A DNA stretch of 64,000 nucleotides, from the sequence record ON287372.1; one strand, 5' to 3'. Each line of letters starts with the position of its first letter. Positions within the stretch are counted from its first letter, which is position 1. A program made the position numbers and the translations under genes. Under the pieces are notes generated by a model, which had not been told where the DNA came from, did not search any database, and saw nothing but the letters and a program-made list of their open reading frames with translations. Of this stretch, positions 1 to 64,000 are shown piece after piece.

Positions 1-2
1 TT

Positions 3-878
3 CGTTCTAATCCACAGACTCTGGAGATAGAAGGTAAAGACAGTAGAGGTAATCCCGTACACGTAAAGACATTTACAGATACTGTCATTGAAGCAGAGTG
101 GCGTGGAACTGATAGTAGCTGGACAACTGCACCTGATGTTCAACGTGGTGAGGTAGTTGAGATCATCCGTTACGCCGACCAGAACAAATACTACTGGCGT
201 GAACGTGGTGACCAGATCAACTTACGCCGCGGTGAGACTAAACGCTTGATGGTATCAGGTAATCTCAATGCCAACGGAGAAGAGCCCAATCCAGATACGC
301 ATTACATGATGGAGATCTCTGGACACGGTAAAGGTATTACGCTGTCTACCAGTCAGGCTAATGGTGAAGTCGCTAAATACCATCTGAATATCAACGGCGG
401 TAATGGTCTTATTAGTTTGGCAGATGACCAGGGACAAGAGTTCTACCTTAATACCAAAGAGAAGCGTGTTCGCATGTGTAACTCAGATGGTACATTAGTA
501 GAGATTCGCGAGAAAGATATCCTCATGAATGCGGAGGAAGACATCGGTATTGTTGCCGGTGGGAATATACTAATGGCCTGTCGTAATCTTAATCTCCAAG
601 CTGAAGAAAGGATTGATATGGAAGCTGGTAATGAGGCTAATGTTACTGCCCAGAAGATTTCGCTCAATGGCCTGATCGCATTGAATGGACCCATTATCCA
701 AGAAAAGTCTTCCACTGGAGATTTTACTGCTCAGATGAAGGGTCCGTTAAATGTAGAAGATGTAGTTAAAGCGAAAGACTTCGAACTCAGTAGTGGTGGC
801 ATCACTCTGAAGTACCACGGACACAAAGATGTTCAAAATGGTACCGGTGAGTCTGGGACTTCTGTACCTAAGCGATAA
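3..878 (+). CDS. Baseplate central spike protein, 5' truncated by window edge
   Basis: Frame is open from position 3, upstream of the track's start at 246. Beta-helix-like C-terminal half ends LKYHGHKDVQNGTGESGTSVP, an HxH apex motif like P2 gpV/phi92 gp138 spikes. Confidence 0.7.
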   Translation, partial: RSNPQTLEIEGKDSRGNPVHVKTFTDTVIEAEWRGTDSSWTTAPDVQRGEVVEIIRYADQNKYYWRERGDQINLRRGETKRLMVSGNLNANGEEPNPDTHYMMEISGHGKGITLSTSQANGEVAKYHLNINGGNGLISLADDQGQEFYLNTKEKRVRMCNSDGTLVEIREKDILMNAEEDIGIVAGGNILMACRNLNLQAEERIDMEAGNEANVTAQKISLNGLIALNGPIIQEKSSTGDFTAQMKGPLNVEDVVKAKDFELSSGGITLKYHGHKDVQNGTGESGTSVPKR

Positions 879-885
879 CGCAAAC

Positions 886-917
886 ATAGCGGAGAGGACA
901 AAGGCCCTCTCCGCTAT
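886..917. terminator. Bidirectional intrinsic terminator hairpin
   Basis: ATAGCGGAGAGG-8nt-CCTCTCCGCTAT between convergent genes, with a T tract after it on the + strand. Confidence 0.75.
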
Positions 918-923
918 TTTCTT

Positions 924-1454
924 TTATGGCGGGTTACCGTAAACAACTCGGTCTAAGCGCAACCAACTATAAGTCTTACCATCACCCTGGTCGTCGTTAC
1001 CGTAATTCCATAACCGCAGTACTTGACCTGGTTGAACGTTACATCCCATCAATGGAGATTGTTGCTCGCCAGTATAGTCACCAGCCCTCCACTGAATACC
1101 TGGGTTGACTTCGCCAATGCCAAAGTTACCACCGGAACCATGGAGAGAACCTTGCCATTTAGAAATGTTGAAGGAGAATACAATCCCAGTAATAGGACGA
1201 TAAATCTCCAACCACCAATCCGCGTAGCAAACAGTACTTCCCCAAACAGTTCCAGGCATCCCGCCACCACGACCCCACGCCATTGTGGTCTGGTTGTAGA
1301 TAGGCATCTGTGCGTTAGCCTTATCCCAAACTGGCCACCAACGGTTGTCGCCAGCACGAACGAAGATTTGCTTAACGTTACGCCAAGCACCACCCGAGTT
1401 CACGAAGGCTTTATTACAGGGACGCCACGCGCCCCCTGAGTTGACGTAAAGCAT
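924..1454 (-). CDS. Putative tail fibre tip / receptor-binding adhesin
   Basis: N-terminal VNSGGAWR occurs twice; Gly/Trp-rich; directly downstream of fibre gene; RBS AAGGAG. Confidence 0.55.
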   Translation of the reverse strand: MLYVNSGGAWRPCNKAFVNSGGAWRNVKQIFVRAGDNRWWPVWDKANAQMPIYNQTTMAWGRGGGMPGTVWGSTVCYADWWLEIYRPITGIVFSFNISKWQGSLHGSGGNFGIGEVNPGIQWRAGDYTGEQQSPLMGCNVQPGQVLRLWNYGNDDQGDGKTYSWLRLDRVVYGNPP

Positions 1455-1463
1455 CCTAGCTCC

Positions 1464-2816
1464 TTAACCTAACTGGAACCAAATATGGTCAGTGGAGTAA
1501 CCGTTAACCGAACCTGGGCCGTTCCAAGATATGGTACGTTGGGCTTGCATATAACGTTTTACCGAGTATGGAGTAGCGAAGGTGTTACCGCTATTGCCAG
1601 CCAAGTTCTCCGCATCGTTAGCCGCACGCCAGTTAGGTACACTGCCCAAACCAACCTGAGCGGCGGTGACGCCGTGTGGGTTAGAACGGTTACCCGTGTG
1701 AGAGGCAATCGCTGGATCAGGGTTGTTCGAGCTATACAGCCGACCGAGCTGGGTGTTATCCACCTGAGCGATCAAGCCGCCTGTAGACCAACCGATGTAC
1801 ACGTTGTTATTCAGCATGTTGGTACCACCTCCCTGCTGAACCTGCCGCACATTAATGAGATTACCCAGACCTACCTGTGCAGCGGTTACTTCATGAGGAT
1901 TACTCTTATTGGCAATGTGCGTAGTGATCTTCGGATCGATATTCAGCGTATTGAACTTGGTAATCGCCTGCCAAGTACGCAGAGGAGTCATGATGACCTC
2001 ACCAGCAGTACCGGCTTCAGCCTCAGGCTGAGTAGCAGGACGATAGTTCTCAACTGCGCTAAGACCAACCTGGGCTTTGGTTACGGCATGCGGGTTGGTT
2101 TTGTCGGCAATGTGCTTGTTGGTACGATCGGTCAGTTCACCCAGTGCGAGATTAGTCCCGTCCACACGAACGTTAACTGCTTCGATACGTGCAGCCAACT
2201 CGTTGTCCATGTTGTGCAAATCATTGAGGTTGTCATCCAGATGCTTCTTGATGCGCTCAATGTAATCGTACATCACGTCGTGGGAACTCACGTCACCCTG
2301 ATAGATGGCCTGGACGATATCTTCCAGGGACATCACTACGTATTCCAATCCGTAAAGATCGGTTGCAGAGGTCAGGTGCTTAGACGGGTTAAACTCCGTA
2401 GGTTTACCCAGGATATCGTTCCAGCGAACTGGACGGTTATCTTGCTGGATGTCATTCAGGAGTTTACCGATGACGTTAACTGAGGAACTGTACGGACCAC
2501 CAACAACCTGGTAAGTCAGGTAGACGTCGGTGTGTTCCGTATTCATGATCTGTACCATAGTACAAATCGGTTTACCGACACGAAGCTCTGCTTCCTGCTC
2601 AGGGTAGAGCAGTTTATAATCGGTACCCAAGACCAGGGTCTTAGCCGTAACCGCATCTTTAACTACCATGGACTCCGAGAAATACGGACCTGCATACGGA
2701 GCCAGTGCACGGTTATACTCACGACCAACAGTGCGTCGTTCGTTGATGATACGGTTAGTAATCGCATTACCTGTCGGGTCATACGGGTACTTAACTACTT
2801 GAACGTTAGTAGACAT
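1464..2816 (-). CDS. Tail fibre protein
   Basis: Three H-x5-NPH-x-VT-x-AQVGL repeats; N-terminus (YPYDPTGNAITNRI) is paralogous to the next fibre. Confidence 0.75.
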   Translation of the reverse strand: MSTNVQVVKYPYDPTGNAITNRIINERRTVGREYNRALAPYAGPYFSESMVVKDAVTAKTLVLGTDYKLLYPEQEAELRVGKPICTMVQIMNTEHTDVYLTYQVVGGPYSSSVNVIGKLLNDIQQDNRPVRWNDILGKPTEFNPSKHLTSATDLYGLEYVVMSLEDIVQAIYQGDVSSHDVMYDYIERIKKHLDDNLNDLHNMDNELAARIEAVNVRVDGTNLALGELTDRTNKHIADKTNPHAVTKAQVGLSAVENYRPATQPEAEAGTAGEVIMTPLRTWQAITKFNTLNIDPKITTHIANKSNPHEVTAAQVGLGNLINVRQVQQGGGTNMLNNNVYIGWSTGGLIAQVDNTQLGRLYSSNNPDPAIASHTGNRSNPHGVTAAQVGLGSVPNWRAANDAENLAGNSGNTFATPYSVKRYMQAQRTISWNGPGSVNGYSTDHIWFQLG

Positions 2817-2827
2817 TCTTTACCTCG

Positions 2828-5056
2828 TTAAACTGAGACAGGTTGGGTGATGGCGAAGTATCTTTCCTGATCGGTAACAGCAAAGCACTCACCCGTGGAG
2901 TAGTTGTAAATCCGACGACCCGGCTTCAGATCATTAGTGATCATCTGAGAATCGTTGGTTGCGACTACCGTCCATGCGTTATTGGTGAAGGTGTAGTCGA
3001 GGTAGTTGATTACATCGACAATCTTCCCGGTAAAAGCAGGCATGGAAACTGGTGTGAATTCGGTAGCTGCTTGACCCACGTTCACGTAACCTGCACGCCA
3101 GCTGAAGTTAGAGGCGTTGAATGGAACACTCGAGATGTCCACGTTTACAGTAGTAGTACCAACAGTAACTTGCATGTTGTTACCAGACGGCTGACAAGTA
3201 ACCTGAACCGAAGTCCCGGTCAATGCAGCCAGTGCAACGTCTGCACCGTAAGTCCACGCTTGGTTAGCATATACGCCCAGATAGCACGCTTTGTTCTTGA
3301 AGAAGATCGCTGCGTATTTCACAGGGTCGGTGTCAGTGCCCTGATAACCGAAGATAAAGCCTGGTTGGATCCCGGTAGTTGACGCATCGATGAATGCACG
3401 CTGGAAATAAGTCGCAGGTGATGGCGACAGAATAACGCTAACTGCGCTATCACGGTTAACTGGCGACTTAACGGTACGCAGAGTACTCGTCCAGTTATTA
3501 TTCAAACCACTCGAGAGGTTAGGCATTGTGGCAGCAAACATCGTTGCCGGGAAACCTTTCGAGAGTGTATCCATGTAAGCAGGATTAACGCTATAGGCTT
3601 TTACCAGTACCTGATTCAGAATAGCCGCATTGGTTCCTTTCGGATCCATGTAGACGCTTTCTTTGGTTGGGTCAATAGCTTCTGCCGCCGTAGCAAAACC
3701 GGCGTTAGTTACCAGACCTAAACCTACGTCTTCTTTGGTCATGTTCAGACCGTTTGCGATTTGCTGATCGATATAGACACGAGCAACAGCAGTCCACCAA
3801 CTACCCAGGTTCTGCGGAGACAGATACAGGTCAGAGCGACTCATTGCATTAGCATCTGCGGCAGAGGCCATTGCGTAGTTCTGGATGAGGTCTAAGCCAA
3901 TTTGAGCTGGCTTAACGTCATGCGGGTTGTTGTGGTTGTTGATGTGTTCGATCAACGGTTGCTCAGAACCGTTCTTAATGGCCAAGTTGGTCAAGTAAGG
4001 AGTCATGAACGAGGTGCGGTTTACGCCACCAATCGCTTGCTCTTCGGTCGCAGCTAACCAGTTAGGTACGTTACCTAAACCGACCTGCGTAGCAGTTACC
4101 TTGTGGGGGTTATCCTGTCGGTCAGTGTGAGTACGCATGATTACTGGTACGACAGTTTGTACCAGCGTATTCGTGGTACTTGGAACCATGTACAGGTTAT
4201 CGGCCACACCAGCTGCAGCTTCGTCTTGGTTTGCCTGACGCCAGTTATTAACCAGACCCAGCCCAACCTGCGCAGCGGTAACACCGTGCGGGTTTTGGTC
4301 ATCGGCTTTGTGGGCATCGATAACCGGAATGACGTTTGCGTTAGTGAATTGCTTCACACGCAGGGAAGTCATGTAGTAGGTATTATCCGTACCACCCTCC
4401 GCCTGCTCTTTAGAAGCAGGTACCAGGTTACCCAGTTGGTCAATACCCAAATCGGCCAGAGTAATGTGGTGTGGGTTGTTGTGGTCTTGGATGTGTTCCA
4501 TCAGAGCTTGCATGGATTTGACGTTACCCTCACGGATAGCATCTGCAATGTCGTAGTTTGAAGACACTACTTCAGACATCCCAACCATATCTTCAGCGTT
4601 AGTACGATGAGGAATTGGCGGGAACTCTTCTGGGAGATCTACAATAGAGCCCCAGGTTGCCGTACGCGGGTCGAGTTGTTTGTTAGCCAAAATCTCAAGG
4701 ATCTGGGATTCGCTAAGAACAAACTCACCGCCCAATGTTTGGTAATCAATCTCAATGTTACCCGACAAAGTACGGTCGTTGAATACGATCGCACCGTATA
4801 CCGGCTGCATACTACCGCTCACCAGAATCTGGTCAAAACGGAAGCCGAAGTAGTAGTCTACGTTAGCGCGTAACTTAGCACCCGTTGAGGCATTACGGAT
4901 AACGAGATCCCTTCGGAAAAATGGAGCGAAGCGCGGGACGACAAAGTTAAAATCAGTGCCATTTACGGCAGTAATGGTATGTGGTTCTGATACGATCTTG
5001 TTCGCGGCATTTGTGCCGTAAGGATCAAAGTCGTACTGATACTTAGTATTGTTCAT
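2828..5056 (-). CDS. Tail fibre protein
   Basis: N-terminus YDFDPYGTNAANKI; four NPH/QVGLG-type repeats plus one partial; beta-rich C-terminal domain. Confidence 0.75.
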   Translation of the reverse strand: MNNTKYQYDFDPYGTNAANKIVSEPHTITAVNGTDFNFVVPRFAPFFRRDLVIRNASTGAKLRANVDYYFGFRFDQILVSGSMQPVYGAIVFNDRTLSGNIEIDYQTLGGEFVLSESQILEILANKQLDPRTATWGSIVDLPEEFPPIPHRTNAEDMVGMSEVVSSNYDIADAIREGNVKSMQALMEHIQDHNNPHHITLADLGIDQLGNLVPASKEQAEGGTDNTYYMTSLRVKQFTNANVIPVIDAHKADDQNPHGVTAAQVGLGLVNNWRQANQDEAAAGVADNLYMVPSTTNTLVQTVVPVIMRTHTDRQDNPHKVTATQVGLGNVPNWLAATEEQAIGGVNRTSFMTPYLTNLAIKNGSEQPLIEHINNHNNPHDVKPAQIGLDLIQNYAMASAADANAMSRSDLYLSPQNLGSWWTAVARVYIDQQIANGLNMTKEDVGLGLVTNAGFATAAEAIDPTKESVYMDPKGTNAAILNQVLVKAYSVNPAYMDTLSKGFPATMFAATMPNLSSGLNNNWTSTLRTVKSPVNRDSAVSVILSPSPATYFQRAFIDASTTGIQPGFIFGYQGTDTDPVKYAAIFFKNKACYLGVYANQAWTYGADVALAALTGTSVQVTCQPSGNNMQVTVGTTTVNVDISSVPFNASNFSWRAGYVNVGQAATEFTPVSMPAFTGKIVDVINYLDYTFTNNAWTVVATNDSQMITNDLKPGRRIYNYSTGECFAVTDQERYFAITQPVSV

Positions 5057-5122
5057 ATTAGCCTCAGTTCATCCATCGGCCGATGGGTAACATACAAATG
5101 CGTCACCTAAACAGGAGAAAGT

Positions 5123-6367
5123 ATGTACCAGATAGTGACCGCGCAAGCTATCCCTAAGGGGAATTACGGTGACTGGCAGAACGTTAACCTAAAAGGGATG
5201 CGTTTGAATGACATTTTCCAACTGTACCACATCTGCATGGTACAACTTCATGATCCCGATAAAAACATTACGGGCTGGTTAGATTTGTATCAACTCCCGG
5301 TACAACTCAGAACCTCTCCTGCAATCATCGAAGAATGGTTAGCGATTTCTTCCCCACTTACTCTCTTCGAAGATGACCCTAGTGGTTTGAAAGGCGACCA
5401 CTACGTCCGTGCTATGTTCGCTAATGCCTTCGGTATTACTACCACCGGGATTAACTTTAGCTTTGCACAAAATGAAAACTTACTCCCAGATCAACGGGTC
5501 GATATCATGCTTAAGAAAGATGGTATCGAAGATTACGATCGCATCGTGCGCAATGCATTGTTCACCACCAACGGATTAATCTTCCGTGCAGATACTTTGC
5601 CTAATGGCGGGATCTGTCTGTTAGGTGCTGGCGCTGCTGCTTCACGCTATAACGACAACCGTGTTGGTATTCTGGATTTCAGTGACATTGCAGAAATTAA
5701 GACATACAACATCACGGATGAAATGATCCGTGGGGGCGGTAAAGATTTACCATTGGCTCGTGGCTTCTTCATTGATCTACCAGAGAACCTGGTTGGTAAA
5801 ACTGTAGGCATTGTTATCGCTGGTCAGATGCACCTGCTAAATGGTACTTTGTCGGTTGTAGGCGATAGCCGTGTTCGTTTCAATACTCAGTTGTTGGACT
5901 TCCCGGATATCTATTACTCTACCTACAATGCATTGAACCTCAGCTCAATCCCATTGACGGTAGACCAGAACGCACCAGATCAGTTTGTCACCAGTCAGTT
6001 CACTACTGATGAGTCGATCAAGGCATTCCTGCAGTTGTCTCAGTCGTTCCTCTTTATCATTGAGAGCAACAACATCATTGTAGAGAACCTCAAGATTAAG
6101 GGGACTGAGCTACCTGGGATGTATATCTCCCCTGGTCAAGCATTACCTGATCTTCCTCTTCAGGTAGGTTCCGGTTTTATCGTAGAGTATAATGTTGAAG
6201 AGCGTGATGGGTTCTGGGCAGTATCAGTTCCTCACCACAACTACGATAACTGGATTAGGCACAGCACATCAGTTACGGATGCTACAGTCATTCGTGATCA
6301 GCGTTACGGATACAAACGCGCTTGGCGCTCCAGGGCAGGGTTCCTCTTAATTAAACGAGTGGTCTGA
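5123..6367 (+). CDS. Conserved jumbo-phage virion structural protein (function unknown)
   Basis: 414-aa ORF with RBS AGGAGA; lies in the structural cluster. Confidence 0.5.
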   Translation: MYQIVTAQAIPKGNYGDWQNVNLKGMRLNDIFQLYHICMVQLHDPDKNITGWLDLYQLPVQLRTSPAIIEEWLAISSPLTLFEDDPSGLKGDHYVRAMFANAFGITTTGINFSFAQNENLLPDQRVDIMLKKDGIEDYDRIVRNALFTTNGLIFRADTLPNGGICLLGAGAAASRYNDNRVGILDFSDIAEIKTYNITDEMIRGGGKDLPLARGFFIDLPENLVGKTVGIVIAGQMHLLNGTLSVVGDSRVRFNTQLLDFPDIYYSTYNALNLSSIPLTVDQNAPDQFVTSQFTTDESIKAFLQLSQSFLFIIESNNIIVENLKIKGTELPGMYISPGQALPDLPLQVGSGFIVEYNVEERDGFWAVSVPHHNYDNWIRHSTSVTDATVIRDQRYGYKRAWRSRAGFLLIKRVV

Positions 6368-6368
6368 T

Positions 6369-6977
6369 ATGAATATCAAATCCTTAATTTCCGGACTCTT
6401 CGCGCAATACAAGACGTATCTGTTTATCGTCCTTATTGCGATCGTTTCAACCTACGTAGTTGTTAAGGTTAACGCCTACATCAACAACCAGGTTGAGAAG
6501 CGGTTATTGGAATCCAGAAACGCCATGCTGAAGGAACTTCAGAAATCCATCCAAGGATCCCTGGATAATAAATTGGACGGTCTTTCAGCTTCAATGAATG
6601 ATGGCTTCGCAAAAATCAACAAGGGTCTTAACGATGCTAAACAAAATATTGAAAGCCAGCGTACTCAGCTTGACAATATTGGCGATGTCTGGCTGCGCGT
6701 CGACGCAACCAAAGGCTCCGATGGAAACGCTGGAGATAAAGGTCAAGGAAGTAAAGGCACCGGAGATCAATCCGGAGATAATGGAACCTATTACGCCAAA
6801 CTTCCAAACTCGTCTCTGCAATTTCTTAAAGGGGAAGCCTACAGAGCAGATCAATGCGCCGTGCGCTTAGGGGCAGCGCAAGAGGCACTCGTTCAGTATA
6901 AAGGTGCCTTTGAGAAATACCAGACTTACGTACGCGAAGCTCTGGATCAAGCAAAGAAAACCCACGATGCAAAATAA
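6369..6977 (+). CDS. Inner-membrane spanin (Rz-like)
   Basis: Single N-terminal TM segment (YLFIVLIAIVSTYVVV), coiled-coil periplasmic region, C-terminal Cys; contains a nested lipoprotein ORF. Confidence 0.65.
   Translation: MNIKSLISGLFAQYKTYLFIVLIAIVSTYVVVKVNAYINNQVEKRLLESRNAMLKELQKSIQGSLDNKLDGLSASMNDGFAKINKGLNDAKQNIESQRTQLDNIGDVWLRVDATKGSDGNAGDKGQGSKGTGDQSGDNGTYYAKLPNSSLQFLKGEAYRADQCAVRLGAAQEALVQYKGAFEKYQTYVREALDQAKKTHDAK
6634..6870 (+). CDS. Outer-membrane spanin lipoprotein (Rz1-like), embedded in +1 frame
   Basis: ATG at 6634 with AAGGG upstream; MLNKILKASVLSLTILAMSG-C signal peptide and lipobox; Pro-rich mature part. Confidence 0.7.
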   Translation: MLNKILKASVLSLTILAMSGCASTQPKAPMETLEIKVKEVKAPEINPEIMEPITPNFQTRLCNFLKGKPTEQINAPCA

Positions 6978-7002
6978 GGAGAGGGGCAAAAGCCCCTCTC
7001 CT
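6977..7002. terminator. Bidirectional terminator hairpin
   Basis: AGGAGAGGGGC-AAAA-GCCCCTCTCCT then CTATGTTTT, between convergent genes. Confidence 0.75.
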
Positions 7003-7009
7003 CTATGTT

Positions 7010-7585
7010 TTACTCGTCGTTAGGCTTGTTTCGATTACGGACAACACTCACGATTTCACCTATCGTACCATTCTTCAGGTTATCCCCGAATACAGCAGAC
7101 AGAATGTCTCGACGTTCCTTGTTGATGATACCCATGTAGTACCATGCGATACACATTGTAGGGATAATCACCGTGGCGACCAACATTGTGCTGGGGAATT
7201 CCTTCCTTGCGATAGAGACGATGACTGCAGCAGCTGTGATAGCAATGTTACAACCTGCCATCACGAGACACATCAGAACACCCATCCAGTTACGTGCCAT
7301 ACGTTCACCAGGACTAGGTTCGGTTAGGTCACGTATCTCTTTCTTAACGCCGCCCGCATGATTGATCTTCGTGTCACTGATCTCGATGTCACGAATTTTA
7401 TCCCGGAGAGTTTCTTCAGTGTGTTCCAGTACTCGTTTCAGCGCGTCAACAGTCATTGGACCACTATAGTCCGGCATGTTGAGTAGCTTACCAAGGTACT
7501 TGTCTACTGCTTTTCCATCGACCGTAACCAAATAGCCAATACCGATCGAGCCATAACTGTTATCTAGGAGTTCGCCCAGCTTCAT
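7010..7585 (-). CDS. Two-TM membrane protein, holin candidate
   Basis: Two hydrophobic segments in the C-half and a charged C-terminus (RNRNKPNDE); adjacent to the spanins. Confidence 0.4.
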   Translation of the reverse strand: MKLGELLDNSYGSIGIGYLVTVDGKAVDKYLGKLLNMPDYSGPMTVDALKRVLEHTEETLRDKIRDIEISDTKINHAGGVKKEIRDLTEPSPGERMARNWMGVLMCLVMAGCNIAITAAAVIVSIARKEFPSTMLVATVIIPTMCIAWYYMGIINKERRDILSAVFGDNLKNGTIGEIVSVVRNRNKPNDE

Positions 7586-8210
7586 TTTCGATCACCTGCA
7601 ATATTTTAGTTAACACAATATCCTGCAGATTATCGATAGAGTCAGTACCGTCTAAAACACTACGGTCAACGGGGAGACACTTAAACGCCCATTCGTAACG
7701 TTCACGATGGATATCGAACGTATCCATTATACGCTTCTCGATATCATCCAGCTCACCGGAGTTACACAGCATCAGGCGCTTCTTAGAAGTTTCTTTATCG
7801 ATGTCAAAGAAGAAGACATGATCAGGCTCGCATTCGAAATCGCCAATAACTTCGTTGTGAATATTGGCTGCTGCCCAACGATTAGATTCTTTTTCAGTAT
7901 AAGCGATTGTAGAATAAACCCACCGATCTACGAGAACGATCTTCCCAGCCTCTACAGAAGGTTTAATTACATGTTCCAGGTGTTCGGTACGACTAGCATT
8001 AAATAACAGCACACGGGACGATTCAGAGAGTTTCTGATGGTATCTCGTCTCATCGAAGAGGAGTAAGTCGCGGATTTTCTCTCCAATGAAAGTTCCACCC
8101 GGCTCTCTGCAAATTACGACTTCGTAACCTAAAGCCTTAAGCTTCTCAGCTACTCCGTCCCGACAAGTCGTTTTTCCTGCCCCATCCATTCCTTCGAAGA
8201 CGAAGAACAT
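7560..8210 (-). CDS. tmk: Thymidylate kinase
   Basis: FEGMDGAGKTT P-loop, REPGG and DRW motifs. Confidence 0.93.
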   Translation of the reverse strand: MFFVFEGMDGAGKTTCRDGVAEKLKALGYEVVICREPGGTFIGEKIRDLLLFDETRYHQKLSESSRVLLFNASRTEHLEHVIKPSVEAGKIVLVDRWVYSTIAYTEKESNRWAAANIHNEVIGDFECEPDHVFFFDIDKETSKKRLMLCNSGELDDIEKRIMDTFDIHRERYEWAFKCLPVDRSVLDGTDSIDNLQDIVLTKILQVIENEAGRTPR

Positions 8211-8794
8211 GTATCCACTCCTTCAATAATACACTTCATTTCATTTAGCCATTCAGTCATTGCCCAGTGACCAATTGCCACGCTATCGACGGCGTGTTCA
8301 TCGAGTGAATCAATCGGTACGTTCTTGATCAATGTCTTAAGGCGATTAATAGCCATTCGTACAATTAGTTTTTTGTCAGGGCTATCTGAGTTACGTGCAC
8401 CGACTGCCTTCTTAGCAACCGATGGCTCAACTGTTAATAGATGCATGGTATCATCGTAGCGCAATACAGCACGACGGATTGTAACGATACCTTCAACCAA
8501 TGACCGATAAGCATTAACCATACGGCGCCGGAAGAATGCTGATTCGCATACGACTAAATGAGGCTCAAACCGTTTCATGGAATCTACCACGAAATCCTCA
8601 CAAAGACGATGGCGTGCACCACGTTCTCCTAAGACCATATACGGGTGACGAATATTGAGAATAGGATCCGGCTTAAAGGTTGTCGCATAAACTAACGTCT
8701 CGGTATGGTTAATTAAATCATACTCGATTATCGATAACCCAAAACACTGACTACCGGGGTCGATTCCCATAACCCTGAATTTTGTATCATCCAT
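8150..8794 (-). CDS. ruvC: RuvC-like Holliday junction resolvase
   Basis: VMGIDPG, VVCES and DEHAVDSVAIG acidic motifs. Start reassigned to ATG 8794 (RBS GAGGG); the track's longer start runs through a terminator. Confidence 0.85.
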   Translation of the reverse strand: MDDTKFRVMGIDPGSQCFGLSIIEYDLINHTETLVYATTFKPDPILNIRHPYMVLGERGARHRLCEDFVVDSMKRFEPHLVVCESAFFRRRMVNAYRSLVEGIVTIRRAVLRYDDTMHLLTVEPSVAKKAVGARNSDSPDKKLIVRMAINRLKTLIKNVPIDSLDEHAVDSVAIGHWAMTEWLNEMKCIIEGVDTCSSSSKEWMGQEKRLVGTE

Positions 8795-8841
8795 AGCACC
8801 CTCGGACTGGTTTGATATAAAAAAATAAGTAAGCATAAAAA

Positions 8842-8863
8842 AGTAGAGGCCGAAGCCCCTACT
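8842..8863 (-). terminator. Intrinsic terminator followed by TATG
   Basis: Minus strand reads AGTAGGGGC-TTCG-GCCTCTACT-TTTTATG. Confidence 0.7.
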
Positions 8864-8877
8864 TTTAAGAATCGCCT

Positions 8878-10026
8878 TTAGTAAGCAGAATCGATATCGT
8901 AACGCAGTACTGCATTCCCGCGCAGGATACGCTGAGAACTCAACTTGAGCCCGACGGTTACAGTCCAACCATGGACAGAACGTTTTTGTTCGATGCTCTG
9001 AACAGTCGAATTAAGGAACGAGTTAACCAGATCGGATTGGTTCTTCTCGCCTCTGAGCTGAGTCCAGTTAGCTTGGATCATGCTAACAATGACATTGACC
9101 AGATTGACGTCAGTGAGCGAGTCGCCTAAACGATAGCCACGGATTGCACGTTGGTAATCCGAGAAGTCCAGAGGATAAGTCGTCGTATAAGCAGACTTCT
9201 GACCTGTACCTGTGCCGCTCGGATAATCCAGACCAGCCAATGCAAAGACATTCAGCTTAGTCAGATCGTAAGCTGGCGGATACTCCAGGCCATCAAGTAC
9301 ATCTTTAGGGAACAGGGAGATATCAGTCATTGCAGGGTATTCCAGACCTTCCAATTCGGTGGTGTGGATAATGATACCCAAGTCGATATCGTTCGGATAT
9401 TCCAAACCTTCCAGCTCAGTAATCGAAATGATCTTATTCATGTCGAATTGATCTGGGTAGTCCAGTCCTTTCAGAGTGCCGTTGGTCAGTTCGTAGAATA
9501 CACCGCTAAGTTTCTCAGCGTGGAATTTATCGAGGTCGCCATTAGGGATCAGTGTATCAAGCGAACTCTTCACGTTACGGAGTTTAAAGGCACAGACACC
9601 TGTCCAGCCCCAACTTGAGTCAACAAACGGCCACTCGATAGTTTGCTCGACATCACCAACTTCGATATTCATGTCCAGTAAGCCAGGAGCAAAGTCGTAA
9701 TCCTCAAAAGGAGGTAACCCGTATGCACGAGAAAGCTCCTTCAGAACCATACGGTTGCTGAGCCCTGAGTCTACTTGGATCTTTACGTCAATCCCTTTGA
9801 AGAGAATACCGTAATCACGTTTAAAGAAGCTAACGTCACGCAGCCCGAAATAACGATTAGAAAGATCTTTAGTCATCATCGTTTGACGACGGTCTAAAGC
9901 ATCGTAGTTGAGCCATGTAACTTCCAGATTGTCTTCTGTAAAGTCTGCCCCGAACTGCGCATTCTTTTTGTTGATTAGATCGATGATCTCGGACTTGATG
10001 GTGTCGTGGCCAAAGATATTACTCAT
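8878..10026 (-). CDS. Virion protein with five tandem L-x-G-L-x-Y-P repeats; paralog of 11751..12590
   Basis: Repeats LKGLDYP, LEGLEYP (twice), LDGLEYP, LAGLDYP lie between N- and C-terminal domains shared with the 287-aa ORF. Confidence 0.6.
   Translation of the reverse strand: MSNIFGHDTIKSEIIDLINKKNAQFGADFTEDNLEVTWLNYDALDRRQTMMTKDLSNRYFGLRDVSFFKRDYGILFKGIDVKIQVDSGLSNRMVLKELSRAYGLPPFEDYDFAPGLLDMNIEVGDVEQTIEWPFVDSSWGWTGVCAFKLRNVKSSLDTLIPNGDLDKFHAEKLSGVFYELTNGTLKGLDYPDQFDMNKIISITELEGLEYPNDIDLGIIIHTTELEGLEYPAMTDISLFPKDVLDGLEYPPAYDLTKLNVFALAGLDYPSGTGTGQKSAYTTTYPLDFSDYQRAIRGYRLGDSLTDVNLVNVIVSMIQANWTQLRGEKNQSDLVNSFLNSTVQSIEQKRSVHGWTVTVGLKLSSQRILRGNAVLRYDIDSAY
9220..9475 (-). repeat. Coding tandem repeat, 19-20 aa period
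   Basis: Five L-x-G-L-[DE]-Y-P units read from the translation; also visible as recurring ggata(t/c)tcca(a/g)-like DNA. Confidence 0.85.
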
Positions 10027-10041
10027 TTACCACCCCTTCAA

Positions 10042-10980
10042 TTAAGTGCGCGGCGAGATGTTCGCAGAGAACATTTGACGTGCGTTCTGAACCGCGTCAC
10101 GACCGGAGCTGGTTTCGATAGAATCAGAAGTCATCATCGGTTCGTTAGCGCCCATTTCCAGGGTGATAACAAAACCACGGTTGTCGAAGGACATCTGGCG
10201 GTAGGTAGACAGGAAGGTCAGAACCTGTGCGCAGATTGCCTCAGTCATTTGAATTGCACCACCGCCAGGACCAGGTGCTTGCACCGCACGTTTGAAAGCA
10301 GATACCAGACCGATCTCGGAAATGATAGCGCGCTTTTCGTTGCCGTACAGAATACGGGATACGTTGTTCAACTCTTTAACGTCGTTGTCATCGAACAATA
10401 CGTCGGTGGTCAACGATACAGTCAACGTGTCTGAGTTGGTAGTGACCGCCTGGTTAGTGGTCAGAGTTTTACGCTCAGGATACAGGTTGGAGTTGTTTGG
10501 CGTATACTCAGTAGTTGTAGCTACGCCGTCTTTCACAGTGGTGCGTTCCAGACGTGGCTTCTTACCGGTCAGGTCGATTGCCTTGGCGTAATACGAGAAG
10601 TAGTTAATCCCGTTACGGTTTTCCGATTTACGCAGGGCATATTTTTTCCGCTCATCTACGGACAAGTCATTAGACTCTTCACGCATGACAAACGGGATCA
10701 TGTTGAATGGAGCGAAATCGCCCGCCGTATGTTCAGCCGGCTCGATGATCACTTCGCCATCGGTAGTCGGTACAACAAAGTGACCCTTGTCGCCAATTAC
10801 CCAATAGTTAAAGGTAGGCATTTCGTTGGAGGCTAACTTAGCGTCCCGGTTAATGCTCAGGCGTTGGTTCAGAGTAGTGAAGTCGAGAACCGTGAGAGGA
10901 ATACCAGCCAACAGGCACGTTTGCAGCATCCCACTAAGAGCGGTGCGCGTAATCAAGTTAGTGTTAGTACTTGCGCTCAT
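10042..10980 (-). CDS. Conserved virion structural protein (possibly baseplate)
   Basis: 312-aa ORF with RBS AAGGA and an upstream TATG; structural-cluster context. Confidence 0.5.
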   Translation of the reverse strand: MSASTNTNLITRTALSGMLQTCLLAGIPLTVLDFTTLNQRLSINRDAKLASNEMPTFNYWVIGDKGHFVVPTTDGEVIIEPAEHTAGDFAPFNMIPFVMREESNDLSVDERKKYALRKSENRNGINYFSYYAKAIDLTGKKPRLERTTVKDGVATTTEYTPNNSNLYPERKTLTTNQAVTTNSDTLTVSLTTDVLFDDNDVKELNNVSRILYGNEKRAIISEIGLVSAFKRAVQAPGPGGGAIQMTEAICAQVLTFLSTYRQMSFDNRGFVITLEMGANEPMMTSDSIETSSGRDAVQNARQMFSANISPRT

Positions 10981-11044
10981 TTTAAATCCTTAAAGCTATA
11001 GCTCTCTAGTGGAAAGCTAAATGAGGGGAAGGTGACATAAAATA

Positions 11045-11071
11045 AGAGCCGGAGGTGAATCCCCCGGCTCT
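11045..11071 (-). terminator. Intrinsic terminator of the 177-aa gene
   Basis: AGAGCCGG...CCGGCTCT hairpin followed on the minus strand by TATTTTATG. Confidence 0.7.
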
Positions 11072-11081
11072 GAGTCAGCTA

Positions 11082-11615
11082 TTAAGCTGAAGGTGCGTCA
11101 AAGCCTTCCAACTCTTCGCTGAACGATTGCAGAGACTGATCGCCGGAAGTGATGGTGAAGTCGCCGTTGAAGACTTTGTTATCTGCCTTAACAGAGTAAA
11201 CGAAAGTCTGTACGGTACCTTCTGACTTGTCTTCTTTGAAGACAACATCAGCCGCAACGAATTTATCCCAAACGCCTTTTGCTACAGTCAGAGCGAAGGC
11301 ATCGCGGTTAGATTCGTCCAGGGCGGTATCGGACTTGGTAACGACGTTTTTACGGGTGATTTCAGAAGCGATGCTCAGGCGATCGTAGTAGAAATCGCGA
11401 GCTGCGCCTTTCAGCAGTTTGCTGTTAGCTGCCGGGGTCAGACCAATCACGGTGTTACCCGCTTTAGGGCCGGAGTTTGCGGCAGGTGCAGTGGTGACGG
11501 TATAATCAGTGCCCAGTTTAACGGCCTTCAGTTCTGGGATAGCAGTGCTATTTACCAGAAGACGAGTAAACTCGACGTCGGCTGTATTAGCCGGGTTAAA
11601 CGCGATACGTGACAT
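11082..11615 (-). CDS. Probable high-copy virion fibre/decoration subunit with C-terminal LEGFD motif
   Basis: Monocistronic (own TATG and terminator); codon bias like the MCP; ends SLQSFSEELEGFDAPSA; YYDRL segment resembles the N-domains of its neighbours. Confidence 0.55.
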   Translation of the reverse strand: MSRIAFNPANTADVEFTRLLVNSTAIPELKAVKLGTDYTVTTAPAANSGPKAGNTVIGLTPAANSKLLKGAARDFYYDRLSIASEITRKNVVTKSDTALDESNRDAFALTVAKGVWDKFVAADVVFKEDKSEGTVQTFVYSVKADNKVFNGDFTITSGDQSLQSFSEELEGFDAPSA

Positions 11616-11718
11616 CGGATAAATCCTTAAACAGATGAATTAGACATCCAAGAGAAGAGGATGAGTTTAACTCCAGAGGAGTATAAGGGGCTCCATAATA
11701 AAAAGGTATAACATAGCA

Positions 11719-11744
11719 CCTGCTGCTCCAAAAGAAGCAGCAGG
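11719..11744 (-). terminator. Terminator hairpin followed by CTATG
   Basis: CCTGCTGCT-8nt-AGCAGCAGG inverted repeat; TATG at 11715-11712 on the minus strand. Confidence 0.65.
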
Positions 11745-11750
11745 CATCTA

Positions 11751-12590
11751 TTATGGCATGTTGTAGTGCAGGATCAGGTGACCTGCTACGTTACTGCAGT
11801 AGTCGCTATCAAGGTGAATAACCAAGCAACGCTGATACGCAGTGTTAACGTAAACCGGAGCACTAGCCGTTGGGCCATTGAACCACACATCCGCACCGTT
11901 GGCATTCCACGGAGCTGGAGTTGGTTTCAGTACCCAGGTATCCGGAGACTTACGGTTCAGGCTATCGAGGAGTTCTCCTTCGATTGGATCGCCATAACCG
12001 AACTTCTGCAAACCTTCCACGTCGAAGGTATAATCGTTGGCATACAGGTAAAGTGGGCCTTGGATTTTCTCTGACTGGTTAGTTGGGTATTGTAGCCCGT
12101 CCAGGTCGTGGTTACGGATAACCGTTTCCAGTGCAACCTTTGGATCGCCGATGGTAACTTCCAACTGCCCAGTAAATGCAGGGCAAGTAGGACGAACGAT
12201 AATCATCGTTTTGGTTGGCAGGGTGGACAGGTTCAAAACGCCGTCGTAGATATCGCCAGCATCCAACTGGAAGTTGTAGTTGCTGTTGATCTCTTTCAGT
12301 AAGTCAGACTTCTTAAACTTACCGTTCGGTGAAACATAAACGCTGATCTCTTTAAAGATCTCGTTCAGTGCTGGGCGGTTCCAGGTCAGTTCTTCTTGAC
12401 CTTCACGACCCATGCCGGCGATAGCTTTCAGAATACCAGCGGTGTTACGCAGTGGATCGCCATTGGTGTTCTGGGTAAAGTTCGTTAGCCTTACTTGATC
12501 TTCTGAAAAGTCCGCGTCCGGGTTAGCCTCTTTAATAAGGTCAAAGACCAACCGGTTAGTGGGCTTATTGTAGTAATTCGAGTTTGCCAT
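11751..12590 (-). CDS. Virion protein with a single LDGLQYP motif; paralog of 8878..10026
   Basis: Start reassigned to ATG 12590 (RBS GGAG). Shares N-domain (WNRPAL...INSNYNF) and C-domain (...GHLILHYN) features with the 382-aa ORF. Confidence 0.6.
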   Translation of the reverse strand: MANSNYYNKPTNRLVFDLIKEANPDADFSEDQVRLTNFTQNTNGDPLRNTAGILKAIAGMGREGQEELTWNRPALNEIFKEISVYVSPNGKFKKSDLLKEINSNYNFQLDAGDIYDGVLNLSTLPTKTMIIVRPTCPAFTGQLEVTIGDPKVALETVIRNHDLDGLQYPTNQSEKIQGPLYLYANDYTFDVEGLQKFGYGDPIEGELLDSLNRKSPDTWVLKPTPAPWNANGADVWFNGPTASAPVYVNTAYQRCLVIHLDSDYCSNVAGHLILHYNMP

Positions 12591-12668
12591 TATTGACTCC
12601 AATAGGCGATACAATTCTCTATAACATTAACATAACAACCATCCTTGGTCATTAATAGTCAGGTTAGC

Positions 12669-15236
12669 TTACCCAAACAGATCGGATAGATCTCTAGGCT
12701 CGAAAGGCGGTGGCTCAACGGCATCGAATCCTTCTAGCTCATCGAAGATATTGAACAGATCGTAATCTGGCTCAATTACCCCAACAAAGGATCCAAGCAT
12801 TTCAGGGAACCCTTCCTCTAACGTCACCGGCTTAAATGGCTCCGGAATATCGAAGCCCTGTAGCCCATCATTAAAGTCTTCCAGAGAATACGGAACAATT
12901 GCTTCAGTCCATAGACCCGGTAATGACTTGGAGTTAACGACGAGTTTCTCAGGTGCCGGAATAACGTTAGTCCATAGGCCATCCAGGTTACGGTTCTTCA
13001 CCTCATTAGGAAGATACTCATCCTCACGGGGAATCCTTACCCATAGCCCAGGTAGACGAGGGTTGGTGATGACTTCATTAATCGGCTTGGCTGTAGCGAG
13101 GTATAACCACAAACCATTGAGGTCATGTTTACTGATCTCGAGTCCGATATCTTTAGCCAGCGACCCTTTGAATCTAACTTCTGCAATTTCGATCTGGTGA
13201 CGTGTAGAGACGTGCGTAGTTGGCAAGAACTCTGCAGAGGAGAACACGCGGTAGAAATGCGGGGAGTGGATATACTTGGAACGAATGTCCATCCCTTCAA
13301 ATACTGGCTCTTTAGGAGACAGTCTACCTTGTTGCCATTGTTGGATAATTTCCACACGTTGATCGATTTTAAACTCAGCAGAGGAGTTAGTCTCAATCCC
13401 ACCGAAACGGATAGCCAGGTTATCGACAATGATATTTGGCGACGCGTTAGTTTTGTGGACGTACTGAACTGAATAACTGGACAGCTGAGTCATGATGCCG
13501 ATCATGGCACTATGTACATCAGAAACCGAGATAGTTGATCTCAGATTAGCCCCGGTGGCAACTTCCATTAACTGTAAGCAGAACTCCGAATACGCAGTAG
13601 GGTCGCTTAACTCAACGTCCCAGTTCTTTGTACGGAACCAATCTTTATAGTTGATTGGCGTAGCGGCCAGCTTACACTTCTTGTTAATGTAGAAACGCCG
13701 AGTCATCACTTCCATCTGGCCACGAGAACGGAAATCCTGTTGACGGGTGTACATCACTCGATGTGAGTTAATGTTACCCTGGATTTGCGCTACCGTATTA
13801 TAGAAGGCTTCGGTAGAGATGATAGTTGATACCGGAGTGTGCTCAGTCAACGCCATCAGTATAGCAGATTCGCTAACGTGCTCAGGCTCACAGATGCCAC
13901 GTAGTTCACTAAAGTCAGGTGGAGAGATCCGCTGTACGAAGAATGCAGTTAAATCAGGAGCTGTTACCAGATCGTATTCGAACTGCTTCATGACGCAATA
14001 AATCCAGAGGATCAAAGCCTCCCTTACCGTCATCGACATCGTTTCTTGATTCACTGGACTAGGGATAGAGATGTTAGCAACGTAACGTCCTTCCGTAGCA
14101 AGGTAAATCCATTCGCCTAACAACGTATCCACGAACTTGTGCGGAACCGAATCAGATCTGTCGATCATGATAGACTCAAGCACTTTGGTCGGAAGCTCAC
14201 CCGTAATGGCGTTACTCACCCTTACCGGGACTTGTGCTTTCTGAGCTGCTAAATACTTGGAGTTATCTTTAGCCGAGTTGACCTCGTTATCTAACGCCTC
14301 TTCAATAGAGATACGTTCGATACCCTGCACCGATTCCGCTAAACTGTTCTTAGGATCCTTAGCCACCTCACCTTCAGGTAACAGCTGATTAGGTACGTCC
14401 TTCGAGTTGTGTCGAAGGAAATAAGCCGTCAGCGGAATGTTACGGGCCGTAAGGATATTCAGGATCAGGTCATCGAAGGTCGTCGTTTTACCGGCGTGGT
14501 TATCGATATAGCGAATATTACGGTACAGCCACAAAGCCTGAGTCGTGTTGACGTAGTCTTTGTAAGCATTGAGTCGACCATGTGAACCCAAGTACGCCCA
14601 GAGGTGGTAACTATGGACATATTGCGTACGGCAATAGTTCTCACGGATGGAAATAATCTCACCAACCAGGTGTTGAAACATATTCCCAAAAAACGTCGCC
14701 GGGTAATACTTTTGTACGGCAGCGGCAAATACTAGATACCAACGTTGGGTATACCGGTAAAGCCACTCTTGTAAATCTTGGATTAAATACGTTTCGTTAG
14801 GATCAACTTCTGACTTATCGTAATAAAGGATAGTGAAGTTTTTGGCATTAATCGCCTCATCTATATCCACTGGCCATAGCACACCACGGATCAGACGTTC
14901 TTGATCTGGGTAACGATTCAGTAGTTCGGTATAGTACCGAGAATCGTAGCTGTACGCAGCTTTTGTGGCTCTGTGGATTAGGAGGTTATCATATGTGAAG
15001 TCAATCTCCTCTAAGGTGTCCAAGGAGGTTACTTTCATCGGCTTATCGGCAGCATGATACTTACCTGCTAAGTTCATGTAGTAACGCCACGTCGATGGAA
15101 CGTAAGGATCAACAGTAAAGCCAATGCCAGTAAGGTAATTGTTGGACGCTTCCGCATCGGCGTTAAACTTGATTGTCATCGTTTGCGCTAATCGCAAAGC
15201 GCTATCGGTATACAATCGTTGCGTGGTATCCGCCAT
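12669..15236 (-). CDS. Large virion (probably baseplate) protein with C-terminal L-x-G-[LF] repeat tail
   Basis: 855 aa; tail carries LNGLW, LPGLW, LDGLW, LPGLW, LQGFD, LGSF, LEGFD; divergent from the portal gene as in phiKZ-like phages. Confidence 0.6.
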   Translation of the reverse strand: MADTTQRLYTDSALRLAQTMTIKFNADAEASNNYLTGIGFTVDPYVPSTWRYYMNLAGKYHAADKPMKVTSLDTLEEIDFTYDNLLIHRATKAAYSYDSRYYTELLNRYPDQERLIRGVLWPVDIDEAINAKNFTILYYDKSEVDPNETYLIQDLQEWLYRYTQRWYLVFAAAVQKYYPATFFGNMFQHLVGEIISIRENYCRTQYVHSYHLWAYLGSHGRLNAYKDYVNTTQALWLYRNIRYIDNHAGKTTTFDDLILNILTARNIPLTAYFLRHNSKDVPNQLLPEGEVAKDPKNSLAESVQGIERISIEEALDNEVNSAKDNSKYLAAQKAQVPVRVSNAITGELPTKVLESIMIDRSDSVPHKFVDTLLGEWIYLATEGRYVANISIPSPVNQETMSMTVREALILWIYCVMKQFEYDLVTAPDLTAFFVQRISPPDFSELRGICEPEHVSESAILMALTEHTPVSTIISTEAFYNTVAQIQGNINSHRVMYTRQQDFRSRGQMEVMTRRFYINKKCKLAATPINYKDWFRTKNWDVELSDPTAYSEFCLQLMEVATGANLRSTISVSDVHSAMIGIMTQLSSYSVQYVHKTNASPNIIVDNLAIRFGGIETNSSAEFKIDQRVEIIQQWQQGRLSPKEPVFEGMDIRSKYIHSPHFYRVFSSAEFLPTTHVSTRHQIEIAEVRFKGSLAKDIGLEISKHDLNGLWLYLATAKPINEVITNPRLPGLWVRIPREDEYLPNEVKNRNLDGLWTNVIPAPEKLVVNSKSLPGLWTEAIVPYSLEDFNDGLQGFDIPEPFKPVTLEEGFPEMLGSFVGVIEPDYDLFNIFDELEGFDAVEPPPFEPRDLSDLFG

Positions 15237-15289
15237 GCGGCCTCCTGTCTTTATGCGAACACATGAGAGAAATAAGGATTTGGTAAACC

Positions 15290-18094
15290 ATGATGAAGAA
15301 ACCTACTCTTACCAGTAGCGGTGTTGATACTTCAGTTCGAAGTAAACCCGCTAAGTGGTTAGAAAATACTCCCGCTGCAACTTCCATCATGACTAAGATG
15401 GTACGTGATCATCTTACGGGTGATCATAGTCAGGGCGAAGGCGTTAAAGTACATGACGAGACAATCTTTGACCATATCGTCGGGACACGTGCTCAGAAGA
15501 ACTTGGACGCAGAAACAATCCTGCAATTAAGCAGCGATTTAAAACTGATCAAACAAATGATCATTTCGACTACGTTGTCTCCGGTCGATATGTTTGATGG
15601 AGAACTGGTCTTTAAAACAGAAGATTCAGAAATTCGTCCTACAATACTTAATGAAATTACTGAGGTTATCCGCGAACACTTTGGTGATGGCGGTTATTAC
15701 CCTCTGCGCGATAAGTTTCCCGAGATCATCGGCGAAGCCTTATTCGATTACGGCGCCTGGGTATCGGTAATCGTACCAGAAGCAGTAATTGACGATATCA
15801 TCAATGATCGCACCGCTGGCGTCTCTAATGAGTCGGCCTCAATGACCGATGAAATGTACGCTGCCCATATGGCTGCGCAATTCAAAGACGGTACATTGAA
15901 GCACACCGGTAAAGGTATTCTGGGCGATCCTGGTTTGACTGAAGCAGAAGCCAAGTCGGATAAAAGACGTAACGTCTCTACTCCAAGTATGGAAAACTTC
16001 TTCTGGAATCCAGGTGGCGACCGCGAGACTCCGACTCGCATTAATGATGCGGCTACCATCACCGATAACATTGCTGTTCTAGGTTTAAGTACAGTCCGTG
16101 ACCGCGTTAACCAACGCCGCATGAACCAGGTCTTCCGCGCCACATCTCGTGTAGCTAACGAGGCGTTCAGCGGTGGTAACGGTCATATCAAGGAGATCCG
16201 TACCTTAGCGAATAGTCTGTATCGCGATCAGGGCGGCGGAGGTATGGAACGCGTTAAAGTCATGCCTACAGCTGCTGAGGCTTCACGTTCATCTATTGGC
16301 CATCCATTGGTAATCAAGATCCCTAGTGAATCTTGTATTCCGTGTTTCCCTAAAGGCGAACCGCGTAACCACCTAGGCTACATTATCCTTCTGGACGAAC
16401 TCGGTCACCCGTTGGATGTTACTGACGAAATTGCCCGTGCTGTACGTAATGGTAACAATGGTTTGAATGGCGATTCACAGATGAACCAAACTTCATCTCT
16501 GATTCAACAAACTAAACTGTTGGGTTCCGGGCTGTGCTACGACTCCGATGGCCGTAATGCTGCTGAGCGTGTACGTATCTTTGACCAGGTGCTGGAAGAG
16601 AACGTACTGAACCGTATCAAAAACGGTTTGCTCGGTCGTAACGTCAAGTTGGGTTGGAACGAAGATATCATGCGTCTGTTCCTGTTCCGTAAGTTTGCTA
16701 ACCAACGTACCCACATGGTATTCGTACCTGTTGAGAACGTTGCGTACTTTGCATACGACTACGACAAGAACGGTATGGGTAAATCTCTCATGGACGACAT
16801 CAAACAAGTCTCTGCACTCCGTGCGATGACAACGTTTGCTAACTTCATGGCCGGTGTTAAGAACGCCGTAGGACGTACTAAGGTTACGATGAACATCGAC
16901 CCACGTAACCCAGACCCAGAGAAAGCCTATCACGTAATGACTGATGAGTTCATGCGTCAACAAGCAGGCGGTACGCCTACTGACGTGACATCGGCAGCAG
17001 AGATGTTCCGTGTTATCCGTTCCATGGGTGTGGTTATTGAAGTTCAAGGTAACCCGCGTATGCCGAACACCACGGTTGATGTCTCTGAGTTCCAATCCCA
17101 GAAACAACAGATCGATCCAGAGTTCTCCCGTGAACTGCAACGTCAGCAATACATGGGTCTGTTCGTAACACCTGAGATGGTGGACATGACTACCCAGGCA
17201 GACTTCGCAATCTCTCGCTGGACAACTAACCAACTGTACGCTAAGCGTATCATGATGATTCAGGACGATACCTGTAAGCACGCTAAGAAGTTCGTTAAGT
17301 CTTACTCGCTTTCAGATGGTACTCTGGTTGGTAAAATGCAAGAAGTGTTCCGTGAGCACAACGATCAACTCCCAGAAGAGTATAGAGTAACGGATATGGA
17401 AAACTCATATTCCCTGCAATATACTTTGGCAATTGAAGAGTTCTTCCGTGTCCTTTATCTGGAACTCCCTCGTCCTGAGTCTAACCGGATCGAGAACCAG
17501 AAAGAAGAATACGACAAAGTCTCTCAATGGATTGATGACATGGTAGAGAACTACATCTCTCCTGAATTGATCGGGCCGTCTCTGAGTGATGAGGATCGCG
17601 ATAAGATCGATCACCTTAAAGCTAACGTCGCAGCTTACTTCAAACGTGAGTACCTAGTTAAAACTGGTATGGACTTCGGTCTTAGTGAACTTACTCGCGT
17701 TGGTAGTGAAGACAACCCTGCACTGGACTTCTCCAAAGAGCTCAATGCTCATATGGCGAACCTGGTACACAACCTGGGCGATACCGCAGCGGTTATCCGT
17801 AAACTGCGTGAGGATCGTCTGGCTGTCACTGAAGAGAACAACCCTGACTTAGCAGAAGCTATTAAGAATGCTAATGACGGTGGTGGTTTCGGTGGTGGTA
17901 GTGATTGGGGTGGTGATGAATCAACTGATACAGGTAGTGATGCTTTCTCAACCGGATCAGATGAATTCAACGACTACGGCGGTGATGATTTAACAGGCGG
18001 TGATGACTTCGGTAGTAAGGAAGATGAATTCGGTGGTGATCGTGCCAACGAAGATCCTTTCCAAGCTCCGGCGTCCGATAACCCTGCACCTTAA
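15290..18094 (+). CDS. Portal protein (phiKZ gp129 / SPN3US gp81-like)
   Basis: 934 aa; RTKVTMNIDPRNP resembles the T4 gp20 clip region; acidic Gly-rich C-tail; N-terminal [SA]-x-E sites; synteny from memory. Confidence 0.65.
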   Translation: MMKKPTLTSSGVDTSVRSKPAKWLENTPAATSIMTKMVRDHLTGDHSQGEGVKVHDETIFDHIVGTRAQKNLDAETILQLSSDLKLIKQMIISTTLSPVDMFDGELVFKTEDSEIRPTILNEITEVIREHFGDGGYYPLRDKFPEIIGEALFDYGAWVSVIVPEAVIDDIINDRTAGVSNESASMTDEMYAAHMAAQFKDGTLKHTGKGILGDPGLTEAEAKSDKRRNVSTPSMENFFWNPGGDRETPTRINDAATITDNIAVLGLSTVRDRVNQRRMNQVFRATSRVANEAFSGGNGHIKEIRTLANSLYRDQGGGGMERVKVMPTAAEASRSSIGHPLVIKIPSESCIPCFPKGEPRNHLGYIILLDELGHPLDVTDEIARAVRNGNNGLNGDSQMNQTSSLIQQTKLLGSGLCYDSDGRNAAERVRIFDQVLEENVLNRIKNGLLGRNVKLGWNEDIMRLFLFRKFANQRTHMVFVPVENVAYFAYDYDKNGMGKSLMDDIKQVSALRAMTTFANFMAGVKNAVGRTKVTMNIDPRNPDPEKAYHVMTDEFMRQQAGGTPTDVTSAAEMFRVIRSMGVVIEVQGNPRMPNTTVDVSEFQSQKQQIDPEFSRELQRQQYMGLFVTPEMVDMTTQADFAISRWTTNQLYAKRIMMIQDDTCKHAKKFVKSYSLSDGTLVGKMQEVFREHNDQLPEEYRVTDMENSYSLQYTLAIEEFFRVLYLELPRPESNRIENQKEEYDKVSQWIDDMVENYISPELIGPSLSDEDRDKIDHLKANVAAYFKREYLVKTGMDFGLSELTRVGSEDNPALDFSKELNAHMANLVHNLGDTAAVIRKLREDRLAVTEENNPDLAEAIKNANDGGGFGGGSDWGGDESTDTGSDAFSTGSDEFNDYGGDDLTGGDDFGSKEDEFGGDRANEDPFQAPASDNPAP

Positions 18095-18123
18095 GCAAAA
18101 AAAAGAAAGTCGATAAACGTCAC

Positions 18124-18151
18124 AGAGTAGAGGCCAAATGGCCTCTACTCT
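18124..18151. terminator. Bidirectional terminator
   Basis: AGAGTAGAGGCC-AAAT-GGCCTCTACTCT-ATTTT between convergent genes. Confidence 0.8.
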
Positions 18152-18157
18152 ATTTTG

Positions 18158-18523
18158 TTATTTTGCTTTCAGCAACTGACTAAAGCCATCTTCGTTAACG
18201 AAAGCGAAGTTAACGTTGTAGCCTTCTTTAGTCAGGCGGTTAATGAGCAGCATGGTGCGGTAAGCAGAGCCTACAGCGTCCGGCAGCAGAATGGAGGTGA
18301 ACTTAAAACCACCGTTGTGGGATTCTTCGAAAGTACGGATGTAAGTGATAACCGTATCCAAGGATTCTTTCAACAGGTTGTTGAGATCCATGGTTTTGAA
18401 GAACTGGTTCAGTTCGATATCGGCGTGACGTGCAACGCGAATATCGTACTTGGTAACTTCGTCAGCGTAAAGGTTCTGAACGAAAGACAGGGTAGACTTA
18501 TAGGTAATTTCATTAGTAAACAT
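18158..18523 (-). CDS. Hypothetical protein
   Basis: 121 aa with strong RBS AGGAGG. Confidence 0.6.
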   Translation of the reverse strand: MFTNEITYKSTLSFVQNLYADEVTKYDIRVARHADIELNQFFKTMDLNNLLKESLDTVITYIRTFEESHNGGFKFTSILLPDAVGSAYRTMLLINRLTKEGYNVNFAFVNEDGFSQLLKAK

Positions 18524-18614
18524 ACGGACCTCCTAGGGCCTCTCATAGTTGCGCGTTACTCTCGCTGGATATCCAGCGAGAGCACACGTTACATATTAAG
18601 TGAATGGATGGGGT

Positions 18615-20807
18615 TTAGTTGAGTTTGTAAGACAGTACGAACTGACCTTCGGTCATCAGGTCTTTGTTAACTTTAACCCAAGTACCGTCCAGTAGATGCA
18701 GTTCTTTTTCCATATCCGGATGAACCATCGCCATCATGTTCAGAGCAGCGTACAGCTTAGGAGAGCTTTCTTTGGATACGGTAGCGGAAGCTACCTTAAT
18801 ACCAGGACGCTTTCTCATGCCCAGATCAGATTGGCAAATTGGCAGAGTCAACACGCCAGAAGTGACTTTGGTTACGATGCAGGAATCCATACCGATAGCT
18901 TCACCGGTAGTAAAGATTTCGAAGCGACGTACGTTACGGGCCAGAGTCTCAGAGAACTTCTCTGCGAATGCCGGACTTACCATCTTGACCAGATCTTGCT
19001 CGATCGTAGGCAGATCGTCTACAGAATCGATGGTCAGGGAGGTACCCATTTCCAGAGTCAGGATTTCGTTTACGACATTAACGATGTGACGTTTAGCGTA
19101 CACGATAACTTCGGATGGCAGCTGAGCCTGACGGTTCTCCAGACTACGAACCATTTGGCTAACAGTTACACTGCTTACTGGAGAGCTGGTGATTACCAGA
19201 CCACGCAGACCACCGATCAGATCTTGAGCATTGACGATGTCGCCTGCATCATGAATGACTTTGAAGTTTTCTGCACGGATGTCCAGGCCGTTCTCACCGA
19301 TTTCTTTACGGGCTTTGAGGATCTCAACGTTCAGGCCATCATGGCCAACACCACGCAGGATCTTACCGACCTTAACGGTTTCATCGATGTTTGGAGTGAA
19401 GTCCGCTTCAACAAACTCCGGCAGCTCTTGTTGCTCTTCTTCCGGCAGATTTTCATTCTCTGCTTTCAGACGAGTAACTTCATCTTCCCACATCTTACGA
19501 GATTCAGCTTCACGACGCTTAGCCTCTTCCAGATTGAAACGAGTAGTTTTACCCGCAGCCAGAAGGATTTCTTCACGCTGAGGATGAACTTTACCAGGGC
19601 CGTTACGAACGCCCAGGATGTCTGGCATGACATGGATTTCTTTACGCACTTTTTCTTTCTCCTCTTCACTCAATTTACGGAAGGTCAGAATACGGTAACC
19701 ATCCTTGTTAACCCCCCACTGAGGAGCAACTTCATCAGCTTCCCAAGAAGCTGCCGCGCCGTTGACGGTGAAACGTGGGCGCTCAGGAACAGCCTCAACA
19801 ACTTCGCTATCATTGAAGTCGTAGCACTTGTTCATGATTTCATACTGAGTCAGAGGACGCTCAGGAGATGGCAGAATATTCCCCTTAGCACTTACGCCCC
19901 ACTGGCCAATATCGTCTGGGACGAAATCTGCATTGTTGGCGCATGGTCCTTCTGGATCAGCAGACCATTGTGGTTTACTGGTGATGTCAGCTGGCGCTAC
20001 GCGTTCGAAAGTCTGCGTATGGTTACGACGTACGCTATCTACCGGACGACGCTCCTGCACTGGCTCACGCTGAGACTGACGAGTTTGACGAGCTTGCTGC
20101 TTCTCTTGGCGCGCCTCTTCCATCAGGCGGCGTTTCTCGAGATGCAGACGAGCCATTGCTTCAGTACCGCTAATAACACCTGCCGGGCTCTCTGGGACGA
20201 ACTCGTTATTATCTAGAGGAGTGCGACCATTACGGGAATCCTGGCGAGTACGGCGATCTTCCCGACGATGGTCTTCACGATCATCGCGGACATCACGCTG
20301 ACTACGGCCACCGGTAGAATAGTCGGAACGGAAGTTATCACGTCGCCCGCCACCGAAACGATCACGGCTACCCATAGAGCTACGGCTGTCGCGACTGAAG
20401 GAGCTTTCACGACGCCCGCCACCACGGCGATCGTAGTCACGATCACGTGAGTTACTACGATCGTTATAGTCCGCCAGATCTTCACCGATTTCCATCGCCT
20501 CTTTTTCCAGGCCGATGACATCGTCCATTTCGTCCTCGTTCAGTTGACGAGTGAGTGAACGATCTTTAGCGATTTGTGCAGCGCCGAAACGAAGAACCAT
20601 ATCGTAGATGATATCGTCGATACGTTTACGGCTACGGGTCAGTTCCATTTCAGTTGCATCAACTACAAAACGGAATGCTTTTTCTGAGAGGCTACCACGG
20701 TAACCTTCACGTCCCATTTCGCTGTCGAGGAAATCGCAGATGAAATTACGACGGGCTTCATTACGGACAACATCGATGGTGATTTCAATAATTTCGCGCT
20801 GGTTCAT
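18615..20807 (-). CDS. Conserved hypothetical protein with RGG/RS-rich disordered region
   Basis: 730 aa; RBS GGAG; residues about 110-200 are R/D/S/G low complexity; co-transcribed with the RNAP subunit. Confidence 0.65.
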   Translation of the reverse strand: MNQREIIEITIDVVRNEARRNFICDFLDSEMGREGYRGSLSEKAFRFVVDATEMELTRSRKRIDDIIYDMVLRFGAAQIAKDRSLTRQLNEDEMDDVIGLEKEAMEIGEDLADYNDRSNSRDRDYDRRGGGRRESSFSRDSRSSMGSRDRFGGGRRDNFRSDYSTGGRSQRDVRDDREDHRREDRRTRQDSRNGRTPLDNNEFVPESPAGVISGTEAMARLHLEKRRLMEEARQEKQQARQTRQSQREPVQERRPVDSVRRNHTQTFERVAPADITSKPQWSADPEGPCANNADFVPDDIGQWGVSAKGNILPSPERPLTQYEIMNKCYDFNDSEVVEAVPERPRFTVNGAAASWEADEVAPQWGVNKDGYRILTFRKLSEEEKEKVRKEIHVMPDILGVRNGPGKVHPQREEILLAAGKTTRFNLEEAKRREAESRKMWEDEVTRLKAENENLPEEEQQELPEFVEADFTPNIDETVKVGKILRGVGHDGLNVEILKARKEIGENGLDIRAENFKVIHDAGDIVNAQDLIGGLRGLVITSSPVSSVTVSQMVRSLENRQAQLPSEVIVYAKRHIVNVVNEILTLEMGTSLTIDSVDDLPTIEQDLVKMVSPAFAEKFSETLARNVRRFEIFTTGEAIGMDSCIVTKVTSGVLTLPICQSDLGMRKRPGIKVASATVSKESSPKLYAALNMMAMVHPDMEKELHLLDGTWVKVNKDLMTEGQFVLSYKLN

Positions 20808-20839
20808 TTTACTACTCCTAACAAGACTTAAGATTTAAA

Positions 20840-22459
20840 TTAGTATTTCGAAATTTCTTTCTGGGCTTCGTCGAGAATGTCAACCAGATCTGGGTTACGG
20901 ACGATACGCCCATTTTTGTCGATATGGATAAACATGTTGAGACGACTACGGCCATCAGGAGAACCTTTCGCAAAGTTACAGGCAGAGCCAGCTTCAGCAA
21001 TCGAACTATGGAGCTGATACGCCAGTTCATTCGGTTTGAAGCTTTTGGTCTTACCTTTACCTGTTACTGCGTTCATCTGTCGGATAGAGACGCAGGTATG
21101 TTTGAAGATCATGCAATCACCAGGATATTGGACGGAACCCAATTCCCCGTGCTTGCTTTGGATACTCAAGAAAGCATCCGGTGTAATCATTCGAGACAGC
21201 GTCCAACGCAGACGACGGAACGTCAGCGAATCACGCTCTTTCTCTAACTGCCAGGTGAAGTTAAAGATCGCTTCAGTAATCCCAGACAGCGCATACCGTT
21301 TAACCAGCAGATGCTTACCCCACATGCGACCGGAGTTGTCATTAACGATACGGTCGGTAATCGTATCGAGAACGTGGACGAAGAGGTCATAGAGGTTATC
21401 CACATGGATCCCTTCCATTTCCAGATGACGTTTTGTTTCATGATCGACGTAACGGTCGAGTGAATTCAGGTGCTTATCGATTTCGTTAAGCAGCTTCCCT
21501 TCATTCTCTTTGGCGCGGTGTAAGATATACCCCATTGCGATGCGCCAGGTGCCATCTTGATCGATGTGTTCCAAAGTGAAGCGACTTGGGAATTGATCGA
21601 TTACGTAGAAGAAATGCGTAGCCAGGAGAGATACACCTGGATGCACTTCAGCTTTGTCCCGTGGTACAATGAGTACGAGATTAGTCGGAGTCCAATCCGA
21701 CTGTTCGCGGCGTCGTTTTTCGAGAGGCGGCAAACCCATAGTCGTAAACATGACATAGTCCTCTACCGGATAGATTTCCGATAGGCCTGGACGATTCTCT
21801 TCGATAATGACATCAGTGTCATAATACCGTTTGAATGTCTCAGTAACACCGTACTTGCAAAACAGGTAATGGCCAATAGTAGATTCTACTTTGTTGGCCT
21901 TGCGGGAATCCGCAACACTCTCTTTGCTCTGGTAAATATTACCGGCTACCACGAAGTGAGTAATAGACTCACCATCCTTCAGGATACCATAGTTGGTACG
22001 GGTAAGGGTAAATTTAGCTCTCAACAACATCGTGAACAAACCGAGGTCGGAGACGCTGAATACCAGGTCGGCTAGGATTGGGTGAATAGTTTGGCGGCTA
22101 CCTCTTAAGAAGAGCGTACCACCTTCACCGGGGCGCATAAATGGCAGGTTGATATTACGAGTTACCTTCACACCGTCAAAGTCGAAGATAGCCTCACACA
22201 TGTAGACATCAGTTTGAGAGATGTCGCGTTCAGGGATACGCTCGCTGGTGCGTTCAATTTCACGTTGTTCCTCTTCAGGCGTTAATTGACGCAACCCCAC
22301 AAATTTAAAGACCGATGGGAAATCAGCTGACGCACATTGGAATATACGTTCGATATAATCCTCGGCGTCATCTAGATCTTTAACCGAATAACCCTTAGCA
22401 ATCTCAGGGTTGAACTTCGGTAAATCTGCGATGATATCTTGATACAAGCGGTTATCCAC
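20840..22459 (-). CDS. Non-virion RNA polymerase beta-like N-terminal subunit (phiKZ gp123-like)
   Basis: 539 aa; beta-like segments (LPFM...LFLRGSR, GSVQYPG, GSPDGRSRLN); position downstream of the MCP matches phiKZ/SPN3US. Confidence 0.75.
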   Translation of the reverse strand: MDNRLYQDIIADLPKFNPEIAKGYSVKDLDDAEDYIERIFQCASADFPSVFKFVGLRQLTPEEEQREIERTSERIPERDISQTDVYMCEAIFDFDGVKVTRNINLPFMRPGEGGTLFLRGSRQTIHPILADLVFSVSDLGLFTMLLRAKFTLTRTNYGILKDGESITHFVVAGNIYQSKESVADSRKANKVESTIGHYLFCKYGVTETFKRYYDTDVIIEENRPGLSEIYPVEDYVMFTTMGLPPLEKRRREQSDWTPTNLVLIVPRDKAEVHPGVSLLATHFFYVIDQFPSRFTLEHIDQDGTWRIAMGYILHRAKENEGKLLNEIDKHLNSLDRYVDHETKRHLEMEGIHVDNLYDLFVHVLDTITDRIVNDNSGRMWGKHLLVKRYALSGITEAIFNFTWQLEKERDSLTFRRLRWTLSRMITPDAFLSIQSKHGELGSVQYPGDCMIFKHTCVSIRQMNAVTGKGKTKSFKPNELAYQLHSSIAEAGSACNFAKGSPDGRSRLNMFIHIDKNGRIVRNPDLVDILDEAQKEISKY

Positions 22460-22475
22460 AATGACTACTCCACGG

Positions 22476-23513
22476 TTAGATCAAAGCTGCGATTGCAGCT
22501 GATCGCTTAAAGATTCCGAATAATTTGGAACCCCAGCTGAGCACAATAGGCAAGGTCGTCTTAACGACCTCGTTAAAGATCTTAAGAATACCATGACCGA
22601 ACTTGAGCTTCTCTTCCCGATCAGTAGTACGCTTCTCTTCCTTCTGCTTTTGCTTTTCTTTTACCACGGCATCCTTAATCTGTTTAAGTTCATTTTCAGG
22701 AGAGGCTTTCGCTTCTTCTAAAGAGGTGAAGATTTTAATTCCGATTGGATTATCTCCTGATAGTCCGTCATCCAGGCTGAAAGTATACACAGCTTCTCTT
22801 TCTGCGATGTAACTGTCATTAATTCGATTCCACGCTGCTAACGCGATCTCCTCGTTATAACCCGGCGTACGATCTATATCGATTTCAAATACCTCACTCC
22901 CAATGCGATAGAAGGCTTTATCGATGCGGTGATTAGGGTCATTCAATGACACCATCAGTCCACTGCTCTTACAACCATTCTCAGGGATCATTGCCGGATG
23001 ATGTTTATCCAACAACTCACGAGTTTTCGTGCTCTTCTTCGCCAAAGCTCCGCAATAGATATCAATACCCCATTCTGGGATAACCAAATGGTCACCCAAC
23101 TCTTTTATTTTAGACTCGTCAAAGACAGCTAAAACCCGATAAATCATTTGGTTCCTGTTAAATGACCCGGACTCGGATTGAGTATTGAAAAGAGCTTTGT
23201 CCTTATAACGCTCCACGACATCGTGGATGTATGTTTCAGAATAATCCTCGTCAGCGTTAATTTTAACGCTTTCGCGATTATGCGTAAAAGTTATCGAAAG
23301 AATAAGACATGTACCTACCTTATTCGAGTTCTTGTTCTGGAGTACATGCCGAACTCCTTCGCCCTCTCTAACTGATACAGGTTCACTAAGGCAATTAGTG
23401 ATCTGAACGTTGATCGAAATTTGAGGGTTCTTCATTTCTTCGGTAGCTGCAGATAGTCTACTGCCATTAAGAGTACCGATTACTGCTCCCGATTTTTTAT
23501 TGCTCTTACTCAC
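22476..23513 (-). CDS. Hypothetical early protein with C-terminal amphipathic helix
   Basis: GTG start with GGGG RBS; first gene after the TATATTAC promoter; ends GILKIFNEVVKTTLPIVLSWGSKLFGIFKRSAAIAALI. Confidence 0.6.
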   Translation of the reverse strand: MSKSNKKSGAVIGTLNGSRLSAATEEMKNPQISINVQITNCLSEPVSVREGEGVRHVLQNKNSNKVGTCLILSITFTHNRESVKINADEDYSETYIHDVVERYKDKALFNTQSESGSFNRNQMIYRVLAVFDESKIKELGDHLVIPEWGIDIYCGALAKKSTKTRELLDKHHPAMIPENGCKSSGLMVSLNDPNHRIDKAFYRIGSEVFEIDIDRTPGYNEEIALAAWNRINDSYIAEREAVYTFSLDDGLSGDNPIGIKIFTSLEEAKASPENELKQIKDAVVKEKQKQKEEKRTTDREEKLKFGHGILKIFNEVVKTTLPIVLSWGSKLFGIFKRSAAIAALI

Positions 23514-23595
23514 GGTATCACTACCCCCAAGAATTTGTTAAAACAGATCTGTTATAACTTTGTTATAGATCGCGACTCCATAACACTCCAAAGTA

Positions 23596-23603
23596 GTAAT
23601 ATA
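23596..23603 (-). promoter_or_regulatory. phiKZ-type early promoter core TATATTAC
   Basis: Exact match to the phiKZ early consensus, in AT-rich intergenic DNA upstream of the nvRNAP operon. Confidence 0.65.
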
Positions 23604-23643
23604 TACATGAATTTAGGTTCATTCAGCAATAGGGCAAAATAGA

Positions 23644-23665
23644 CCGGGGACCCGAAGGTCCCCGG
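23644..23665 (-). terminator. Strong terminator of the MCP transcript
   Basis: CCGGGGACC-TTCG-GGTCCCCGG followed by TCTATTTT on the minus strand. Confidence 0.85.
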
Positions 23666-23681
23666 CTTATTGGCTTGTGGC

Positions 23682-23732
23682 CTAGGCAGGATCGAACCCG
23701 CTTAGAGGGTTCTCAAACGCCTCTTCAAGAGC
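23682..23732 (-). other. In-frame UGA-readthrough extension of the MCP (ALEEAFENPLSGFDPA-TAG)
   Basis: Translated by hand from 23732 downward; carries the L-x-G-F-D motif shared with other virion proteins. Confidence 0.6.
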
Positions 23733-26030
23733 TCAACCGCCAGTAGGAGGAGTAACTTCACCCTTGAACTCCGCGGCGTTGGTGACTTTAACGTCGTTCG
23801 CCTGAGAGGTGCGTTTCGCGATCGCTTCTTCCAGGTTCACCACGCGGATGCTCAGCATGATTGGCAGGAAGTTGAAGTAACGGTAACGCGGGGTCAGACG
23901 GATTTCGTTACCGATGCGTTGGTTACGAATCATCTGGAAGTTAACCAGGTACTCTGGGATCAGACCCAGCACACCGTGTTGCAGTGGGTGCGGTTCATCA
24001 ACGTTCGGCAGCACGAAGGTCATGATGATCTGATCTTTCATGCGCAGGTCGGAGATGCGAGCGATGGTGTAGTCGTAACCAATACCAACGGTACGGTCGT
24101 CGCCAGGAATCTGCAGGTACTGAGGCAGACGCATGTCGGTACCGATAGCTACGTGCGGCTTAGGAGTACGGCCTGGGAAGGCAGCTTCCAGAGCAGCGGT
24201 GTAACCAGTCAGCTGGTCAGCGGTGTAAACCATTTCGTTGATCTTGCTAACCAACAGACCCTGGATGTCAGTCTGCTTAGCAGCTGAGGTCAGGTTGTTC
24301 AGGTCTTTCAGCAGGTCAACTTCGGCTTCCATGTAGTATGGACGCACGTAGTACTGACCGACGCCTTCCAGGCCTTGGTTAGATTCGATCGGGTGCGGTA
24401 CGCCAACGCCCAGGTAGGCTTTCAGAGTATCGCGACGGTTCAGCAGGGTGGTAACTGCGGCGTTACGCATCTGTACACGGTAAGCCGTGGTCAGAGCTTC
24501 GATACGCGGGTACACTTTCTCTTCGTCTTGCAGAGCTGGTTTGATGATAACCAGCGGCGGCAGAGTTGGGATCATGAAGCCGTGTTTCATCACGTCGGAG
24601 TCGATTGCCAGGCCCAGTTCCAGTTGGTTGATGTTGGTCAGACGAGCTTCCAGGCTGTAGCCTGCTGCTTCGAAAGTCAGACCAGCGATCAGTGCTGCGA
24701 TACGAGCGTCAGACAGAGCGATTTCCACGCCGTCTTTGTCGAATGCTTTGCTGATTGCCAGAGGACGGATGGCGGTTTCGCCGGAACCGGTTTCAACGTT
24801 GATTTCGCCGTCAACTTTAACGGACAGTTCCAGGCTATAGCCGGCGTCCAGCAGAGCTTTCAGGTTGGCAGATTCTGCCTGGTCAACGGTTTTGGTTTCT
24901 GCGTTCACTGCCAGAGTGGAGTGGAACTTCAGCTGCATCTGACGGAAGTTGTATTCGCGGGTAGCAGTATACGCTGCGTACTGGTCGCGGTTCACTTCGA
25001 AGTTAACTTGCTCTTTAACGCCGCCTTTAGCAACGGTAACCAGCAGGTCTTTCAGGGCAATACGGCTGTCCAGGGAGTCAGTGAAGGTTGGAGAACCTTT
25101 CTGCAGACGGCTTGGAGTTTGCGCCAGCATTGGCAGGTTGAAGTCAACGCCGAATTTCAGGTAGTTGGTTTCGAACTCTTCGTTCGCCTGAACCACTTTG
25201 CGCGGAGCAACGATAGCTGGATCGATGAACTGGTCATCGTTTTCGCCGGCGTGTACGCATGGGATCAGCTCAGTGGAATTGCTTTCCAGAACGGTGTAGT
25301 CCAGCAGGCCCTGCAGAACGTTGCGTTTCGGGAACTTCACTGCGTCGCCTTTCAGGCCGGAACCCTGGTAGGTTTCCCAAACCATGTTACGGCGGATCGA
25401 CATCACGAAACCAGCTTGGTCCGGAGTGATGATTTGGGTACGGTAGAACAGCTCAGCGAATGGGTGCTGTTTAGCAGCCATCATGTTGATCGCGTAGCTG
25501 TGCTCACGCCATTTTTCAGTTTCTTTCTCATCGAAAGATTCGATAGAAGGACGGCTCGCTTCTGGCAGGGTAACGATAGAACCGTTCGCGCCGGAAGAAA
25601 CCATGTTGTGGATTACTACGCCGCTTTCGAACGAAGGGTTCGAATAACCGTCGCGGTAATACGCGGCTGGGTTTTTGTAGGACATTGCCAGAACGGCCGC
25701 AGCTTCAACAGCAACTTTGTTGCCGTGCTCTTCGATGAACTCACCGCCTTCAACGATTGCGCTGTCAGCAACGCCGCCTTCCAGTTCGCTAACTGCGCCA
25801 GCAGCGTCAGCCTGAACTTCGGTCAGATCTTGGGTCAGGTTTTCCAGGGTGGTTTCAACGTCGGAGGCGTTAACGCCCAGCTCGCTGTAGCTTTCCAGGG
25901 ATACGGACATCACGCCAGCTTGTGCGCCTTCGCCCAGGCCGTTAATGTTGCGCTTTACAACACCGTCAATTTTCTCAACCAGAGTTTTGACGATATTACC
26001 GCGCAGTGCGCTTTTCAGTGGTCTTGCCAT
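23733..26030 (-). CDS. Major capsid protein precursor (phiKZ gp120-like)
   Basis: 765 aa; extreme codon bias; acidic propeptide with VSLE/S, PSFE/S, PSIE/S sites; own TATG promoters and terminator; next to the DnaB gene. Confidence 0.88.
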   Translation of the reverse strand: MARPLKSALRGNIVKTLVEKIDGVVKRNINGLGEGAQAGVMSVSLESYSELGVNASDVETTLENLTQDLTEVQADAAGAVSELEGGVADSAIVEGGEFIEEHGNKVAVEAAAVLAMSYKNPAAYYRDGYSNPSFESGVVIHNMVSSGANGSIVTLPEASRPSIESFDEKETEKWREHSYAINMMAAKQHPFAELFYRTQIITPDQAGFVMSIRRNMVWETYQGSGLKGDAVKFPKRNVLQGLLDYTVLESNSTELIPCVHAGENDDQFIDPAIVAPRKVVQANEEFETNYLKFGVDFNLPMLAQTPSRLQKGSPTFTDSLDSRIALKDLLVTVAKGGVKEQVNFEVNRDQYAAYTATREYNFRQMQLKFHSTLAVNAETKTVDQAESANLKALLDAGYSLELSVKVDGEINVETGSGETAIRPLAISKAFDKDGVEIALSDARIAALIAGLTFEAAGYSLEARLTNINQLELGLAIDSDVMKHGFMIPTLPPLVIIKPALQDEEKVYPRIEALTTAYRVQMRNAAVTTLLNRRDTLKAYLGVGVPHPIESNQGLEGVGQYYVRPYYMEAEVDLLKDLNNLTSAAKQTDIQGLLVSKINEMVYTADQLTGYTAALEAAFPGRTPKPHVAIGTDMRLPQYLQIPGDDRTVGIGYDYTIARISDLRMKDQIIMTFVLPNVDEPHPLQHGVLGLIPEYLVNFQMIRNQRIGNEIRLTPRYRYFNFLPIMLSIRVVNLEEAIAKRTSQANDVKVTNAAEFKGEVTPPTGG

Positions 26031-26101
26031 TGTGGTTCTTTCCTTTAAATAACGTTATTTAGGAACTGAATTGATTAACAGCACAGTATATGCACTTTTT
26101 A

Positions 26102-26130
26102 CATAACAATGCTGTAATAGCAGTTACATA
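26102..26130 (-). promoter_or_regulatory. Two late-promoter TATG cores upstream of the MCP
   Basis: TATG at 26130-26127 and 26105-26102 on the minus strand; phiKZ nvRNAP late consensus is TATG. Confidence 0.5.
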
Positions 26131-26149
26131 CTATTTAAGAATGTACGGA

Positions 26150-26716
26150 TCAGTACTTGCTGATCGCGTGCTTTAAATATTGACGGAAGAAGTTGTAGTG
26201 ACGGAAGTCCGGGTACGTAACAGCTCCGGCAATAGCTTCAACTACTGCATTCAGGAAAGCGCGTTTATCTTCATAAACGGCGGATTTGCTCCCTATAAGA
26301 AGTAAAGTGTCAGTTCCCAGCATCATTGGGGAATAGAACTCTTTGCTCAGGATAGCGTCCTGGTTCTCAGAAACACCCAAGAGATCTTTACCTTTTGATA
26401 ATTGATCTTTCAACAGGGTTTCTTTTTCTACAGCCAACAGGCGCTCAGCGTGGTCGCTGATGAACGCACTGTTTTCCATAGTATTACAGAGTGCAGTGGT
26501 GTCAGAAAAAACATCTTCGGCGAATGTATTGAGATAGCGTTGCGTTAACGCATAAATTAATACTTCGTCCTGCGATAGTATAGAACTCTTCTTGTCAGCC
26601 AGTTCCGAGAAAACTAAAAGATCAGAAAACTCCAGATCAGGCGACATTGAAACAATTTCCGCGAGCCACGAAGGTACAATACCTACTCGCAGCCGACTCA
26701 CAGAATCGATACGCAT
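26150..26716 (-). CDS. Conserved virion protein (phiKZ gp119-like position)
   Basis: Start reassigned to ATG 26716 (RBS GGAGG); TATG at 26750-26747. Confidence 0.6.
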   Translation of the reverse strand: MRIDSVSRLRVGIVPSWLAEIVSMSPDLEFSDLLVFSELADKKSSILSQDEVLIYALTQRYLNTFAEDVFSDTTALCNTMENSAFISDHAERLLAVEKETLLKDQLSKGKDLLGVSENQDAILSKEFYSPMMLGTDTLLLIGSKSAVYEDKRAFLNAVVEAIAGAVTYPDFRHYNFFRQYLKHAISKY

Positions 26717-26770
26717 AAATTCCTCCGATGGTAATGGATGCGTGCACATAGTAAGACTATAGAGGACCTA

Positions 26771-28330
26771 ATGAATTACCGACTGCTTATCGTAAATGCT
26801 CTGATGTTGATGTACTGGGAAACTCAAGCTTCGGCTGGTAGTGATAGTAAGAGTTTGGTAAAGCGAGTCCTCAAGGATGTTAAAGTAGAGAAGGGTGTAT
26901 CCGATACTGAGCAGACGATTGAGATCTTTAACTCGCTGAAAACGCTGATTCTGAAAATGACAGCGAACCCGTCCTTGGCTCAGAGTAAAGAATTGATTTC
27001 TCAGAACGTTCGCATCTTAGCTGCAGAAGAACCTTCTATCATAGACATGATAGAGCAGGGCCTGCACGCTAAGATGGATGAGGAAGCCATCAAGCGTCAT
27101 TGCCGTACTCTGATCATGGATCTGAATGAGTTCGCTCGTAAAGCTGAATTCAAAGTTAAGCTGGCTGATTACAGCAAAAAGATTCTTTACGGGGATGGTG
27201 AGTTCGAGCTGAATGAAATTGCTCGCGCGATGGTTAACCACTTCGAGTATTACGCCATGGAGAAAAATGATTCTCCGCAGAATGCTCCGGGCGTAATGGA
27301 CTTCGTTGACTTTACTAATGTAGAGTCAGTGAAGGCGATGTTCGAGAAAGCTAAGAAGCAAGTATCGAAAGAAGAGATTATTAAATTCGGTCTGCAAGGT
27401 TTGAACCGCATGTTCGGTGAGCAGGGCGGTGGTCGTCGCGGTGAGGCTGTTTTGGTCGGTGGCTTACAACACCACTTTAAATCTGGCTTGACTATGATGA
27501 TGACCAAAGGGGCTGCGCTGTACAACAAACCTAAGCTACAAGACCCGAATAAGAAACCCGCTATCGTCCTCATCTCTTCTGAGAACGACCTTCCGATTAA
27601 CATCCGTACCATGTACAAGCAATGTATCGAACCGACTCTGGGTCGTCCGATTGCATTGAAGGATATTAATCCGAATGATGCTGCTCAGTATATGCACGAT
27701 AAGTTTGCCGAGAACGGTTGGCACTTCTTGATGTTCCGTATTAACCCAGATGAGTTTACCTTTGACTCACTCCAGTCTCTGTTCTTAGGTCTGGAAGCTG
27801 ATGGCTATGAAATCATCGTTTGTACTTTCGACTACTTGGCAATGATGTCAACGAAAGGTTTTGATAACGGTGGTATTACTGGGCGTGATAAGCAAGCGTT
27901 GTTCAAACGTACCCGTAACTTCATGGTACTTCACAACGTTCTGTTCATTACTCCTCATCAGTTGTCTACGGAAGCATTGGCAATCGAACGTGATCGTCCT
28001 AATCAGTTCCTGAATGAAATCCTGAACCGTGCGTATTACAACGAATGTAAAACCATCGCTCAGGAAGTTGACATGGAGATTAACATTCAGAAGCAGATCG
28101 TTGATGGTGTTGCGTACCTTAACCTGGGTCGTGGTAAACACCGTGGTGTAGATAACACGCCACTGGATCATCAGCGTTGTACTTATCGCTTTACTGACAT
28201 TGGTATTCCGGATGACATTGATGGAGAAGATCTGTCAATGAAGAAACCGGGTGCACAAACAGCCAGTGAAGGTGGTGGTGCTGGTTGGCATCAATCCTTC
28301 GAAGATATCAACGACTTCCAACAACACTAA
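26771..28330 (+). CDS. dnaB: DnaB-like replicative helicase (phiKZ gp118-like)
   Basis: Variant Walker A VGGLQHHFKS, ISSEN, Walker B FDYL, TPHQL, RGKHR; start at ATG 26771 (RBS GAGG). Confidence 0.85.
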   Translation: MNYRLLIVNALMLMYWETQASAGSDSKSLVKRVLKDVKVEKGVSDTEQTIEIFNSLKTLILKMTANPSLAQSKELISQNVRILAAEEPSIIDMIEQGLHAKMDEEAIKRHCRTLIMDLNEFARKAEFKVKLADYSKKILYGDGEFELNEIARAMVNHFEYYAMEKNDSPQNAPGVMDFVDFTNVESVKAMFEKAKKQVSKEEIIKFGLQGLNRMFGEQGGGRRGEAVLVGGLQHHFKSGLTMMMTKGAALYNKPKLQDPNKKPAIVLISSENDLPINIRTMYKQCIEPTLGRPIALKDINPNDAAQYMHDKFAENGWHFLMFRINPDEFTFDSLQSLFLGLEADGYEIIVCTFDYLAMMSTKGFDNGGITGRDKQALFKRTRNFMVLHNVLFITPHQLSTEALAIERDRPNQFLNEILNRAYYNECKTIAQEVDMEINIQKQIVDGVAYLNLGRGKHRGVDNTPLDHQRCTYRFTDIGIPDDIDGEDLSMKKPGAQTASEGGGAGWHQSFEDINDFQQH

Positions 28331-28357
28331 AAAAGAAAAGCGTGACTGCGGTCACAG

Positions 28358-28387
28358 CCCTCCTCTACCCGTAAAGGTAGAGGAGGG
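28358..28387. terminator. Bidirectional terminator
   Basis: CCCTCCTCTACC-6nt-GGTAGAGGAGGG then AGCTATG. Confidence 0.75.
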
Positions 28388-28398
28388 AGCTATGTTGC

Positions 28399-28968
28399 TT
28401 AGTCGCCGAAGTCTGTGCCAGCTTCACCGTCTTGTGGATTATCTGCAGTGTTACGGTACATGCGGTCGTAAGGAGATAAAGTATTCATGTTGAACTTACT
28501 ATCTTGGGGGGTAGGTAGATTAACTACTTTACCCTGATCGGCTTCAGCTAATGCTTTGGTTTCCGCAGCCTGGCGTTCATCGTACCCGAACTCCTGCCCA
28601 ATCTTATCCAGGTTACGTACAATGCGTCGTTCAGCCTGTTCGATACGCCAGTAAGCCTTCTTAATGAAGTCAGCCAGTTGGCGAGTAGAGAGCTTCTTAG
28701 CCTTGTTCATTGAAAGGATCTTAAGATGAACCAACTGCTTGCGAATATGGTCTTCGGTACCAGCACGCTTGGAAAGGCGTACAACCGATCCTACGCTATC
28801 TTCTGCAAACTTCCTAACCGACGTATGGATATCATCGCAAACACGCTCTAGATTGCCGAGGAGAGCCTCTAGTGATTTCATTGGGTCCATCTCAACTACC
28901 TTAGGGTCTGCAATGACTTCATCTTGATGGGCTTTCAGTAAATCAGTGATGTTGAATACATTGGACAT
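28399..28968 (-). CDS. Hypothetical protein (helical)
   Basis: 189 aa with RBS GAGG. Confidence 0.65.
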   Translation of the reverse strand: MSNVFNITDLLKAHQDEVIADPKVVEMDPMKSLEALLGNLERVCDDIHTSVRKFAEDSVGSVVRLSKRAGTEDHIRKQLVHLKILSMNKAKKLSTRQLADFIKKAYWRIEQAERRIVRNLDKIGQEFGYDERQAAETKALAEADQGKVVNLPTPQDSKFNMNTLSPYDRMYRNTADNPQDGEAGTDFGD

Positions 28969-29002
28969 GGTTCATTCCTCTATTAATAAAAGTAGAAAAT
29001 AG

Positions 29003-29023
29003 AGCAGGGGAATTAACCTCTGC
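29003..29023 (-). terminator. Intrinsic terminator
   Basis: GCAG(A/G)GG inverted repeat followed by CTATTTT on the minus strand. Confidence 0.55.
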
Positions 29024-29025
29024 TT

Positions 29026-29208
29026 TTAGTCGGTTAACTTCAAGAACATTGCCTCGACTTCTTTGTCGGACATTTTGTTGATCGTATCCCATTCCATGCT
29101 GAAACGGTAATGTAGGATCGATTCTTGGTACGCACGCGGAGCTAGTTCAGTTTCACCTGAAGCATCCACATGGAAGGAAAGAATTACGCCGTTTGATTGA
29201 GTGCTCAT
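29026..29208 (-). CDS. Small hypothetical protein
   Basis: 60 aa filling the gap between two terminators. Confidence 0.5.
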   Translation of the reverse strand: MSTQSNGVILSFHVDASGETELAPRAYQESILHYRFSMEWDTINKMSDKEVEAMFLKLTD

Positions 29209-29237
29209 TTTTTAAATACTCGCTCAGTAAAAAAGAC

Positions 29238-29261
29238 GGAGGAAGGTTTTACCCTTCCTCC
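29238..29261 (-). terminator. Intrinsic terminator
   Basis: GGAGGAAGG/CCTTCCTCC inverted repeat, then GTCTTTTTT on the minus strand. Confidence 0.7.
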
Positions 29262-29277
29262 AAAACCTTAAGTCTTG

Positions 29278-30114
29278 CTACTTAGCCAATCCACGTAGTA
29301 CGTAACTCCAGAACATGTTACCGAACACCGACGATTGAGTCAGTGCGGAAATTCTGGCGAACCAGCTCTGCTGTAGGTAAGTACCTCGTTCTGTTTCCGT
29401 TAGCTGAGTATTGAGGTACCCAACTACAGAACGCGATACGGATTCACTCAAGGCGAGGTTGTTGATTGCATACGGCGTAGTGCCGTTAGCGTAACCGTTG
29501 CCCGTCCGGAAAACCGATACCTTAAGCCCATCAACCATAAACATGTTTGTTGGTAGTGTAGAGTAGTCCTGGAACTTACTTACAAACGCGGTCTTGTCAT
29601 AAAATACCATTCCGCGTAAAATTTGACTTACGTCTCCGATAGCAGTACCGGCAATACGAGTTGCAATTAGCGGTGGAGTTTTATTAAAGAGTACTTTAGA
29701 AACGAGATCCTCTGAAACGACTTTATCGACCCAAACTACTTTAGACGACCAAGTATAAAGGTTCTCCCAAAATACTTGGTGGTTAGAGTCGGAATCGTTT
29801 TCGTGGAAAGTAATACCTAATCCCTTAAGGGAGTAAGTCATCTCTTTATACGCTTCCCTGGCCATCGAAATGCGGTCAGGGTCTGGCTGATAGGGCGCAG
29901 TACCGATTGGGATTGCAGGTACGATATATCCATCGGGTAACTCAAAGCCAGTTACTCGAGAACTACCCAATCCCCATGGATCTCGTTCAAAAGGAGTGAT
30001 CTGACTAATGACTTCTACTCGGGCAGGTTGACGCTGAGTCTTAGCGCGAGTAAGTGAAGCTTTAATAAGATCGGTAACCTTCTTGATGTTGGCTGTATTC
30101 TCGGGGAATTTCAT
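29278..30114 (-). CDS. Hypothetical protein
   Basis: 278 aa with RBS AGAGGA; no recognised motif. Confidence 0.6.
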   Translation of the reverse strand: MKFPENTANIKKVTDLIKASLTRAKTQRQPARVEVISQITPFERDPWGLGSSRVTGFELPDGYIVPAIPIGTAPYQPDPDRISMAREAYKEMTYSLKGLGITFHENDSDSNHQVFWENLYTWSSKVVWVDKVVSEDLVSKVLFNKTPPLIATRIAGTAIGDVSQILRGMVFYDKTAFVSKFQDYSTLPTNMFMVDGLKVSVFRTGNGYANGTTPYAINNLALSESVSRSVVGYLNTQLTETERGTYLQQSWFARISALTQSSVFGNMFWSYVLRGLAK

Positions 30115-30616
30115 TTAGGATAAAATCCTCTTGTTGAGGTTTCTTCTCGAATACCTTGCAACGGTTGTTACTCTCGTCATGATTAATGACGAACCCAGTA
30201 GACTCAAAGAACCCACATCCTTTTTTGTTTTGCGCTACACAGAACGCTTTTACTGATGCTGGCTCAGTTAACGACACCAATGCCTCATAGAGCGTTTTAG
30301 CCACATTACCTAGGCGATGACCCTCATCTACATAGAGACGTTCAATAAGGAGCTCCTGTCGCTCTATAATCGCACTACTGAAACCGATTGGGTTGTTGTC
30401 GTAAAGAACAGCAGCCAACAAGTAAGATCCTGAGGTTAAACTCAGTTCTGACATGTGCTCGTAGAACGTTTCAGTCTCAGAGACGATACCGGCTAACTTT
30501 TCGTGGTACTTGTTCAGGGTGTCAATCTTGCGATCTAAGGAACTCTTGTGCGTAGTCATGAATTCAAGCATTTCTGCTTCATTGACGGAACTATCGAAAA
30601 GACGGATTGTGTACAT
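30062..30616 (-). CDS. GNAT-family acetyltransferase
   Basis: IERLYVDEGHRLGNVAKTL (acetyl-CoA motif A) and NKKGCGFFESTGF (motif B). Start at 30616 preferred because 30652 abuts the promoter. Confidence 0.8.
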   Translation of the reverse strand: MYTIRLFDSSVNEAEMLEFMTTHKSSLDRKIDTLNKYHEKLAGIVSETETFYEHMSELSLTSGSYLLAAVLYDNNPIGFSSAIIERQELLIERLYVDEGHRLGNVAKTLYEALVSLTEPASVKAFCVAQNKKGCGFFESTGFVINHDESNNRCKVFEKKPQQEDFILNEIPREYSQHQEGYRSY

Positions 30617-30656
30617 GTTGGTTAATTTATTCTTGCTAAAGTTAGTATTCAAAGGT

Positions 30657-30664
30657 GTGATATA
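30657..30664 (-). promoter_or_regulatory. Early promoter variant TATATCAC
   Basis: GTATATATCAC versus GTATATATTAC at 23596-23606; heads the accessory island. Confidence 0.5.
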
Positions 30665-30668
30665 TACT

Positions 30669-32003
30669 TCAAACCTTCTCGAGATAAAGCATTAGGGCAG
30701 CCGCACTTTTCATCGTGTTAGACATTAGCCCAGGTTGCTCTCCAGTCCATTGTTCATTGGCCTGAATTAAAACCCCTTCCATTAACGTAACGTTCCCGCC
30801 ATTATCGTAGTAGACTCTGACAGGCATCCCTGGAGTAAGCAGTCTGATATCTGACCGTTGCCAGGTTGTTACCATAAGCATACCACGCTTACCTGAAAGA
30901 TCAGACTGGACTTTAGCAAGGTTATCAGTAACCCCGCGAACTCCCGCCAATGCGCGCTTATCTGCACGTGGCTCAGCACCAATGTCTGCACTGATATCCT
31001 GACGGTTATAGACAGATTGGTTATTGTCGTTAATCGCAGGCTTATCCAAGAACCCAGAGGCTCGGGTAAAGTGGATTGCAGTCTCACCGTTAATGCTGTT
31101 TGAGACGGAGAGGTCTTGCATCTTAACCGCACCTGCGCAAACTACCGTAATCTCCTCACCAACCTTCTTGAAAGAACGATCGGATGCAGGGATCATCAGA
31201 GATGAGCTCTGGATGATGGTCAATCTACGTGTTGTGGTCTTAAACCGGCGAGTATTGAACAATGGGTAAACGTACCAACGCTGGTTTTGAATGAACGACC
31301 CGATACCGTGATTATAAATCCCGTTTATCTCATCCTGAAGAAACGCAGCCAGACCAACCATCCGGATGTTGTTCTCAATAACTAGATCCTGGATCACATC
31401 AGTAGGTTTATCGTTATCTGGATCGACAACATCTAACGAAACGAGCTTAGGTAATCCTTTAGCTGCATCTTCATTGGTCTGAGTGATGATCATAGACTTC
31501 AGAACTTCAACCGGTTTAGCGTACCGGAATATGCCCTGGGCATACTTGGTATTCATTGAGACAGCGATAGGATCAACCAACTGGATACGTAGCATTCTCA
31601 GCTCATCTTTACCATCCGTGTAAGGGGCATTAGTTACAGATGAGTCAGAGGTTAATTGGGCAGCGGAGTTATCTTTCAGGATAACGCGGAATGCGGTAGT
31701 GTACCGTAAACCAGAAGTCAACAGAGTACTGGAGACAGGGTCGACTTGTTCCTGAACCAGTGTAGCGTTCAAGTTGTCACGGTTAGCGTACAGCAAGTTA
31801 TAGTCAGCTGTGATGACTGCGATATTCATTTCGGTGTCATGAGTAAAACTCGTGACGTAATCAGACTCTGTGTATTTCTCAATAACACGAGTCACTTCCA
31901 GCTTTCGATTTGGCAATGTGAAAATAAGACGGAACCGGAATCGGGGATAACTCCCCGACCCAGCTATCTCCATTGCCTGTTTTCTCAACAGGGCAGCATT
32001 CAT
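30669..32003 (-). CDS. Virion protein, putative baseplate hub (T4 gp27-like)
   Basis: 444 aa; C-terminal LLTPGMPVRV...GVL motif typical of hub proteins; structural operon. Confidence 0.5.
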   Translation of the reverse strand: MNAALLRKQAMEIAGSGSYPRFRFRLIFTLPNRKLEVTRVIEKYTESDYVTSFTHDTEMNIAVITADYNLLYANRDNLNATLVQEQVDPVSSTLLTSGLRYTTAFRVILKDNSAAQLTSDSSVTNAPYTDGKDELRMLRIQLVDPIAVSMNTKYAQGIFRYAKPVEVLKSMIITQTNEDAAKGLPKLVSLDVVDPDNDKPTDVIQDLVIENNIRMVGLAAFLQDEINGIYNHGIGSFIQNQRWYVYPLFNTRRFKTTTRRLTIIQSSSLMIPASDRSFKKVGEEITVVCAGAVKMQDLSVSNSINGETAIHFTRASGFLDKPAINDNNQSVYNRQDISADIGAEPRADKRALAGVRGVTDNLAKVQSDLSGKRGMLMVTTWQRSDIRLLTPGMPVRVYYDNGGNVTLMEGVLIQANEQWTGEQPGLMSNTMKSAAALMLYLEKV

Positions 32004-32569
32004 TTATAGAAGTTCCTTTTACGTACTGGACCGAAATCAATACGCTCATTAACTGGAACGTAATCTGCAGCTCTACGAATCTCAATATCGCTCTTAGGCT
32101 TAATGAGGGTAGGGCTGAAATCAACGTAGCCTTTAAAGACATTGTGAACCTCAGGCATCTTGGCAGTTCTGACTTTGTTGTAGATGTGCCGACCAAGTTC
32201 ATCTAGTGATTGGAGATCACGTAGACGTTCTTGGGTGATTGCAGGATCTTCAATGTGCATACTACGACTGATTGACTTCATGTAAACTTCAACGTCGTGA
32301 ATGTGCTCTTGAATGATCTTGTGCATACTACTGATTGCCTTCATCCCCTCTACCATCGTGAACTCTGAACCAGCTTGGTAAAGATCCAACAATTGGTTGA
32401 TGGTACGCCATACACGAGTACGGCGTTTAGATGCCATCTGATCTAACAGAGATGAGCCCGTTGTAAAGCTGCCGCGATGACCGACCATATTCTCATCGAC
32501 CGCATCGTACTCGTACATCTCTACGTTGAACGGCTTATGGAAAATTAAGTACCCGGCGGAATAACTCAT
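32000..32569 (-). CDS. Conserved hypothetical protein
   Basis: 189 aa; ATGA overlaps on both sides. Confidence 0.6.
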   Translation of the reverse strand: MSYSAGYLIFHKPFNVEMYEYDAVDENMVGHRGSFTTGSSLLDQMASKRRTRVWRTINQLLDLYQAGSEFTMVEGMKAISSMHKIIQEHIHDVEVYMKSISRSMHIEDPAITQERLRDLQSLDELGRHIYNKVRTAKMPEVHNVFKGYVDFSPTLIKPKSDIEIRRAADYVPVNERIDFGPVRKRNFYK

Positions 32570-33918
32570 GAAGGAAGACCTCGTAATGCTGCTGGGATAA
32601 TCGAATACATGATCGGGAGGTAATAGAACCGCTCCAGGTTAGACCAGTCTCGAGAATCCTTGAAAAGACCAATCAGTATCTTGGCATCGATAGAGCCTTG
32701 ATCCAACGTTTGCCAAACCAGTGTCTCCAATGTAGACATGGCATCTGACTTACGGTAGAAGTCTGAGCTGAGGACGTAGTAGTCATCGACATCGACTAGC
32801 TTGATTCCATTCTCTACTTCCGGCTCGGCGTTCGGGTCACGCGGGACACCATTACGCTCAGGGATTTTACCGGGCTGTAGTGTTTTAGCCTTAGGGGCAG
32901 TCTCCGGGAAATTAGGGAAGTAATCATCCGGGTTGCTCTTAGGGTAGAACACGAACGGAATACCGACATACCAGGATGAACCGTAATACGGGTTACGTAA
33001 GAACATGGACGTATCGACAATCGGGATCTTTGCTTCCACTACGTCGATCAAATACGGATCGGTGTGCAGTAGTGCATCGAACAGTGTTCTGAATTCCCGG
33101 ATATGGCTGTCCATTACGTTCAGGTTATTCATCCCGTTAAACGTGCCAACTTCTAACTGCGACCAGAGGTTGGTAACGAACTTCGTGATGAAGGGATCGT
33201 AAACGGCTTTACGACCTTGATCCGGAACCAATAACGTACCATACTCCCGATTGAAGTATTGCGTCATGTACTGACGCGGGAGCCGATTACGAATTGACTC
33301 AAACTCTTCGGTAGCGTTATGGGCTTCGTCGGTGAGTATCGGGTTAATCCCACTATCCAAGAAAGATTTGTGGAAATAATACTCACGCTGGACTTTACTC
33401 ATCATCACTTCGTATTCACGCTGAGTCAGGAATGACTTCAGGACATACTCGATAGTGAATGTGGTCTGGCGATAGATGGTACGCTGCTGGATGTTTTCAG
33501 TAACCTGGTACAAGCCCAGTTTACCATCTAACAACGAGGCAACAAACATGTCACCTACGTTAGGACGAACCCCTGGATACATGTTTGCAGTACCACGACC
33601 AGTGAACTCGTTATTACTCGGGTCATAAGTCGGGTTTGCAGGTAACGGGTCAGTTACCATCAGTTCCAGTTTGTGGATCAGGTTGTATTGCTGGTGAATC
33701 CCCAGACGAGTCATCTGGTGACTGGATGTTTCATCATCCTTGTTGAGTACCTGGGAGAAATACTCCACCATCCAACTACGTCCTTCAATGGCCGTAAGCA
33801 TAGTCGACACTGGGGTATACTCAGTATCAACCGCCAAGCCTTTGAAAGGAGTTGGGTTAGGTAGAACCTGCGGCGGTAAAATACTCGACGCGTTTTCGTC
33901 GTCATCAAACAGAGACAT
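32566..33918 (-). CDS. Virion protein, putative neck/head-completion
   Basis: ATG 33918 with RBS AAGGAG; YPGVRPNVGDMF motif; late operon. Confidence 0.5.
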   Translation of the reverse strand: MSLFDDDENASSILPPQVLPNPTPFKGLAVDTEYTPVSTMLTAIEGRSWMVEYFSQVLNKDDETSSHQMTRLGIHQQYNLIHKLELMVTDPLPANPTYDPSNNEFTGRGTANMYPGVRPNVGDMFVASLLDGKLGLYQVTENIQQRTIYRQTTFTIEYVLKSFLTQREYEVMMSKVQREYYFHKSFLDSGINPILTDEAHNATEEFESIRNRLPRQYMTQYFNREYGTLLVPDQGRKAVYDPFITKFVTNLWSQLEVGTFNGMNNLNVMDSHIREFRTLFDALLHTDPYLIDVVEAKIPIVDTSMFLRNPYYGSSWYVGIPFVFYPKSNPDDYFPNFPETAPKAKTLQPGKIPERNGVPRDPNAEPEVENGIKLVDVDDYYVLSSDFYRKSDAMSTLETLVWQTLDQGSIDAKILIGLFKDSRDWSNLERFYYLPIMYSIIPAALRGLPS

Positions 33919-33924
33919 TGTCAA

Positions 33925-35475
33925 TTACTCCTTGACGGTCTGGAAATGATAACCCAGCACTGTTGGCAGGATGATCGATTTATAAGTTATCGAGAAGAAT
34001 CTTTCCGCAGTTACACGAAGCTCTCGGGCTACACGGAAGTACTCACTGATCCTGACAAACTTACCATTAACTGCGGTTGGGTAAGTGCCGCCATTTTTAA
34101 CAAACTCCGGATCGAGCGCATCGATGATCATGTTAAATACATCAGGATGATCTTGCAGGTATCTGGCCGCGAATAACTGTAAGTTCAACAGCTGAGTAAA
34201 TACCCCAACACGTACGTGGTAGAGTTTCTTCACATCTAGGTCATGTTGACACCAGACATTCAGATCCTCATCGATGAAGATATCTCGTTGGTCAATGGGA
34301 CGATCATTCTCGTACACTGCGATGTGGGCAGCGCAGCCTGTTACACGAGGAACCATCAGTCGTTGATCTTTGATGTATTCCAAGAACTTATCGTCGAACT
34401 TGTTCTTGCCTAGCTCCCTCAGGTTAATAACCTTCTTAGGATTAACTGAGTCAACCCTAATGAGGAACTGCGCAATCGGCGATACGTCTGCAATGATTTG
34501 CGTAGGAATCCAATCATCGTAGAACGGGATGATGTTAAACAATGGTTCCGATCTAGACCACGAAAACTTTTGGAACATCTCGTAATAACGACGAGTTGAT
34601 CCACTACTTAATCCACGGAAGTCAGCAGGGGAATACAACCCACGATCTTTACGTAGTCCCGGCGGAATCAGCTGGTTATGCACGACTAAAGGATACTTCA
34701 CTACCATCCCAATAGGACGGTCGTAGCTGAATCGATAACTGAACGAAATATCGTAACAGTTTCCGTCAGGTAGTTTCTCTTCAATCGGCGGTGCCGAGAA
34801 TTCAAAGTTACCCAAGATGTCGAGCTGGTTTTCACGGAACACGTAAGTTTCGTTTTTACCCGCATTATCGACCATCGTAGTCATATCAGCAATTGCGTGA
34901 CTTTTCAGGTAATCGTGGAACTCATCGCCATCCCCTGCTACCTTTTCTTTCATCTCGTGGAAGATGGCCAACATCGCCATTACCTGAACGGGTAAGACGT
35001 AGTGGAAAGGTGCGTTGAATGTTTCGTCGATAAAGTGACGCATGATCTTACGGCGCATCATTGTGCGCCAGTTTTGTGCTGCGTTTTTATCTACAGTACG
35101 GTAAGTAAAGTTAAGCGTAGCTTTCACTTGTTCCCGGAAAGGAGATACCGTGATGTTACGATCGGTGTCAGCCCAAGCCAACATCAGATCATTGTAGTGG
35201 TACGCCGTAGACAGGATCGGGTCGTCATTGACTTCTTCCTGATAGTCCACTTTTATTTTTTGGTAAAAGGGGAACTTAGCGGTATCGGGTTCGCTGTACT
35301 CTTTCTGGTTAAGTGTAGTCAACCAGGTAGGTACAGATTCATTCTCTCCTGAGAATTCAATAAAGGTATCTTCTTTGATACCCGTCACGTTCATGATAGA
35401 ACGGATGATACTGACGTTAACGGGTCGTGTTACGGACGCGTAGATGTCAGGGATAGGAAGCGCTAACTGAGGCAT
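33925..35475 (-). CDS. Virion protein, putative neck/tail completion
   Basis: 516 aa; first gene after TATG at 35526-35523. Confidence 0.5.
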   Translation of the reverse strand: MPQLALPIPDIYASVTRPVNVSIIRSIMNVTGIKEDTFIEFSGENESVPTWLTTLNQKEYSEPDTAKFPFYQKIKVDYQEEVNDDPILSTAYHYNDLMLAWADTDRNITVSPFREQVKATLNFTYRTVDKNAAQNWRTMMRRKIMRHFIDETFNAPFHYVLPVQVMAMLAIFHEMKEKVAGDGDEFHDYLKSHAIADMTTMVDNAGKNETYVFRENQLDILGNFEFSAPPIEEKLPDGNCYDISFSYRFSYDRPIGMVVKYPLVVHNQLIPPGLRKDRGLYSPADFRGLSSGSTRRYYEMFQKFSWSRSEPLFNIIPFYDDWIPTQIIADVSPIAQFLIRVDSVNPKKVINLRELGKNKFDDKFLEYIKDQRLMVPRVTGCAAHIAVYENDRPIDQRDIFIDEDLNVWCQHDLDVKKLYHVRVGVFTQLLNLQLFAARYLQDHPDVFNMIIDALDPEFVKNGGTYPTAVNGKFVRISEYFRVARELRVTAERFFSITYKSIILPTVLGYHFQTVKE

Positions 35476-35526
35476 AAATTCTTTTCCTGTTCACCGGCCT
35501 CGCGCCGTTTTGGGCGGGATGTCATA

Positions 35527-35556
35527 AGAATGCGAGCCCCTAAGGACCCGCATTCT
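35527..35556 (-). terminator. Terminator-like hairpin immediately followed by TATG
   Basis: AGAATGCG...CGCATTCT inverted repeat. Confidence 0.6.
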
Positions 35557-35563
35557 CGATATA

Positions 35564-36673
35564 TTACAGGTAGATCGTGTCTGCGCGACGCGGCTCTGGT
35601 TCATTAGCGCGACGATCAACATCAATCGTCAGGTTAAGATCCTGCAATGCACCTTTCAGTACGAGCAAGTAGTTCTTCGCCAGTTCGGTATCCAGCAACA
35701 GCAGGTGACGGTCATCAGTTGGGATGTGAACAACATCAGCCATATCACCGGCTTGTTCCTTGATGTAATTCAGGAAACCGATATCCTGGAGGAAAGCCAC
35801 ATCGCGACCAGTGAACACAACTTCGATAGAGTTAGGCTCGCCCCGACGTGCTACCAGCAGTACTGCGCGATTAACGCCTGCCTTTACGCTTTCTTCGACG
35901 GGACGGTCGATCTTTACCGGAGCGGGCTTAGCCTCAGCTTTTTCTTTCAGCTGACGCATCATGTGACCCAGACTACCTTCCTGTTTTACTTCGCTGGCAG
36001 GTGCCGCTGCTTCGGATACCAGCTGGGTCAGATAGCCATCGTTCTTGCCGATAGCAGGGTCTGCTTGACGAGCTACTTCAGGAACCGGACTTTCTTCTAC
36101 AGCGGTGCCGTGAGGTGGATCGATGTAATCCTGGTCTTCGTGAACAACTGCACTTGGGAAATGTTCGCTCACGTTCAGAAGCAGGTGATGGAATGTACCC
36201 AGGGCAGAGATATGGTCGTTCATCATGATAGCGACGCTACGTGCTTCTTCACGATTACCAATCTTAACGCTCAGGAATACCTGGCCGTTAGACGTGATTT
36301 CATAAACGACTTCGCCAGTATCCAGGTGAGTGGATTTCAGGCGGAAGGCACCGAAGGTCTGATCGATGCTGCGCGGGTCCGAGTTTGGTTGAGCAGTCGG
36401 AAGCGCAATGATGTAACCAGCAGCGGTCATCTTTTTGACAACCAGTGCTTTGAAGTGCGCGTCGCGTTCATCGCTGGAGATATCGCCGTAGAGATCAATC
36501 AGCTTGAAGAAGTTTTCGGATGCTTTAACCAGCATGAAGTTAGAAGTCTCTTCTACAGTGAAGAAACCATTATCAGCGATCAGTACATCTTTGGCCGACT
36601 GTACGCCTACATCGGAGTCAAACTCAACGACGTCTGGGCCGGAACGGAGTTTCAGTACGAGGGTGGTTTTCAT
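35564..36673 (-). CDS. Hypothetical protein
   Basis: 369 aa; RBS AAGGA; Pro/Ala/Glu linker between two domains. Confidence 0.65.
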   Translation of the reverse strand: MKTTLVLKLRSGPDVVEFDSDVGVQSAKDVLIADNGFFTVEETSNFMLVKASENFFKLIDLYGDISSDERDAHFKALVVKKMTAAGYIIALPTAQPNSDPRSIDQTFGAFRLKSTHLDTGEVVYEITSNGQVFLSVKIGNREEARSVAIMMNDHISALGTFHHLLLNVSEHFPSAVVHEDQDYIDPPHGTAVEESPVPEVARQADPAIGKNDGYLTQLVSEAAAPASEVKQEGSLGHMMRQLKEKAEAKPAPVKIDRPVEESVKAGVNRAVLLVARRGEPNSIEVVFTGRDVAFLQDIGFLNYIKEQAGDMADVVHIPTDDRHLLLLDTELAKNYLLVLKGALQDLNLTIDVDRRANEPEPRRADTIYL

Positions 36674-36732
36674 TTAGGGTCCTTTGAAAAAGAAGTTAAC
36701 TTCAAAATAAGCCCATGGTACGTAAAATAAAA

Positions 36733-36757
36733 AGGAGAGGGAATTAACCCTCTCCTC
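36733..36757 (-). terminator. Intrinsic terminator
   Basis: AGGAGAGGG/CCCTCTCCT inverted repeat, then TTTTATTTT on the minus strand. Confidence 0.75.
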
Positions 36758-36766
36758 TATTATCGA

Positions 36767-38011
36767 TTAGTACGCATTGATGGAACGGTTACAGATAGAC
36801 TGTACGATACGCAGGTAATTGATCGTTAGCGAAATAACTGGCAACGTAGGTTGGCGAGTCCATGAAGCATACGAGTTACCGTAGTTGTACAGGGCGGTAC
36901 GGGCGATCCCTGGGCGACTTTCAGATACGTCACCCTCAAGGTTACCTGACATCACCTTAGCTGAACGAACCACCGATAGAGTGTTCTCAGCCAAACGATC
37001 CATCTTGTTACGTTCACGGAACCGACGAATCGATTCACAAATCCGCAAGCTAATATCCATCAGTTCACGAATCTGATCTACCGTAAACACATCTACGTCG
37101 ATCGAACCTTCAGTGTCTACTGTACCTGGCTCAAAGGTAAACCCAGAGCGCTGCAATGCACGCGCCTTGTTAACCTGAGACTGAACTTCCTTCGGGTTAT
37201 TGTAGTTAAAGGACAACGTGCCGTTAGCTGGCAAATAAACTTCTTTGCGCAGGTTAGGGTGAACGGTTTCGAGTAACTGGACAGTAACGTCGTTTGCGTT
37301 CTGAAGGCTGTTCTCAATTTCCTGACTATCATCAGGATCAACCGATTTCAGCGTCTTGGACAGAATCGCCATGACTTCATTGCCAGCTTTAACGACGTCG
37401 ATACCCCAGGTACTGAGAAGAGAGTCAACGACGTGCTCCAGTTCGCGTAAAGAATCGTGAATCTTAGCGAATTTATCAGTCTTGTTACCCTTGAAGTGCA
37501 AGTAACGCGTGGCGCTAATCCCTGCGTCAAACTTGCTCTCTTTAGGCTGAATACCGATAATGTCTTTGGTGCGCTCACGGGTAGCCTCAGCACCGGCTTT
37601 AACACCAGAAACACGAGTACCCATGTTTTCCCAGAACTCCTTGATTAAACGCCAAAGGCGTATCACCAGGTCACGAGAAGCACCCTTCATCCCATTAGCC
37701 AGATCGCGGAAAGCTTCCATGGAAATAGTCCCTTGGGCAGATTCCAACGATGGCATCCCACCTTTACCGATGTCACCGAACAAAGCAGCGGTCGCCTGAC
37801 TGATCAGGGCGAGTTCATGCTCAGTAACATCACCCTCACGGTCTACAGTACTTTCGAGTTCATCGTAGAGTCCAACGCGGCGCGTCGTCTCTTGGATTTC
37901 ATCATCAATACTTTCTGACTCTAAGTTGATACGCTCAGATTCAGATTCAGCTAAGAGTAGGTCGTAAGGGGAAATATCTTTTAATTCGAATCCCTCATCC
38001 ATCTCAAGCAC
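36767..38011 (-). CDS. Inner-head (ejection) protein paralog
   Basis: Acidic propeptide with PSLE/S and ISME/A, followed by amphipathic LWRLIKEFW helix. Confidence 0.65.
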   Translation of the reverse strand: MLEMDEGFELKDISPYDLLLAESESERINLESESIDDEIQETTRRVGLYDELESTVDREGDVTEHELALISQATAALFGDIGKGGMPSLESAQGTISMEAFRDLANGMKGASRDLVIRLWRLIKEFWENMGTRVSGVKAGAEATRERTKDIIGIQPKESKFDAGISATRYLHFKGNKTDKFAKIHDSLRELEHVVDSLLSTWGIDVVKAGNEVMAILSKTLKSVDPDDSQEIENSLQNANDVTVQLLETVHPNLRKEVYLPANGTLSFNYNNPKEVQSQVNKARALQRSGFTFEPGTVDTEGSIDVDVFTVDQIRELMDISLRICESIRRFRERNKMDRLAENTLSVVRSAKVMSGNLEGDVSESRPGIARTALYNYGNSYASWTRQPTLPVISLTINYLRIVQSICNRSINAY

Positions 38012-39191
38012 CCGCTTTATTTAATGCGTCTACGTAACCCAGAGAGCTCTTAGACACGGAGATCAGGTACTGGCTGTAGTTAACACCCAACCCATTGATC
38101 ATGTTAATGACGACAGAGAACAACGTGCGTACTGCACGACCTTCTGCTGCATCAGCATCTTCTTCCAGATGCACTTTAGCGGCGGCATCAGCTTTACGCA
38201 GGAAGTCTTTCTCCAGGCGATCTTCTGAGCTACGCAATACATTGCTCTCTTTAACCGATTTAGCCAGACGAACTGCATTATCGATAATATCCAAAGCAGT
38301 CTTCTGATCCACTGGAGGAAGTGGGCCGGAGAAATCTTCTTTGGTGCCATCCTGGAAGAAACGAATCTTAGAGCGAGTACCGAAATCGGCTACTGCTTTC
38401 AGGTTCTCTGCTTCCGAGTTCGTGTAGTGAGTATCGCGCTTGGCTTTAACCGAAACGAAGCGGTAGTTGCCGAGCAATAGAGAAGAAGTGCGTTCCTCTT
38501 CTACTTGATCAGCGTCCATCCCAAACAGATCGGCAGAAACACTCTTGCTGATCTTATCTTTACAGATCAACTGGAATGCATCCACATAGCTCTCGATTGC
38601 ATGAGCTGCCTTACGATAGTCCAGCTTACTGAGATCATCAGTCAGTTCACGGGCAGAGGCATGACCTTGTTTGGTAAACCGTTCCATAGCAGTTTCGTTG
38701 ATTTTAATCAACTGATCGATTTCCTTGCTAAGGTCAGGAGCGACACTACCATCAATCGCCAACAGGTTAGGGTATTTGATTTCAACTTCCCCTTGACCAA
38801 AGTTGGTGTTCTCAGCAACAGAACGACGAAGTTCAGCTGCATGTTTAACCAACCCGTCCACACCCTGGAGAGTAGTACGAACCCAAGCCATGACTTTACG
38901 CCGCATCTCAACAATCCAACGTTTCAGCTGTTCCCACCACTGCATGATGGTAGAACGAATGGATTCCAGCGCGACTTGCTTCATCCCTAAACCATCCCCT
39001 TCAGGAGCTGGAGGAAGGACCATGTCGTAGCTAGGTGCCATTTGAGCGAGGATTTCGTACGCATCCGGATTCATGCCGGATTCGCAATCGCAATCCTCAC
39101 ACGCCACTTCTAAAGAGTGGAGCTCGTTTAGCCGCTTCTGCATATGCGGCGGAACGATACCTAATTTGTCTTCCAAAATACTCATCATCAC
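38004..39191 (-). CDS. Inner-head protein paralog
   Basis: VALE/SIRSTIMQWWEQLKRW family signature. Confidence 0.65.
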   Translation of the reverse strand: MMMSILEDKLGIVPPHMQKRLNELHSLEVACEDCDCESGMNPDAYEILAQMAPSYDMVLPPAPEGDGLGMKQVALESIRSTIMQWWEQLKRWIVEMRRKVMAWVRTTLQGVDGLVKHAAELRRSVAENTNFGQGEVEIKYPNLLAIDGSVAPDLSKEIDQLIKINETAMERFTKQGHASARELTDDLSKLDYRKAAHAIESYVDAFQLICKDKISKSVSADLFGMDADQVEEERTSSLLLGNYRFVSVKAKRDTHYTNSEAENLKAVADFGTRSKIRFFQDGTKEDFSGPLPPVDQKTALDIIDNAVRLAKSVKESNVLRSSEDRLEKDFLRKADAAAKVHLEEDADAAEGRAVRTLFSVVINMINGLGVNYSQYLISVSKSSLGYVDALNKAGA

Positions 39192-40411
39192 GCCTTATGA
39201 GTTAGTGCTGGGTAATTAGGGACTTCTTGTTCTTCTGGGTTGAGGTCCATGGAAGCATTGATGTAATCGAGTGCCGCATTACCGACGGATGTCAGATACC
39301 CTAACACTTTGGACGAATCAAAGTTGATCAACTTGATTAATGCTTTAGCGATCTGGATGACGATGTTAACGTAATAACTTTCATCTACACTTTTAGCAGA
39401 TGAAGTCATATCAGCTACGTCTTTCATAAGACCAGCGGTATCGAAGTGGGAGAACTCTTCGACTACTTTAGTGATCTTAGTTACCTCAGCCAAAAGATCA
39501 TTACTGGTCTTTTTGTCCAAAGCTTCAGCTTCTTTGAAATTACGTCCCTGATCTTCTACATGAGCCAGTTTAGGATAAATCAGTTCTAAAGAGTCACCTA
39601 AACGATTCAGTGCCTGAGTCTTAGTGACGTCGTCCGTAAACCCAGGGATGGATACCATGGGTTTATGCTCAGGGATTACAGTGAAGATCGCGTAGTCGCC
39701 AGGCATTAATTCAGAAGCAATGAGGTGAGCAGGACGATTAAAGAAACTGTACTGCGCCGGCAGGCCCAAAGCCATCATTACTTCACGAGAGTGTTTGTAT
39801 CCCTTGAAGGTCTGCTCAATGCGGTTGGCCAGAGGAGTTACGGTTTGAACTACAGAGTCTCGGTATTTCGACTCCATTGTGGCCCCTGCGCTTGCATTAC
39901 CCTCAGCTTCACTGACCTCACGAATATAACCTTTAGTCAGGTCAATCAGTTTACGGATAACTCCGACTGATTCTTTACGAGAATCGATGAAGAAACTCTT
40001 AATCATCGAAGTTGCATTGTTAATGTTGAATACTACGTCGGAATTAAGATTACCAGCAACTGCCAGACGAGAAGCTGAACGGAACTTCACTTCGCCGTAT
40101 TTAAACTCAGCGGAGTTGACGGCGTCAGTAGTTTTCTTTAGGCGGTTCTTAAGCACCAAGAACGATGGGTTGTTTTTGCGAACCCAGTCTTTTGCTTCCA
40201 TCATCAACTTGCGCAGCCAGGCAATGAACCGTTCAAGCAGTTCTTTCGCCTTCGCCTTAATTGACTCTACCGATACTTCAGAACCCTGTGCCTGTTGCAG
40301 ATATAGGTTGGCCACATCACGTGCATCTTCAGGGATTTCGGTACCGAATGATTCCAGTGCAACGCGCATCTCTTCGAGGTTGTTTGAGTCACTTACAATT
40401 TTGTCGATCAT
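39188..40411 (-). CDS. Inner-head protein paralog
   Basis: VALE/S and VSVE/SIKAKAKELLERFIAWL signature. Confidence 0.65.
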   Translation of the reverse strand: MIDKIVSDSNNLEEMRVALESFGTEIPEDARDVANLYLQQAQGSEVSVESIKAKAKELLERFIAWLRKLMMEAKDWVRKNNPSFLVLKNRLKKTTDAVNSAEFKYGEVKFRSASRLAVAGNLNSDVVFNINNATSMIKSFFIDSRKESVGVIRKLIDLTKGYIREVSEAEGNASAGATMESKYRDSVVQTVTPLANRIEQTFKGYKHSREVMMALGLPAQYSFFNRPAHLIASELMPGDYAIFTVIPEHKPMVSIPGFTDDVTKTQALNRLGDSLELIYPKLAHVEDQGRNFKEAEALDKKTSNDLLAEVTKITKVVEEFSHFDTAGLMKDVADMTSSAKSVDESYYVNIVIQIAKALIKLINFDSSKVLGYLTSVGNAALDYINASMDLNPEEQEVPNYPALTHKA

Positions 40412-40437
40412 TTTTATTTAACTCTCGTAGTTGATCC

Positions 40438-40462
40438 AGGAGTAGGGAAATTCCCTACTCCT
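40438..40462. terminator. Terminator-like hairpin
   Basis: AGGAGTAGGGA-AAT-TCCCTACTCCT; T tract lies on the + strand side. Confidence 0.55.
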
Positions 40463-40468
40463 TATTTT

Positions 40469-41923
40469 TTATTCGGCCATACCGGAAAGGTCGGTCGATT
40501 TCGCTTTAAGTGACTTCTCAGCGTACTCTAATGAGATACGCGCCATATTACCGAAGTAGGATGCAAGTTTCGTTGTAGGGCCGCTGAGGCGACTTGCTAC
40601 GGTGCTGGTGATGGTACGAAGAGAGCTCATGGTGGATTCGAGATCTTTAGCATCCTCATCACCATTGGTGTTCTGAAGACGGGAACCTGCACGATTGATT
40701 TCATTCATTGCAGAGTTGCGATCAGAAACTAAACCGTCCAGTCCACGGAGGATTTCACCAATGTTCTTAACTGATTCGGCAATGGCACGGCAATCGGTAG
40801 CGGAAAGACGATTGAACTCATTTTCCTCTTCATCGCTAACCCCGGAGTTACCCATGTTCCATTTCTTAGATTCTTCAGAATCATCGAGGAACTCAATCCG
40901 TGAGTTACGTACTGCATTAGCTACGTTGCGAATGTACGCATCCGGGGTATCGGCTTCCTGAGCCTTAACAACTACAGCGGCCAAAGTACAGTTACCCAAG
41001 AGCTTATCGGAGACGAGTGTCTCAGCAACGATACCGTTGTTGCCGCGCAGTAAGATTTCTGCCAAAGAAGGCTCTTCAGTTTTCTTCATGAAGGAAGTCA
41101 ACGAGTTGGTTGGCTCCTCAATGATCTTACGGATTTTGTCCGCTGCATTACCGACTGAACCGGCATCGGTGGCATCAGTGGATGCTACTACAGAAGCAAT
41201 ACCTTTTGCATGGTCAATCGCTTGCTGTTGGAGATCCATAAATGATGCGCGGCAGATATTAGCCAGGTCACGCAGGTGACGAGGAACATCATTGACTTGA
41301 CCGTCGATAGCCAACTTACCGATACGGCTGGACTTAATACGATCGTCACCAGGTATGCGGTCTTCCGCATTGTCCAGAATAATCTGGGCACGGCTAACCA
41401 AACGATCGGCACCAGTGAGTACACGCTGAGCCCATTGCTCCATGTGTTGACCCATGGCCTTCAGCCATTCACGGAAACGAGTCCACCACTCACGGATGAC
41501 TTCTTTGAAGCCTTCCAACGCAACAGCGGTTTGGCTCTGGCCAAGTACCGAGTAGGATTCGTTGGATACGTACATGGAGATCGGCAACCCTTCCTTCTCT
41601 GCGAACAGATTAAGGAAAGTGGCAGCTTCCATGGAGATACCCGACTCTTTGTTTTTCTCAATGACATCTACCACACCTTCGTAGGTTTTGATAGTGTCAG
41701 TGAAATCTTTTTCTTCTACTACCGAAGCAAAGTCTTCATCTTCTGGGATGTCAATATTGGCGATAGTTGGGTTAGTTTCAACTGGATCTGGGATCTCTGC
41801 CGGAGGAGCTTCGTTAGGTACGATCTCGTCTTTGTGATCCACTACTACAGTATCACCGGCAAACTCTTCTACTGCAACTTTTGGTTTAGCGGCGAGAATG
41901 CGTTGATAGTAATTTGGTTTCAT
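40469..41923 (-). CDS. Inner-head protein paralog
   Basis: GISMEAATFLNLF...VSNE/SY...VALE/GFKEVIREWW, nearly the same as in the 42011 gene. Confidence 0.7.
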   Translation of the reverse strand: MKPNYYQRILAAKPKVAVEEFAGDTVVVDHKDEIVPNEAPPAEIPDPVETNPTIANIDIPEDEDFASVVEEKDFTDTIKTYEGVVDVIEKNKESGISMEAATFLNLFAEKEGLPISMYVSNESYSVLGQSQTAVALEGFKEVIREWWTRFREWLKAMGQHMEQWAQRVLTGADRLVSRAQIILDNAEDRIPGDDRIKSSRIGKLAIDGQVNDVPRHLRDLANICRASFMDLQQQAIDHAKGIASVVASTDATDAGSVGNAADKIRKIIEEPTNSLTSFMKKTEEPSLAEILLRGNNGIVAETLVSDKLLGNCTLAAVVVKAQEADTPDAYIRNVANAVRNSRIEFLDDSEESKKWNMGNSGVSDEEENEFNRLSATDCRAIAESVKNIGEILRGLDGLVSDRNSAMNEINRAGSRLQNTNGDEDAKDLESTMSSLRTITSTVASRLSGPTTKLASYFGNMARISLEYAEKSLKAKSTDLSGMAE

Positions 41924-41962
41924 GTTTTTGCTACCTTGGGAGGAGGATGAACATAGAAAACC

Positions 41963-41989
41963 AGGGAGAGAGGTTTCCCTCCCTCCCTG
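41963..41989 (-). terminator. Intrinsic terminator followed by TATG
   Basis: AGGGAG...CTCCCT hairpin, then GGTTTTCTATG on the minus strand. Confidence 0.6.
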
Positions 41990-42010
41990 ATCCTTTTACA
42001 TCAATACCGA

Positions 42011-44311
42011 TTAAGCTTCTGCTTTATCAGCTGCAGGTGCAGCGGTAGGTAGAGATTTACCAGCAACTGCCAGGGCAGCGCGAGCAACAGCAGAGAAGTA
42101 CTTGATGGATTTAGAGAACGGAGCAACCGTTTCTTTTTCCAGAGCCAGTACAACCTGACGCAGGCCGGTTTGCAGTTCGTTTGCAACTTCGTCGCCTTCA
42201 CCCATTTTAGCCAGGTGTTCACCTGCAGCATCGATCTTACCAGATGCAGCTTTGCATGGGCCGTCCAATTTCTTAGTTTCTTCGATTGCATCCAGCAGAC
42301 CGATTACTGCACGAGCAACGTCCATGATGTCAGTGCGGCTCAGCGCCTTGACTTCTTTAACGTCAACTTCTTCGGTTACCTTGGTGAATACCAGGCAATC
42401 GCCTTTGCTCATGTCAGACAGGCTAGGTTCTTTGCTGTTATCGCCAACTTGTCCGCGCAGGACGTAACCGCCCAGTTGAACGCGAGATTGACGGAAACCA
42501 TCTTCTGAACCAGGTTCGGTCAGTTTAGAACGTACTGCGGAATCGGATTGTTCGAATGAACGTGCCAGTTCCAGAGCAACCGTTTCAACGGACTCATCGC
42601 CTTTCAGCTGAGCAATCACGTCGCCAGCTTTACCGCAAGCGGCCATATCCAGAGTTGCCAGCGGCAGGTAGGTACGGTTGATCAGATCGGTCAGTTCACG
42701 TACGTCTGCAGGCAGGTCTTTGGAGAACGCATTGTCTTTGGTCAGCCAAACGGCGCCATTAACATCGATCGTTGCGTCGGAATCGGTTTCGATCGCTTCA
42801 GCTTTCTGCAGGATAGATTCAGCAGATTTGCGCAGCGCGGTGGTGGTGTCGAACAGGGATTTCAGCCATGCAGCGAAACGTTCACGTTGTTCTTTCATCC
42901 ACGCACGCAGATCATTCCACCATTGACGCAGAGAGTCTTTGATGCTTTCGATTGCAATGCGAGTTTGAGAACGTGCGTAACCGCCGTAAGACTCAGTCGC
43001 TACGTTCATGTCCGCAGGGATACCATCACGTTGAGTGAAGATATTCAGCAGCGCAGCGGCTTCAACGGAAACACCGCCGTTTTCCAGCGCGTTGTCCAGA
43101 ACAGCAACTACTTCCGGGTAAGTCTGAACTGCATCAGACAGAACTTCGTAAGTAGGCTCTTCAGTTTCCAGTTCAGTTTCTACTGCATCAGCAGCGGTGA
43201 ACGCTTCGTCGACTTCGGTAACAGCAGGAACAACACCATCGGTGGATTCTGCAACAGCTACGAAATCAGGAGCAGCTTCGGCTGGTTCGGTTACTGCGGC
43301 AGGAACTTCAACCGGAGCAGTTACAACTGCAGCTTCTTCAGTCTGTTGAACGCCGTCTACTGCGTCGCCAGTAGCAACTACGATTTCAGTTTCGCCAACA
43401 GGCTCTTCTGAAGGTTGCTCAACGATAACTGCAGCTGGTTCTTCCAGTGGTTGTTCGGTAACTTCGCCAGCTGGCGCGGCTACTTCATCAGCACCGGTAG
43501 TTTCGCCTTCAGCACCTGGTTCAACTTCAACAGCAGGTGGCTCTACTGGTTCAGCAGCAACATCGGATGCAGCGTCAGCAGCAGCCTGGTCGGCAGCGGC
43601 ATCGATCTCAGCTTCCTGAGCAGCAGCTTCATCAGTTGCAGCAGCATCTGCGTCTACATCGGCAGCGACTGCATCATCAGCGGAAGCATCAGCTTCGGCT
43701 TCTGCAGCGGCAGGTTCACCAGCGGCTTCATCTTCAGCTGCCGCGGCAGCTTCTTCTTCAGCGTTCTGCTCTTCTTCAGTAGAAGCTTCTTCCTCTGCAT
43801 TTGCAGCTTCTTCTTCCTGCTCAGCAGTTTCTTCCTCTTCTTTAGAATCGGGTTCGGCGTTCAGTTCTGCTGCTACGGCCGCCGCGGCATCTTCGTTAGA
43901 TGCGGCAGTTTCTTCGCCAGTTGCGACAGCTTCGTTTTCTTCGGCTTCCGGATCAGGTTTGCCTTCGGTAGGAGCAGTACCGGATTCGTCTTTCGATTCG
44001 GTATTCTCTACTTCAGACACGCCTTTTTCATCAGCAACTTCATCAGAAGTGCCGTTACCGGTGTCTTTGTTTGCGCCGTCGTCTTTGATCGGGTTAGTTT
44101 CACCAGCGATAACTTCATCCACTTCCGCCATAGTGACGTCTTTGGTAGTATCTGGCTGTTGTTCAGCAGACTGGATACCTTCGCCGCCGGTGGCGACTTC
44201 GTCTTTGTCTGCGTTCTGAGCGGCCAGTTGATCGATCTTCGCTTGATCGATTACTTCAGACTCCACTGCTGGAGCAGGGCGCTTAGAAAGAATGCTTTTT
44301 GTAAACTTCAT
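42011..44311 (-). CDS. High-copy inner-head protein with very long Ala/Glu-rich propeptide (SPN3US gp53/54, phiKZ gp93-family-like)
   Basis: Start ATG 44311 (RBS GAGGAG); about 400 aa acidic low-complexity region, then VSVEAAALLNIF...VATE/SY...IAIE/SIKDSLRQWW; strong codon bias. Confidence 0.72.
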   Translation of the reverse strand: MKFTKSILSKRPAPAVESEVIDQAKIDQLAAQNADKDEVATGGEGIQSAEQQPDTTKDVTMAEVDEVIAGETNPIKDDGANKDTGNGTSDEVADEKGVSEVENTESKDESGTAPTEGKPDPEAEENEAVATGEETAASNEDAAAAVAAELNAEPDSKEEEETAEQEEEAANAEEEASTEEEQNAEEEAAAAAEDEAAGEPAAAEAEADASADDAVAADVDADAAATDEAAAQEAEIDAAADQAAADAASDVAAEPVEPPAVEVEPGAEGETTGADEVAAPAGEVTEQPLEEPAAVIVEQPSEEPVGETEIVVATGDAVDGVQQTEEAAVVTAPVEVPAAVTEPAEAAPDFVAVAESTDGVVPAVTEVDEAFTAADAVETELETEEPTYEVLSDAVQTYPEVVAVLDNALENGGVSVEAAALLNIFTQRDGIPADMNVATESYGGYARSQTRIAIESIKDSLRQWWNDLRAWMKEQRERFAAWLKSLFDTTTALRKSAESILQKAEAIETDSDATIDVNGAVWLTKDNAFSKDLPADVRELTDLINRTYLPLATLDMAACGKAGDVIAQLKGDESVETVALELARSFEQSDSAVRSKLTEPGSEDGFRQSRVQLGGYVLRGQVGDNSKEPSLSDMSKGDCLVFTKVTEEVDVKEVKALSRTDIMDVARAVIGLLDAIEETKKLDGPCKAASGKIDAAGEHLAKMGEGDEVANELQTGLRQVVLALEKETVAPFSKSIKYFSAVARAALAVAGKSLPTAAPAADKAEA

Positions 44312-44322
44312 CGATAAACTCC

Positions 44323-44862
44323 TCAGGAACAAAGGTTTTGTGTACTATAAGCTCCAGCGTCGATATCGCCGAAGAGTACGTTAAGCGTACATACCATATC
44401 GTTAAAGCCACCTTCGTGCTTCAACCAGTGCCACATGTAATCATCAGGATTAACTGCGAGCATTTTACGCAGTGATGGCGTATGGCGTGTTTGGATAAAC
44501 GCAGGTGCGTTCTCCATGGAGCGTTCGGTAGCCATGCAGGCCAACCGCGCAGTAAGAGACATCGGACGCTTACCGGTATTGATAAAGGTCACGGTGTCAA
44601 CCAGGAACGCGCGCATTTGTTTCGTCAGTTTGTCGTTATTATCCTGAGAGGCTAACCAGTCAGGAAGGAAACGTAAACGATCCAAGGCACGGTTAATGAC
44701 TTTACGACGGAAGCTCCAGGCGTTGGTAGCTTCACCCCGATCCGTGAGCATCGTCTGCCATGCTTCCATAATTAATGGATCAGGAGACGGCTCAGTTTTT
44801 TGCTCACCGTATAATGGGCTACGGAAGCCCATCGGTGTATACTGGAAAGATTGCAGCTTCAT
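44323..44862 (-). CDS. Conserved hypothetical/virion protein
   Basis: 179 aa, translationally coupled within the head-protein operon. Confidence 0.6.
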   Translation of the reverse strand: MKLQSFQYTPMGFRSPLYGEQKTEPSPDPLIMEAWQTMLTDRGEATNAWSFRRKVINRALDRLRFLPDWLASQDNNDKLTKQMRAFLVDTVTFINTGKRPMSLTARLACMATERSMENAPAFIQTRHTPSLRKMLAVNPDDYMWHWLKHEGGFNDMVCTLNVLFGDIDAGAYSTQNLCS

Positions 44863-44863
44863 A

Positions 44864-45778
44864 TCAGATGCCGTATTCCTTTTCCCAATTGACCAGTTTA
44901 TAGTTCAGGTCACGCAGGCGGCGTTCAGTGATTTCGATAGTGCGGTCTTGTGCAGCATCGTTATCGCCGTTACGGGCAGCGCGCAACTGAGCCAGACGCA
45001 ACTCCAGAGCAACACGTTCTTCTTTGGCAGCGTTGTAACGGTTAGCCTGGTATTCAACAATACCGGAACCAATCCACCAAATCAGATCAGATACCACAGG
45101 AACCCAACCGGTCTGGAGACGCAGTGGATCGACTTTGGCCTGACCGATAGTTGCTTCAACGTCGGTTTCTTTGTCTGGATCGTAAACGATATCTGGAACG
45201 GAGTCCAGGGTGTTCAGGATCTGACGCATTGGCTGAGCAAATACTTTCGCACAGCGAGCAAAGTTAACCAGGTGATCTTCCAACCACTTAACTTCACCTT
45301 TGGTAAACGGCTCAGGCATACCCGCTTGGTCACGAGATGCGGCCGGAACTTCTTTACCGTAAATGTACAGCAGTACACGACGGCTATACTGACAGAAGAA
45401 CTCAGTCAGAGAGATCAGACGAATCAGGGTGATCTTGTTGTAAGTCAACCCAGCTTTCGCAACGCTGTTACTCTTAAAGGAGTTCTCAACGTATTTCTCC
45501 AGCTCAGGCATGCCTTCTGCCATGCTGCTCAGAATACGAGCCAGTGCCTCTACCATGTTCATCCGAGTAGAAGCTTCACGCATGAATACGGAGTTGAAGC
45601 GTTTTACTTGTACGGACTTGAATGGATTAGGGCCAGGGAACACTTTCTGTTCCGCGGTGTCTTTGTAGACCGGAAGAGTTTCTTCGATCAACTGACGACG
45701 TGCCAGTTCCAGTTCGTCGAGAACGCGAGAGCGCTCGAAGTTAGGAACCAGCGATTTGAAGAATCCACTTAATTTCAT
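44864..45778 (-). CDS. Head/inner-body protein (phiKZ gp90-like position)
   Basis: Start ATG 45778 (RBS AAGGA); coiled-coil C-terminus. Confidence 0.6.
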   Translation of the reverse strand: MKLSGFFKSLVPNFERSRVLDELELARRQLIEETLPVYKDTAEQKVFPGPNPFKSVQVKRFNSVFMREASTRMNMVEALARILSSMAEGMPELEKYVENSFKSNSVAKAGLTYNKITLIRLISLTEFFCQYSRRVLLYIYGKEVPAASRDQAGMPEPFTKGEVKWLEDHLVNFARCAKVFAQPMRQILNTLDSVPDIVYDPDKETDVEATIGQAKVDPLRLQTGWVPVVSDLIWWIGSGIVEYQANRYNAAKEERVALELRLAQLRAARNGDNDAAQDRTIEITERRLRDLNYKLVNWEKEYGI

Positions 45779-45788
45779 TTTCGGTTCC

Positions 45789-47024
45789 TTAGAAAGTAGG
45801 GGCTTTAGTCTGCTTGTACATTTCAAACATCTTCATGATGTCTGGGCCTTGACCTTTACCAGCGTTCTTCATTGACTCTACCGACATAACAGTAGCGCCA
45901 GGAACACCGCGGTGATAGATAGTTACTTGGTTGTAGTCACGATCAACTACGACCAGCAGCATCTGAGGGCTGTTGCTTTCCATGATAGCGCGACCGCGCG
46001 GCGTATTGAGTTTTACGCTCAACTGGCGTTCGATCGCGATAGCAGTCTCTTCAGTGATCACGTTGATCTGAGATGCTTGGGCAACAGAAGGACGGCCGGA
46101 CAAGAAACCGGAAATGGTGTTGTTACGTTTGTCGTTCAGGGACTTCAGGTACAGGCCGGTAGGATCTTTCAGGATATTCTTACGGTGTGCATCCAGCAGA
46201 TTACCAACGCCGATGAAATCTTTCAGGAAACGCAAGTTACCTGCTTTCATTTCGTAATAGCGTTCTTTGGTGCTACGGTCTTGTGCACCGGCGGTCAGAA
46301 TACTGGTCATGGCAGACGATGGAACCGGGATGGTATGTAACCGAACATTAACCGGTACTTTGAAGGTTTTATCATCTACGATGACAGAAACTTCGATCAT
46401 CTTACCAACGGCCAGGTTGGAGTTTTCGCGCAGAGAGTTCAACGTCTCGCGGTTAGACAACTCCAAAGTAGACGGCTTACTTGAGTCTTTGCCACCTTTA
46501 TTAGAGGCATCGCTTTCCAGCGCCGGCAGACCGAAGCGGAAGGCTTCGTTAGAGACAACCGAAGCGGACTCTTTAGCAACGGAACTGGAGATCGCGCCGA
46601 ATGCGTACTCTACCAGGTTGTTGCGGGGATCACGACGTGGGTTGAATTGCTCCAGTCGTTTCAATACGGTAACACCAGCAACTTCTGCGCTCAGCGCGAT
46701 TGCTTGGGTGTAATAACCAGCGAAGAGGTTCAGCAGGGATTGCAGAATGTCTTCCATGTAAGGCTGTTGGTACAAAGCGGCATCGACCAACGTCAGGGGT
46801 TCGACACGGGTTGGTTGCGCGTAATCGATCAACGAATCGGCCATCAATGCGCGAGCTTGTGCATTGCTACCGGCAGACTCTTTATAGTTGTTAGCAATAG
46901 CGCCACCAACTTTAGCTACTGCATTAGCAGCAGTGCTAATTGCGATCGCCTCGGGAATTACGCCAGTCTTCAACCCGCCTACAACATCCATAGGCGTCAA
47001 GGGCAAGTTTAGTGATAATTTCAT
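45789..47024 (-). CDS. Head/inner-body protein (phiKZ gp89-like position)
   Basis: RBS GAGG; clustered VAKE/S, VSNE/A, PALE/S putative cleavage sites. Confidence 0.6.
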   Translation of the reverse strand: MKLSLNLPLTPMDVVGGLKTGVIPEAIAISTAANAVAKVGGAIANNYKESAGSNAQARALMADSLIDYAQPTRVEPLTLVDAALYQQPYMEDILQSLLNLFAGYYTQAIALSAEVAGVTVLKRLEQFNPRRDPRNNLVEYAFGAISSSVAKESASVVSNEAFRFGLPALESDASNKGGKDSSKPSTLELSNRETLNSLRENSNLAVGKMIEVSVIVDDKTFKVPVNVRLHTIPVPSSAMTSILTAGAQDRSTKERYYEMKAGNLRFLKDFIGVGNLLDAHRKNILKDPTGLYLKSLNDKRNNTISGFLSGRPSVAQASQINVITEETAIAIERQLSVKLNTPRGRAIMESNSPQMLLVVVDRDYNQVTIYHRGVPGATVMSVESMKNAGKGQGPDIMKMFEMYKQTKAPTF

Positions 47025-47052
47025 TTCATTTCCTCTATAGGAGTTTTTAAAA

Positions 47053-48213
47053 ATGGCGTCTTATGACGATACGCTTCGTAAAAATCTTGATATGGTTTTC
47101 AGGGCTGGCGGACTTGGCTCAAAGTACGGGCAAGTCTTTGAAAACTTCTTTGGTTATAATTATCGTGCTCGCGGTGCGGTCGTTGCAGCCAACAAAGACC
47201 AGGTTGGGTTGACTTTTTTTACAAAGCCTGACCTTAACCTACATCGCGATAATGTTACACAAGATAGACACCTGACTCCGCTTATCTCAAGTAACCCAAT
47301 TACGATCCCTTCGGCCATTAGAGCCTATTTGGATCCTAATGGGAGCATTGACCCGGCTTTTGGTTATTCGACACCCCTGGTGAATCCTAAGGGCGCTTTC
47401 ATTAGCATACTGACCAATGGCTTGAAATCCCTGTCTGGTTTTCCTGATAACGCCGTTGGTACGTACACGTCTCCTGAAGGTATCATGGGTGAGCAATGGA
47501 CTATGGCCGATGGCCCGTATCATGTTCGCGGAGCCTACCAGTTAACTGCTTCCTTTACTAACATGGACGGTAACCCATTCATTCGACTGTTCGATGTTTG
47601 GGAAGCGTATATGGAAAATATCCGTACGAAGAAAATGGCTCCATGGCCACGTAACCGGTATCGTAACTGTATCGATTATACGTGCAGGGTCTACCGTTTA
47701 ATTCTTGATCCTACTCGTCGGTTTGTTCAACAGATCGCAGGGACTGGCTATTCATTCCCAACGACTAACCCGCAGGGCGGTACATTCAACTTCGATAACG
47801 ACGACAACTACGATCGGAGTAATGATACAGTTACCGTACAATTTAACAGCGTGGGCGCTATCTATAATGATCCGTTGTTGATTGAAGCTTTTAATCAGAC
47901 GACTGCGAAGTTCAACCCGGACTTAGCTATTGTTAATAAAAGCAAGTTGACTCGCGAAGAAATTCGAGTTAAGAGTAACAACTATTATCGTGTTACTCCT
48001 GAGCAACGTGATCTGTGTAACTTCTACTCTTATCCACTTATTCACCCGTGCACTTACGAACTCTGCTGGTTCATTGAGAAAGACGTTTATAACCGTCTGC
48101 GCGGAGCTGACTCATCTACGCCGCTTTATCGTTACGATGAAATGCCAGCTGATCCATTAGGTGAATTTGGGTACGACCAATCTATTTTAGACGCAGGAAA
48201 CAATAATGGCTGA
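47053..48213 (+). CDS. Tail-tube-initiator/baseplate protein (T4 gp48/gp54-like)
   Basis: 386 aa with RBS AGGAG; tube-fold-like motifs (FFTKPDLNL, YTCRVYRLILD). Confidence 0.5.
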   Translation: MASYDDTLRKNLDMVFRAGGLGSKYGQVFENFFGYNYRARGAVVAANKDQVGLTFFTKPDLNLHRDNVTQDRHLTPLISSNPITIPSAIRAYLDPNGSIDPAFGYSTPLVNPKGAFISILTNGLKSLSGFPDNAVGTYTSPEGIMGEQWTMADGPYHVRGAYQLTASFTNMDGNPFIRLFDVWEAYMENIRTKKMAPWPRNRYRNCIDYTCRVYRLILDPTRRFVQQIAGTGYSFPTTNPQGGTFNFDNDDNYDRSNDTVTVQFNSVGAIYNDPLLIEAFNQTTAKFNPDLAIVNKSKLTREEIRVKSNNYYRVTPEQRDLCNFYSYPLIHPCTYELCWFIEKDVYNRLRGADSSTPLYRYDEMPADPLGEFGYDQSILDAGNNNG

Positions 48214-51103
48214 TTATGATCTCGAAGCTAAATTGAAAGCAGCGCCGTGGAACCCGGCCTCCTTTCAGCGCGTCGGTCTGGAATTCCTTGCCAGTAAACT
48301 TAATGGCGATGTACTGACCGACGTGAACTCACCGGTAGTTCATTTACTGGAAGTGAGTGCTTCTCAAGCAGTTGAACACATCAACGTCTCTCTGGCTAAT
48401 GACCGCCGTCACTATCCACTGTTGGCAAATAACTTCTCTGACCTCTACGGGCACATGTCCGATGCTGACTATCTGGAACGCTTCGGTAGCCCTGGTCAAG
48501 TTACGCTGATGTACTACGTTGCTTACGACGAAGTCATTCGGGCGATGAAAGTTATTCCTGGTACTGAGGTTAAGCGCGTGATTATTCCTCGCTATACTCA
48601 GATCAGTCCGAGCGATACTCCTTTAACGTTGCTTTACCCATTGGAGATCCGTCAGTTGCCTCACGGTGGTATTCAGGTATCTTACAATACCGATGCAACT
48701 TCGCCGATTCAGACTCTTTCGGATAACCTGTTGAAGTGGGAATTGATCAACGACCCGGATGACGTTAAGTACATGATGATCTACATCCCAGTCTATCAAC
48801 TGGAACGTAACGTGACGCTGGAACAGGTCATGGATGTCCGTACTCGCTTTGCGGTATCCTTTACCGATCAGTATTTCTACACTCGTTGCTTCTTCGGTCA
48901 GGAAGGTAACTGGACTGAGATGTCTACTACGCACTCTCTCCAAGTTTACGACGAGAAAGTCCCTACTGCTATTCTTCAGGTAGCAGAAGGTTTCATTAAC
49001 GTGACCATCCCGCCTATCTACTTAACGAATCGTTCTATTAGCGGTACGTTGCGTATTGACGTCTATACGACGAAAGGCGATATCGTTCAGGATCTGAGTA
49101 ACTTTGCTTCCGACACGTTCGGAGTTACTTGGGGCAACGATATGGACGTTCCTTCGCTGAATGCTTTCTCCTCGGCTGTCCCTAACTTGTCCTATGTGTT
49201 TGTTTCTAACGATACGATCCGTGGTGGCATTAACGGCCTGACTTTCGAAGAGCAGCGTGAGCGTGTCATCAACAACGCAACTAAGGTAAGTATTCCAATT
49301 ACCCCTGCTCAGATCGAAGCTAAGTTGAACCGTGCTGGATTCGATATTCTGAAGTCTCGCGATGACTTGACTGAACGTCTTTATCTGGCAACGTCTACAA
49401 TGGCTGTTCCGGATAACTCTCCGTTCTCTTCCGGTATCGCTACTGCAATCAGTACGCTTCAGACTTCCATGACTGAACTGGCTGGCTTGAAGGGCGTGTT
49501 CGACAATAACGAACGTCTTACGCTCTCCCCTAAAGTACTCTATTCTTTCGAGAATGGCGTATTGAAGACGGTAGCCGACAACTCACGTCCTGAGATTCTG
49601 AACAAGACTCCAGAAGCATTGATCAACGCCATTAACGGCGGTAGCTACGTTTACTCCCCGTTCCACTACGTGCTGGATGCAACTGAGAACAACTTCTCCC
49701 TTCGTCCGTATTACCTGACTGATCCTAAAGTGATACGTCGTAGTTTCATTCGCGACAATGCCAGTGCGGGGATTGCATTAACGACGAAAGAGTTTTCATT
49801 CACTCGTTACGACGGCGGTTATCGTCTGATGGTTAAGACAGGTGTCGATGATAAATATCTGAGCATCGATCCAGCGAATCGTTTCCTGCAGTTGGCATTC
49901 GTCCCTCCGGGTGAATCTGACTATGCGTATCTCAACGGTACGTTTGCAGGGGTGAACAACAAGGACGCTATCTGGTCATTCGATATTAAGACCAACTTTG
50001 ATATCGATCGTGACAACAACTTGATCGTAACTAACTTCTCCATGTACGAAGCGGCACCTCGTGCGTTCCCTCTGCCACTGGAACAGGAATTTACTTTGCT
50101 CAACGTAGTTTGCGAATACGCACCTCCTGGGTTGCAGCAGACTGCGATTGATTTAGTCATCGGTAAGTTCTTGGTTGGTAAAGATCCGGTTGGACTGATG
50201 GAAGAGCGCGTTACTCTGGAGCTGGGTAAAACCATGAGTAACCTCTGGTCGGGTTCTCGTGTGCTGGCAGGTAGCTACGTCTATCAGACTTACGCTACCA
50301 ACGTTTATCTGTTCTACGAGAATGATGTTCCGGTAATGAATCCCGATGGTACTGCCAAGTACGAAGTTATCGATGGGGAATTCTCATTGGTACTCGAGCA
50401 CAAGGCAGGTGACCCTGTACTAGATGCTCAAGGTAGTCAGGTAATTAAGTTCAAAGCTGGTGACCCTGTACTAGATAGCAACGGTCAACCTGTTCCGGTA
50501 TCTCCTCGTCCTACGATTCGTCTGATTGACATCTTTGTCATGGACGGTAACTATTACTACGCAGATGGTGCGGCTGAGAAATCTGACGCTGCCTTCTTGC
50601 CAAGTAATATCGTAAACGACATTCTTCCTCGGTTGAGTGAAGTTGCCAAAGGTCGTTTAGAACAAACGATTATCTCGTTCTATCCTAAACAGAGTTTGGG
50701 TTCGGTCGAGGTATTGGTGGATGATGGTCAAAGTCAGTTCATTTCAGGTTCTCTGTCCTTCAAAACTAAAGTTCTGTTGACAGATATTGCCTGGCGTGAC
50801 ACCAAGTATCGTAGTGAACTTCAGAAGACAATCAGTCGCATCATCAACACTGAACTTCGGAAGGAAACCGTCTCTACCATGAACATCATTTCTGCGATCA
50901 AGGATCAACGTGATGAGAACGTTCGTGGGTTCGAGATGTCGATCATGAGTAATGGTCGTGAGGTGAATACCTTTACTGCTATAGACCAGTCCGTACAGCC
51001 TACCGTACGTCGTTTACTGGAATACGCAGGTGATGGTACTTACCAGGTTCACGAAGATATCTCTGTTGATTGGCGTGACCACACCGGTCGTCGTTACAAT
51101 TAA
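48206..51103 (+). CDS. Baseplate wedge protein (T4 gp6 / baseplate J-like)
   Basis: 965 aa; GGINGLTFEEQRERVINNA resembles the gpJ/gp6 GG...E.lR motif. Confidence 0.6.
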   Translation: MADYDLEAKLKAAPWNPASFQRVGLEFLASKLNGDVLTDVNSPVVHLLEVSASQAVEHINVSLANDRRHYPLLANNFSDLYGHMSDADYLERFGSPGQVTLMYYVAYDEVIRAMKVIPGTEVKRVIIPRYTQISPSDTPLTLLYPLEIRQLPHGGIQVSYNTDATSPIQTLSDNLLKWELINDPDDVKYMMIYIPVYQLERNVTLEQVMDVRTRFAVSFTDQYFYTRCFFGQEGNWTEMSTTHSLQVYDEKVPTAILQVAEGFINVTIPPIYLTNRSISGTLRIDVYTTKGDIVQDLSNFASDTFGVTWGNDMDVPSLNAFSSAVPNLSYVFVSNDTIRGGINGLTFEEQRERVINNATKVSIPITPAQIEAKLNRAGFDILKSRDDLTERLYLATSTMAVPDNSPFSSGIATAISTLQTSMTELAGLKGVFDNNERLTLSPKVLYSFENGVLKTVADNSRPEILNKTPEALINAINGGSYVYSPFHYVLDATENNFSLRPYYLTDPKVIRRSFIRDNASAGIALTTKEFSFTRYDGGYRLMVKTGVDDKYLSIDPANRFLQLAFVPPGESDYAYLNGTFAGVNNKDAIWSFDIKTNFDIDRDNNLIVTNFSMYEAAPRAFPLPLEQEFTLLNVVCEYAPPGLQQTAIDLVIGKFLVGKDPVGLMEERVTLELGKTMSNLWSGSRVLAGSYVYQTYATNVYLFYENDVPVMNPDGTAKYEVIDGEFSLVLEHKAGDPVLDAQGSQVIKFKAGDPVLDSNGQPVPVSPRPTIRLIDIFVMDGNYYYADGAAEKSDAAFLPSNIVNDILPRLSEVAKGRLEQTIISFYPKQSLGSVEVLVDDGQSQFISGSLSFKTKVLLTDIAWRDTKYRSELQKTISRIINTELRKETVSTMNIISAIKDQRDENVRGFEMSIMSNGREVNTFTAIDQSVQPTVRRLLEYAGDGTYQVHEDISVDWRDHTGRRYN

Positions 51104-51113
51104 GCAAACATAG

Positions 51114-51135
51114 GGAGAGGGCAAACGCCCTCTCC
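51114..51135. terminator. Bidirectional terminator
   Basis: GGAGAGGGC-AAAC-GCCCTCTCC then TCTATTTT on +; CTATG on the minus side. Confidence 0.8.
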
Positions 51136-51141
51136 TCTATT

Positions 51142-52359
51142 TTATTTTTTTCCGATCTTACGCAACCACTCATCAGAAATCACGAAGAACCGGTATGCTT
51201 CAGAGAACATGTCTTCGCTGAATTGGAAGAAACGCAGGATGTTGAAGTGTTCGTTACTGATACGTTCTACTGTACTTATCAGAGAGCGAATCTCCGGCCA
51301 TTCCGTTGTGCTCTGAGTATCCAGCTTATCCGTTACGCTAACGAGCTTAGCCGAGACATCTTCAAGCTTAGTACCCAATGTACCAAACAACGCAAAAATG
51401 TTATCTGGGATAATCAATGGGCTATTGCTAGCGGAGAGTACTTTGGTAAGGTGGTCGACAATACCTTGAACCTTAGCGACATCCATGACATCCAAAGAAC
51501 GGTGTTCTTCAGACGACACGGTAAACCAATCTTTGATCGCCCGGATGCTTTGACGGTTATCGTTGGAGCGAGTTCCGAGGTACCCGGAGAAACGGTTGAT
51601 CCCATCGATAACGATGTCGTCATCCGATGAAGCTGCAGCAACTTCTTCCTCAGATACATTGCCGCCGGATGACAACTTATCAACGACTCTATTAACACGA
51701 TCAAGTTCTTGAATCATGTCTTTAAGGTCGCCTTCAAAGGTATGGGTGGCGCGTTGGTATTCCGTGAGTAATCGATCGCCCGGATCAGCTAACCGAGACA
51801 CTACCACGTTAAACGCACTATCCATCGCCGAAGCATAAGTTCGCAATTCTTCATCAGATTTGATTTCTTCAGGAGACATGAACTCAGTTGGACGAGGATC
51901 ATTGTTACGTTTCTCTACTCCTTCTTTCTGGCGTTCACGACGCTTAACAAAAGAGGGAAGTTTCTCTTTGATCATCTGGATGATTTTCTTAATGAACTCA
52001 ACCAAACGACCAACCATATTCTTGGCAATGCCAATGATACGGTGATTCACTTCTTCAACGGCCACATTGGAGTTGGTCATTGACGGTTTTAACGTGTAGC
52101 TGGAAAGCGGGTACCGATGATCCAAAGGACTGAAATCAGAAAGCGACTCCAAAGCAGTCATGCTCTGGCGATCGATACCTTCCGTTTTAATTTTCTCCAG
52201 GGTCTTTTCCAACTCAGACAACCGAGCATTGTCACCGTTTCGTTTAACGATGTACATCGCCCAGTTGCTGTTGAGTTCCATAGCGAGTTCACGAAGGTCG
52301 CGACCATCACTACCGATAAAACTAAAGACACCCGGAACGGATCTTACTATCTCATCCAT
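51142..52359 (-). CDS. Head protein paralog
   Basis: TALE/S and VAVE/E sites followed by amphipathic LVEFIKKIIQMIK helix. Confidence 0.6.
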   Translation of the reverse strand: MDEIVRSVPGVFSFIGSDGRDLRELAMELNSNWAMYIVKRNGDNARLSELEKTLEKIKTEGIDRQSMTALESLSDFSPLDHRYPLSSYTLKPSMTNSNVAVEEVNHRIIGIAKNMVGRLVEFIKKIIQMIKEKLPSFVKRRERQKEGVEKRNNDPRPTEFMSPEEIKSDEELRTYASAMDSAFNVVVSRLADPGDRLLTEYQRATHTFEGDLKDMIQELDRVNRVVDKLSSGGNVSEEEVAAASSDDDIVIDGINRFSGYLGTRSNDNRQSIRAIKDWFTVSSEEHRSLDVMDVAKVQGIVDHLTKVLSASNSPLIIPDNIFALFGTLGTKLEDVSAKLVSVTDKLDTQSTTEWPEIRSLISTVERISNEHFNILRFFQFSEDMFSEAYRFFVISDEWLRKIGKK

Positions 52360-53362
52360 TCTTGTTTCCTAGAAGGTGTTCGCACCTTGCAGTAACCAGG
52401 TTCAACATTGGCTCTTCTGCTTCAAACTGCTGGAACAGATGCTCTCCAGAAACTTCCACCGCTTTATCGAGAATGTGCGCCATCCCATCCGTGATGTACA
52501 TGAGGATCTGTACGCGGTCAGCGATAGACTCCCATGCGATTGCAATCTTTCCGTATTCTTTCCCGAGCAACGTTTTAAGTTCATGGTTCATCGGACGTAC
52601 CGTATACAACGAACGTACCTGACTGAGAGTTTTAATCGCTGAGTCCAACGGGGATGATCCCAATTGATTAAACAATGAATCGATAATCCCCAAGTTGGGT
52701 TTCTCGTTAGCCCATGAAATCTCAACTGCGGTTGTATTTACCAACTCCTCTTCCCACTTGTCAGGAAGAGTTTTACCCGACTTAAATAAGTTAGGTCCAG
52801 TCGACTCGTAATTAACGCTGTACGAGCTCTCAGAAACGATTTTAAGCGCTTCTAAGGAACTAGCTATAACTTCATCAGAGTTGTCGATGTGAGGGTAAAT
52901 AAGAGCCGCTGAGAGCGAATTATTCAACTCGCTCAATCTCGGGATCATTTTCGTGATTGACAATACTGCATCGATGTAGGGTTTGACGGTTGCTGAACTA
53001 TCGCAAATACCTTCAAAGAAGAATGTACGATGAATATTCAGCGAGTCGATCAAAGGCTTCAGTATCGGATTGGCCTCTGGCCCCGTGAGGCGCCGAGTCG
53101 TTCTGACGAACTGAAGAAGTTCAGTTAATTCAGAAAGAAGAACCCGTTCTTTAGAAAGTACAGGGGCGACTTTCCTGAACATGGTCAGGCTGTCAACGAT
53201 ATAGGTCAGTGAGGTTAACACTGACCCTACATTATTACCGAAGGAATCGCCCTCTCCTGCGGTCGTGTGTTGACGCCGTTTTACCAAGTCACTCAGGTCA
53301 TTAAACGTCTGACCGGAAAGGCGCGGTCTTTTAGAATCCAACGCACGATAGGCTGAGGACAT
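52352..53362 (-). CDS. Hypothetical virion protein
   Basis: Start ATG 53362 (RBS AAGGA). Confidence 0.55.
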   Translation of the reverse strand: MSSAYRALDSKRPRLSGQTFNDLSDLVKRRQHTTAGEGDSFGNNVGSVLTSLTYIVDSLTMFRKVAPVLSKERVLLSELTELLQFVRTTRRLTGPEANPILKPLIDSLNIHRTFFFEGICDSSATVKPYIDAVLSITKMIPRLSELNNSLSAALIYPHIDNSDEVIASSLEALKIVSESSYSVNYESTGPNLFKSGKTLPDKWEEELVNTTAVEISWANEKPNLGIIDSLFNQLGSSPLDSAIKTLSQVRSLYTVRPMNHELKTLLGKEYGKIAIAWESIADRVQILMYITDGMAHILDKAVEVSGEHLFQQFEAEEPMLNLVTARCEHLLGNKNG

Positions 53363-53375
53363 AGTCGCGTCCTTC

Positions 53376-53819
53376 TTAGAGTTGAGTCGCATCCATCAGA
53401 TACGCAGAGATCTGTGGATAAAGGATAGTGGCGGCTTCAGCTACCTTGGCCGACTCTTCCAGGGTCTGATCGATTGCGCTCAGGTAACGACGACCTGGGT
53501 TATCACCATTGGTGAACATTTTGATCTGCTCAACGTCATTGATGAATAGAGCGCGGTAACGATCCAGCCAAACCTGACGAACCCCTTCGATCACTGCACC
53601 GATATCGATCAGGTAGCGTTCGTTGAATTCGTTAGCGAAGTTACGAATTTTAGATTCGTAATGTTCCTGGTAGTAAGTAGCCGGGTCTTCACAGCCTTGG
53701 TTAGGAAGTGGCAAACCGTAGCCCAGGGTAAGTACCAGAGCTTGGGTAACCAGTGAACGTTTCAAACCAACCTGTTTGGTCAGGGTGGTGGTGATTTCTT
53801 GGACGAATTGACGATTCAT
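53376..53819 (-). CDS. Conserved small virion protein
   Basis: 147 aa; ATGA-coupled to the upstream gene; strong codon bias. Confidence 0.6.
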   Translation of the reverse strand: MNRQFVQEITTTLTKQVGLKRSLVTQALVLTLGYGLPLPNQGCEDPATYYQEHYESKIRNFANEFNERYLIDIGAVIEGVRQVWLDRYRALFINDVEQIKMFTNGDNPGRRYLSAIDQTLEESAKVAEAATILYPQISAYLMDATQL

Positions 53820-55147
53820 CGAGTGGTACCTTCCAGGAGTTTCAATGAGTTTGCACGGACAAAGAGATTGTTGCTAACTAAGGATTCCAGTTCCTGGAGT
53901 TCCTTGGTGATCTTTTTCTGACGGCGAGTTTCCGCAGACATCACCAACCACATTTTCTCTACGAAAGTTTCGCGGTCAGTGAGGTTGGCCAGGACGTTGT
54001 CGATAACCTGAAGATCTTCATCCAGAGACTTGCGCAGTTCGATAGGCAGGTCTTTGTTTTTCATCTTCAGTACGACTTCGTTACGCATACGTACAATGCG
54101 CTCACGTGGGCGGTCGTAGTTACGCTCATGCGGGTTGACGAAGGACATCATACCCAAGATGATTACGTTCAGTACAATACCAGGAGGGCCCAAGAAAGTG
54201 TTAACGCCCATAAACGCGATGAAGGAAATAGTCTTAACTGCTTCCATGGCGTAGAACCCGAAACCGCTCATGTAAGAGGAAGGTTCGCCGTAACGAAGAA
54301 TCTTCTCCAGGCCGGTGGCGATGGCCACGGTGCAGCCCATGCGAGAAGCGAACTGATCGGAGATGGATTCCCAGCTACGTTTGTCGTAGATAGTACTGCC
54401 AAACTCAGAGCGGATCTTTTCGTTGATTTCCGACATAACGTTAACAGTCATTACTTCAGTGCTGTCGGTGGTCGCCAACTCAGCAGCATTATTGAAACGA
54501 ATGTCGTAATCCTTTTCCAGAGTGTTGATAACTTTAACACGCTGTTCGTCGCTATCTGCTTTCAGCAAACGGTTAACGGAATCCTGCAACACCAGTGCAG
54601 AAGAGATAGAGGTGCTCAGCATTTCGTAGTAGGTAAAGATGTGACCTACTTCGTGCAGGATGATACCTACTGCTTCAGCCGGCGTCATGAATTCGTTACC
54701 GATCACGGCACTGAATACGCCCAGACGAATAGGGATCTCTTGGAAGATCCCGCCGAGTTCTACCTTACGCAGATCAACCCAGCCGATTGCATTGGCGTCA
54801 CGCTTAACCGCTTTCTTACCTGCGGCTGCCTGTTCCATCATGCCGAAATAGCTTTTGATCAGGACTGAGCTTTTTACTAGGTCAGGTGGCACGGCGTACG
54901 CGTTGTAGGTAGTGTCGCTTTGAATAATGTCGAAAGTAACTTTCTTGGCCTTGATGCGGCGAGAGATACTTTTTGCTGCCAGATCAGAGAAAACTTTATT
55001 GCGCTCTTGTGCGCTCACGCCTTCTTTTTTACTCAGACGATAATCCTCTACGAGGACTTCGAGTTCACGGCACAATACATCTGCCGTTTGGAAATCGATC
55101 GCCTCTACAGAGACGACAGAAGCTGGTTTAAACCACTGGTTATTCAT
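53816..55147 (-). CDS. Head protein with zincin HEXXH motif and hydrophobic segment
   Basis: GIILHEVGH; ESISDQFASRMG; N-terminal VSVE/A site; start ATG 55147 (RBS GAGG). Confidence 0.65.
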   Translation of the reverse strand: MNNQWFKPASVVSVEAIDFQTADVLCRELEVLVEDYRLSKKEGVSAQERNKVFSDLAAKSISRRIKAKKVTFDIIQSDTTYNAYAVPPDLVKSSVLIKSYFGMMEQAAAGKKAVKRDANAIGWVDLRKVELGGIFQEIPIRLGVFSAVIGNEFMTPAEAVGIILHEVGHIFTYYEMLSTSISSALVLQDSVNRLLKADSDEQRVKVINTLEKDYDIRFNNAAELATTDSTEVMTVNVMSEINEKIRSEFGSTIYDKRSWESISDQFASRMGCTVAIATGLEKILRYGEPSSYMSGFGFYAMEAVKTISFIAFMGVNTFLGPPGIVLNVIILGMMSFVNPHERNYDRPRERIVRMRNEVVLKMKNKDLPIELRKSLDEDLQVIDNVLANLTDRETFVEKMWLVMSAETRRQKKITKELQELESLVSNNLFVRANSLKLLEGTTR

Positions 55148-55285
55148 TACAAATTCCTCGCCTCTTTGAGGGACAATAAAGGAAATAGGGCTACACAAGA
55201 AAGGGCCGTCTTATATAGTGCTGTAGGAAAAAATGTCAAAGTCAATTGATGTAGAAGATTTTTATTTCAGTTCTTTGAGGTTTAC

Positions 55286-57031
55286 ATGACCCAAGTAAAA
55301 CACGATTTCACTAAAGAAGATGTTGTTGGTTACGAATTCAAACATGCTTCTTACGCACCAAAAGACGGAAGCTATAGCGATGACTTGGTAGTAGTTAAAG
55401 AAGTTATCCACTTAAAAGATAAACGTCAGATTCCTAACCTTCGCTTTATCCGTAACTACCAGCGTCCTTACTTTTTAACTCTGGACTCTCAGCGTCGTCA
55501 CAAAGACAAACGCGTATGGGAATCGGTCGATAACTTACGTCGTTATGAATGCACTCAAGCCGAAATGGTTGGTGACATTCAACGTAAGTTAAAAATGCGT
55601 GGTGGTCTTAAGACACTTAACCGCAATCCTTATCTCTACGGGACCGATATTACTTCTACCGTTTTGATCAAACATGCTTATCTCAATAAGTATCCTGACC
55701 TTAAGTCTGAGTATCGTGTAGCTCACCTTGACATCGAATTCGACGTGACTTACGGTACAGACAAAATCAACATGATCTCTGTATCGTGCGGTTCAGAAGT
55801 TTATCAGTTCGTAACTAAGCATTATGCCGGCACTAACCCTAACTTCATTAAAGAAGTGAAGGAATGTTACGATCGAGAAGTGAAGCCTATCCTTAATGAG
55901 ATTGATACCCGTACTGAGGGTTTCGACTTCTTCGCTAAACGTAAGATTGTTCACGACTTCAATATCCATGTTGAAATCGTAGACGATGAGTTCGAAGCGG
56001 TTCAGGCTATCTTCGATGTATTGCACAACGTCATCAAACCTGACATGTTGTCTATTTGGAACTTACCGTACGATACCGGAAAAATGGTTCAGGCAATCAA
56101 ACGTCGCGGATTCACTCCTGAAGAAATCTTCTGTGACCCTAAAGTTCCTAAAGACTTCCGTTACTTCAACCTGATTGAAGGTGCGGCTAAGGTATTTGAT
56201 GCGAACGGCGTTGCGGAATCTAAAGACCCATGTGACCGTTGGCATAAAGTTCACTGCCCTAGCAACTTCTTCTGGGTCGACCAGATGTCAGTACGTCGTG
56301 CTGTACGTAAGCACTTGAACAAAGAACCCTCTTATGCCTTGGGTAAAATCCTTGAGAAGACCTTTGGTTTCGGTAAGTTAAAAGGCGATGGTGACTTGCG
56401 TGCTACAGGGCTAGACTGGCACAAACACATGCAACGGCACAATAAGATTTTCTATTGCGTCTACAACATGTTCGATAACATCGGTGCTCAGTTATTGGAT
56501 GAAGTAACGCTTGACTTGCGTTCTACATTCCCTGCTCAGTGTGGTTATAGCGACCTGCACTCTTATGGCTCACAAGGTCGTAAGTTGGCAGATGACTTCT
56601 ACTTCGACTTACTGGATCGCGGTTATGTCCTGAGCGGCGTATCCGATAAGATGGAAAAAGAGATGGACAAACATCTCGTTCCATTGGACGGATGGATCTC
56701 TACGTTGTCTGCTCACATGGTCCACCCTGACATGGGTAACAAGCTACTGGAAGATCTGCCTGACTCGATCACTAAGATCATTCGTTGGGTATTGGATATC
56801 GACGTTAAGTCTTCGTATCCATCAACTGGTGTTTGGATGAACCTGTCTCAGGAAACTACCAAGTGGGCAATGTGTCGTATACGCGGTGTCTCTATGGAAG
56901 AGCAACGACGGGCTGGGCTTAACTTAGTTTCAGGTAAGGTTAACTCGGTTGATATCATGGTCAACGTTTGTAAGGCTCCTACTGCTATGCAATTACTGCA
57001 ACGCTTCAAAGCGGCGAACGGTATCGCTTAA
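55286..57031 (+). CDS. Split family-B DNA polymerase, exonuclease plus palm motif A half (phiKZ gp82-like)
   Basis: Exo motifs HLDIEFD, WNLPYD, YNMFD; PolB motif A DIDVKSSYPS near the C-terminus; no motif B or C. Confidence 0.8.
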   Translation: MTQVKHDFTKEDVVGYEFKHASYAPKDGSYSDDLVVVKEVIHLKDKRQIPNLRFIRNYQRPYFLTLDSQRRHKDKRVWESVDNLRRYECTQAEMVGDIQRKLKMRGGLKTLNRNPYLYGTDITSTVLIKHAYLNKYPDLKSEYRVAHLDIEFDVTYGTDKINMISVSCGSEVYQFVTKHYAGTNPNFIKEVKECYDREVKPILNEIDTRTEGFDFFAKRKIVHDFNIHVEIVDDEFEAVQAIFDVLHNVIKPDMLSIWNLPYDTGKMVQAIKRRGFTPEEIFCDPKVPKDFRYFNLIEGAAKVFDANGVAESKDPCDRWHKVHCPSNFFWVDQMSVRRAVRKHLNKEPSYALGKILEKTFGFGKLKGDGDLRATGLDWHKHMQRHNKIFYCVYNMFDNIGAQLLDEVTLDLRSTFPAQCGYSDLHSYGSQGRKLADDFYFDLLDRGYVLSGVSDKMEKEMDKHLVPLDGWISTLSAHMVHPDMGNKLLEDLPDSITKIIRWVLDIDVKSSYPSTGVWMNLSQETTKWAMCRIRGVSMEEQRRAGLNLVSGKVNSVDIMVNVCKAPTAMQLLQRFKAANGIA

Positions 57032-57546
57032 TGCGAACTTTGCTAAGAACACAACGTAGGGTGGGTTCCACCCTACTTGTTTTTCGTGAGGTATCTGGAA
57101 AGATCCTTGGTTCTCGTCGAGAGCTACAATATGCGCGATTGGCAAAGGAAGCCTACAAGGAATACCAAACTGCTATAGAGGAATCCGTAGGTTACCGTCC
57201 ATTTACTCTAGGTGGTAATCAGGAACACATTCTCTATTACTGGGGCGATGATGTCTCTAGGCGTAATTACTTTGTTTATGACAACGAGCTCCCTATTGGC
57301 TTCATTAATGCGAGAAAGGAAACAACGGATGAAGGTATTAAGAAAGTTATTATTGATCGGGTATTTGTTCTACCTGAGCATCGAAACAAAGGAGCTGGAC
57401 GCTATCTGGTCGATGGATTCATCCACGCCGAAGATTGGTCTATGGTTGAAATCGCTGGCTACCTATCCTCAGTTTCATTAATGGGATTCCTAACTAAGTT
57501 GGGATTCTACGCAGCGAGAACCACCTTCGTTAAAGCGAATGCATAA
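57031..57546 (+). CDS. GNAT-family acetyltransferase
   Basis: IDRVFVLPEHRNKGAGRYL motif A and GFLTKLGF motif B; TAATG coupling to the polymerase gene. Confidence 0.85.
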   Translation: MRTLLRTQRRVGSTLLVFREVSGKILGSRRELQYARLAKEAYKEYQTAIEESVGYRPFTLGGNQEHILYYWGDDVSRRNYFVYDNELPIGFINARKETTDEGIKKVIIDRVFVLPEHRNKGAGRYLVDGFIHAEDWSMVEIAGYLSSVSLMGFLTKLGFYAARTTFVKANA

Positions 57547-57583
57547 ATCCCTCCTACAGACCGCGAAGTCTGTAGGAGGGGAT
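57547..57583. terminator. Bidirectional terminator flanked by TATG on both strands
   Basis: ATCCCTCCTACAGAC-6nt-GTCTGTAGGAGGGGAT. Confidence 0.75.
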
Positions 57584-57593
57584 ATGACGCTAT

Positions 57594-58256
57594 TTACTCG
57601 CCGCAGATTTCACGAATGAAACCAGCGATGCGATCGCGGTTAGCTGGCAAAGCGAATTTAGACGCTTGGTCCAGGTTCCACTTTTTGACGTGCAGGCGAC
57701 GGTTTACCGGATCAGAGAACGCGATCACTGTATCCAGGAACAGGCGATAGTTGTTAAGTACAGTATCGCCCTGAGGCATTGAAGACAGGTTACGCATAAC
57801 CATGTTGATTGCGAATGCCTTGCTGCGGTTTTCATTGACCACTTTCAGCAGGCGGCTAAAGCACACTGCGAAGTCGCCGTTGTCCGGCAGGTTTACCAGC
57901 TGGGTCAGGGTATTGAACAACATCTTCTGATAGCTCAGAATTTTGTCAGTTGTCATTACACGGCCCGGTGCCATTTCAGTGATGTAAGTATCCAGGTGGA
58001 TAACGATTGAGCGGACGGTGTCGCTACGGTTAGCGTAGACATCGGCTACACTTTTAACTGGAGCTGTTTGCTCCGGTGCTGCAGTTGCTACTGAAGTGCC
58101 GACTGGAGAGTCTTGCGCTACGGAAGCTGCGCTATCGGTCCCTTCTGGGATTTCTGCAGCTGCTGCTTGTTGAACCTTAGCTTCAGAAGCCTGATCACTC
58201 AGTTCTGCTGCTTCAGCCATACGCATGCGCATACGGTCTTGTCTGTTCTTGCTCAT
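57594..58256 (-). CDS. Conserved hypothetical protein (phiKZ gp79-like position)
   Basis: RBS AAGGA; TATG at 58288-58285; Ala-rich N-terminus; strong codon bias. Confidence 0.65.
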   Translation of the reverse strand: MSKNRQDRMRMRMAEAAELSDQASEAKVQQAAAAEIPEGTDSAASVAQDSPVGTSVATAAPEQTAPVKSVADVYANRSDTVRSIVIHLDTYITEMAPGRVMTTDKILSYQKMLFNTLTQLVNLPDNGDFAVCFSRLLKVVNENRSKAFAINMVMRNLSSMPQGDTVLNNYRLFLDTVIAFSDPVNRRLHVKKWNLDQASKFALPANRDRIAGFIREICGE

Positions 58257-58319
58257 GGCAATTTCCTTGAGGTATAGTTTGTTACATAGAATTACCGCCC
58301 GTTGCCAGGCGGTCTTCTA

Positions 58320-58805
58320 TTAGATTGGTTTAATGGGCGAACCATTATTGGGATTTATGCCCGCTTTCTGCAATGCGTCTTTCGTTGCATTGTCATCTTC
58401 GCTTCGCCAGCGAGTACAGCAGAGTTTAACCATTTCGATAATGTCATTGTCCATGTTAATGAATTCAGCAAAGGACATGTTCAGTTCTTTACCTACTTCA
58501 TGCAAACGGAAGAACTCCAGTAACTCAACGTATTTACCTTTGTTCGCCGCTGCTTCTACACGGTGCATCTCAATAATCGAATATGGATTACTCCGGTCGT
58601 ACTCTTCTGAATAAATCCCGTTGTCGAGGTCATATGCACGACGTAGCAATATCTTACTCTGGAGACTCCCTTGTCCAAAGTATTTCTCTATTACTCCGGT
58701 TGCCCGCTCTCCGAGACCCTGGTTACCAAAGCGCTCACTCCTAATGTCCGGAGATTTGTCAGTGGAATTCCACCCGAGACGTGGATCCTGTGTTGAGCAA
58801 GGGTA
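58320..58805 (-). CDS. -1 frame ORF, probable frameshift-fused C-terminal part of the chaperone (gpGT-like)
   Basis: Stop-free from the U7 site to 58320; no ATG or GTG before the track's TTG at 58649; ELNMSFAEFINM motif. Confidence 0.65.
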   Translation of the reverse strand, partial: YPCSTQDPRLGWNSTDKSPDIRSERFGNQGLGERATGVIEKYFGQGSLQSKILLRRAYDLDNGIYSEEYDRSNPYSIIEMHRVEAAANKGKYVELLEFFRLHEVGKELNMSFAEFINMDNDIIEMVKLCCTRWRSEDDNATKDALQKAGINPNNGSPIKPI

Positions 58806-60430
58806 AAAAAACCTGTAGCGGGGTTGAACGGAACAATAACCGTGCTCTCTCCTTTTTTGTTCAGGTGATACTTACCGCAGCTCGGGCAGGATACGTTAGG
58901 GAAGCCAACGATAGCGCCGATGGAGTCATTGACGAAGTCATTGATTGCACCCATCAGTTCTGCTGCGCCTTTGGTATCGGCCGCCATTTGACGAAGGACG
59001 TTAATGATGGTGTCCATGTCTTGGATCAAGTAATAGCCGCCTTCATGGTCTTGAGAAGGGACTTTGATTTCCTTGATGTAATGAGCGAACCGGCACAGGT
59101 CTTCGGTAGACAATGCCGACTGGATTGCAGCTGCACGGCTCTCGCTGTCTTCGTAAGCTGAACGCAGGGACTCAGACAATGCGCGGTTAATGGAGCTGAT
59201 CCACTCACGGCCACGGGCCAGGTACTCATCTGCCGACGGATCGTTAAAGTAGAAAGTACGGCCGTTATATACCCAGCTAGACGTGTTCAGAATTTCGAAC
59301 TCTTCGTGATACGCTACCAAGTCATCCGGTTTAGATTGTACGTGGGAACCACGGCCCATCAGAACCAGTTGTTTAGCAGTGAAACGAGATTCGTCTACCC
59401 AGAACATACGCAGCGGGTTGGCGTGTACCGTTTGTACATCGTGACACTCTGCACATGGGATGGCGATTGGAGTGCCGTCAGGGAATGCCGACATTGCCAT
59501 ACCCCAGATGATTACCGGGATGTCGTTCTTAGAGATGAACTCTTTCAACTCCAGCGGGTTCTTAGAGAACGGCAGAGTTGAATGCGTCACCAGCTTCAAT
59601 GCTGCATCGAGCAGGATCTCATCGAACACCAGGGAATCGTTAGAACCTACAGCGCCGTTTGTATCCAGGCCAATCTCTTCACGAGAGAATGCCAGAGCAC
59701 GGTCGATCTCTGCCAGGTAAGCGCCAGTAGGTGCGCGCATGGTCAACCAGAAGCCGGAGTGCCACAGAGGGATCTGTACGGAGCGGCCCAGATTAGTGCC
59801 TGCCATGAACAGGTCGACTGCACCGTGACCGGATACAACCGCACCTTGCTCTTTGGTCAGAGCGAATTTATTACGGCGCGGACCCAAAGGGATGGAGGAG
59901 TTAGCCTGAGTCAGGTATTGCTTCCAACGACTACCAATACGGGTAGTGGCTTTGATCAAGCCTTCACCTGGGAACGCAGTATCCTGCGCCGCAGTACCCG
60001 TTAACAGGAACGGAAGAATGTCGATGTTGCTACTCTCTTCGTCCGTCATGCGTTCAGTTTTGTTGTTGAAATCATCCCGAGTAGTGCTCAGGATAGCCAT
60101 ACCAGACTGTACGCCGGTTTTAGAATTGATCAGATGATAAACATCATTCTGAACCGTTAGCGTGTCTTCTTCTACATTGTAGAGTGCATCTTCGGCAGGC
60201 TCTTTGATTTCCTTAGGAGTTTCTACTTCCTCCTCTTGTGCAGGCGCTTCCTCAGACGGCGCTGGTTGTTCAACCTGCATCGTTGCTGGAAGTTCCTCTG
60301 ATTCGATTTCGTAATCTTCGAAAACGTTACGTTTAGGAACATCAATCCCTGAAGCGGTGTCCAGAGGCTTAGTTTCTGGCTGATCCAGGGAGGGAGTAGC
60401 GTCGCTACCTTTTTCTAAATCGGTGCTCAT
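58691..60430 (-). CDS. Tail/baseplate-hub assembly chaperone (T4 gp26/gp51-like; phiKZ gp77-like)
   Basis: CAECH and CPSCGK Zn-knuckles; PFNPATGFF encoded over GGT TTT TTT; acidic N-terminus. Confidence 0.65.
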   Translation of the reverse strand: MSTDLEKGSDATPSLDQPETKPLDTASGIDVPKRNVFEDYEIESEELPATMQVEQPAPSEEAPAQEEEVETPKEIKEPAEDALYNVEEDTLTVQNDVYHLINSKTGVQSGMAILSTTRDDFNNKTERMTDEESSNIDILPFLLTGTAAQDTAFPGEGLIKATTRIGSRWKQYLTQANSSIPLGPRRNKFALTKEQGAVVSGHGAVDLFMAGTNLGRSVQIPLWHSGFWLTMRAPTGAYLAEIDRALAFSREEIGLDTNGAVGSNDSLVFDEILLDAALKLVTHSTLPFSKNPLELKEFISKNDIPVIIWGMAMSAFPDGTPIAIPCAECHDVQTVHANPLRMFWVDESRFTAKQLVLMGRGSHVQSKPDDLVAYHEEFEILNTSSWVYNGRTFYFNDPSADEYLARGREWISSINRALSESLRSAYEDSESRAAAIQSALSTEDLCRFAHYIKEIKVPSQDHEGGYYLIQDMDTIINVLRQMAADTKGAAELMGAINDFVNDSIGAIVGFPNVSCPSCGKYHLNKKGESTVIVPFNPATGFFTLAQHRIHVSGGIPLTNLRTLGVSALVTRVSESGQPE

Positions 60431-60828
60431 TCGGTTGGTTCCTTGTCTTCGGTAGATAGTACAATATCAGAGCAAATTGCCAGCGGCTCTAATACGGCTG
60501 GTAGTTTATTTACAAACTCGATTACGTTAAGTTTGTATTGACTGAAATCAGTCCCTGGAGGCAATGCTTCCAAGGAGGTTTTGAATTTGGCCAGATTAGT
60601 GGCAAAGGTATTGAACAGCGGGCCAATCGTATGAATAGCTCCGGAGAATTCTTCTACCTTATCTTCAGGTATTTTACCTTCCGTTTTTAACGACGTGTAA
60701 TAAGCCATTAACTTATAAACGTCGACGAGTTTCTGACGGATCGATTCGATTGTATCGAAGACTTCTTTACGGGCAGAAGTTTTGGTAACCTTCTTTACTT
60801 TATTACGAGACTTGGTACTTACAGGCAT
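60427..60828 (-). CDS. Hypothetical protein with basic N-terminus
   Basis: 133 aa; RBS AAGGA; ATGA overlap. Confidence 0.6.
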   Translation of the reverse strand: MPVSTKSRNKVKKVTKTSARKEVFDTIESIRQKLVDVYKLMAYYTSLKTEGKIPEDKVEEFSGAIHTIGPLFNTFATNLAKFKTSLEALPPGTDFSQYKLNVIEFVNKLPAVLEPLAICSDIVLSTEDKEPTE

Positions 60829-60921
60829 TTCATAATTCCTTATTTGAAATCGTTGAGTAAAAGACTACATCTCAATCGGTACCTATGTAAATATTTATTC
60901 AATCACCTTGAGGGTCATAAC

Positions 60922-61770
60922 GTGATCTTAGAAGACCTAATGAGTTTCATCGAAAAGACGAACTCACCTGAAAGGGTATCGGCATATAAAGGGTTACTCC
61001 CTTTCTTAATGCAATTAGACCCCTCGCTAATGGAAATGAACCTGTCTCAGTTCGTCGGGTTCATGGACGATTACGATACCATCAATAACCGTGAGCAATT
61101 GGATAACTTCCTTATTCAGGTTGTTTCTGAAGGTATTGAGGACTTCGGTATTTATCTTTCCGAGTCAGCCGATTACCGCGACTCCGTATTCCTTCTTGGA
61201 GACACCTTACGTGCTCTTTATCGTGTTGACCAATATGAAGACATGGCTGCATTGACTTCTATCCTTGAGGACGGAGTGAACGCCAAAGAGACGGTAGTTG
61301 AGATCCTCTCGGCTGTTTCTCCTGAACTGGACGTAAGCGCATTGCTCAACTATATCGATGAAGTATCGAGTTCCCTGGTGCGTCGTTGGAAAGATTCGTT
61401 CGCTGATCTTTCTTATCAATTCGATGATCAACTTCCGGCAGCAGAACCTCTGTTGGTAGAACGTGTTCGTCTGGCTCTTCAAGATCTCCAAATCGAAAGT
61501 GCACGTAACTACTTTACGGAAGGCGGTGTCATCGGTGAGCCTATCGATAACTACCTCGATTATTACCTGGGTTATCTCAAACCTAAGGATGATGTCATCC
61601 GTGCTAAGTTTGCGTTGTTCTCCGCCATCGCTGCTGATGCAGCTGCCGATGAAATTCGTTCTATTGCTGGGGCCAAAATGGAATACTATTATTCCGGCGC
61701 CGAGCTACTGAACGTAACACGTAAAATCTCTACCCTACCTTTACCGGAGTTCGTCTATGCTCAAGCGTGA
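60922..61770 (+). CDS. Conserved (probably virion) protein co-transcribed with the vRNAP subunit
   Basis: GTG 60922 has RBS GAGGGT and TATG at 60884-60887; the track's TTG start at 60844 is less likely. Confidence 0.55.
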   Translation: MILEDLMSFIEKTNSPERVSAYKGLLPFLMQLDPSLMEMNLSQFVGFMDDYDTINNREQLDNFLIQVVSEGIEDFGIYLSESADYRDSVFLLGDTLRALYRVDQYEDMAALTSILEDGVNAKETVVEILSAVSPELDVSALLNYIDEVSSSLVRRWKDSFADLSYQFDDQLPAAEPLLVERVRLALQDLQIESARNYFTEGGVIGEPIDNYLDYYLGYLKPKDDVIRAKFALFSAIAADAAADEIRSIAGAKMEYYYSGAELLNVTRKISTLPLPEFVYAQA

Positions 61771-63145
61771 TTATTTCCTTAAAGCGCTTCGTGCAGGTGC
61801 TTATCGATACAAGGAATGGATGGTCGAATGTTTCGCTATGGTTTCCTTGCCCGAGCGTCCACAACTCGATCGTATTATTACCGCACAGGCTTTAATGGCA
61901 GAGGATCCTTACAGTAAGATCGTTTACTCTAACGAACCTGAGCGCTACTCCTTTGAACGCTATCCTTATCAGCTGTTTAAAGAAGATGATAAAGTCGTGT
62001 TCTTCGATCGCGATGCGCAGGCCTGGGAACCTCTCCAAGAAGTCCGATTGAACTATCCGTTCTTCCGGTTCAAGGATGAGATTAGTCTCTCTAAAGGCGA
62101 CCTAGTTAACGTAGATCGTGATCTCGTCACCTGGTACGGAAACGTAGTAGTAAACCAAACTATCCTCTGTCACTCTTTCGGTGCTACGATTCCGTTCATG
62201 GCCGGTCAAATCAAAATCGGTGCGGTGGAATCTAAGATTGCGGAGTTACTGAACTCTACGCCGGAAGAAGGCGCGGAACGCGATCCTACCAAGATCTATA
62301 CGGATGACCTGGAAAAGAAATATTATCAGGCTGCCTATTCCGTAACGGGCTGGTGTCAAATCGCCACCCCTGCCGCTACGCCATACACCATCCTTACTGA
62401 TCCACGTATTCATCAGCGTCGTAAAGAGCTGTTGGAGCAATACAAAGGTCAAACTCACGATGCGACAGTTGTAGCGAAGATCATGGCTGAGTTACGTGAC
62501 ATGGACAAAGCGTTCCAAGATCAAGACCCTGAGAAAGGCTTCTTGAAGAACGGTAAGGACTTTGACATCACGCGTATGAAGTCTTACGTAATGCACGGTA
62601 TCGAACGTGACTTTAACGATCCGAACAAGATCACTGTTATCGATCGATCCCTGGCAGAGCAATGGGACATCAAACGTTTACCGCAGATGGCTAACTCCCT
62701 GATTGACGGCTCGTTTAACCGCGGATTCTTGACAGCGCTAGGTGGCGAGGCAGCGAAGTTCCTGTCTCGTTTCTTCCTGAACACCAACATCTCTGAGGAC
62801 GATTGCGGTTCCGTACTTGGGATAACTCACCTAATTGATAAAGACAATGCCGAGGGCTACTACTGGGCATACGCATTGGTCAATGGTAAGATGGTTCAGA
62901 TTACGCCGGATAACGTTTCGGAGTTTTACGGAAAAGCCACTGTAATGCGTTCTCCGCAGTTCTGTAATACCGTTGATGGTAACTTCTGCGTGAAGTGCCT
63001 TGGTGAGCGCTACGTCGATTCTAAGCAGGCTCTGAGCTCATTAGCAACCGAATCCGGTAACGTACTAATGAATATTTTCATGCAGTCCATGCATGGAAAG
63101 GCAGTTAAGGTTGAGAAATGGAATTGGCAACGTGACTTATTCTAA
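61757..63145 (+). CDS. Virion RNA polymerase beta' C-terminal subunit (phiKZ gp80-like)
   Basis: Bridge-helix-like TALGGEAAKF; Zn site EDDCGS...RSPQFC...CVKCLG; lacks the DxDGD catalytic motif, so it is the C-terminal fragment. Confidence 0.8.
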   Translation: MLKRDYFLKALRAGAYRYKEWMVECFAMVSLPERPQLDRIITAQALMAEDPYSKIVYSNEPERYSFERYPYQLFKEDDKVVFFDRDAQAWEPLQEVRLNYPFFRFKDEISLSKGDLVNVDRDLVTWYGNVVVNQTILCHSFGATIPFMAGQIKIGAVESKIAELLNSTPEEGAERDPTKIYTDDLEKKYYQAAYSVTGWCQIATPAATPYTILTDPRIHQRRKELLEQYKGQTHDATVVAKIMAELRDMDKAFQDQDPEKGFLKNGKDFDITRMKSYVMHGIERDFNDPNKITVIDRSLAEQWDIKRLPQMANSLIDGSFNRGFLTALGGEAAKFLSRFFLNTNISEDDCGSVLGITHLIDKDNAEGYYWAYALVNGKMVQITPDNVSEFYGKATVMRSPQFCNTVDGNFCVKCLGERYVDSKQALSSLATESGNVLMNIFMQSMHGKAVKVEKWNWQRDLF

Positions 63146-63185
63146 GTCCGTCTAGCCAAAAAAAATAGTTAACGCGAAGAATAGT

Positions 63186-63211
63186 CCAGAGTACCCCGAA
63201 GGGTACTCTGG
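63186..63211. terminator. Bidirectional terminator
   Basis: CCAGAGTACCC-CGAA-GGGTACTCTGG then CTATGTT. Confidence 0.8.
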
Positions 63212-63218
63212 CTATGTT

Positions 63219-63998
63219 CTATTTCTTAATTAAAGGGTCTTTATCTGATCCAACGTAATACGTGTTGGGATGATTAGTGGGATGGTTCATTTTATCCGAC
63301 AACGTACTATAATGCTTACCCAAAGCGTCGGCGGCTAGACGTAGAGAGCCGTAATGTACTCCATCGACTACGACAGCTTTCGAAGTAGTGCGGATTAACT
63401 TACTATCGTCTTCTATTTCTACTTTCTCCCAATTAGGGAATCTATTATCCTGGGCTCTCCTGACTACAGTAGATGAAGAAACTCCGTAAGCCTCTCCAGC
63501 TTCAGCTGCGGTAAAAAATACTTTACCATCTACCCGATAACCAGTCCGGTCTGAGCTCTTAGCGACTGTCTCTGAAACTTTTCCTGATTTAACATCGGGA
63601 TCATGTTCAGAACCGATCATGTACCACCCTGGGTAATTTTTATTAACTAACCTACGAGTAATACTAGACTGGTTGATACCGAGAATACGAGCACACTCTG
63701 AAGCAGATGGATACTTAATCCCATCGCCCATGATTGCTTTGGAAATAGCAGTGGCTGTATTCCGGATATGTTCCTCGGAGTTAGGTCTACCTTTCCGTAC
63801 TTCAGACATCTTGCGTTTAGTTTCTTCGGAAGCGACTTTACCCATCTTAGCTAGAGACATTTTACGGCGTGATTCTTCAGATTTAGGTACCCCTAAAGCA
63901 GGTGCCTCCGCAAGATCTCCTATGTTAAATACCGGTTGCTCTTTCTTTATCTGAGACAAAGCAACATTCTCTAACCAGAAAGGAGTCATGGTTTCAGT
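63219..63998 (-). mobile_element. Homing endonuclease with NUMOD3 and three NUMOD1-like repeats, 5' truncated (probably GIY-YIG)
   Basis: SEESRRKMS / SEETKRKMS / SEEHIRN repeats; G-x-x-[YF]-x-[ST]-x-x-[EL]-[AC]-A/G repeats; frame is open to the window edge; catalytic domain not visible. Confidence 0.75.
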
Positions 63999-64000
63999 GG

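Follow-up and report, generated by a model that had tools for sequence, protein, structure and literature searches.

A linker motif shared by DUF7941 proteins, a baseplate wedge protein and a peptide after the capsid gene stop codon suggests a candidate fibre docking network in Serratia phage Totoro

Why does one short sequence motif recur in four adjacent genes of a jumbo phage, and once more directly behind the stop codon of its capsid (MCP) gene? The window analyzed here is a stretch of 64,000 nucleotides of sequence record ON287372.1, to which all positions refer. Its source is Serratia jumbo phage Totoro, a phiKZ-like chimallivirus. An initial annotation of the region had proposed that the motif is a strand donated by one virion protein to the next, and that the proteins carrying it build fibres on the virion surface. 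The features concerned are as follows.

8878 to 10026, minus strand: 382-aa DUF7941 protein (Pfam PF25613, 77.2 bits; hhalign 99.0% over both domains)
9205 to 9567, minus strand: five-copy motif array inside the 382-aa protein
10042 to 10980, minus strand: 312-aa DUF7208 protein (PF23838), homologue of phiKZ gp139 and Goslar gp32
11045 to 11071, minus strand: terminator-like hairpin directly 3' of the 177-aa gene (a Moabite terminator is annotated at the equivalent place)
11082 to 11615, minus strand: 177-aa probable minimal DUF7941 protein (hhalign 95.0%, E 3.9e-8)
11085 to 11138, minus strand: C-terminal candidate docking peptide of the 177-aa protein (F-x-x-x-L-x-G-F-D-A-P flavour)
11717 to 11746, minus strand: terminator-like hairpin separating the 287-aa from the 177-aa gene
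11751 to 12590, minus strand: full-length DUF7941 protein (287-aa ORF, annotated as 279 aa; Pfam 270.4 bits)
12669 to 15236, minus strand: 855-aa baseplate wedge protein, homologue of phiKZ gp128 and Goslar gp35
12672 to 13169, minus strand: C-terminal wedge tail with motif array (aa 690-855)
23636 to 23665, minus strand: terminator hairpin and T-run 3' of the post-stop peptide (a Moabite terminator is annotated here)
23682 to 23732, minus strand: post-stop peptide, 16 in-frame sense codons and a TAG, directly 3' of the MCP stop
23733 to 26030, minus strand: MCP gene, 765 aa, stop codon TGA

The motif, L-x-G-[LF]-x, has 13 copies in the four adjacent genes, where 0.118 would be expected from the rest of the genome. 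The count was made with the regular expression L.G[LF][DEQW] across the whole Totoro genome (1170 ORFs, 160,016 aa). The expression has 24 matches, 13 of them within the 1701 aa of the four genes (log10 P approximately -22). Composition shuffles never reached the observed count, either for the 382-aa protein (0/5000) or for the 855-aa protein (0/5000). The recurrence described in the initial annotation is thereby confirmed, and copies are found where it had placed them: five in the 382-aa protein, one each in the 287- and 177-aa proteins and one after the MCP stop. The "about 7" copies reported for the 855-aa protein are six strict and one or two degenerate ones, all beyond residue 700. No description of the motif was found in the literature searched.

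Within Pfam DUF7941 the motif forms the conserved core of the linker. The linker columns of 107 DUF7941 representatives, taken from clusters at no more than 50% identity, are well conserved (L 80, G 67, L/I/F 90, Y 72 and P 87), and hydrophobic positions alternate upstream of the motif. The 382- and 287-aa proteins are members of this family, and the 177-aa protein is probably one as well. The 177-aa protein is assigned by profile-profile comparison, as its PF25613 score of 19.6 bits lies under the curated threshold of 27 bits (PHROG 1037, E 1.6e-5). Five further Totoro proteins match PF25613 at 29.8-77.2 bits. The N-domain with a [YFW]-x-R segment, said to be shared by the three proteins, is homologous by hhalign, and its most conserved residue, R72, lies in that segment and is kept in at least 90% of 106 representatives. 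The alignment of the 382 family to the DUF7941 family (99.0%, E 5e-18) spans the N-domain, one motif and the C-domain, and so also covers the C-domain common to the 382- and 287-aa proteins. In the alignment of the 177 family (95.0%, E 3.9e-8) the C-terminal motif falls on the family linker motif. N-domain-only DUF7941 members of other lineages likewise carry the motif at the protein end.

The 287-aa ORF starts with a TTG at 12614, and the annotated ATG gives 279 aa. The protein comprises an N-domain, a linker motif (L-D-G-L-Q-Y-P, 12084-12104) and a C-domain, and is the homologue of phiKZ gp127 and Goslar gp22. Its AF2 model has a mean pLDDT of 95.9. The modelled N-domain has an alpha/beta fold, and its single significant match among solved structures is the N-domain of phiKZ gp127 (Foldseek; the 287-aa model against 9xqd_0 gives E 2e-7, TM 0.70). 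No pilin or Ig fold was matched by this model among solved structures at E <=0.001. The motif is placed at a pLDDT of about 92 and, judging from this model, may pack within its own chain. It is coil by DSSP here and disordered in the AF2 model of the 382-aa protein, with no strand in either. These monomer models do not bear out the proposal that the motif is a beta-strand inserted into the next subunit, as in pilus donor-strand complementation. The role of cap suggested for the 287-aa protein is also abandoned, because it has both an acceptor domain and a motif, as does Goslar gp22, which polymerizes. By a grammar of valences the candidate caps are three Totoro proteins of 188, 683 and 686 aa, encoded elsewhere in the genome, that have the N-domain and no motif. 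In the two larger ones an extensive C-terminal part carries the annotation pectin lyase or tail fibre.

In the 382-aa protein an N-domain (aa 1-153) and a C-domain (aa 275-382) enclose five copies of L-x-G-L-[DE]-Y-P (aa 154-274) spaced at 19-20 residues. AF2 models residues 154-274 at pLDDT <50 and without strands. Three to five copies are kept in its 17 homologues (44-82% identity); copies 2 and 3 do not vary at L, G, L, Y and P, nor does copy 4 at L, G, L and Y. That five conserved motifs lie in a stretch predicted to be disordered fits the suggestion that this protein is a multivalent hub, and on the model it is a candidate for that role. No such disordered five-motif linker was found described in the literature searched.

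The 177-aa protein consists of an N-domain and linker only, as do Goslar gp23 and phiKZ gp143, and its one motif lies 9 residues before the C-terminus. It has only four close homologues, and all four keep the C-terminal peptide. The gene is flanked by terminator-like hairpins and ranks 10th of 280 in codon adaptation, in agreement with its description as a separate transcription unit with high codon bias. Goslar gp23 is present in approximately 2140 copies per virion (10.64898/2026.04.21.720040). By analogy with this protein of the same architecture, the 177-aa protein is a candidate for an abundant chain monomer, as had been supposed.

The 855-aa protein, at first taken for a generic tail protein, is by homology a baseplate wedge protein of the phiKZ gp128 type; the wedge role of gp128 is taken from PMC13250141. 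It matches PHROG 3222 (E 1e-237) and, over its full length, the solved wedge chains 11lx_Bh (E 4.6e-113), 36za_sR (E 7.7e-109) and 9xqs_C (E 3.9e-108). In the tail, four L-x-G-L-W copies are followed by two L-x-G-F-D copies and the degenerate ones at a spacing of 20-23 residues. Among 120 wedge homologues only 3 motif matches fall in the first 600 residues and 179 in the tails, a 192-fold ratio of rates. The homologues show lineage-specific motif flavours and hold from 0 to at least 12 copies per protein. This comparative evidence fits the proposed role of the tail as an anchor, and from sequence its motif copies are candidate fibre anchor sites on the baseplate. Motif arrays limited to wedge C-tails were not found described in the literature searched.

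The 312-aa protein (PF23838, 353 bits; PDB 9xpg/9xqd, E 2e-56) has no motif. Dimers of its DUF7208 homologues gp139 and gp32 form the spoke that leads from the wedge to the peripheral baseplate (PMC13250141; Goslar preprint 10.64898/2026.04.21.720040). The protein is a neighbour of the motif proteins and possibly a partner.

Just 3' of the MCP TGA lies one in-frame motif copy of the same flavour as the C-terminus of the 177-aa protein. Among 302 Totoro genes TGA is the stop codon of 65 (22%) and TAA of 195. We sampled 20 clades, which are not phylogenetically independent: ten have a conserved in-frame post-stop peptide and all ten use TGA, and the ten without a recognizable one all use TAA. 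In 11 sequences checked, the TGA is followed by A, C or G and in no case by T, and Psa21 also has A at this place. Moabite and 2050HW retain the peptide, and the changes in it are biased to the third codon position. Of 48 bases, 16 differ between Totoro and 2050HW (5, 2 and 9 at the first, second and third codon positions); the changes touch 11 codons, 6 of them synonymously. phiKZ and 201phi2-1 share 16 of 26 residues, and for half of the shared residues the codons differ. The reading frame is kept although the end of the MCP before the stop varies in length and sequence among Moabitevirus species. An in-frame start codon is absent from the Moabitevirus extensions.

In Goslar, phiKZ and 201phi2-1 the post-stop peptide clearly copies the C-end of the phage's own N-domain-only DUF7941 protein. 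The match scores are 55 for Goslar gp23 (next 34) and 63 for phiKZ gp143 (next 33), and the partner in 201phi2-1 is gp228. An Ea277G-like contig has a weaker copy (40, next 27). The peptides of PCH45 and Totoro resemble the monomer C-end at the level of the motif only, and for the 16-residue Totoro extension the alignment score alone cannot tell the 177-aa and wedge matches from chance hits. Together, the clade survey and the copying of monomer C-ends fit the proposal that the peptide is an anchor, and the peptide is a candidate product of UGA readthrough. An in-frame peptide after a capsid-gene TGA was not found described in the literature searched. The C-arm of the phiKZ MCP extends to proteins of the outer surface at the pentons (PMC11297242). 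In solved capsids the C-arms are packed at the hexamer centre, so an extension would have to emerge through or beside that bundle.

Our preferred reading, which we consider probable, is that the region holds genes for part of the chimallivirus DUF7941 fibre system, with the linker peptide docking on the next N-domain. Each DUF7941 protein would have an N-terminal acceptor domain followed by a flexible linker with the core hydrophobic-x(n)-L-x-G-[LIF]-x-Y-P or a lineage variant, and docking of one subunit's peptide on the N-domain of the next would give head-to-tail chains. With one acceptor and one peptide the 177-aa protein would be the abundant chain extender. The 287-aa protein (acceptor, peptide and C-domain) would serve at the peripheral baseplate as an extender or adaptor, in the manner of phiKZ gp127, which lies at the far end of the gp139 band that begins at gp128 (PMC13250141). 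A single acceptor combined with five peptides along a disordered stretch would make the 382-aa protein a branching hub, and the peptide-less 188-, 683- and 686-aa proteins would be chain ends. Peptide-only anchors would be the disordered wedge C-tail and a minor readthrough MCP presenting the monomer's docking peptide at the outer capsid surface. Since peptide copies occur both on a baseplate protein and after a potentially leaky MCP stop, fibres may anchor on tail and head.

A network of domains and docking peptides that builds virion fibres matches the published Goslar model and is partly supported. This preprint (10.64898/2026.04.21.720040) describes head-to-tail DUF7941 dimers through the linker predicted by AF3 and gp22 filaments seen by negative stain, and its evidence of oligomers covers Goslar gp22 and gp23 and phiKZ gp126-gp127. 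The peptide-domain pairing, the occurrence of readthrough and the fibres on the head are what we infer. From the initial interpretation, the domain-plus-peptide network stands; the strict pilus analogy and the cap do not.

Could the motif arrays serve another purpose? In the wedge tail and the 382-aa protein they might bind the DUF7208 (gp139/gp32) spoke dimers, as a staple or ruler for the five-dimer band and not as fibre anchors. In phiKZ, gp139 dimer A touches gp128 and five dimers extend to gp127 (PMC13250141). The four to five L-x-G-L-W copies and the five 382-aa copies roughly equal this number, the 382-aa gene directly follows that of the gp139 homologue, and no DUF7941 linker of Totoro has the L-x-G-L-W flavour. 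However, phiKZ has the five-dimer band and a gp128 tail without such copies, Goslar gp35 carries two to three copies against five dimers, and the copy number in wedge homologues varies from 0 to at least 12. The 382-aa copies align to the DUF7941 linker, which AF3 places on the DUF7941 N-domain in the Goslar preprint. We regard a DUF7208 staple as unlikely. Donor-strand complementation of the pilus type, in which the motif would supply the beta strand missing from an incomplete Ig-like fold in the next subunit, has the same logic of a peptide filling a site on its neighbour and would suit the alternating hydrophobic positions. It is very unlikely given an alpha/beta N-domain without pilin or Ig matches among solved structures, a motif modelled as coil or disordered, and conserved G and P residues, which are poor strand formers. 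We find it likewise very unlikely that the motif is only an internal structural element of the DUF7941 linker, its other copies being fragments that were duplicated, now drift and play no part in docking. The high-confidence placement in the 287-aa monomer model agrees with such an element, but five copies cannot all pack on one domain and, although predicted to be disordered, they are conserved in 17 homologues. Copies are also kept over deep divergence in unrelated proteins (wedge tail and MCP extension).

The peptide after the capsid gene raises a question of its own. We entertain, as a tentative but real possibility, that many chimalliviruses make a fraction of their MCP by programmed UGA readthrough, showing a monomer-mimic peptide, and that the DUF7941 coat is largely capsid-anchored. 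In much of the Chimalliviridae, phiKZ and Goslar included, a small share of capsid subunits would arise by reading through the UGA and display the peptide on the outer surface, and both the head and the wedge tails would nucleate DUF7941 chains. With thousands of monomer copies per virion the fibre coat would then be mostly capsid-anchored, and the leakiness of the stop would set the number of anchors. The peptide could instead be untranslated, with its conservation owed to an RNA or terminator element, or to a capsid gene that was formerly longer and left it as a relic. The peptide is short, a terminator follows closely, ten clades are without it, and no MCP readthrough product is reported in the literature searched. 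Yet a relic or RNA element sits poorly with the third-position bias and many synonymous changes, a frame kept beside a varying MCP end, and the strict division of stops between carriers (10/10 TGA) and non-carriers (10/10 TAA). The peptide also tracks the lineage-specific C-end of another protein, and the hairpin is downstream of the peptide, not inside it. An untranslated element is thus quite unlikely.

The proposal of a chimallivirus fibre system dates only from 2026, and the head-to-tail interpretation of DUF7941 is largely anticipated by the Goslar preprint of April of that year (10.64898/2026.04.21.720040). The DUF7941 'fibre cloud' of Goslar and phiKZ gp126, gp127 and gp143 belong to the same Pfam family and show the same synteny beside the wedge and the gp139 homologue. 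Three architectures are in common: N-domain with linker and C-domain, N-domain with linker, and N-domain with large C-terminal parts. The preprint's model is that of linker docking head-to-tail on the N-domain; it names no sequence motif, assumes about six anchors on the peripheral baseplate, and mentions neither wedge-tail motif arrays nor a multi-motif paralogue nor the capsid-gene stop codon. Totoro differs from that account in having a five-motif DUF7941 member. On phiKZ gp143, PMC12676376 cites a preprint that calls it a lysis regulator, and its gene tolerates transposon insertions; both count against the preferred reading.

The proposed Totoro system resembles the chaperone-usher pilus in polymerization through a peptide that fills a site on the next subunit, and in having terminators, extenders and anchors. 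It differs in that no Ig-like fold, predicted strand, chaperone or usher is found, and assembly would be cytoplasmic and on a virion. Cellulosome cohesin-dockerin scaffolds are multivalent networks of domains and short linear motifs. They share with the DUF7941 system multivalence and a grammar of valences that pairs each module with one partner peptide or domain; there is no relation of sequence or fold, and the likeness is one of logic only. A defined docking motif would provide such a grammar, by which sequence alone predicts which virion proteins start, extend, branch and end fibres, and existing maps and proteomes offer a means of comparison for these predictions. Judging from the wedge-tail arrays, the baseplate may have far more anchor sites than the six supposed until now.

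Minor C-terminally extended capsid proteins include the Qbeta read-through coat protein A1 (at UGA) and the frameshifted 10B of T7. The post-stop peptide would be alike in giving a minor extended capsid form by recoding at the gene end. In contrast to these, it is known from sequence alone, in dsDNA phages of 200-300 kb, and the extension is a candidate docking peptide of 15-48 residues, not a domain, that mimics the tail of another virion protein. If translated, it would represent conserved programmed stop-codon readthrough in large dsDNA phages, and would explain the location of about 2000 copies of an unlocated virion protein.

The window is 100% identical to Serratia phage Totoro (vB_SmaS-Totoro, ON287372.1; record base 186001 is base 1 of the window). 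Totoro is a phiKZ-like (chimallivirus) myovirus with a genome of 278.8 kb. It belongs to Moabitevirus and has approximately 79% identity to Moabite and 2050HW. The genes concerned are the following:

Minus strand, first as transcribed: 855-aa protein, homologue of the phiKZ baseplate wedge protein gp128
Minus strand, second: 287-aa ORF (annotated as 279 aa), DUF7941 protein
Minus strand, third: 177-aa DUF7941 protein
Minus strand, fourth: 312-aa protein, homologue of phiKZ gp139
Minus strand, fifth: 382-aa DUF7941 protein
15290-18094, plus strand: portal protein (phiKZ gp129 homologue, 934 aa), divergent from and upstream of the five-gene set, with a low-complexity Gly/Asp/Glu-rich C-terminal tail of approximately 90 residues
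23733-26030, minus strand: major capsid protein (MCP) gene

The domains that the initial annotation saw in common between the 382-, 287- and 177-aa proteins are real, as judged by Pfam and by profile-profile comparison. The 287-aa protein is covered along its whole length by Pfam DUF7941 (270 bits). The 382-aa protein scores 77 bits, and the match to the 177-aa protein is weak (19.6 bits, threshold 27). In profile-profile comparison the 382 family aligns with DUF7941 at 99.0%, across the N-domain, one motif and the C-domain. The 177 family aligns at 95.0%, with its C-terminal motif on the linker motif of the family. Plain phmmer gave almost no matches among the paralogues; profile methods were required. 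The [YFW]-x-R segment singled out earlier holds the best-conserved residue of the N-domain. The view of the 177-aa gene as a separate unit with high codon bias is also borne out, as it has a terminator-like hairpin on either side and stands at rank 10 among 280 genes in codon adaptation, measured relative to the capsid and sheath genes. The C-terminal motif end of its product is retained in three close homologues.

The family profile and Pfam together identify eight DUF7941 proteins in Totoro. Those of 287, 382 and 177 aa bear the motif, those of 183 and 190 aa have a degenerate motif near the C-end, and that of 188 aa has none. The remaining two (683 and 686 aa) are also without the motif and have large C-terminal parts. 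They are encoded by tandem genes outside the window (ON287372.1 122282-126404; 25282-29404 of locus L010). One is annotated as a pectin lyase in the record, and the Moabite homologue is called a tail fiber protein. Their C-terminal parts have no sequence match in Pfam or among solved structures, so a putative enzymatic nature comes solely from the annotation of the records. Both are candidate host-binding fibre tips. By homology, the Totoro proteins would be located on the virion.

The positions reported earlier for the motif (L-x-G-[LF]-x) are correct. The pattern L.G[LF][DEQW] has 24 matches genome-wide (1170 ORFs with a minimum of 50 aa, 160,016 aa), 13 of them inside the 382-, 287-, 177- and 855-aa genes; the rate outside these genes predicts 0.118 (log10 P approximately -22). 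Composition shuffles of the 382- and 855-aa proteins never reached the observed motif count. Copies are spaced by 19-20 residues in the 382-aa protein and by 20-23 in the tail of the 855-aa protein. A position-weight scan of Totoro for further carriers returned the known copies and one weak match (11.2; true copies score 17 or more). An alignment of the query with 106 full-length DUF7941 representatives (library clustered at 50% identity) is conserved in the motif columns (number of sequences with L 80, G 67, L/I/F 90, Y 72, P 87) and upstream of them at one L and two hydrophobic positions. This alignment identifies the motif as the conserved linker core of DUF7941. In N-domain-only representatives of other lineages it lies a few residues before the C-terminus, as in the 177-aa protein. 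The fifth position is variable within DUF7941 (N, D, K and other residues). A prohead-protease cleavage site was considered because G-L-E in some copies resembles the phiKZ site S/A/G-x-E; it was rejected in view of the variable fifth position and of the carriers, which are baseplate or fibre proteins.

The initial annotation had proposed that the motif is a beta-strand donated to the next subunit as in pili. The AF2 model of the 287-aa protein (mean pLDDT 95.9, pTM 0.72) has an alpha/beta N-domain and a C-domain, with the motif as coil (pLDDT approximately 92). Its sole significant solved match is the N-domain of phiKZ gp127 (E 2e-7, TM 0.70), and no pilin or Ig fold is found among the solved-structure matches. 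The predicted viral structures that match it are all chimallivirus proteins, either N-domain-only, full-length, or with the N-domain and a long C-terminal part. The 382-aa model has two confident domains, and residues 154-274, which hold all five motifs, are without strands at pLDDT below 50. A pilus-type donor strand is therefore not supported, since the motif is coil or disordered in the models and the alpha/beta N-domain has no pilin or Ig match. In the 287-aa protein the linker may pack in cis. The motifs of the 382-aa protein are conserved in 17 homologues (44-82% identity). Copies 2 and 3 never vary at L, G, L, Y and P, and copy 4 retains L, G, L and Y. The array thus consists of conserved short peptides in a stretch predicted to be disordered, as docking motifs look.

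The core of the earlier proposal is anticipated by an April 2026 preprint on Goslar (10.64898/2026.04.21.720040), and the DUF7941 family and its filament model are already known. The preprint defines DUF7941 as a chimallivirus-specific family with ten members in the Goslar virion, among them gp23 (N-domain and linker, approximately 2140 copies) and gp22 (with the C-domain, approximately 580). AF3 predicted head-to-tail oligomers in which the disordered linker of each protomer binds the N-domain of the one that follows, and purified gp22 formed filaments in negative stain. A fibre cloud with approximately six anchor sites on the peripheral baseplate was proposed. The word 'motif', the wedge tail, a multi-motif member and the capsid stop codon are all absent from this preprint. 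The 2026 structural atlas of phiKZ (PMC13250141) identifies gp128 as the wedge protein of the baseplate. In it, five gp139 dimers line up in a band that leads from gp128 over the peripheral baseplate, gp127 lies at the band end, and terminal peptides of several baseplate proteins are inserted into neighbours.

The motif in the wedge protein is confined almost wholly to the tail. Among 120 gp128 homologues (33-82% identity) there are 3 matches in the pooled first 600 residues and 179 in the C-tails, a 192-fold difference in rate. Copies per homologue range from 0 to 6 by the strict pattern, in lineage-specific flavours, and some long tails carry arrays of a dozen degenerate copies. In the Totoro tail, four L-x-G-L-W copies come first and two L-x-G-F-D copies after them. 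The latter flavour is common to the tail and the 177-aa C-end; the former is absent from all DUF7941 linkers of Totoro. The tail copies might instead staple the gp139 band, but this explanation is weakened by phiKZ, which has the band and a gp128 tail without such copies.

The Totoro MCP gene ends in TGA, followed by 16 in-frame sense codons, a TAG and a terminator hairpin. The post-stop peptide has the flavour of the 177-aa C-end. In Moabite, Yaphecito and 2050HW the TGA and the peptide are kept, though the MCP end before the stop varies in length and sequence. Between Totoro and 2050HW, 16 of the 48 bases of the extension differ (5, 2 and 9 by codon position), and 6 of the 11 changed codons are synonymous. 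TGA accounts for 22% of Totoro gene stops and TAA for 65%. In a survey of sequences from the phage collection, a TGA with a conserved in-frame peptide of 15-48 codons was found in 10 of 20 sampled clades (Moabitevirus, Ea277G-like, PCH45, two metagenomic contigs, RP12, phiKZ, 201phi2-1, Psa21 and Goslar). The other ten have TAA with nothing recognisable after it. The clades are not independent, so the link between TGA and peptide is an association and not a probability. The base after the TGA was A, C or G and never T in the 11 sequences checked, and is A in Psa21 also. In PCH45 and two metagenomic relatives (loci L017 and L027) the in-frame stretch runs to 39-48 codons, and one of these has two motif copies. 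The extensions of phiKZ and 201phi2-1 agree at 16 of 26 residues, and at half of these the codons differ.

The extension follows the lineage-specific C-end of the N-domain-only DUF7941 protein of the same phage. Goslar has a common run around N-V-A-D-G-F in the extension and gp23 (local score 55; the next-ranked ORF in the locus reaches 34). The quite different flavour of phiKZ, repeated R-Y-L-E-N-G units, is found in both extension and gp143 (63 against 33), and 201phi2-1 has R-Y-x-E units in its extension and gp228. The likeness is weaker in the Ea277G-like contig and PCH45. In the Totoro comparison, the C-end of the 177-aa protein and the tail of the wedge protein share ranks 2-3 among 1170 ORFs, a result that is not significant by itself.

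Two other accounts of the peptide were considered. An independent start was rejected, as no in-frame start codon is present in the extensions of Moabitevirus and RP12; in the other lineages such codons occur only within or after the motif. A phage-encoded suppressor tRNA was likewise rejected because the only tRNA is Ser(GCT). We regard it as likely that the extension is translated and selected. No report of capsid-gene readthrough in these phages was found in the literature searched. In phiKZ, hexamer centres hold a pored six-helix bundle made by the MCP C-arm, which at pentons extends to the outer-surface protein gp244 (PMC11297242), a layout that places the MCP C-end at or near the outside.

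These elements suggest a grammar in which DUF7941 subunits would chain head to tail, the linker peptide docking on the next N-domain as in the literature model. The abundant 177-aa protein would extend chains and the 382-aa protein would branch them. Proteins with a motif-less N-domain would terminate chains and may bear parts for host binding or degradation. By valence, the eight Totoro proteins would comprise extenders, one brancher and three chain ends; the 287-aa protein, earlier taken for a cap, is not one by this grammar. Carriers of the peptide only, namely the wedge tail and a minor read-through form of MCP, would serve as anchors, with up to six or seven sites per wedge. Approximately 1600 capsid subunits and approximately one per cent readthrough would give some tens of anchors per head. 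The fibre system as a whole seems to us rather probable, and capsid-anchored fibres are put forward only tentatively. A TEM paper on Totoro does not mention hairs or fibres. Recoded extensions of capsid proteins have precedents in Qbeta and T7. What appears new is the motif with its grammar, the arrays in the wedge tail, the member with five motifs and a conserved putative UGA readthrough peptide that mimics the monomer tail.

Klebsiella jumbo phages (compared loci L038 5416-5958 and L006/L007) still have the wedge-tail motifs, a homologue of the 382-aa protein with 3-5 motifs, and a monomer of 180 aa of the N-domain-only type. TAA closes their capsid gene and no extension follows, so a head anchor, if it exists at all, was lost or never gained in these phages. 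In phiKZ, gp143 (locus L039 23694-24227) is a 177-aa DUF7941 virion protein encoded between the holin gp142 and endolysin gp144 genes, and its C-terminal R-Y-L-E-N-G units recur after the capsid gene TGA (locus L033). As cited in PMC12676376, a preprint assigns gp143 a role in lysis (lysis regulator), and the gene tolerates insertions.

The capsid gene also coincides with a G+C peak at 24001-26000 (0.54, against approximately 0.47 elsewhere) and tops the codon-adaptation ranking. A sigma-70 promoter scan gave fewer matches than in shuffles and is uninformative; phages of this type use their own polymerases. The 202-aa gene at 6369-6977 (plus strand) is 'hypothetical' in the Totoro record, and its Moabite homologue is annotated as an i-spanin with an o-spanin gene embedded in another frame. 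The RuvC-like gene (8150-8968, minus strand) has a long upstream ORF, started by TTG, which shares 91 bases with the end of the 382-aa gene. In the record the start lies further in, so that the gene reaches only to 8794, and a terminator-like hairpin at 8839-8866 inside the longer ORF argues for the shorter start.

Follow-up and report, generated by a model that had tools for sequence, protein, structure and literature searches.

A putative leaky-stop tail on the major capsid protein of a Serratia jumbo phage

The major capsid protein (MCP) gene of Serratia phage vB_SmaS-Totoro, a Moabitevirus with a phiKZ-type capsid protein, ends in a UGA stop codon followed by a short in-frame peptide that related phages keep under protein-level selection, and that they would reach by UGA or UAG readthrough or by a -1 frameshift. 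On this comparative evidence a minority of capsid subunits very probably carry a C-terminal tag resembling the tail of a small virion protein, although that the extension is translated is inferred from sequence alone; we put the probability of this reading at roughly 0.72. We found no prior description of it in the searchable literature, and no paper that we found reports the extended protein.

We analysed a 64,000-nucleotide stretch of the phage genome (the window; record ON287372.1), and the features discussed here are collected in the table. The initial annotation had noted that the MCP stop is followed by an in-frame open stretch whose peptide resembles segments of an 855-aa and a 177-aa protein of the same phage, and this observation is confirmed: the MCP ends GEVTPPTGG, the codon context is GGT TGA G, and sixteen further codons and a TAG follow, 15 nt before a strong terminator. 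Its interpretation, that leaky termination places a motif shared with other virion proteins on some capsomers, is only partly supported, as set out below. Two of its supporting arguments are weak. A 16-codon open stretch after a stop is unremarkable, and UGA is not odd on this gene, as had been argued from a prevalence of TAA, because of 280 long ORFs in the genome 184 end in TAA, 64 (about 23%) in TGA and 32 in TAG.

Table 1. Positions of the MCP gene, its putative extension and the related virion protein genes in the window
Coordinates	Strand	Feature	Basis
23736..26030	-	Major capsid protein gene, 765 codons, phiKZ gp120 type	PF25620, E 7e-224 over profile positions 2-634 of 635; phrog_3231; PDB 8bfl (phiKp24 MCP), E 1e-279, aligned to residues 189-752; 8y6v (phiKZ gp120), E 1e-41
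23733..23735	-	TGA stop codon, the proposed readthrough site	TGA (16) or TAG (1), never TAA, in the 17 lineages with the in-frame motif
23685..23732	-	In-frame 16-codon extension ALEEAFENPLSGFDPA, no start codon of its own	Conserved in Moabite and 2050HW groups with many synonymous changes (pS 0.68-0.78 against pN 0.20)
23682..23684	-	TAG stop that ends the extension	Conserved in all eight Moabitevirus genomes read
23643..23666	-	Intrinsic terminator, GC-rich 10-bp hairpin with TTCG loop, followed by a T-tract	Annotated as a terminator at the homologous place in Moabite
11082..11615	-	177-aa virion protein of the gp143/gp127-N family; last 17 residues carry the motif (SLQSFSEELEGFDAPSA at its end)	phrog_1037; C-terminal L..F...L.GFDAP.A positions invariant in 4 homologues
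12669..15236	-	855-aa baseplate-wedge protein (phiKZ gp128 homologue); tail (about 12672..13139) with seven motif units spaced 21-22 residues apart, at residues 706, 728, 751, 772, 792, 813 and 834, including SLEDFNDGLQGFD, TLEEGFPEMLGSF and LFNIFDELEGFD	PDB 9xqs_C (PHIKZ128), E 4e-108; role from PMC13250141
11751..12614	-	287-aa gp127-family protein (DUF7941) with one L-x-G-L-x-Y-P unit	
10042..10980	-	312-aa gp139-family protein (DUF7208), a component of the baseplate outer-periphery band in phiKZ	PMC13250141
8878..10026	-	382-aa protein with a gp127-like N-domain and five L-x-G-L-[DE]-Y-P units	

To ascertain whether the extension is more than a chance open frame, we carried out the comparison of MCP 3' ends in related phages that had been proposed as a check. 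Scans of viral and metagenome contigs with the MCP protein and its alignment gave few loci, and exact-protein look-ups were therefore used instead. Of 31 MCP gene ends read, 17 lineages carry the motif in frame, following TGA in 16 of them, including PhiEaH1, SPLA10, PCH45, Goslar and ten metagenomic lineages, and TAG in one, here called L045; the MCP of Goslar is only about 29% identical to that of Totoro. Three lineages that form one clade (L037, L039 and L043) end in TAA and carry the same motif in the -1 frame. Nine others end in TAA with no motif in any frame, and the remaining two, phiKZ and Psa21, have TGA followed by a different conserved peptide. These lineages are phylogenetically related, meaning that the counts overstate independence; the tree suggests one loss, one switch to frameshifting and one TGA-to-TAG change within the enterobacterial clade. 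None of 47 called MCP homologues has the tail permanently fused, and tblastn searches with the PCH45 and Goslar extensions found only the MCP-downstream sites, all of them unannotated.

The pattern of substitution indicates purifying selection on the peptide. Totoro, the Moabite group and the 2050HW group all keep TGA, the frame, 16 codons and TAG, yet Moabite and 2050HW differ by 7.8 synonymous against 7.2 non-synonymous changes in the extension (pS 0.68, pN 0.20), while the 3' UTR beyond the TAG is nearly identical. In informative pairs dN/dS was 0.11-0.41, and mismatches fell 27/24/49 by codon position, an excess at third positions (p = 0.004). The motif has Leu, Glu, Phe, Leu, Gly and Phe at fixed positions, present in 16, 14, 14, 14, 14 and 17 of the 17 lineages, respectively.

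In the clade with the motif in the -1 frame, in-phase X XXY YYZ heptamers, C CCA AAG in L037 and A AAA AAG in L043, lie one and two codons before the stop, and L043 also has a hairpin about 5 nt downstream; the case of L039 is ambiguous. Totoro itself has no such site: its sequence is ACT GGC GGT TGA, and the extension is in frame 0. We also looked for a context that would stimulate readthrough. The base after the stop is C or A in most lineages but G in Totoro, which is not the weakest context, and the last sense codon is often, though not always, Pro or Gly. Single-sequence folds were suggestive, but the alignment fold gave only a weak 5-bp hairpin without covariation, and an Rfam search returned only sub-threshold sRNA noise.

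We next asked whether the extension resembles other proteins of the same phage. In four lineages, including phiKZ, it resembles the C-terminal tail of a small gp143-family virion protein, and in Totoro and PCH45 it also resembles units in the tail of the gp128-like baseplate-wedge protein. The similarity is statistically significant in three of the four: the PCH45 extension against its gp128-like C-end gave a Smith-Waterman score of 41 (reached by 0 of 300 shuffled queries), the PhiEaH1 extension against the C-end of its 200-aa protein 40 (5 of 300), and the phiKZ extension against the gp143 C-end 63 (0 of 300). In Totoro alone the top two hits are the expected tails, but the score of 30 was reached by 181 of 300 shuffles and is not above chance. 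The mimicry is lineage-specific, and the Phe-to-Leu spacing matches within a lineage and differs between lineages. A motif HMM built from the 17 extensions and searched against all six-frame ORFs of the Totoro genome pieces found only the extension itself significant, the 177-aa C-end being the best real-ORF hit (iE 4), and no second motif copy was found in Goslar. The wedge-tail motif persists in Klebsiella phages that lack the MCP extension, such that the motif in the tail proteins and the extension do not strictly co-occur.

The small proteins belong to phrog_2935 and phrog_1037, and the link between phiKZ gp143 and the Totoro 177-aa family rests on these shared PHROG families, as a direct profile comparison gave a probability of only 0.1%. 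Two other identities were rejected: DUF7941, at first taken for the gp131 fibre N-domain, is the gp127 family, and the 855-aa protein is gp128-like, not gp130-like. AF2 models of the 855-aa and 177-aa proteins (pLDDT 38 and 49) were too poor to use, and the disordered look of the tails counts only as weak support.

The best account of these observations is that the MCP gene makes two products. In this view most ribosomes terminate at UGA to make the 765-aa shell subunit, while a minority read the UGA as a sense codon, most likely through the host's near-cognate Trp tRNA, and add 17 residues before stopping at TAG. In phiKZ the MCP C-terminal arms form the central bundle of each hexamer, and in pentamers they reach the outer decoration protein gp244 (PMC11297242); the arm also lies at the capsomer centre in phiKp24. 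Because the Totoro stop is preceded by a Pro/Gly-rich linker, the tag would be displayed at capsomer centres, probably on the outside. Tagged subunits would then probably bind the same partner as the gp143-family and wedge tails, with leaky termination setting how many capsomers are tagged. Our analysis establishes the sequence anatomy, conservation, selection pattern, alternative recoding routes and motif mimicry, whereas translation itself, the decoding tRNA, the readthrough rate, incorporation into capsids, outward display and binding to a partner are inferred. Published phiKZ and phiKp24 capsid maps report no extra C-terminal density, although a rare, flexible tag would be averaged out. 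The initial annotation was supported in proposing recoding, for which the comparative evidence (stop-codon type, frame, selection pattern and replacement of readthrough by a -1 frameshift in one clade) is strong, and in proposing a shared motif, but the partners in the similarity are the gp143-family and gp128-like tails rather than head fibres, and its proposal that tagged capsomers anchor fibres, with the readthrough rate setting fibre density, remains inference.

Of the alternatives, the one that survives best, although unlikely, is that the extension is translated but is not a structural tag, being instead a by-product that is tolerated, used for regulation or quality control, such as a degron, or kept out of capsids. 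In Totoro it could be clipped by the prohead protease, a caveat raised in the initial annotation, because A-L-E fits the (S/A/G)-x-E rule for phiKZ-type proteases, for which cleavages after Glu are described (PMC11297242); the lack of extra density in capsid maps is also compatible with this reading. However, A-L-E occurs only in Totoro, the site being absent in Moabite, 2050HW, PCH45, PhiEaH1 and the others, where we found T-L-G-E, T-L-A-E, L-S-E or L-S-Q. Selection acts on the whole motif and the motif copies virion protein tails, which points to a binding function, and the Pro/Gly-rich linker fits display.

Less likely still is that the stretch is conserved as RNA, for example as a terminator-proximal or mRNA-stability element, with an incidental open frame. 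Hairpins that include the stop region fold in several lineages with z-scores from -1.7 to -3.4, and codons 3-9 of the PCH45-type extensions are nearly invariant even at synonymous sites. Against this, the RNAalifold hairpin shows no compensatory changes, the extension in Moabitevirus diverges faster than the flanking UTR and mostly at synonymous sites, the peptide is conserved where the DNA is saturated, the frame relative to the MCP is kept or replaced by a -1 frame with slippery heptamers, and the peptide matches other proteins of the same phage.

A separate micro-gene translated by reinitiation or from a non-canonical start is very unlikely: CTG or CTA directly follows the stop in 10 lineages, but the 16 Totoro codons contain no in-frame ATG, GTG or TTG, the first codon varies (GCT, ACT, ACG, GAG, CTA, CTG), no Shine-Dalgarno sequence precedes the extension, and in the -1-frame clade the motif would be reached only through in-phase heptamers inside the MCP gene. 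Efficient decoding of the UGA in all MCP copies, by a suppressor tRNA, selenocysteine insertion or a late-infection code change, is the least likely, although some phages recode stop codons (for example PMC9523058), since the 278-kb Totoro genome has a single tRNA, Ser(GCT), and no suppressor, no SECIS was found, about 23% of its long ORFs end in TGA, one lineage uses TAG and one clade would use frameshifting, and the solved phiKZ capsid models the MCP only to its annotated end, residue 747.

A broader and more tentative possibility, somewhat less likely than not, is that recoding at the MCP stop is a family-wide, unannotated feature of phiKZ-like nucleus-forming jumbo phages, including phiKZ, PhiPA3, Goslar and PCH45. 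Readthrough or a -1 frameshift would place on a fixed fraction of capsomers the docking peptide that ends the gp143-family protein, linking the capsid surface to a partner of the tail or baseplate network or to an intracellular docking factor, with the ratio set by termination efficiency. If the extension is made, every annotated capsid gene in this large and heavily studied phage group lacks a second product, and stop-codon readthrough would gain a clear structural example in dsDNA phages. The interchange of UGA, UAG and -1 frameshifting for one peptide would be an unusually clean natural demonstration that the ratio of products is what selection preserves. The tag also points to an unplaced virion protein, the gp143 family, and to an unidentified binding partner, which bears on how jumbo-phage heads are decorated or handled during assembly.

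Among solved capsids, the closest are those of phiKZ (8y6v) and phiKp24 (8bfl), whose MCPs are homologous to that of Totoro; the phiKp24 clade has TAA and no extension, phiKZ has TGA followed by its own conserved peptide that matches the gp143 tail, and neither structure paper mentions readthrough. The nearest analogy for the mechanism is the Qbeta A1 protein of Leviviricetes, in which a leaky UGA at the end of the major coat gene gives a minority, C-terminally extended coat subunit that is incorporated into the particle. Qbeta, however, is an RNA phage with an unrelated coat fold and an extension domain of roughly 200 residues, whereas Totoro is a dsDNA jumbo phage with an HK97-fold MCP and the putative tag is a linear motif of 16-55 residues. 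In T7 and T3 (gene 10A/10B) and in Listeria phages PSA and A118, a dsDNA phage major capsid gene yields a minor longer form by programmed frameshifting at its 3' end, as the L037/L043 clade would; Totoro and most relatives would use readthrough instead, no sequence relationship was found, and we know of no precedent for interchange of readthrough and frameshifting for the same peptide within one capsid-protein family. Programmed frameshifts that append Ig-like domains to phage structural proteins, and fixed-ratio recoding of the lambda G/GT type, likewise set a fixed ratio of a short and an extended structural protein, but here the added part would be a disordered docking-type motif rather than a folded domain, and would duplicate a motif used by other virion proteins of the same phage.

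The gene for the 765-aa phiKZ-type major capsid protein (MCP; PF25620, E 7e-224) of Serratia phage vB_SmaS-Totoro, a 278.8-kb Moabitevirus to which the window is 100% identical (same orientation), ends ...ACT GGC GGT TGA G; its closest solved relative is the phiKp24 MCP (8bfl, E 1e-279). The same frame runs on for 16 codons (ALEEAFENPLSGFDPA) to a TAG, and a 10-bp terminator hairpin with a T-tract follows 15 nt later. The observation made in the initial annotation, of an in-frame extension behind the MCP stop, is therefore exact. On its own, however, it is weak evidence, since a 16-codon open stretch is ordinary and TGA ends 64 of 280 long ORFs in this genome. Just downstream of the MCP terminator lies a TATATTAC-type motif that is present at the equivalent site in every lineage read, from Totoro to phiKZ, and is probably the conserved phage promoter of the next gene.

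Coordinates of features in the window, in the remainder of the Totoro genome and in loci of related phages
Record	Coordinates	Strand	Feature
ON287372.1	186001-250000		Window
Window	26030..23736	minus	MCP gene
Window	23684..23682	minus	TAG that ends the extension
Window	23666..23643		Terminator hairpin and T-tract
Window	about 23597-23606	minus	TATATTAC-type motif, probable promoter
Window	12672-13139	minus	C-terminal tail of the gp128-like wedge protein
Window	8878-10026	minus	382-aa neighbour with five L-x-G-L-[DE]-Y-P units
ON287372.1 (locus L050)	259158-259234 (L050 9358-9434)		tRNA-Ser(GCT), outside the window
L026 (phiKZ)	2659-2736		Extension after gp120
L056 (phiKZ)	18694-19227		gp143
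L054 (Psa21)	1841-1921		Extension conserved with phiKZ
L039	2902-2971		Extension in the -1 frame

Seven other Moabitevirus genomes keep the TGA, the frame, the 16-codon length and the TAG; the Moabite group reads TLGEAFENPLSGFDPA and the 2050HW group reads TLAEAFEETLPGFDPA. Between these two groups the extension differs at about a third of its nucleotides, mostly synonymously (pS 0.68, pN 0.20, including a two-base Leu change), while the untranslated stretch from the TAG to the terminator is almost unchanged. This is the pattern of a translated sequence, not of a conserved RNA.

To ask how widely the extension occurs, we read 31 MCP gene ends in all. An in-frame peptide with the same motif follows TGA in PhiEaH1, SPLA10, PCH45, Goslar (whose MCP is only about 29% identical to that of Totoro) and ten metagenomic lineages, and follows TAG in one further lineage, L045; the extensions are 16-55 codons long. 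In an alignment of 17 lineages the key columns are Leu in 16, Glu in 14, Phe in 14, Leu in 14, Gly in 14 and Phe in 17. Within subgroups dN/dS is 0.11-0.41 in the informative pairs, with synonymous sites near saturation, and mismatches fall 27/24/49 on codon positions 1/2/3 (p = 0.004). None of these extensions is annotated in GenBank, and no called homologue has the tail fused to the MCP.

Three lineages, L037, L039 and L043, which form one clade in an MCP tree, end in TAA and carry the same motif in the -1 frame, overlapping the stop. L043 has the in-phase heptamer A AAA AAG two codons before the TAA and a hairpin about 5 nt downstream, and L037 has C CCA AAG one codon before the TAA; X XXA AAG heptamers are the efficient -1 slippery sites in enterobacteria. 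L039 is ambiguous, as it lacks a canonical slippery heptamer and has only a G-run at the equivalent place (CGG GGG AAG TAA), which could be a non-canonical slip site, a homopolymer assembly error or decay. The same peptide is thus reached by UGA readthrough, UAG readthrough or -1 frameshifting, which is hard to explain unless the extended protein is made and its low ratio matters. Nine lineages have no motif in any frame, and all nine end in TAA. Five of these, FBKp24 (phiKp24), MJ359, L014, L034 and L035, are a Klebsiella-phage clade sister to Moabitevirus, suggesting a single loss; the other four are Eowyn, Xoo-sp14, SEGD1 and Desertfox.

We next considered how the stop might be decoded. ARAGORN, run on the genome as five separate public pieces, found no tRNA in the window and a single tRNA-Ser(GCT) in the rest of the genome, 77 nt long, which is short for a serine tRNA; a phage suppressor is therefore excluded. 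A search against Rfam found no SECIS element. The base after the stop is C or A in most lineages and G in Totoro, the last sense codon is often, but not always, Pro or Gly, and alignment folding supports only a 5-bp hairpin without covariation. In the alignment of PCH45-type extensions (L013, L018, L021, L022, L038, L040, L041, L044, L045 and L030), synonymous sites in codons 3-9 after the stop are almost invariant whereas neighbouring codons are saturated; this stretch contains an AAGGA element in the loop of a 5-bp hairpin and could be a recoding signal.

The motif copies that the initial annotation had placed in other Totoro proteins are real, but the proteins that carry them needed re-identification. 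The 855-aa protein is the homologue of phiKZ gp128 (9xqs_C, E 4e-108), the baseplate-wedge protein (PMC13250141); its C-terminal tail carries seven L-x-G-[LF]-[WD] units spaced 21-22 residues apart, and is also present in Klebsiella-phage homologues but absent in phiKZ gp128. The 287-aa and 382-aa neighbours belong to the gp127 family (DUF7941), the 312-aa neighbour belongs to the gp139 family (DUF7208), and the 177-aa protein falls weakly in phrog_1037. The repeated units in the wedge-protein tail and in the 382-aa protein may be docking sites for repeated baseplate-periphery subunits.

In Totoro alone the similarity of the extension to these tails is not above chance; across lineages, however, it is specific. 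The PCH45 extension best matches the C-end of PCH45's own gp128-like protein (SW 41, 0 of 300 shuffles), and the 184-aa protein of PCH45 ends in a similar unit. The PhiEaH1 extension matches the C-end of its 200-aa protein (SW 40, 5 of 300). The MCP gene of phiKZ itself ends CCG TGA G and is followed by 26 in-frame codons of quite different sequence with a repeated R-x-L-E-[ND]-G unit; this peptide is conserved in Psa21, is found, unannotated, in 62 Pseudomonas phage records including PhiPA3, and closely matches the last 20 residues of gp143, a 177-aa virion protein (SW 63, 0 of 300; best shuffle 46). These small proteins share phrog_2935 and phrog_1037. The Phe-to-Leu spacing is four residues in both the Moabitevirus extension and tails, and five in both PCH45 sequences. 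The extension therefore co-varies with the tail of a gp143-family protein, which fits a common, as yet hypothetical, binding partner, or repeated copying of one sequence from the other. This functional reading is limited by the persistence of the wedge-tail motif in Klebsiella phages that lack the extension, by the absence of any second motif copy found in Goslar, and by the fact that gp143 is not placed in either phiKZ structure paper.

In phiKZ the MCP C-terminal arms form a six-helix bundle at each hexamer centre, and in pentamers they reach the outer decoration protein gp244. In lineages with an extension, the residues before the stop form a Pro/Gly/Thr-rich linker that tends to be longer than in the clade that lost the extension, making display at capsomer centres plausible. 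The A-L-E site, which the initial annotation had raised as a possible prohead-protease target, exists only in Totoro. The interpretation offered there, of a minority of capsomers tagged by readthrough with a docking motif, is partly supported: the sequence anatomy, its conservation and selection pattern, the alternative recoding routes and the resemblance to virion-protein tails come from the analysis itself, whereas translation of the extension, decoding by a host near-cognate tRNA, display at capsomer centres and binding to a partner are inferred. With 1,620 MCP chains per phiKZ capsid (PMC11297242), a readthrough rate of 1-5% would give tens of tagged subunits per head, a figure that is likewise inferred.

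Full-text searches found no description of readthrough or frameshifting at the MCP gene of these phages, and the phiKZ capsid and whole-virion papers do not mention it. A minor extended coat protein made by recoding is already known as a kind of mechanism, as in Qbeta A1, T7 10B and Listeria phage capsids; this instance, its breadth, the interchange of mechanisms and the motif mimicry appear to be new.
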